64,000 bases of DNA, taken from assembly GCF_000027125.1 (NCBI RefSeq), contig NC_017626.1, one strand, 5' to 3'. Positions within the stretch are counted from its first letter, which is position 1; each line of letters begins with the position of its first letter. The position numbers and the translations under genes were made by a program. The notes below the pieces were generated by a model that worked only from the letters and a program-made list of their open reading frames with translations, made no database searches and was not told where the DNA came from. Below, piece by piece: positions 1 through 64,000 of the stretch. Source of the DNA: Escherichia coli 042. GTDB lineage: Bacteria; Pseudomonadota; Gammaproteobacteria; Enterobacterales; Enterobacteriaceae.

Positions 1-31986: not shown

Positions 31987-32076
31987 ATGAGCCTGGTGGA
32001 TATCGCCATTCTTATCCTCAAACTCATTGTTGCAGCACTGCAACTGCTTGATGCTGTTCTGAAATACCTGAAGTAA
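31987..32076 (+). CDS. tisB: Type I toxin TisB (29-aa SOS-induced membrane peptide)
   Basis: Hand translation: MSLVDIAILILKLIVAALQLLDAVLKYLK*; AGGAG 6 nt upstream. Confidence 0.9.
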   Translation: MSLVDIAILILKLIVAALQLLDAVLKYLK

Positions 32077-32098
32077 TTCAGATTCAAGTCGCACCAAA

Positions 32099-32124
32099 GG
32101 GGAGCGGTTACCCGCTCCCCTTTT
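32099..32124 (+). terminator. Rho-independent terminator after tisB
   Basis: ggggagcgg-tta-cccgctcccc followed by tttt. Confidence 0.8.
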
Positions 32125-32355
32125 ATATTTAGCGTGTGGGTTGGTGTCGGATGCGATGCTGATGCATCTTATCCGCCCTACCATCCCTCCCGGCAACATT
32201 TATTGCCGCTTTTGTTTACATATTCTGCCGCTAAACAATTCCCCATTCCTGGCGTATATCTGGCTAACATTTATCAATGTGATAGATTCCTCTCCCGCAT
32301 TTATGGGAATGCGTAGTGACTTATTCTAATTATTTTTATAAAAGCATCCGTGATA

Positions 32356-33540
32356 ATGAAAAGGCATAGAAACGTCAATTTGTTATTGATGTTGGTATTA
32401 CTCGTGGCCGTCGGTCAGATGGCGCAAACCATTTATATTCCAGCTATTGCCGATATGGCGCGCGATCTCAACGTCCGTGAAGGGGCGGTGCAGAGCGTAA
32501 TGGGCGCTTATCTGCTGACTTACGGTGTCTCACAGCTGTTTTATGGCCCGATTTCCGACCGTGTGGGTCGCCGACCTGTGATCCTCGTCGGAATGTCCAT
32601 TTTTATGCTGGCAACGCTGGTCGCGGTCACGACCTCCAGTTTGACAGTATTGATTGCCGCCAGCGCGATGCAGGGGATGGGCACCGGCGTTGGCGGCGTA
32701 ATGGCGCGTACGTTGCCGCGTGATTTATATGAACGAACACAGTTGCGCCATGCTAATAGCCTGTTAAACATGGGAATTCTTGTCAGTCCGTTACTCGCAC
32801 CGCTAATCGGCGGTCTGCTGGATACGATGTGGAACTGGCGCGCCTGTTATCTCTTTTTGTTGGTACTTTGTGCCGGTGTGACCTTCAGTATGGCCCGCTG
32901 GATGCCGGAAACGCGTCCGGTCGACGCACCGCGCACACGCCTGCTTACCAGTTATAAAACGCTTTTCGGTAACAGCGGTTTTAACTGTTATTTGCTGATG
33001 CTGATTGGCGGTCTGGCAGGGATTGCCGCCTTTGAAGCCTGCTCCGGCGTGCTGATGGGCGCGGTATTAGGGCTGAGCAGTATGACGGTCAGTATTTTGT
33101 TTATTCTGCCGATTCCGGCGGCATTTTTTGGGGCATGGTTTGCCGGACGTCCTAATAAACGCTTCTCAACGTTGATGTGGCAGTCGGTTATCTGCTGCCT
33201 GCTGGCTGGCTTGCTGATGTGGATCCCCGACTGGTTTGGCGTGATGAATGTCTGGACGCTGCTCGTTCCCGCCGCGCTGTTCTTTTTCGGTGCCGGGATG
33301 CTGTTTCCGCTGGCGACCAGCGGCGCGATGGAGCCGTTCCCTTTCCTGGCGGGCACGGCTGGCGCGCTGGTCGGCGGTCTACAAAACATTGGTTCCGGCG
33401 TGCTGGCGTCGCTCTCTGCGATGTTGCCGCAAACCGGTCAGGGCAGCCTGGGGTTGTTGATGACCTTAATGGGATTGTTGATCGTGCTGTGCTGGCTACC
33501 GCTGGCGACGCGGATGTCGCATCAGGGGCAGCCCGTTTAA
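32356..33540 (+). CDS. emrD: Multidrug efflux MFS transporter
   Basis: Matches EmrD from MKRHRNVNLLLMLVLLVAVGQMAQTIYIPAIADMAR; ATG at 32356 gives 394 aa. Confidence 0.92.
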   Translation: MKRHRNVNLLLMLVLLVAVGQMAQTIYIPAIADMARDLNVREGAVQSVMGAYLLTYGVSQLFYGPISDRVGRRPVILVGMSIFMLATLVAVTTSSLTVLIAASAMQGMGTGVGGVMARTLPRDLYERTQLRHANSLLNMGILVSPLLAPLIGGLLDTMWNWRACYLFLLVLCAGVTFSMARWMPETRPVDAPRTRLLTSYKTLFGNSGFNCYLLMLIGGLAGIAAFEACSGVLMGAVLGLSSMTVSILFILPIPAAFFGAWFAGRPNKRFSTLMWQSVICCLLAGLLMWIPDWFGVMNVWTLLVPAALFFFGAGMLFPLATSGAMEPFPFLAGTAGALVGGLQNIGSGVLASLSAMLPQTGQGSLGLLMTLMGLLIVLCWLPLATRMSHQGQPV

Positions 33541-33547
33541 GCTCAAG

Positions 33548-34045
33548 TCACCGCAGCATCGTCATCAGCTCCATGGGAGAACGATGCTGCTTTATCAGAT
33601 CACGCATCACCCGCATATGCGGTGCGGAGTAAGAATAAAACGCCTGATAGTCCGCACATAGCACGCTGTCTGGCATCGCCTCCCGAGCGTGCGGACACAG
33701 CCGATGCCAGTCGCACGCCTGGCAGTCACGGCGCGGTTGCGGGTTTTCGCTGCCACACCATTTTTGTAAGGTGGCGTCAAAAAGCTCAATCGAGATACGA
33801 CTGATATCTGCCCGTACCCAACACTCGAACAGGGCAATTAAAAATTTCCCCCACAGCTCTGCTGTCACCGAAGCGGCCGTCAGATCGCCCCGGTCATCAA
33901 ATTCAAGATGGGGAATAAGCTGTACGGAGCGGAGCCCCCGCTGTTTGAAATTGTGATAAAAATCGGCAGGTTGCAGAGCATCCTTATACTCTACAACCAG
34001 TTTATGCCTGTCCTCTTCAGCATCAATGACCTGACTTCCTGTCAT
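33548..34045 (-). CDS. yidF: Conserved Cys-rich protein YidF
   Basis: 165 aa; synteny with yidGH. Confidence 0.8.
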   Translation of the reverse strand: MTGSQVIDAEEDRHKLVVEYKDALQPADFYHNFKQRGLRSVQLIPHLEFDDRGDLTAASVTAELWGKFLIALFECWVRADISRISIELFDATLQKWCGSENPQPRRDCQACDWHRLCPHAREAMPDSVLCADYQAFYSYSAPHMRVMRDLIKQHRSPMELMTMLR

Positions 34046-34404
34046 GCGACTCTCTCAATAAATACGATAAGTTGATGTATATGCGTTACAGCAAACAGTA
34101 TTGCGAGAGATAACACCGCGAGGGAGATCAAAAATTTGTCACGGACTACGTGAAATTGGGAAAAATCGCTATTCGTGACATCCATTAAATTGCGATTACG
34201 GGTGTAGTGCCAGAGGATCAGCGCCACGATGGCGAGGATGCCAATCGAAATCCAGAATAACATGCCCGCATGGTGCCAGTTGTGTTTGATAACCAACGCC
34301 ATCAACGCGCCGTAGCCCAGCATGGTACGAAACCACGCCAGTGATGTACGCTCCGGCTGCAGCCCTGGGTCGGCAATGCGTCTGGCTTTGCGGCTATCCG
34401 GCAT
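34042..34404 (-). CDS. yidG: Inner membrane protein YidG
   Basis: 120-aa hydrophobic protein; overlaps yidF and yidH ends. Confidence 0.8.
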   Translation of the reverse strand: MPDSRKARRIADPGLQPERTSLAWFRTMLGYGALMALVIKHNWHHAGMLFWISIGILAIVALILWHYTRNRNLMDVTNSDFSQFHVVRDKFLISLAVLSLAILFAVTHIHQLIVFIERVA

Positions 34405-34741
34405 ACAACACCAGTCCCATGACGATCACCGCCACGATCATCAATATTAAGCTGATGATTAATAAGCTGTTGGTATAGGGCAGGTCCTCTTTCAGACGCA
34501 TCGCTTTTTCATTGCGTAACCAGCGCAAGTAGCCATACATCGCTAACCCGCCGGAAAACAGACACAACAACAACGCCAGCAGTTCGCGAATGACGGGCGT
34601 GGCGAAATCTGGCGCAAGTTGGTCAAGCCCAACCCCCGCCGCCAGAAATCCTAGTGCGGTACGGATCCACGCCAGAAAAGTACGCTCATTAGCCAGCGAG
34701 AAGCGGTAATCGGGCGCTTCTCCGAGGCGGGAAATTTTCAT
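34394..34741 (-). CDS. yidH: DUF202 inner membrane protein YidH
   Basis: 115-aa membrane protein; synteny. Confidence 0.8.
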   Translation of the reverse strand: MKISRLGEAPDYRFSLANERTFLAWIRTALGFLAAGVGLDQLAPDFATPVIRELLALLLCLFSGGLAMYGYLRWLRNEKAMRLKEDLPYTNSLLIISLILMIVAVIVMGLVLYAG

Positions 34742-34849
34742 TGTTGCTCCTTTGCAATTTCACTAACGCTCTATCTTTAGCGGTTTTTTTTAAGAATTTC
34801 GTCCGCCCGTTTCCTGATATGCTTTTGCCATCCGCTACAAGGAGGTCAG

Positions 34850-35299
34850 ATGGGTATCATAGCTCAAAATAAAATCAGTTCATTGGGCATGCTGTTCGGT
34901 GCCATCGCTTTAATGATGGGGATTATCCACTTTTCATTCGGCCCTTTTTCCGCACCACCGCCAACGCTTGAAAGCATCGTGGCGGACAAAACGGCTGAAA
35001 TTAAAAGAGGTCTTCTCGCCGGAATAAAAGGCGAAAAAATTACCACCGTGGAGAAAAAAGAGGACGTGGATGTCGATAAAATCCTCGATCAAAGCGGTAT
35101 CGCACTGGCCATTGCTGCGCTACTTTGCGCATTTGTTGGCGGTATGCGTAAGGAAAATCGCTGGGGCATTCGCGGCGCGCTGGTTTTTGGCGGCGGGACG
35201 CTGGCTTTCCATACCTTGCTTTTTGGTATCGGCATCGTGTGCAGCATTTTGCTGATATTCCTTATCTTTTCCTTCCTGACCGGCGGTTCGCTGGTTTAA
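34850..35299 (+). CDS. yidI: Inner membrane protein YidI
   Basis: 149-aa hydrophobic protein; synteny. Confidence 0.8.
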   Translation: MGIIAQNKISSLGMLFGAIALMMGIIHFSFGPFSAPPPTLESIVADKTAEIKRGLLAGIKGEKITTVEKKEDVDVDKILDQSGIALAIAALLCAFVGGMRKENRWGIRGALVFGGGTLAFHTLLFGIGIVCSILLIFLIFSFLTGGSLV

Positions 35300-35345
35300 G
35301 CAGCCTGAATAATGCCCGCCGGGTGATCATCAGCGGGCATTATCG

Positions 35346-36839
35346 TCAGAACTTCTGTTTTTTCTCTTCCACCTTCACCCCTTGTGTCGGTAGGCCGGTG
35401 TCATAGTCGCGTACCACTGGCGAATAGCCATCTTGTGGGCGTGGACGAAACGCCCCCATCCAGCGCGGTCGTGCATCTTTACGCCACGGACGCAGACTCC
35501 ATTGGTAACTGCGGAACGGATCGCGAATTTTATCCATGTAATCCAATAAGGCGTCATGCATTTTGCTGCGCACGTCGGCAAAACGGATATCATCTATCAG
35601 GTTATGCATTTCATTTGAATCATTACGGCGATCGTAAAGTTCATCACTGGTGAAGAGGTTGAGCACCAGTTTAAAGTCATCCGTCACCCAGCAACGCACC
35701 GGAATAAAACCGCCAAAGCTGTCATGCTCAATCTCGTAGCGGTTAAATTCCACCATCACGCCGCGTGGCTCTGTCACGGCAAGGATATTTTCCCCCGGCA
35801 GAATCTCTGGTTTTTCAATATCTGCCAGCGCCATCATTGTCGGCAGTAAATCGATATGACTGACTGGCGTATCGACCTGTCGCCGCTCCCCTTGCGGCGA
35901 ACGGATGATCAGCGGAATGCGGGTGATGTCGTCATACATCGCCGCCCCTTTACTGATCAGCTTATGTGCGCCCATCATTTCGCCGTGATCGGAGGTATAA
36001 ATAACCCACGTATTTTCACGTTGCTCTGGCGTTAAGGCATTGATGACCCGTCCGATTTGGTCATCAACAAAGTCATTACAGGCAAAATAGAGCGGATGGT
36101 GATAAAGCCCGTCATCACCGACTGGCGATGGCATCGCCTGCGCCCATAAGCGGTGATGTTCCGGTTTGTTAGCCAGGTCATCCTGTGCTTTCTCGCCCAG
36201 CTCGTAGTAAAAATCAGCGTATTTCTCTAAATACTCCACCGGACAGGTGAACGGGTGATGCGGCTCATCATACGAAACCACCATCAGGAAGGGTTCCTCG
36301 GCGCGCGCGGGCTGTTGCAGAAAATCTACCGCCCGATTGCTGATGCGGTGCGCCCAGGTGAAGGTTTCGTCGATATGGTTCGCCTGTAAATCCTCAACGC
36401 TGTTTAGGCCATTGCGCCACAGGCTGATCTCTTTTTCCGTCAGTTCGCTAAGGTAGTTCGCCCCATCGAACCAGTAATCAGCGTCCCACTCCGGCGGACA
36501 CTCGCCAGTGCCGAAATAGTCATGACCGTCGAGATGCCATTTGCCAATGTAACAGGTGTGATAGCCCGCATCCTTAAAGTAGCGCCCCATGGTGGAAATG
36601 TTTTTACCTGGCGCGACGTTGTTGGTCCACGGGCCGGACTGGTTAGCGTAGATACCGGTAAACAGCCCGGCGCGCGCTGGTGTACAAACCGGTGAACAGG
36701 TATAGGCGGAATTAAAGCGAATACTTTCCGCCGCCAGACTATCAATATTTTGCGTATTCAGCGGCTTACCGCTATAGCAACCGACCATATTGGTGGCCTG
36801 GGTATCGGTCATGATGAACAGAAAATTGGGGCGTTTCAT
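35346..36839 (-). CDS. yidJ: Sulfatase family protein
   Basis: 497 aa; sulfatase N-terminal motif (CSPVCTPARAGLFTG). Confidence 0.85.
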   Translation of the reverse strand: MKRPNFLFIMTDTQATNMVGCYSGKPLNTQNIDSLAAESIRFNSAYTCSPVCTPARAGLFTGIYANQSGPWTNNVAPGKNISTMGRYFKDAGYHTCYIGKWHLDGHDYFGTGECPPEWDADYWFDGANYLSELTEKEISLWRNGLNSVEDLQANHIDETFTWAHRISNRAVDFLQQPARAEEPFLMVVSYDEPHHPFTCPVEYLEKYADFYYELGEKAQDDLANKPEHHRLWAQAMPSPVGDDGLYHHPLYFACNDFVDDQIGRVINALTPEQRENTWVIYTSDHGEMMGAHKLISKGAAMYDDITRIPLIIRSPQGERRQVDTPVSHIDLLPTMMALADIEKPEILPGENILAVTEPRGVMVEFNRYEIEHDSFGGFIPVRCWVTDDFKLVLNLFTSDELYDRRNDSNEMHNLIDDIRFADVRSKMHDALLDYMDKIRDPFRSYQWSLRPWRKDARPRWMGAFRPRPQDGYSPVVRDYDTGLPTQGVKVEEKKQKF

Positions 36840-38551
36840 AGGCTATCCTTCGCGTCGGGAGTAAAGGTTACGGCTGGGTCGTGACGATGCCGCCAGCTAT
36901 CAAAAATCAGGTAGACAATCACTACGGCAGCGATGAAATAACTGATCATCGCTAACCAGCGCGTACCGTAGCCGCCGAATTCAGCCAGCCCGGCATAGAC
37001 GCCAATCATCGCGAACAGGATGCCAATTGACGCGATCTTGACGTTTTTCCACGGTTTCATGTCCACCGCAAACGCATCGTTGAAGGTGAACGGCGTGGCG
37101 CGCGGTTTGATAAAACCGATCACCAGCATCACGACCACGTTGATGCAGAACGTACAGGCCAGCACATAGAGGAAATGGAAGTCGAACTTCACCAGATAGT
37201 TGATGGTGATGTAGCTGATTATGCCAATCCCCATCGCCACTTTTGCCGCCAGCGCCGGAATGCGCGGGAAGAAAAAGCCCATAATGATGATGGTAACCAG
37301 CGGCACGTTGTAAATACCGTTGAGCTGTTTCATCCAGCTATATAGCCCCTGCGGCGCGTTGGCGATCCACGGCGCGACCAGCACCGAAACGATAGCGATA
37401 AAGAAACCAAATTTGCGCCCGACGGTGACCAGCTGCTGCGGCTCGGCATTCTGGTTAATGATGCGCCGGTAAATACCCATACTGAATAACGTACTGGCGC
37501 TATTCAGAAAGCCGTTGAAGGTACTGATCACCGCACCAAATAACACCGCGCCGAAGAAACCCACCAGTGGCACTGGCAGAACGTTATTGACCAGCGTCGG
37601 GTAGGCCATGTCGGCTTTAGGTAAATCCTGATACAGATGAAACGCAATCAACCCTGGCAGCACCAGTACCAGCGGGTCGAGCATTTTCAGCACCGCCGTT
37701 AACAGCGCCCCCTTTTGCCCTTCCGCCAGGCTTTTTGACGCCAGTGTGCGTTGCACGATGCCCTGATTTGTACACCAGTAAAAGGTGTTCACCAGAATCA
37801 AACCGGTAAATGCCGCGCCAATCGGCAAGGGATCGGTCGGGCCGCCGACTGAGTTTAATTTCTCGGCGTGAACGGTGGTGAGTTGCTCAATGCCCTGCAT
37901 AAAGCTGCCCTTGCCCATCGCGATCAGGCCAAATATCGGCACCATCAACCCGCCAATAACCAGCCCAATACCGTTAATGGAGTCTGCCACTGCCATTGCG
38001 CGCAGTCCGCCGATCACCGCATACAAAATTCCCGCCATACCAAGCAAAATAACCAGTAGCCAGATCGCTGCGCCGTGGGAAATTTGTAACGATTCCCCGA
38101 CGTGAAACAGGCTGTTGAGCGCCAACGCGCCGGAGTAGAGAACAATCGGCAGAAAGCAGACACCGGTGGCAATGAGGAAGCAGAAGTCGATGATAATACG
38201 CGTCGTTTTATCATAACGTTCCTCCAGGAAATCGGGGATGGTGGCAATGCCACGCTTCAGATAGCGCGGTAAAAAGATTAGCGCGAGGAAGATCAGCGTC
38301 ACCGCAGAAGTGACTTCCCAGCCCATCACCGACATGCCGCTTTTGTAGGCCTGCCCGGAAAGTCCAACCAGTTGTTCCGTGGAAAGGTTGGTTAGCATTA
38401 ACGAAGCGGCAATAACCGGCGCTTTTAGTGAACGTCCGGCAAGAAAATAGCCTTGTTGCGATCCGGTATCTGTTTTGCGGACCTTCCACCAGGTGATGAC
38501 CGCCACCAGCAGCGTAAAACCGACAAAACTCAAGATTTGTAACGAATTCAT
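36836..38551 (-). CDS. yidK: Sodium:solute symporter family transporter
   Basis: 571-aa polytopic membrane protein; overlaps the yidJ start. Confidence 0.85.
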   Translation of the reverse strand: MNSLQILSFVGFTLLVAVITWWKVRKTDTGSQQGYFLAGRSLKAPVIAASLMLTNLSTEQLVGLSGQAYKSGMSVMGWEVTSAVTLIFLALIFLPRYLKRGIATIPDFLEERYDKTTRIIIDFCFLIATGVCFLPIVLYSGALALNSLFHVGESLQISHGAAIWLLVILLGMAGILYAVIGGLRAMAVADSINGIGLVIGGLMVPIFGLIAMGKGSFMQGIEQLTTVHAEKLNSVGGPTDPLPIGAAFTGLILVNTFYWCTNQGIVQRTLASKSLAEGQKGALLTAVLKMLDPLVLVLPGLIAFHLYQDLPKADMAYPTLVNNVLPVPLVGFFGAVLFGAVISTFNGFLNSASTLFSMGIYRRIINQNAEPQQLVTVGRKFGFFIAIVSVLVAPWIANAPQGLYSWMKQLNGIYNVPLVTIIIMGFFFPRIPALAAKVAMGIGIISYITINYLVKFDFHFLYVLACTFCINVVVMLVIGFIKPRATPFTFNDAFAVDMKPWKNVKIASIGILFAMIGVYAGLAEFGGYGTRWLAMISYFIAAVVIVYLIFDSWRHRHDPAVTFTPDAKDSL

Positions 38552-38717
38552 CTCATAGCCCTTATTTATGTTTATGTCCCGGACGCATGAATATAGGGAG
38601 AGGTAAAATGCGTCGGGTCAGGCAGTCAGATTCTTAAAATACAAACGTCGTATCCCTGAACGGATTGTTTTCTGTTAAGTTCAGGTTGTGAGCATAATTC
38701 GCCGGAGGGATATTAAA

Positions 38718-42546
<3,829 letters not shown>

Positions 42547-42841
42547 TTCCACATCCTCTTTTCTCAATTCTGTAAGTAGGAAGCCTGATTGGTTATGCGG
42601 CAGGCCTGGAGCGAGGATAGGAAGATGCGATCGGCAGAACATGACGACCCAATGGGATTCGTGATCGCTTTCATGCTTTTCGTTGGGCGGTAGAGATCTA
42701 CGTTTTCGCGAAAAAGTAGACATCTGTGAGCACTGGTACACAGCATCGAACACATCTTTAAAAAAAAGATTTTTTTTCAATCGATTAAGCAGAACTTGTG
42801 GGCGCATTACCCGGGCTTGCAGGCAAAAAAGAGATCTAGAG

Positions 42842-43558
42842 ATGATCTACAAAAGCATTGCGGAGCGGTTAAGAATTCGACTTAATTCCGCAGATTTCAC
42901 GCTAAACAGCCTTCTTCCCGGTGAAAAAAAGCTGGCGGAAGAGTTTGCGGTATCGCGGATGACCATCCGTAAAGCCATTGACCTTCTGGTGGCGTGGGGG
43001 CTGGTGGTCCGCCGCCACGGCAGCGGCACTTACCTGGTGCGTAAAGATGTATTGCATCAAACCGCCAGCCTGACCGGGCTGGTGGAGGTGTTAAAACGCC
43101 AAGGAAAAACGGTCACCAGCCAGGTGCTGATTTTTGAAATCATGCCTGCGCCTCCGGCCATTGCCAGCCAGTTACGGATTCAAATCAACGAGCAGATCTA
43201 CTTCTCCCGTCGCGTTCGTTTTGTGGAAGGGAAACCGCTGATGCTGGAAGACAGCTATATGCCGGTAAAACTGTTCCGTAACCTTTCGCTGCAACATCTG
43301 GAAGGGTCGAAGTTTGAATATATTGAACAAGAGTGCGGGATTCTGATTGGCGGTAATTATGAAAGCCTGACGCCGGTGCTCGCCGATAGACTGCTGGCGC
43401 GGCAAATGAAGGTAGCGGAACACACGCCACTGCTGCGGATCACCTCGTTGTCATATAGCGAGAGCGGGGAGTTTTTGAATTATTCAGTGATGTTCAGAAA
43501 TGCCAGCGAATACCAGGTGGAGTACCATTTACGGCGACTCCACCCGGAAAAGAGTTAA
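42842..43558 (+). CDS. yidP: GntR-family transcriptional regulator
   Basis: 238 aa from the ATG at 42842; N-terminal GntR HTH ([22 protein letters not shown]). Confidence 0.85.
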
Positions 43559-45216
43559 CCGATACTCCAGAAGAGCACCGCCAGTAATTGGGGGGTGATA
43601 ATGCGCAGGAACATCACTAACGGATAGACAGTGGCGTAAGAGAGCGCCGCCGCACCGCTCGTTGGATGAAGATTATTAGCAAACGCCAGCGCCGGAGGAT
43701 CGGTCATGGAGCCAGCCAGCATCCCGCACATGGTCAGGTAATTCATTTTGGCTAACATCCGCGCCAGAATGCCAACAGTAATCAGCGGAACGGCGGTGAT
43801 CAGCGCACCATAACCAATCCAGCTTAGCCCTTCGCCATTGACCAGGGTATTCACAAAATCCCCACCAGATTTCAGACCAACGACCGAGAGGAACAGCACG
43901 ATCCCCAGCTCCCGCAGCGCGAGGTTGGCACTTGGCGGCATAAACCAGTACAGCTTGCCGATACTGCCGATACGCCCGAGGATCAACGCCATAATCAGCG
44001 GACCGCCCGCCAGCCCCAGTTTCAATGCGGCCGGGAATCCCGGCACAAAGACGGGAATAGAACCTAACAATACGCCAAGCCCGATACCAATAAACACCGG
44101 CAACATCTGAACCTGTTGCAGTTTTTGCTGCGCATTCCCCAGCACATTGGCAACGGCATCAATTGCGGACGGACGCCCCACCAGGTTGAGAATATCGCCG
44201 AACTGCAGGCTGATATCGCCACTGGCAACCAGTTCGACCCCGGCACGGTTCAGGCGCGAGATAACAACGTCGTAGCGTTCTTTAAAGTGCAGGTCGCGAA
44301 TACGCTTACCAAGCACGTTTTCATTGGTGACCACCACACGCTCGACGCGTAAATCAGTGCCTTTCGTGGACAGCGAGGTATCGACCTCCTGACCAATCAC
44401 CAGTTGCGCATTATGTAAATCCGCTGGCTGCCCCACCAGATGCAGCAAATCGCCCAGTTGGATAATGGTATCTGGCGAAGGTACTTTTAGGGTTTCTTCT
44501 CGTTTCAGACGCGAGCAGATAATTTTGTCGCCGTTGAGAATCGGTACATCTTTAATGGCTAAATCATGCAGGTTAGGGTTCTCAACGCGAATATTGATAG
44601 TCCTGATCAGCGCGCCGCCATTGGTGCGTGAAGACTCGTGCTGCTGGGCTTCTGTCTCGACATTGACGCGGAAAATAACCCGCAACATCCACATGGTGAA
44701 CAAAATCCCGCAAATGCCGAATGGATACGCCATCGCGTAACTCATCCCCATCTGATCGACCATTTCCATTGGTGTACCCAGGTCGCGCAAGATCTGCTGC
44801 CCTGCCCCCAGTGCTGGCGTATTGGTTACCGCACCGGAGAAAATCCCCAGTACTACCGGCAGTGGAATATCAAACAGTTTATGCAGGATGGCGGTAACCA
44901 GACCACCGATGATGACGATCAGAACAGCAAACAGGTTGAGGCGTAATCCGGAGACGCGCAATGAGGCAAAGAAGCCCGGACCCACCTGAATCCCGATGGT
45001 ATAAACGAACAGGATCAGGCCAAATTCCTGAATAACATGCAGCATATCGCTACTTAATGTCATCCCCGCCTGAGAAACAAAATGGCCGACGATGATCCCA
45101 CCAAACAGCACGCCGCCAATACCTAATCCTATGCCGCGAAATTTGACGTTGCCGATAAACAAACCGACGACTGCCACCAAAGCCAGAATACTGACCGTTA
45201 ATGCTATATCACTCAT
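43555..45216 (-). CDS. yidE: Putative transport protein YidE (AAE-type transporter with TrkA-C domains)
   Basis: Matches YidE from [22 protein letters not shown]; 553 aa. Confidence 0.88.
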
Positions 45217-45367
45217 CGTCCATTTCTCTTGAGATAACATTTTAATTGCTACGGATTATGGCTGAATCGGTGAAGCAGATTTGCCTTATAGCGCACATTA
45301 TCACGGGAAAGAACGTGCCGAAATATCTTAAACAGGCGAAAATTAACGCATTGTTGAAGAAGAAAGA

Positions 45368-45396
45368 CAAAAAAAGCCCCACCAGAATGGCGGGGC
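45368..45396 (-). terminator. Rho-independent terminator downstream of ibpB
   Basis: Minus strand gccccgccattctggtggggc followed by ttttttt. Confidence 0.7.
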
Positions 45397-45411
45397 AAAG
45401 AGAATAGCTAG

Positions 45412-45840
45412 TTAGCTATTTAACGCGGGACGTTCGCTGATAGCGATACGCTGCGCTGCGATGGGTTCAGGCTCATTACGAATTAAATCAATATGCAGTA
45501 AACCGTTTACGAAGGTTGCACCAGAGACTTCCATATTTTCAGCCAGCGTAAAGCTCAGGCTAAATGGCTGATTCATAAGCCCTTGATGCAGCCATTTTTT
45601 CTCTTCTTTTGGCTGCTCCGGCGTGCCTTTTACGCTCAGGCGCGTACCTTCCAGTTGAATCTCTAAATCTTCCTGACGAAAACCTGCCAGCGCAAGGGTA
45701 ATGCGGTAGTGGTTATCGTCGCTTTTCTCAATGTTGTACGGCGGGAAGCTCTGGCTTTCACCGGCGTTTTGCAGTGCGTTGGCCAGTTTGTCAAAACCGA
45801 TCCATTGACGCATCAGTGGGGATAAATCGAAGTTACGCAT
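45412..45840 (-). CDS. ibpB: Small heat shock protein IbpB
   Basis: Matches IbpB ([24 protein letters not shown]); 142 aa. Confidence 0.93.
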
Positions 45841-45951
45841 AGTCATTTCTCCTTCTAAGAAGCGAGTAAGTACCTGCAAATCCGAAGATTCGCATATGCT
45901 CCCTGACGGCGAGCATGGAGATGTCAGGCCGCGCCAGGCGGCCTTAAGGAA

Positions 45952-46365
45952 TTAGTTGATTTCGATACGGCGCGGTTTTTTCGCTTCCGGAATCACGCGT
46001 TCGAGATCGATATACAGCAGACCATTCACCAGGTTAGCACCACGAACATGAATGTTCTCAGCTAACTGGAATTTGCGTTCAAAGTTGCGTTCAGCGATGC
46101 CCTGGTACAGATAGGTGCGCTCTTTTTGTTCGTCGGCGTGAGCACCTTTCACCACCAGCAGATTATCCTGGGCGGTAATTTCCAGTTCGCTCTCAGCAAA
46201 ACCAGCCACAGCGATAGCAATGCGGTAATGGTTTTCGTCTACCAGTTCAACGTTATACGGAGGGTAGCCGCCATTACTCTGGCTCTGGTTGTTTTCTAAG
46301 TGGTTAAACAAACGGTCAAATCCAATAGCAGAACGGTAAAGCGGGGATAAATCAAAGTTACGCAT
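45952..46365 (-). CDS. ibpA: Small heat shock protein IbpA
   Basis: Matches IbpA ([24 protein letters not shown]); AGGAG RBS; 137 aa. Confidence 0.93.
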
Positions 46366-46467
46366 AATCAATAGCTCCTGAAATCAGCGAGAATGTAAGA
46401 CCTTCCACAATGGACAGGTCAGGTAGCCAGAACACCCATCAGGCGCGTCCTCATCGGCTACGATGTA

Positions 46468-46495
46468 AAAATGGGTCTGGAAATGAACTTTTCAA
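46468..46495 (-). promoter_or_regulatory. Sigma-32 heat-shock promoter of ibpAB
   Basis: Minus strand cTTGAAAa, 14-nt spacer, CCCATtTt, about 100 nt upstream of the ibpA start. Confidence 0.8.
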
Positions 46496-46670
46496 GCCTT
46501 ATCAGCGGACTTTTTTTTGCAGTTTATGGTCTATTGCATAGACTGAGGGGGCAGCACGAAACGTTAAAGTGCGATAGCCGCCACAGTGCGACGTAATGAT
46601 GATGTTATTTTCAGCAAGGGATCGCTATAACTCATCAGGCCAACACCCACGATCAACAGATGAATTTATT

Positions 46671-47003
46671 ATGATAAGAAATGTGTTGTTAGCGTTCATG
46701 ATATGCAGCGGAATGACATTACTTGGAGGATGCTCCAGCGTGATGTCCCATACCGGGGGGAAAGAAGGAACGTATCCCGGCACCCGCGCCAGCGCCACCA
46801 TGATTGGCGACGATGAAACCAACTGGGGCACTAAGTCGCTGGCGATTCTCGATATGCCGTTTACCGCTGTGATGGACACGCTTTTACTGCCGTGGGACGT
46901 GTTCCGCAAAGACAGCTCGGTGCGCTCACGCGTTGAAAAAAGCGAAGCCAACGCGCAAGCCACCAATGCGGTTATTCCACCGGCCAGAATGCCTGATAAC
47001 TGA
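46671..47003 (+). CDS. yidQ: DUF1375 lipoprotein YidQ
   Basis: Matches YidQ from MIRNVLLAFMICSGMTLLGGCSS (lipobox); 110 aa. Confidence 0.85.
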   Translation: MIRNVLLAFMICSGMTLLGGCSSVMSHTGGKEGTYPGTRASATMIGDDETNWGTKSLAILDMPFTAVMDTLLLPWDVFRKDSSVRSRVEKSEANAQATNAVIPPARMPDN

Positions 47004-47004
47004 T

Positions 47005-48252
47005 TTAGCGATCAGTTTCGGTGATCCACAGCTGGCCGCCTTCCATCCACGCCAGCCATTGACCATCCGGCGAGAAGACCACGGCGTCCGCAGAAGGTGG
47101 ATTGGCGTGGTTTTCGGTTAAATACTCAACCTCGCCGCTTTGCGCATGGGCACAAGCAATTCGATTATCCAGCACAAAGCCCAACCATTCTCCTGATGGA
47201 TGCCAGTTAAATGCAGACTGAATATCCGTTTTGTTATGGGTTAACTGGCGCGGCTCGCCGCCCTGTGGCGAGATAAGCCACAGTTGCACAATGCCGTTAT
47301 CATTACGCATTAAAAACGCGATTTGCGTACCCTGCGGATTACAGCGCACCCAGTGGCGCGGGACGTTGACTAACCCCGGATAAGCCCGATGGTGGGTAAA
47401 GGTTAAACGTCGCTGCACGACGCCACGCGGTGGCGCGGGCAGGGTTGTTTCCGTTCCACTTAATGGCGCATCACCTGCCGCTTTCCAGCCAGCTTCATCT
47501 TGCGGTAACTCAACGATAAATAGCTCCGGCACTTTCTCGCCCTTTGGCGAAAGTGTGTCGCCAATAAACGCCAGCGCGTGATTTCCTACCCATCCTTCTT
47601 CATAAGCACGATTGATTTCATCGCTGCCAGGCTGCGGCGTGGGCGTGGTTTTACTCACCAGCACGCACCAGTGGCTACCGCTGTATTCACGCGGATGCTG
47701 CTTTTGTACGTTGACCGGGCCAAACGGTGCCGCAACACCGACGTTTCGCAAATCCAGCGCCGAATCGAGTTGATGCATTACATGGTCGTTATAGGTAAAG
47801 CTCACCCTTTCTCCGTTCGGGCTAAAGACATGCACATGGCTGCCGCCGCGCAGCGCTCCTGGGGTGTACGGCGCGGTAATATCCATTGCATCGAGATTGC
47901 TCACCTTGCCGCCTTCAACAATCACTCCGCGCCGATGATGGAAGTCGTAATGCCATGTTTCATCAGGATTTTCCGGTCCGTGGATGAAAACATATTTCTC
48001 TGACTTCGGATGAACGGTCACCACGCCGACGTACGCGCCCTGTGACGCGCGATAGATAACCTCGACCTCTCCAGTATGGATATTCACACGCTCAATGGTC
48101 TCGCCGGTAAACGACGCGCCAGAAGGACGCACGTCAAATACCAGCCACTGGCTGTCGGGCGTCCAGGTATTGGTATTGGTGAGCAGGTGATTACGGGGAG
48201 CAAAGGTTATCTGTTTCATGGCGCGGTCCTGATACAAAACGGGTCCCGCCAT
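47005..48252 (-). CDS. yidR: DUF3748 beta-propeller-like protein YidR
   Basis: Synteny and sequence; start ambiguous among ATGs at 48255, 48252 and 48219 (the last has the best RBS). Confidence 0.8.
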   Translation of the reverse strand: MAGPVLYQDRAMKQITFAPRNHLLTNTNTWTPDSQWLVFDVRPSGASFTGETIERVNIHTGEVEVIYRASQGAYVGVVTVHPKSEKYVFIHGPENPDETWHYDFHHRRGVIVEGGKVSNLDAMDITAPYTPGALRGGSHVHVFSPNGERVSFTYNDHVMHQLDSALDLRNVGVAAPFGPVNVQKQHPREYSGSHWCVLVSKTTPTPQPGSDEINRAYEEGWVGNHALAFIGDTLSPKGEKVPELFIVELPQDEAGWKAAGDAPLSGTETTLPAPPRGVVQRRLTFTHHRAYPGLVNVPRHWVRCNPQGTQIAFLMRNDNGIVQLWLISPQGGEPRQLTHNKTDIQSAFNWHPSGEWLGFVLDNRIACAHAQSGEVEYLTENHANPPSADAVVFSPDGQWLAWMEGGQLWITETDR

Positions 48253-48319
48253 CATACTTCACAAGGACTTCACTTTCAGACAATAGTCTTTCGCCATCGT
48301 GATGAATGTGAGTGAAAAG

Positions 48320-49384
48320 ATGGAACATTTCGACGTGGCGATTATTGGCCTCGGCCCGGCAGGGTCGGCGTTGGCACGAAAGTTAGCCGGCAAAATGCAG
48401 GTGATCGCGCTGGATAAAAAGCATCAGCATGGTACTGAAGGTTTCAGTAAACCTTGCGGCGGTCTGCTGGCACCGGATGCGCAGCGATCTTTTATTCGCG
48501 ATGGACTGACGCTTCCGGTCGATGTGATCGCCAATCCGCAGATTTTCAGCGTCAAAACCGTCGACGTCGCCGCATCGCTCACGCGTAACTACCAGCGAAG
48601 CTATATCAATATTAATCGCCACGCTTTCGACTTGTGGATGAAATCGCTGATCCCCGCCAGCGTTGAGGTTTACCACGATAGCCTGTGCCGGAAAATCTGG
48701 CGTGAGGATGATAAATGGCATGTCATTTTTCGTGCAGACGGTTGGGAGCAGCATATTACCGCCCGCTATCTGGTCGGTGCCGATGGTGCCAACTCGATGG
48801 TGCGGCGACATCTCTACCCGGACCATCAAATTCGTAAATATGTCGCTATCCAGCAGTGGTTCGCAGAGAAGCATCCGGTGCCGTTCTACTCCTGCATCTT
48901 TGATAATGCGATAACTGACTGTTACTCATGGAGTATCAGCAAAGACGGTTATTTTATCTTTGGCGGTGCCTATCCCATGAAAGACGGTCAGACGCGTTTC
49001 ACGACGCTGAAAGAGAAAATGAACGCCTTTCAGTTCCAGTTTGGCAAAGCAGTGAAAAGCGAGAAATGTACCGTGCTGTTCCCCTCACGCTGGCAGGATT
49101 TTGTCTGCGGTAAGGACAACGCCTTTCTGATTGGTGAAGCGGCGGGATTTATCAGCGCCAGTTCGCTGGAGGGGATTAGCTATGCGCTGGATAGCGCAGA
49201 GATTCTGCGTTCGGTGTTACTGAAGCAGCCGGAGAAGAGCAACGCCGCCTACTGGCGCGCTACCCGCAAACTGCGTTTAAAACTCTTCGGTAAGATAGTA
49301 AAAAGCCGATGCCTGACCGCACCGGCTTTAAGAAAGTGGATTATGCGCAGTGGTGTGGCGCATATTCCACAGTTGAAAGATTAG
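48320..49384 (+). CDS. cbrA: FAD-dependent oxidoreductase CbrA (colicin E2 tolerance)
   Basis: [22 protein letters not shown]ossmann motif; 354 aa. Confidence 0.88.
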
Positions 49385-50673
49385 CCAACGCGCTTCACAT
49401 CGCCCACCAGCAGGATGTAAGAGAGCGCGCCAATCAACGCGACGGCGGAGATATAAACCAGTGCAGGTGCGAAACCGTAACCCTGCGCCAGGTACCCCAC
49501 CACCAGCGGAACGGTGATGCCGCCCAGACCACCGGCAAAGTTAAACACGCCGCCGGTTAAACCAATCAGGCGCATCGGTGCCAGAGAAGAAACCAGCGAC
49601 CAGGTAATCGAAGCAAAACCGTTACCGAAGAATGCCAGCGCCATCAGGCACATAATCATCATCGGATCGTTGGTGTAGTTAGCGCCCATAATGCAGGTGG
49701 AGATCAGCAAGCCGCAGATAATCGGCGTTTTACGCGCAAAGCCCAGTGAAAAGCCCTTACGTACCAGCAGATCCGCGACCCAGCCAGAGAGCAGGACGCC
49801 GACAAACGCCGCGAGGAATGGCACCGTGGTCATAAAGCCTGCTTTCAGCGCCGTGATTCCTTTTTCCTGGGTTAAATAGTTCGGGAACCAGGTTAAGAAA
49901 AACCACAGTGTAGAAGCCACCGCAAATTGCCCAAGATAGACACCGATCAGTTTACGATGGAACACCAGTTTCCAGTCTTTGGCTGTTAACGGCTGACGTG
50001 CCTCTTTTTTCACCGGCGCATCGCCATCCACCAGACCGCCGCCATCACGAATGTAATCCAGTTCAGCTTTGCTGATACCTTTGGTCAGGCGCGGCGGCTG
50101 ATAAACCTTAAACCAAATCAGCGACCAGATAATGCCGATACCACCAGTGACAATGAACACCCAGTGCCAGCTCAACATTTCCTGAATCCAGATCAGTAGC
50201 GGAGTCAGAAACGCCAGACCGACAAACTGACCAGACGTATAAAAACCAACGGCGGAAGCGCGTTCATGTTCCGGGAACCAGCTGGTCACCATCCGGTTAT
50301 TGGTCGGGAAAGCGGGCGCTTCGAAAATACCGGTTATCGCGCGCAGACCAATTAATGACATTAATCCCGTGGCAAAGCCCTGGAATAAAGTCGCCACTGA
50401 CCAGCCAAATATCGCAATAAAATAAGTCACGCGTGAACCTACGCGATCTAAGAACCAACCGCCGGGGATCTGGCATAACGTATAAAGCCATGCGAAGGCC
50501 GAAAATACATAGCCCATTTCCGCTTTCGTAATGCCGAACTCTTCCTGAATATGAGCGGAAGCCACGGCCAGGTTAGCGCGGTCAACATAACAAATGACCA
50601 CCGTAATAAAGATCATCACCAGCGTCAGATAACGCCGACGCCCCGGCTTTGCTGCATTAACGGGAATATCCAT
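49381..50673 (-). CDS. dgoT: D-galactonate:H+ symporter (MFS)
   Basis: Matches DgoT from [22 protein letters not shown]; 430 aa. Confidence 0.9.
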
Positions 50674-50792
50674 AGCGAGCTTTCTCCAGATTTTGGGCAT
50701 AGCGAAGCCGCTCACCATGCCCTGTAATTTACAGAGGGTTATATTTTTGTATTACTGTTTTAGTGCCCGATGAGGGGCTTACGTGGCAGGAA

Positions 50793-51941
50793 TTACCACT
50801 CTGCTACGCTGTTATCTTCATGACGCCAGAGCGGATTACGCCAGTCCGGGGCATTTTTACTGAACTCAATAACTTTAGCTTCGTCGATTTCCACGCCTAA
50901 GCCCGGTTTCGTTAGCGGTTTAAAGAAGCCGCCAACCATGCTGAAGTCTTCTTTGTTTTTCACAAAGTCGAGTAACTCCGCGCCTTTGTTGTAATGAATG
51001 CCCATACTTTGTTCCTGAAGTACGGCGTTATAGGAAACAAAGTCGATATGCAGACAAGCCGCCAGTGCAATCGGTCCGAGCGGACAGTGCGGCGCAAGTG
51101 TCACGTCATAGGCTTCTGCCATTCCGGCAATTTTGTAGCATTCGGTAATACCGCCTGCATGAGAGAGATCCGGTTGCAGAATCGAAATACCACCCGCCTC
51201 CAGCACACGTTTAAAATCGAAACGTGAGAACATGCGCTCACCCGCCGCCAGTGGAATATGCGTTTGTGCCGCCAGTTTCGGGTAGTATTCGGCTTGTTCC
51301 GCCAGCACCGGCTCTTCAATAAACAGCGGGCGATACGGCTCCAGTTCTTTAATCAGCACTTTCGCCATCGGCGCGCTGACGCGACCGTGGAAATCAAGAC
51401 CAAACTCAATCTGATTGCCAAAAGCTTCACGAATTTGTGCCACGGTGTTGACTGCCGCATCTACCGCGCGGGAGTTATCAATTAGCCCCAGCTCTTCACA
51501 ACCGTTCAGTTTGAAGGTATCGAAGCCGATTTCGCGCAGGGTTTTTATGCCGTCGATAACATCCGCCGGACGATCGCCGCCGACCCAACTGTAGGCTTTA
51601 ATTTTGTCGCGAACCAGGCCGCCCATCAGTTGCCACACCGGCGCATTCAGCACTTTGCCTTTGATATCCCATAACGCCTGGTCGATCCCGGCGATGGCGC
51701 TCATCAGGATTGGACCGCCACGATAAAATCCGGCGCGATACATCACTTGCCATAAGTCATTGATGCGCGATGGATCCTGACCAATCAAATAGTCACCCAG
51801 CTCGTGAACTGCCGCTTCCACCGTACGGGCGCGGCCTTCAATCACGGGCTCGCCCCAGCCGACCACGCCTTCATCGGTTTCAATTTTCAGGAACATCCAG
51901 CGGGGAGGTAAACGATACGTGGTAATTTTGGTGATTTTCAT
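50793..51941 (-). CDS. dgoD: D-galactonate dehydratase
   Basis: 382-aa enolase-superfamily protein in the dgo operon. Confidence 0.92.
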
Positions 51942-52555
51942 TGCACTGCCTCTCGATACGCCTTAACAAATGCTGCTGCCTGCTGCGCGGTGCGTTCTAT
52001 GGACTGCCCGGCGCGATAGAGATCGCTGCCTAAGCCTGCCCCTGCACAACCTGCGTCTATCCACTGCGCCAGGTTTTCTGGCGTCACGCCGCCAACGGCA
52101 AAGACTGCGATGTCCGGTGGTAATACCGCTTTTAACGCTTTGATGTATTGCGGACCAAAAGCCGATGACGGAAATATTTTCAGCGCCTGAGCGCCCGCGT
52201 CGAGCGCGGTAAAGGCTTCGGTCGCCGTCGCGCAGCCGGGGCAAACGGTCATGCCGTAGCCCACCGCACGGCGGATCACTTCACTATGGATATTGGGCGT
52301 AACGATGAGCTGGCAGCCCATCCTGGCGAGCACATCGACCTGTTCAGGTTTCAGTACCGTACCTGCGCCAATCAACGCCTTGTCGCCATACGCATCAACG
52401 ATGGCGGGAATGCTCTGCTCCCATTGTGGGGAATTCAGCGGGATTTCAACCGCGTCGAACCCGGCGTCAATCACCGCGCCAACATGCGCCAGCGCCTCGT
52501 CGGGCGTAATGCCGCGCAAAATGGCGATCAGCGGGAGTTTAGTTTGCCACTGCAT
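51938..52555 (-). CDS. dgoA: 2-dehydro-3-deoxy-6-phosphogalactonate aldolase
   Basis: 205 aa; overlaps the dgoD start and dgoK end. Confidence 0.92.
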
Positions 52556-53417
52556 GAGCGATGCTCCTTATACCAGCCTGAAATGCCGTGTCGCCCGCCA
52601 CCGCCGCCACGTCGCAACCCATCGCCTGAAAGGCTTGCTGGTAGCGCGCGGTCAGCGATGTTCCGGCGACAAGGGTGATGGCGTGTTGATGGGTCACATA
52701 GTCGCGCATACTGGCAACCTCTGCGCCAATCAACAAACCAGAGAGAAATTCACTGACCTGTTCGCGGGGAAGTGTTCCCAGCACATGCGAAGCGCGAACT
52801 TCAAAAAGCTGCGGCAATACGGCGGGAGCATTAAGGCCACGCTCAAGACCAGCCGCGAAGGCATCGGCAGAGTTTTCCTGCGGCGGCAAACCTGCGCCAA
52901 TCAATGAGTGATTTAACAGTAAATGATGTAATTCACCGGTCATCACGGTGCGAAAATCGTTGATTTGCTGGCTATCGGCCTGCACCCATTTGCAATGAGT
53001 ACCGGGCATAACATAAAGAGAGGAAGGAGCCAGAGCACGCGCGCCGATCAATTGTGTTTCTTCGCCGCGCATCACATTGTGGTTATCGTCATGAGAGACG
53101 CATAATCCGGGAATAATCCAGATATTGTCGCCAACCGACGTTAATTGTTCGCCAATAGACGAAAAACGGGCAGGAACAGATAAATACGGAGCAATTTTCC
53201 AGCCTACATTGCTGCCGACCATTCCTGCCATCACCACTGGCGTATTCTCTTCACGCCAGTCGGTCGTGACTTCTGCTAACACCGTAGCCGGAGATTTTCC
53301 GTTCAGGCGCGTGACGCCTGCTTCTGATTGCCTGCTGTCCAGGCAGTGGTCGCCCTGATAAAGCCAGGCGCGCAGATTGGTCGATCCCCAGTCAATTGCG
53401 ATGTAGCGAGCTGTCAT
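52539..53417 (-). CDS. dgoK: 2-dehydro-3-deoxygalactonokinase
   Basis: 292 aa; operon position. Confidence 0.92.
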   Translation of the reverse strand: MTARYIAIDWGSTNLRAWLYQGDHCLDSRQSEAGVTRLNGKSPATVLAEVTTDWREENTPVVMAGMVGSNVGWKIAPYLSVPARFSSIGEQLTSVGDNIWIIPGLCVSHDDNHNVMRGEETQLIGARALAPSSLYVMPGTHCKWVQADSQQINDFRTVMTGELHHLLLNHSLIGAGLPPQENSADAFAAGLERGLNAPAVLPQLFEVRASHVLGTLPREQVSEFLSGLLIGAEVASMRDYVTHQHAITLVAGTSLTARYQQAFQAMGCDVAAVAGDTAFQAGIRSIAHAVAN

Positions 53418-54103
53418 GTGATTTCCTTTAACCTTCGTGTCGAGCTGGCGATCATGGTAAGCGCCGCCTGCTCTGCCGCATCGCCGTCCTGATGCCGTAT
53501 TGCATCGAACAGCGCCTTATGTTCCTGGAGCGTTTGCGGCATGTTGGCCTCATCGCCCATCCAGGTTCGTTCAAAAACCGCCCGCTGCAACGAACTGATC
53601 GCAATGCTAAGTTGCTGTAACACCGGGTTATGTACCGACTGCAGCACCGCCTCGTGGTAGCGAATATCCGCTTCGTTAAACGCTTCGCGGTCCTGATTGT
53701 TGGCAATCATCTCGTTCAGCGCCGATTCAATCTGCGCCAGATCGCTGGAAGTCGCGCGCTCTGCTGCCCAACGGGCAATCGCCGGTTCCACCAGATTTCG
53801 CACTTCGCTCATTGCACTGATAAGCCGTGGGTCGTAGTCGTTTTCCAGCACCCATTGCAGTACGTCAGTGTCGAGGTAATTCCACTGGTTACGCGGAGCC
53901 ACAAACGCCCCGCGATAACGTTTCATTTCAATCAGCCGCTTCGCCATCAGCGAACGAAATACCTCACGGATGATGTTGCGCGAGGTTGCAAACTCCTCAC
54001 AGAGTTCCGCCTCAGCCGGAAGCGGCGAGCCTGGCACGTATTTACCGTGAACGATCTGTTTACCCAGCGTAATGACAATGCGATCGGTTTTATTGAGAGT
54101 CAT
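53414..54103 (-). CDS. dgoR: GntR/FadR-family repressor of the dgo operon
   Basis: 229 aa; N-terminal HTH; first gene of the dgo operon. Confidence 0.92.
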   Translation of the reverse strand: MTLNKTDRIVITLGKQIVHGKYVPGSPLPAEAELCEEFATSRNIIREVFRSLMAKRLIEMKRYRGAFVAPRNQWNYLDTDVLQWVLENDYDPRLISAMSEVRNLVEPAIARWAAERATSSDLAQIESALNEMIANNQDREAFNEADIRYHEAVLQSVHNPVLQQLSIAISSLQRAVFERTWMGDEANMPQTLQEHKALFDAIRHQDGDAAEQAALTMIASSTRRLKEIT

Positions 54104-54167
54104 GGAGAGTCCTTGTGCTCTGTATGTTCTTCTCTACTTTACCCCGATCGATGCATAACGCGGCAAC

Positions 54168-54242
54168 TTTGTAGTACCAGCGTGATGACGTTCGCGTTTG
54201 CCGTGTGCGTAATGTAGTACAAAATTATATTGTTGTACTACA
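54168..54242. promoter_or_regulatory. dgo promoter/operator with repeated TGTAGTACA-type DgoR sites
   Basis: tttgtagtacc (54168..54178), atgtagtacaa (54212..54222) and ttgtactacaa (54232..54242) upstream of dgoR. Confidence 0.7.
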
Positions 54243-54380
54243 ATTTAGATCACAAAAAGAACAATGCATAAAAAAATGACATGCGTCGGGCAGAAATCTG
54301 AAAAGGGATATCAGGCGCTAAACAGGAGGAAAAGAAGAGTATGCTTTCAACGGCTTAGCTACTCGTTTAAAGGATTAATC

Positions 54381-55037
54381 ATGAAGTTGAATTTTAAGGG
54401 ATTTTTTAAGGCTGCCGGTTTATTCCCACTGGCGCTGATGCTTTCGGGCTGTATCTCGTATGCCCTGGTTTCCCATACCGCAAAGGGTACTTCAGGAAAG
54501 TATCAATCGCAGTCAGACACCATCACGGGGCTATCGCAGGCAAAAGATAGTAATGGAACAAAAGGCTATGTTTTTGTAGGGGAATCGCTGGACTACCTTA
54601 TCACTGATGGTGCCGATGACATCGTTAAAATGCTCAATGATCCAGCACTTAACCGGCACAATATTCAGGTTGCTGATGACGCAAGATTTGTTTTAAATGC
54701 GGGGAAAAAGAAATTTACCGGCACAATATCGCTTTACTACTACTGGAATAACGAAGAAGAAAAGGCACTGGCAACTCATTATGGTTTTGCCTGTGGTGTT
54801 CAACACTGTACCAGGTCACTGGAAAACCTAAAAGGCACAATCCATGAGAAAAATAAAAACATGGATTACTCAAAGGTAATGGCGTTCTACCATCCATTTA
54901 AAGTGCGATTTTATGAATACTATTCACCCAGAGGCATTCCGGATGGTGTTTCCGCAGCATTACTGCCAGTGACTGTTACGCTGGACATCATTACTGCACC
55001 GCTGCAATTTCTGGTTGTATATGCAGTAAACCAATAA
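54381..55037 (+). CDS. yidX: Lipoprotein YidX
   Basis: Start at 54381 after [30 protein letters not shown] lipobox; 218 aa. Confidence 0.85.
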
Positions 55038-55082
55038 TCAGTAAGCGGGCAAACGCGTTTATGCTGTTTGCCCGTCCACTGA

Positions 55083-55895
55083 TTAATTCAGCACATACTT
55101 CTCAATAGCAAACGCCACGCCATCTTCAAGGTTGGATTTGGTGACAAAGTTCGCCACTTCTTTCACCGAAGGAATAGCGTTATCCATCGCCACACCGACG
55201 CCTGCATATTCAATCATTGCGATGTCGTTTTCCTGATCGCCAATCGCCATGATTTCTTCCGGCTTAATACCTAACACGTCGGCCAGTGATTTCACACCCG
55301 TACCTTTGTTAACGCGTTTATCGAGGATTTCGAGGAAGTACGGCGCACTTTTCAGCACGGTGTATTTTTCTTTCACTTCCTGCGGAATACGCGCGATGGC
55401 CTGGTCGAGGATGGCAGGTTCATCAATCATCATCACTTTCAGGAACTGGGTATTGGGGTCCATTTTCTCCGCTTCGCAGAACACCAGCGGAATGGTGGCA
55501 ACGAAAGATTCATGCACCGTGTAGTAGCTGATATCACGATTAGCGGTGTACAGCGTGGTGCGGTCCAGCGCGTGGAAATGAGAACCGACTTCGCGGGAGA
55601 GTTTTTCCAGGAAACGGTAGTCGTCATAGCTCAGAGCGGTTTGCGCCACGGTGCTACCATCAGCGGCCTTCTGTACCAGCGCGCCGTTATAAGTAATGCA
55701 GTAGTCGCCCGGCTGTTCCATATGCAGCTCTTTCAGGTAATTGTGAACACCTGCATAAGGGCGACCCGTCGTCAGCACAACATTCACGCCACGGGCGCGA
55801 GCTGCGGCAATCGCATTTTTAACGGCGGGTGAAATGGTGTGATCGGGCAGCAGAAGTGTGCCATCCATATCGATAGCAATGAGTTTGATAGCCAT
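55083..55895 (-). CDS. yidA: Sugar phosphatase, HAD superfamily (Cof-type)
   Basis: MAIKLIAIDMDGTLL HAD motif I; 270 aa. Confidence 0.92.
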   Translation of the reverse strand: MAIKLIAIDMDGTLLLPDHTISPAVKNAIAAARARGVNVVLTTGRPYAGVHNYLKELHMEQPGDYCITYNGALVQKAADGSTVAQTALSYDDYRFLEKLSREVGSHFHALDRTTLYTANRDISYYTVHESFVATIPLVFCEAEKMDPNTQFLKVMMIDEPAILDQAIARIPQEVKEKYTVLKSAPYFLEILDKRVNKGTGVKSLADVLGIKPEEIMAIGDQENDIAMIEYAGVGVAMDNAIPSVKEVANFVTKSNLEDGVAFAIEKYVLN

Positions 55896-56009
55896 GAGTT
55901 CCCCAGGTAGATTGGTTCCTGACCCATGCTAACGCGATTCCGCTCAAAAATCAGTACAACACCCTAGGGAAAAGGGGGATGCAACGCGCGTTGCGTGCTC
56001 CCCTTTTGC

Positions 56010-56408
56010 TTAGCGGAAGAGTTTCCCTTTCAGCAGTTCCATACCTGCGGAAAGCAGATCGTTATTGGCTTGTGGTGACACTTCACCTTGCGGTGAGAGT
56101 GCATCAATAATCTTCGGCAATTGTTCTGCCAGTAAACTGGAAGCTGTACTGGTATCCACGCCCAGTTTTTGCCCGAGATCGGACACCGCATTTGTGCCGA
56201 GCGCTGATTCCAGTTGCTCGCCGCTAACTGGTTGGTTGCCCTGTTGATTACTCAGCCAGGTTGAGAGAATGGCACCTAAACCGCCACTTTGCAGTTTTTC
56301 CAGCAGCACCTGAATGCCGCCCTGCTCCTCAACCCAGCTCAAAATGGCCTGATATTTCCCCGCATCGCCTTTCAGAAAGGCACCGACAACTTCATCAAAA
56401 AGCCCCAT
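56010..56408 (-). CDS. yidB: DUF937 family protein YidB
   Basis: 132 aa from MGLFDEVVGAFLKGDAGKYQAILSWVEEQGG. Confidence 0.85.
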   Translation of the reverse strand: MGLFDEVVGAFLKGDAGKYQAILSWVEEQGGIQVLLEKLQSGGLGAILSTWLSNQQGNQPVSGEQLESALGTNAVSDLGQKLGVDTSTASSLLAEQLPKIIDALSPQGEVSPQANNDLLSAGMELLKGKLFR

Positions 56409-56484
56409 GATAATCACCTGTAAAGCGTTACGTGTTGACTCAAAAAGTATAGATCTGCGGGATGATAATTGCGGATTGCAGAAA

Positions 56485-56513
56485 TAAAAAGGGCGAAGAT
56501 GATCTCCGCCCTT
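56485..56513 (-). terminator. Rho-independent terminator downstream of gyrB
   Basis: agggcg...cgccct hairpin flanked by A-run and T-run. Confidence 0.6.
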
Positions 56514-56528
56514 TTCTTATAGCTTCTT

Positions 56529-56635
56529 GCCGGATGCGGCGTTAACGTCTGATCCGGCCTACAAAATCATGCAAATTCAATATATTGCACGAGTCTCGTA
56601 GGCCTGATAAGCGTAGCGCATCAGGCACGCTCGCA
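56529..56635. repeat. REP elements (two palindromic units)
   Basis: gccggatgcggcgttaacgtctgatccggcctac and gtaggcctgataagcgtagcgcatcaggc. Confidence 0.8.
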
Positions 56636-56647
56636 TTGTTAACGCCA

Positions 56648-60163
<3,516 letters not shown>

Positions 60164-60164
<1 letters not shown>

Positions 60165-61264
60165 TACAGTCTCATTGGCATGACAACATAGGCAGCCGAC
60201 TGTGATGCGGCATCTTCAATCTGCACGCTGGAAACCGAATCGGTCAGCATCATGCGGACGTTTTCACATTTCAGCGCGTTCAGAACATCCAGCACATAGC
60301 TGACGTTGAAGCCGATTTCCATCTCCGCACCGCTATAGGTAACGTCGAGGATCTCTTCCGCTTCTTCCTGTTCCGGGTTGTTGGCGGTGATTTTCAGCTG
60401 GTTTTCGCTGACATACAGACGTACGCCGCGGAATTTCTCGTTAGAGAGAATTGCCGCGCGAGCAAACGCCTGCTTGAGGAGATCGCAACCTGCTTCCAGA
60501 TGCTTGTCTGGGTTTTTCGGCAGAACGCGTCGGTAATCCGGGAAGCGACCATCCACCAGTTTCGAGGTGAAGATAAAGTCGCCAACGTGGGCGCGAATGT
60601 TGTTGCTGCCAATCTGCACGCGCAGCGGATTGTCGCCGCCGTCAAGCATACGCATCAGTTCAATCACGCCTTTACGCGGCACGATCACCGAATGGCTTGG
60701 CAAAGATTGACCAATTGGCATTGAACAGACTGCCAGACGGTGACCGTCGGTCGCCACGGTGCGCAGTTCTTCACCTTCGGTTTCAAACAGCATACCGTTT
60801 AAGTAATAGCGAACGTCCTGATGCGCCATAGAAAACTGGGTCGCTTCAATCAGACGCTTCATCGTCGCCTGCGGCAGGGTAAATTCGACTTCGCTCTGCC
60901 AGTCATCGAGGTTCGGGAAATCCGCCGCTGGCAGGGTAGACAGCGAAAAACGGCTACGCCCGGAGCGCACCAGCATACGCTCACCTTCCAGCTGCACGGC
61001 AATTTCCGCGCCTTCAGGCAGACCACGGCAGATATCAAAGAATTTGCGCGCTGGAACGGTCGTCGCCCCTGGCTCGTGTGACTGAACCAGCGCAACGCGT
61101 GCCACCATTTCCATCTCGAGATCAGTACCGGTCAGCGACAACGTACCGTCAGCAACCTGTAACAGCAGATTACCGAGAATCGGTAGCGTAGGACGACCAC
61201 CTAACGGCCCGCTCACCTGTTGTAGCGGTTTTAATAAATGCTCACGTTCTACGGTAAATTTCAT
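60164..61264 (-). CDS. dnaN: DNA polymerase III beta sliding clamp
   Basis: Matches DnaN ([37 protein letters not shown]); 366 aa. Confidence 0.97.
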
Positions 61265-61268
61265 AGGT

Positions 61269-62672
61269 TTACGATGACAATGTTCTGATTAAATTGGAAA
61301 AATCTTCTTTGATATCGTGGCTCTCTTCACGCAGCTGCTCGATCTTACGGCAGGCATGAAGCACCGTCGTGTGGTCACGGCCACCAAACGCATCGCCAAT
61401 CTCCGGCAGACTGTGGTTAGTCAGTTCTTTCGCCAGCGCCATCGCCATCTGGCGCGGACGCGCCACCGAGCGGGATCGACGCTTGGAAAGGAGATCCGCG
61501 ACTTTGATCTTGTAGTACTCCGCCACCGTCTTCTGAATATTGTCGATGGTGACCAGTTTTTCCTGCAATGCCAGCAAGTCGCGCAGCGCCTCACGCACGA
61601 AGTCGATAGTGATCGCCCGTCCGGTAAAGTTGGCGTTAGCAATAACGCGGTTCAGCGCGCCTTCCAGCTCACGTACGTTAGATCGTAGACGCTTGGCGAT
61701 AAAGAACGCCACTTCGCCCGGCAAACGAATGTCGTTTTCGTCGGCCTTTTTCATCAGGATCGCCACGCGGGTTTCCAGCTCTGGCGGTTCGATCGCCACA
61801 GTCAGCCCCCAGCCGAAGCGGGATTTCAAACGATCCTCAACGCCGTTGATCTCTTTCGGATAGCGATCCGAGGTGAGAATGATCTGTTGATTACCTTCCA
61901 GCAGGGCGTTGAAGGTGTGGAAAAACTCTTCCTGAGATCGTTCTTTATTAGCAAAAAACTGAATATCGTCGATCAGCAGTGCATCTACGGAACGGTAGTA
62001 GCGTTTAAACTCTTCGATCGCGTTGTTTTGCAGGGCTTTAACCATGTCCTGAACAAAGCGCTCGGAGTGCATATAAACCACTTTGGCATTCGGCTTGCGC
62101 GCCATAATGCCGTTACCCACCGCATGCAGCAGGTGAGTTTTACCCAGACCCGTGCCGCCATAAAGGAACAACGGGTTATAGGCACCGCCAGGGTTATCTG
62201 CCACCTGGCGAGCCGCCGCGCGCGCCAGTTGGTTAGATTTACCTTCAACGAAGTTATCAAACGTGTGTTTGACGTTTACGTTAGAACGATAGGTCGGTTC
62301 TGCCGGGGCCGGGACGTTATCCCAACCTGAGCGCGTAGAAGGCGCAGCACGTTGCGGCTGCGTTTGCGCCACCTGTGCAGGGGCCGCGACGTTGCTCGTC
62401 ACTGCCGCTTGTGGCGTTTGCGTCACCGGTTTGGTGCCGACTTCAAAACGCAGCTGTGGGGCATCCGCTCCGCAGAAACTGGTTAGCAGTCCATTGATAT
62501 TATTAAGGTACTTGTCCCGTACCCAATCGAGGACAAAACGGTTTGGCGCGTACAGGGCCAGCGTGTTATCGCTCAGTTCCGCCTGCAATGGGCGTATCCA
62601 CATACTGAATTCTGTGGCTGGTAACTCATCCTGCAATCGGGCAAGACACTGCTGCCAAAGCGAAAGTGACAC
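61269..62672 (-). CDS. dnaA: Chromosomal replication initiator DnaA
   Basis: GTG start at 62672 gives [14 protein letters not shown]...; Walker [11 protein letters not shown]; 467 aa. Confidence 0.97.
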
Positions 62673-62749
62673 GGCGGACTCCACTCGAACAAAAGTCGAT
62701 AATGACTAAGGCTGAAACATTCATGATTGTTGACGTACGTCGAAAAGAC

Positions 62750-64000: not shown

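Follow-up and report, generated by a model that had tools for sequence, protein, structure and literature searches.

The DNA immediately upstream of ibpA in the sequence studied here is, with a probability of about 0.95, the known control region of the Escherichia coli ibpAB operon, composed of a sigma-32 promoter and a leader that carries a ROSE-like RNA thermometer. Both elements lie on the minus strand of the window, by which we mean the whole 64 kb stretch of DNA analysed. The promoter and the ROSE leader are already known and stand in Rfam and in the RefSeq annotation, and nothing in them is new; the value of the present study is one of correct annotation only, and it adds no new biology. 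An earlier note on this DNA had proposed a sigma-32 promoter about 100 nt upstream of ibpA and, without folding the leader, a ROSE-like thermometer behind it. In the present study we obtained the motifs, their conservation, a family match, a predicted structure and its covariation, and the interpretation of that note is supported with small corrections, namely the minus strand (the strand had been omitted), a spacer of 13 nt, a transcription start that is deduced, and a gradual opening of the Shine-Dalgarno (SD) sequence. The self-repression exerted by IbpA, a third layer of control, had also been left out. The confirmation shows that a sigma-32 promoter can be recognised, and a thermometer inferred, from raw sequence.

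The ibpA locus and its orthologues

The 1.4 kb around the element has a match in 5419 of 5426 complete E. coli genomes, with an identity of at least 99% in 5201 of them. RefSeq features at the equivalent coordinates are ibpA (labelled 'small heat shock chaperone IbpA'), ibpB, yidQ and a sequence feature named 'ROSE'. Because of these genome matches and features, the window can be taken as part of the E. coli chromosome, for which public annotation already includes the ROSE element. The genes and flanking elements are as follows.

46365..45952, minus strand: ibpA coding sequence, a small heat-shock protein of 137 aa with its ATG at 46365 (open reading frame list and RefSeq)
45840..45412, minus strand: ibpB, downstream of ibpA
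45396..45376, minus strand: strong intrinsic terminator after ibpB, GCCCCGCCATTCTGGTGGGGC followed by a T-run (9 pairs, 7 of them G-C)
about 45240..45412: region of the IS200C site, ibpB-yidE spacer
46671 to 47003, plus strand: yidQ, divergent from ibpA

Some side observations concern the surroundings of the operon. In some E. coli genomes an IS200C transposase gene stands beside ibpB, as seen within the match to 45300..46700; it is absent from the window. Rfam matches to Hrs1 and anti-hemB at 45369..45440, near the ibpB terminator, were weak (24-25 bits against 49-56) and were dismissed, since they arise from the terminator hairpin after ibpB. On the other side of the locus, yidQ (plus strand, ending at 47003) and yidR (minus strand, ending at 47005) are convergent, with one base separating their stop codons (46671..48255 of the window); the pair has been described as a convergent 'excludon' with overlapping transcription (PMC12288877).

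In order to obtain orthologues, one genome per species was scanned with the IbpA protein, which gave 80 Enterobacteriaceae loci with an IbpA identity of 91-100%; represented among them are Escherichia, Citrobacter, Salmonella, Klebsiella, Enterobacter, Kluyvera, Kosakonia, Cedecea, Buttiauxella and Mangrovibacter. A MAFFT alignment was made of the 150 nt that precede the ATG; it contains 81 sequences (the 80 orthologous loci and the window).

A sigma-32 promoter upstream of ibpA

The promoter region reads, on the minus strand and in the 5' to 3' direction, ggCTTGAAAagttcatttccagaCCCATTTTtacatcGTAGCC, and contains the two elements below.

46496..46490, minus strand: sigma-32 -35 element CTTGAAA (TTGAAA at 46495..46490), consensus 6/6
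46476..46468, minus strand: sigma-32 -10 element, canonical aCCCATTT at 46476..46469; the CCCATTTT of the earlier note is at 46475..46468

The promoter had been read in the earlier note as TTGAAA, a 14-nt spacer and CCCATTTT. The motif is present and the spacing is as it was read, but the canonical register, which gives the best agreement with the sigma-32 consensus, is TTGAAA, 13 nt and aCCCATTT, with 6/6 and 7/8 positions matched. In 2006 Nonaka and co-workers reportedly found a spacing of usually 13-14 nt in sigma-32 promoters. The distance from the end of the -10 to the ATG at 46365 is 103 nt, in keeping with the value of about 100 nt given before. The E. coli consensus used for the comparison is TTGAAA / CCCCATWT (Nonaka et al. 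2006, quoted in PMC6687850).

The pattern TTGAAA-N13-15-CCCATNT has a single match in the 64 kb window; dinucleotide shuffles, of which 3 of 100 contained a match, give an expectation of 0.03. Among the 81 sequences the C, T, T, G, A and A of the -35 never vary, and the other A of this element reaches at least 90% conservation; at the 80 orthologous loci the A and the T-run of the -10 are either without variation or conserved to at least 90%, and the C-rich part is variable (CCCAT, CCACAT, CCTCAT, ACCGAT). Free variation is seen in the 150-nt alignment both in the spacer and upstream of the -35. As judged from this comparison, the conservation pattern is most probably the footprint of a functional promoter and not a chance match, because the -35 and the -10 are conserved while the spacer between them varies freely.

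If the motif were nevertheless accidental, ibpA would be transcribed from a sigma-70 promoter or from one located farther upstream, and the 'leader' would be part of some other 5' region. We consider this very improbable. The deduced nature of the transcription start, a -10 that agrees with the consensus at only 7/8 positions and the conserved blocks found farther upstream (46529-46630) would speak for it; they are outweighed by the expectation of 0.03 matches per window, by the retention of CTTGAAA and the -10 in 80 species, with a constant distance to the leader hairpins and a free spacer, and by a scan of 45200..46800 on both strands in which no sigma-70-like promoter was found. Furthermore, gSELEX located a binding peak of the RpoH holoenzyme in the ibpA<>yidQ spacer (PMC5493296). 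The level of RpoH is tracked by the induction of ibpA mRNA (PMC9032294; 10.1101/2020.04.20.050740), ibpAB was found by RpoH ChIP in Salmonella (PMC11548764), and the membership of ibpA in the RpoH regulon rests on the literature (PMC5493296, PMC11548764, PMC9032294).

Transcription start and extent of the leader

The start of transcription was deduced from its distance to the -10 and from the conserved GTAGCC that opens hairpin I, and would lie at 46458-46464.

46464..46458, minus strand: putative zone of transcription start, with G 46461 taken as +1 (leader of 96 nt)

G 46461 as +1 was the choice of the earlier note and corresponds to a leader of about 46461..46366. A start placed 6-10 nt beyond the -10 gives a leader of 93-99 nt. 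If the published G71 is the bulged G at 46388, the published numbering would begin at 46458.

The leader as a ROSE element with three hairpins

The search of Rfam gave a match to ROSE_2 (RF01832) at 46431..46359 on the minus strand, with a score of 100.4 bits against a gathering score of 65 and an E value of 7.6e-23. The match is full length (model positions 1-73 of 73), and the gathering score is also reached by 11 of 20 orthologous loci in other genera. Membership in the related ROSE_3 family was rejected for the ibpA leader (20.8 bits against a cut-off of 43). The minimum free energy (MFE) fold of the UTR alone, calculated with ViennaRNA, has three hairpins at all temperatures between 20 and 50 C.

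46461..46423, minus strand: hairpin I, stable, dG -18.5 kcal/mol at 37 C
46420..46399, minus strand: hairpin II, stable, with one bulged G, dG -9.0 kcal/mol at 37 C; contained in the ROSE_2 consensus structure
46395..46369 (core 46391..46375), minus strand: hairpin III, predicted thermolabile and SD-occluding (ROSE_2 structure line and MFE fold)
46390..46386, minus strand: anti-SD motif UCGCU with the bulged G 46388; family motif U(U/C)GCU (PMC3669281)
46379..46375, minus strand: Shine-Dalgarno AGGAG of ibpA, 9 nt upstream of the ATG, paired with the CUC/CU of the anti-SD

The core of hairpin III consists of CUC-G-CUG paired with CAG-GAG, the two sides being joined by an AUUU loop and G 46388 being unpaired in both the Rfam and the ViennaRNA structures. 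The predicted dG of this core is -4.6 kcal/mol at 37 C and -3.8 kcal/mol at 42 C, so that the hairpin holding the SD is predicted to be labile relative to those upstream of it (-18.5 kcal/mol for I and -9.0 kcal/mol for II). The leader as a whole has an MFE z of -2.5 with respect to shuffles, 4 of 500 of which were equally low. The SD is conserved in 79 of the 80 orthologous loci, and the combination of anti-SD, loop and SD, written as T[TC]GCT-N3-8-[AG]GGAG, is likewise matched in 79 of them.

The element also has the traits of the ROSE family in its location, since it lies in the 5' UTR of a small heat-shock gene, immediately upstream of E. coli ibpA, and the family is one of alpha- and gamma-proteobacteria. 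ROSE-like thermometers have 2-4 hairpins and 60 to over 100 nt (PMC10474464; PMC3669281), a range that includes the three hairpins and about 96 nt found here, and the two stable hairpins and one labile hairpin agree with the stem-loops SL1-SL3 described for the ibpA leader (10.1101/2020.04.20.050740). The assignment of the leader as a ROSE-like RNA thermometer, which the earlier note had put forward with the leader unfolded, is therefore supported by the covariance-model score, by the predicted pairing of UCGCU with the SD around a bulged G and by the comparative evidence given below.

Conservation and covariation of the hairpins

The three-hairpin structure was projected onto the alignment of 81 sequences. 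With this structure, taken from the window's own fold (a choice that favours it), standard pairs form in 87.6% of the alignment cells, and sliding the 3' partners by 1-3 columns lowers this share to 32-51%. Double-sided changes occupy 187 cells against 68 in column shuffles, and none of 500 shuffles reached the observed value.

The hairpins differ in what they contribute. Of the 9 pairs in the upper stem of hairpin I, 7 carry compensatory changes, and 92% of the cells of this stem are paired; the lower stem is 70% paired (50-70% in the lowest pairs) and lies on a gappy stretch of the MAFFT alignment. In hairpin II 93.9% of the cells are paired and three pairs show compensatory changes, one position being A-U in 35 sequences and G-C in 34. 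In the core of hairpin III the six pairs show practically no variation among 80 distinct sequences, with 99.8% of the cells paired, and this hairpin therefore provides conservation only and no covariation evidence of its own. RNAalifold run without a supplied structure found hairpin III and the upper part of hairpin I only. It missed the base of hairpin I and the whole of hairpin II, and these were therefore tested with the supplied structure.

Conservation of this region might in principle come from the opposite strand, where two ORFs of 43 and 41 aa (46410..46541 and 46471..46596) overlap it and could be taken as a coding or antisense feature. We give this explanation almost no credence. Orthologues carry indels of 1, 2 and 4 or more nt inside the ORFs, in the loop of hairpin I and in the I-II linker, and these frame-breaking changes led us to reject the small plus-strand ORFs; the variation follows base-pair covariation and not codon periodicity, and ROSE_2, on the minus strand, is the one known family with a significant match. 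No evidence of a plus-strand feature within 46366..46495 was found.

Predicted behaviour with temperature

The earlier note had suggested folding the leader at 30 and 42 C, the lack of a hairpin over the SD being the outcome that would speak against a thermometer. This outcome did not arise. With the UTR alone such a hairpin is present in the MFE fold at both temperatures, and over the whole range of 20-50 C; when 30 nt of coding sequence are included it is present at 37-50 C. In that longer construct the mean predicted probability of AGGAG being unpaired is 0.08 at 25 C, 0.16 at 37 C and 0.23 at 45 C. With 12 nt of coding sequence a competing alternative fold appears and the trend is reversed, the predicted unpaired probability of the SD going from 0.56 at 20 C to 0.36 at 50 C. 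The opening of the SD is thus predicted to be gradual and not a sharp melt.

Deletion of the bulged G 46388 in silico changes hairpin III from -4.6 to -8.4 kcal/mol and lowers the predicted accessibility of the SD about 25-fold. This locking fits the published result that deletion of 'G71' of the ibpA leader abolishes thermosensing (PMC2896394). An in-silico study reported that the predicted opening rate of the ibpA ribosome-binding site is not significantly above that of ordinary mRNAs (PMC2896394). Given the dependence on context seen here and this published null result on predicted opening, folding alone supports the architecture of the leader and does not prove thermosensing. In E. coli, ibpA-bgaB fusions driven by a temperature-neutral promoter showed about 4-fold induction from 25 to 42 C (PMC3669281).

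Proposed mechanism and the role of IbpA

We propose that RNA polymerase carrying sigma-32 (RpoH) would start transcription at about 46461 from CTTGAAA-N13-aCCCATTT, and that the resulting leader of about 96 nt would fold into three hairpins, of which I and II may act as stable scaffolds. The weak, ROSE-type hairpin III, with UCGCU and AGGAG paired around the bulged G, would hinder binding of the 30S subunit at low temperature, and warming would make the SD progressively more accessible, in the manner of a 'zipper' and not of a switch. To this is added a further layer, in which IbpA oligomers bind the ibpA leader and repress translation until they are titrated by protein aggregates (10.1101/2020.04.20.050740; PMC10410725; PMC10474464). 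The sigma-32 dependence, the temperature-dependent translation and the self-repression by IbpA are taken from the literature, and the relative weight of RNA melting and of IbpA release is one that we infer.

That weight could be distributed differently. The leader may be mainly an operator for IbpA, serving an aggregation-sensing autoregulation in which RNA temperature sensing is secondary, and the three hairpins would then be conserved through recognition by IbpA oligomers and not through the melting of hairpin III. Several published results agree with such a role: weakening SL1, SL2 or SL3 relieves the repression by endogenous IbpA, overexpression of sigma-32 lifts ibpA mRNA about 10-fold without an obvious rise of the protein (both 10.1101/2020.04.20.050740), and residue R93 of IbpA is required for binding to the 5' UTR (PMC10474464). 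Our own data add that hairpins I and II are conserved with covariation though they make no contact with the SD, and that the predicted thermal opening of the SD is modest. On the other hand, the two mechanisms are not exclusive and are called layered by the same authors (10.1101/2020.04.20.050740), the 4-fold response of the reporter fusions between 25 and 42 C is one to temperature (PMC3669281), and UCGCU, the bulged G and a weak SD hairpin are all present and invariant. We therefore regard a predominantly operator function as possible but unlikely, and retain the thermometer as the preferred reading of the leader. In this combination the sigma-32 promoter and the leader would give ibpAB a layered control by heat and by aggregation.

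Other conserved blocks in the ibpA-yidQ spacer

A phylogenetic footprint of 46511..46630 over about 78 Enterobacteriaceae gave several blocks that are at least 90% conserved upstream of the sigma-32 -35. They are listed together with an adjoining marbox.

46518..46511, minus strand: A8 tract at about -50 to -57, resembling an UP element
46546..46535, minus strand: CTCAGTCTATGC, half of the palindrome GTCTAT-TGC-ATAGAC at 46529..46543
46554..46568, plus strand: marbox GCACGAAACGTTAAA, an exact copy of the MarA ChIP-seq marbox
46592..46570, minus strand: block of about 23 nt, with two AGTGCGA copies on the plus strand, 17 nt apart
46630..46621, minus strand: TTATAGCGAT, which on the plus strand is GCTATAACT

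From its sequence and place, GCTATAACT may be the -10 of yidQ. The marbox was reported from the ibpA<>yidQ spacer of enterotoxigenic E. coli, where a MarA ChIP-seq peak covers it (PMC5684230), and in Salmonella the hslT<>yidQ spacer has a RamA/SoxS site (PMC10268841). The blocks and the marbox are candidates for sites acting on either ibpA or yidQ, and we think it rather doubtful that, through them, the sigma-32 promoter is not the sole transcriptional input to ibpA. If some of these sites did act on ibpA and not on yidQ, a direct link of ibpAB to the MarA/SoxS/Rob stress regulons would follow.

The leader of ibpB

A second leader was predicted in the ibpA-ibpB intergenic region, as a separate observation.

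45951..45841 (core 45866..45849), minus strand: ibpB leader, predicted fold

The prediction contains three GC-rich hairpins followed by an SD-occluding hairpin, CUCGCUUCUUAGAAGGAG; no Rfam match at E <= 1 was found for this leader. A sigma-54 promoter has reportedly been described for ibpB. The search for sigma-54 sites (TGGCAC-N5-TTGCW, at most 3 mismatches) gave 311 matches against 333 expected, and inspection of the ibpA-ibpB spacer by eye found no canonical -24/-12 pair. An ibpB RNA thermometer has been described and is likewise repressed by IbpA (PMC10410725; 10.1101/2020.04.20.050740).

Comparison with known systems

The promoter resembles other E. coli sigma-32 promoters (dnaK, groES, clpB) in its TTGAAA -35, its C-rich, CCCCATWT-like -10 and its 13-nt spacing, and differs from them in that the -10 tetrad of ibpA has an A in place of the first C (aCCCATTT). 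In contrast to most heat-shock genes, the output of ibpA is further gated in translation by its leader (10.1101/2020.04.20.050740). Among ROSE-like RNA thermometers this leader is one of the two that have been studied best (PMC3669281).

This leader is the same element as that of Rfam ROSE_2 (RF01832), being nearly identical to the model consensus and sharing with it the two 3' hairpins, the UCGCU/AGGAG pairing and the bulged G. The model spans hairpins II and III and 11 nt of 5' flank, so that hairpin I (46461..46423) is outside it, though it belongs to the leader of three stem-loops that has been published (10.1101/2020.04.20.050740). The ibpB leader shares with that of ibpA, in its predicted SD hairpin, the motif CUCGCU and a bulged G (45863 in the ibpB leader), but the rest of its sequence and its upstream hairpins are different, and it is internal to the operon transcript instead of forming the 5' end. 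ROSE1 of Bradyrhizobium japonicum hspA, the Pseudomonas ibpA thermometers and E. coli ibpA are all located in the 5' UTRs of small heat-shock genes, and have in common U(U/C)GCU in the 3'-proximal hairpin with an imperfect pairing of the SD, and stable, temperature-insensitive 5' hairpins (PMC3669281). They differ in the number of hairpins, which is four in ROSE1, two in Pseudomonas (61-62 nt) and three in E. coli ibpA (about 96 nt).

Follow-up and report, generated by a model that had tools for sequence, protein, structure and literature searches.

The dgo control region of Escherichia coli carries three copies of an 11-bp dyad upstream of dgoR. Experiments have established two of them, IR1 and IR2, as DgoR operators; the third, here called site 3, is probably a weaker, auxiliary DgoR operator that acts beside them. 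The triplet itself is already known, two of its operators having been proven experimentally and the third having been predicted by comparative genomics in 2015. Our analysis adds that site 3 is an island of conservation, that it is spaced 43 ± 1 bp from IR2, that it carries one or the other of two mutually exclusive defects, and that it adjoins a conserved promoter, P2. From the sequence evidence at hand, namely, the fit to the motif, the listing in PMC4494728, conservation, fixed spacing, and linkage to dgoR, we infer an operator role for site 3.

Three dyads upstream of dgoR

The 64-kb stretch analyzed here (the window) contains dgoRKADT on its minus strand. The first gene, dgoR (53414-54103), encodes a GntR/FadR-family repressor of 229 amino acids with a full-length match to PDB 7C7E, E. 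coli DgoR (497 bits, E=3.7e-149), and a domain search recovered the GntR wHTH (PF00392) and FCD (PF07729) domains; judged from its sequence, the protein encoded downstream of the motifs is DgoR. The structural genes of the operon are dgoK (52539-53417; DGOK, PF05035), dgoA (51938-52555), dgoD (50793-51941), and dgoT (open reading frame 49381-50718), and between 49381 and 53417 they give the NCBIfam/Pfam matches PF05035, NF006600, NF010624, and TIGR00893. The divergent gene yidX (54381-55037, plus strand) shares a 277-bp intergenic region with dgoR. As the A of the dgoR ATG is nucleotide 54103, position -n corresponds to window coordinate 54103+n. The 351 bp surrounding the motifs are 100% identical to the sequence of E. 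coli strain KK19-02, and the region was found in 5,424 of 5,426 complete E. coli genomes. A scan of 53900-54500 gave no Rfam match, and an RNA-level reading of the region was dropped for this reason.

The earlier note had described three closely spaced copies of a palindromic half-site in this region. A pattern search with its 9-mers located all three, TGTAGTACC at 54170-54178 with one mismatch, TGTAGTACA at 54213-54221 as an exact match, and TGTACTACA at 54234-54242 as an exact match on the minus strand. The term half-site is incorrect, since every copy comprises both arms of a dyad and has the length that a single repressor dimer binds. The motif has the form TTGTA-N-TACAA, and its copies lie 66 to 140 bp upstream of dgoR. 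On the minus strand, IR1 (TTGTAGTACAA; 54233-54243, -140 to -130 from the ATG) is a perfect dyad with 10/10 matches, and IR2 (TTGTACTACAT; 54212-54222, -119 to -109) scores 9/10, with a single mismatch in its last base, a T. Site 3 (TGGTACTACAA; 54169-54179, -76 to -66), the predicted weak or auxiliary operator, also scores 9/10, and its repaired form would be TTGTACTACAA. The copies at 54213 and 54234 seem to be reverse complements of each other because each is nearly palindromic, with a central G in one and a central C in the other. We also rejected a longer inverted repeat covering both IR2 and IR1, as it is a by-product of these two near-palindromes.

Five positions in the window carry an 11-mer that matches TTGTANTACAA at 9 or more of 10 positions, compared with 1.5 ± 1.2 in shuffled sequence, and three of the five fall inside 75 bp. 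Since none of 500 shuffles of the window placed even two such sites within 80 bp, a chance origin of the triplet is excluded. The strict FadR-type pattern TKGTANTACMA is matched exactly by IR1 and site 3, which are its only two matches in 64 kb (0.18 expected); the published consensus of the FadR subfamily is TKGT-N3-ACMA (PMC4494728). One-mismatch copies of the 9-mers elsewhere in the window (27240, 29763, 31537, and 61511) are at chance level, with 9 matches in total versus 7.1 expected. The dyad centers are separated by 21 bp (IR1 to IR2), 43 bp (IR2 to site 3), and 64 bp (IR1 to site 3), which amounts to approximately two, four, and six helical turns, so that the three dyads share one face of the helix.

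Published operators and the prediction of site 3

The experimental record concerns the two distal copies. The IR1 oligonucleotide used in PMC11705089, 5'-ATATTGTTGTACTACAATTTAG-3', is identical to window 54228-54249, and the same paper describes IR1 as perfect and IR2 as having one mismatch. DgoR, reported there as a dimer and mentioned in dimer form in RegulonDB v12, binds the promoter as two homodimers at two closely spaced inverted repeats that overlap the dgo promoter (PMC11705089; the two-repeat model also appears in PMC12288454), and the 55-nt electrophoretic mobility shift assay (EMSA) probe spans just these two repeats (PMC11705089). As cited in these two papers, the model goes back to Singh et al. 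2019. Using Sort-Seq, Belliveau et al. (2018) identified a DgoR-dependent repressor footprint at -140 to -110 and pulled down DgoR with DNA from -145 to -110 (PMC6003448). The footprint corresponds to window 54213-54243 and holds IR1, and the pulldown region corresponds to 54213-54248; site 3 lies outside both. Binding of DgoR that is released by galactonate has been published for the IR1/IR2 fragment (PMC11705089, PMC12288454, and PMC7674646). A 250-bp EMSA yielded a "stable complex" with the number of sites unspecified (PMC7674646), and the Reg-Seq paper gives the DgoR sites as one upstream and one right.

The comparison with published DgoR operators that the earlier note had proposed can thus be drawn directly, as the oligonucleotide, the footprint, and the pulldown all map onto the window. 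The window copies share sequence, position, regulator, inducer, and CRP-promoter overlap with the E. coli operators IR1 and IR2. Autoregulation of dgoRKADT by DgoR, which the note had linked to all three copies, is published for these two. Its treatment of all three copies as equivalent does not hold, as IR1 and IR2 are experimentally bound and site 3 is a published computational prediction. Dyad form, location in the dgo control region beside dgoR, and a phylogenetic footprint are common to all three sites, and identity with experimentally bound DNA is found for IR1 and IR2 only.

The prediction was made by Suvorova, Korostelev, and Gelfand (2015), whose S1 file lists three DgoR sites upstream of E. 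coli dgoR, including CACGCTGGTACTACAAAGTTG (PMC4494728), a sequence that window 54164-54184 reproduces exactly on its minus strand. Equivalent triplets are given for E. fergusonii, Enterobacter, Cronobacter, Klebsiella, Shigella, and Salmonella, which together with E. coli makes seven enterobacterial genomes (PMC4494728). The IR2 listed for K-12, TAAGTTTGTACTACATTACAC, differs from TAATTTTGTACTACATTACGC in the window by strain-level changes in the flanks only. Spacing, affinity hierarchy, and promoter context do not form part of that listing. The IR1 listed there for Shigella flexneri (DgoR_SFL), TTGTAGCGCAA, has two changes in an almost invariant perfect operator, which may point to dgo being in decay or derepressed in Shigella.

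In the accessible literature, in which Singh et al. 2019 is represented by the papers citing it, we found no report of DgoR binding at site 3, and a literature search for "IR3" or a third inverted repeat of dgo returned nothing relevant. In the main text and preprint of the Sort-Seq study, a repressor-type signal is reported at -140 to -110 only and none at site 3 (PMC6003448). The main alternative, which we consider rather unlikely, is that IR1 and IR2 are the only DgoR operators. Site 3 would then be conserved as a -35-proximal or UP-like element of P2 or as the site of another factor, and its likeness to the DgoR motif would be coincidental or left over from an ancient duplication. The published experimental model has two sites (PMC11705089 and PMC12288454) and thus lacks the third copy seen in the window, and Sort-Seq, as reported in the main text and preprint, assigns -30 to -70 to RNA polymerase without a repressor signal, both of which are in line with this alternative. 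Site 3 was, however, called a DgoR site by an independent comparative-genomics study (PMC4494728), and the restriction of TKGTANTACMA to site 3 and IR1 within 64 kb likewise argues against an incidental likeness.

Conservation of site 3 in Enterobacterales

The cross-species comparison drew on dgoR loci from 80 Enterobacterales species. One locus, whose contig ends inside dgoR, was left out of the upstream comparison, and the upstream regions of the other 79 plus the window gave 80 sequences, of which 79 were distinct (the window and 78 loci) and made up the alignment. IR1 scores 10/10 in 74 of the 80 sequences and IR2 9/10 in 73, with their centers 21 bp apart in every case. Site 3 is present at the same place with at least 8/10 matches in 78 of the 80; it scores 9/10 in 67, 8/10 in 11, and 10/10 in none. 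IR2 and site 3 are 43 bp apart in 71 sequences, 42 bp in 6, and 44 bp in 3. At the protein level, the loci show 79 to 99% identity in DgoR, and their spacers have diverged, so the loci are not near-identical recent transfers.

In the alignment, conservation is confined to islands, comprising the CRP half-site, IR1, IR2, site 3, the bases T-62, G-61, G-59, and G-58, and the hexamer TAAAGT. Within site 3, columns G-74, T-73, A-72, C-68, A-67, and A-66 are each kept in 77 to 79 of 79 sequences. The spacers at -127 to -120 and -107 to -83, the second being the 25 bp upstream of site 3, are unconserved. Intergeneric indels are nearly absent from the stretch between -181 and -28 but occur often on either side of it, and conservation ends at about -165 from dgoR. 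In five E. coli strains with at most 7% divergence in the intergenic region, all three dyads are invariant and the changes lie in the spacers.

A functionless site 3, matching the motif by chance or neutrally, is extremely improbable. Its single mismatch and its status as a site predicted from sequence would be compatible with such an origin, but the shuffles speak against it, and the retention of its position and core in 78 of 80 sequences beside unconserved flanks effectively refutes it. We assign an equally slight probability to the idea that the repeats control the divergent yidX instead of, or besides, dgoR. They do lie in the shared 277-bp intergenic region, 138 to 212 bp upstream of the yidX start. 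Nevertheless, a yidX homolog is adjacent in only 3 of the 80 loci, whereas dgoK follows dgoR in all 80, so that the three-site module, present in nearly all loci, tracks dgoR and dgoK rather than yidX. The loss of conservation at about -165 and the frequent indels beyond -181 also argue against a role at yidX, and the published footprints concern the dgo promoter (PMC6003448).

The imperfection of site 3 follows a pattern of its own. A T at position 2 combined with a base other than A at position 8 is found in 61 of the 80 sequences; the opposite arrangement, A at position 8 with a base other than T at position 2, is seen in 16, with E. coli, Salmonella, Klebsiella, and Citrobacter among them. 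Three sequences lack both matches, and no sequence combines them. A Fisher test on positions 2 and 8 gives p=3.6e-14, a value that is descriptive, as the test assumes independent species and these are related. Such mutually exclusive defects suggest, as far as sequence can tell, that a site one step from the consensus is maintained. In 64 of the 80 sequences, G or T stands in place of the A in the right-hand AC, and binding of one DgoR monomer should weaken as a result.

These counts can be read in two ways. If IR1 and IR2 were the only DgoR operators, it would be natural that site 3 is never perfect and usually lacks the canonical right-hand AC, and that it adjoins the conserved T-62, G-61, G-59, and G-58 upstream of the invariant TAAAGT. 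However, the invariant bases T1, G3, T4, A5, T7, C9, A10, and A11 are columns of the DgoR dyad, not of TTGACA, and the mutual exclusion at positions 2 and 8 (61 plus 16 sequences with one match, none with both) looks like selection on the total match to the motif. These observations favor an auxiliary DgoR operator at site 3.

An outer pair, TCA at -82 to -80 and TGA at -62 to -60 (window 54183-54185 and 54163-54165), flanks site 3 in most species, so that the symmetric stretch reaches about 23 bp. The pair could mark the edge of the DgoR footprint or a site for another protein; a larger site for a different protein would agree with the alternative in which DgoR is restricted to IR1 and IR2. 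Site 3 is unrecognizable in two loci, L079 (Affinibrenneria salicis) and L056 (6/10 and 7/10), and two DgoR sites are listed for Pectobacterium (PMC4494728). The third dyad may be confined to Enterobacteriaceae, Erwiniaceae, and some Yersiniaceae.

Promoter context and a model for site 3

The three dyads are interleaved with the elements of two promoters. A class II CRP site was matched by pattern at 54239-54254 on the minus strand (TGTGATCTAAATTGTA), its right half overlapping IR1 by 5 bp, in agreement with the class II site with TGTGA that Belliveau et al. placed at -160 to -140 (PMC6003448). The TGTGATC columns of this site are kept in 72 to 79 of 79 sequences. In E. coli O43 RM10042 (L083), TATGA replaces the TGTGA half-site upstream of IR1 (aligned to window 54253), and this change might weaken CRP activation of dgo in that strain. 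IR1 overlaps the right half of the CRP site and the -35 region of the inducible promoter, P1, and the P1 -10 hexamer TACATT, the wild-type -10 named by Belliveau et al. (PMC6003448), lies within IR2 (54211-54216, minus strand; -113 to -108). Its columns are kept in 79 (T), 79 (A), 79 (C), 64 (A), 58 (T), and 79 (T) of 79 sequences. Because IR2 ends in T rather than A, TACATT keeps its invariant last T (T-108, 79/79), and the IR2 mismatch suggests, on sequence grounds, a dual constraint in which repressor and polymerase act on the same bases.

Sort-Seq also revealed an additional RNA polymerase site at -30 to -70 that is active in glucose (Belliveau et al., PMC6003448). In this interval, TAAAGT (54136-54141, minus strand; -38 to -33) is essentially invariant, with each position kept in 76 to 79 of 79 sequences, and is the probable -10 of a basal promoter, P2, as inferred from the hexamer. 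A candidate -35, TTGCCG (54161-54166, minus strand; -63 to -58), is a weak assignment, and the spacer between the two hexamers would have an unusual 19 bp. The bases T-62, G-61, G-59, and G-58, kept in 66 to 78 of 79 sequences, form the pattern TG-N-GG (TGCCG in the window, 54161-54165), and together with TAAAGT they probably make up the basal promoter of dgoR located by Sort-Seq at -30 to -70. A consensus scan of 54050-54420 found no sigma-70 promoters or terminators, which agrees with weak or activator-dependent promoters and makes the call of the P2 -35 a weak one.

The place of site 3 within this layout depends on start sites that we took from the hexamers of P1 and P2. With TACATT as the -10, P1 transcription would start near -101, putting site 3 at approximately +25 to +35 of the P1 transcript; site 3 ends 2 bp upstream of the candidate P2 -35. 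In E. coli, site 3 is enclosed by a 9-nt inverted repeat, ACGCGGCAA/TTGCCGTGT (54158-54166 and 54198-54206; 89% complementary), whose arms could base-pair in the 5' leader of the P1 transcript; in the alignment, the repeat is not conserved across genera.

According to the published work mapped to the window, DgoR dimers bound at IR1 and IR2 sit over the -10 element of P1 and over its -35 and CRP elements, and RNA polymerase and CRP are thereby blocked at this promoter. D-Galactonate releases DgoR, whereupon CRP-cAMP activates P1 and the whole of dgoRKADT is transcribed; as dgoR is the first gene of the operon, the circuit is autoregulated. We propose that site 3 would be placed to act on the second promoter. 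It lies 43 bp downstream of IR2 on the same helix face, roughly 30 bp past the inferred P1 start and immediately ahead of the candidate P2 -35, so that a DgoR dimer bound there would overlap the P2 -35 region. In this position, DgoR would most likely limit P2 once it is abundant, and this would set the resting level of DgoR. The RNA polymerase site at -30 to -70 is active in glucose while DgoR is bound, and site 3 is therefore at best a weak repressor element in the reporter.

Occupancy of site 3 may also stabilize the complex on IR1 and IR2, by analogy with the downstream operator in lldPRD. LldR is a related GntR/FadR repressor of the sugar-acid or organic-acid type, and lldPRD has one operator (O1/O2) on either side of its core promoter, upstream and downstream, with repression reported to require the same angular orientation (PMC8689689). 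The dgo region differs in its three dyads, of which two sit on the core promoter itself, and in a regulator described as a dimer. The helical phase of the dgo operators and the spacing of 43 ± 1 bp in all 80 sequences, although the spacer itself is unconserved, are what a loop would require. A loop of 43 to 64 bp between dimers is, on the other hand, energetically demanding, and with a dimeric DgoR this counts against looping.

FadR operators such as those of fadB and fabA are dyads of the TGGT-N3-ACCA type that bind one dimer per dyad, and the dgo dyads belong to the same class. With FadR, the outcome depends on position, as overlap with the core promoter leads to repression and a site at about -40, as at fabA, leads to activation. 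The center of site 3, at approximately -45 from a P2 start that again depends on the hexamer, fits neither classical activator position, and we know of no activation by DgoR.

More tentatively, we envisage site 3 as an overlooked third operator that selection keeps suboptimal, throttling P2 and with it the resting supply of DgoR, locking a short loop with IR1 and IR2, or both; this is possible, and we put it forward with less confidence than the auxiliary operator role as such. If it were true, the dgo switch would contain a graded hierarchy, IR1 > IR2 > site 3. This switch is a well-studied model for GntR/FadR regulators of sugar acids and for the use of D-galactonate by gut E. coli, and the import of our analysis is small beyond correct annotation. 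What it brings out is a mismatch between the experimental models, with two operators, and comparative genomics, with a third, strictly positioned and imperfect dyad by the basal promoter. Should site 3 prove functional, one operator would be missing from quantitative models of dgo autoregulation and from the EMSA probes with which DgoR affinity is measured.

Apart from the dgo region, the pattern search that matched the CRP site returned repeated TGTGATGACCGTCGGA matches, which originate in a giant open reading frame of 3,806 amino acids (window 3271-14691, minus strand). Its tandem repeats, at 5439-11238, comprise approximately 20 units of 291 bp (97 amino acids) with 87% matches, and the product resembles a giant repeat protein of the adhesin type.
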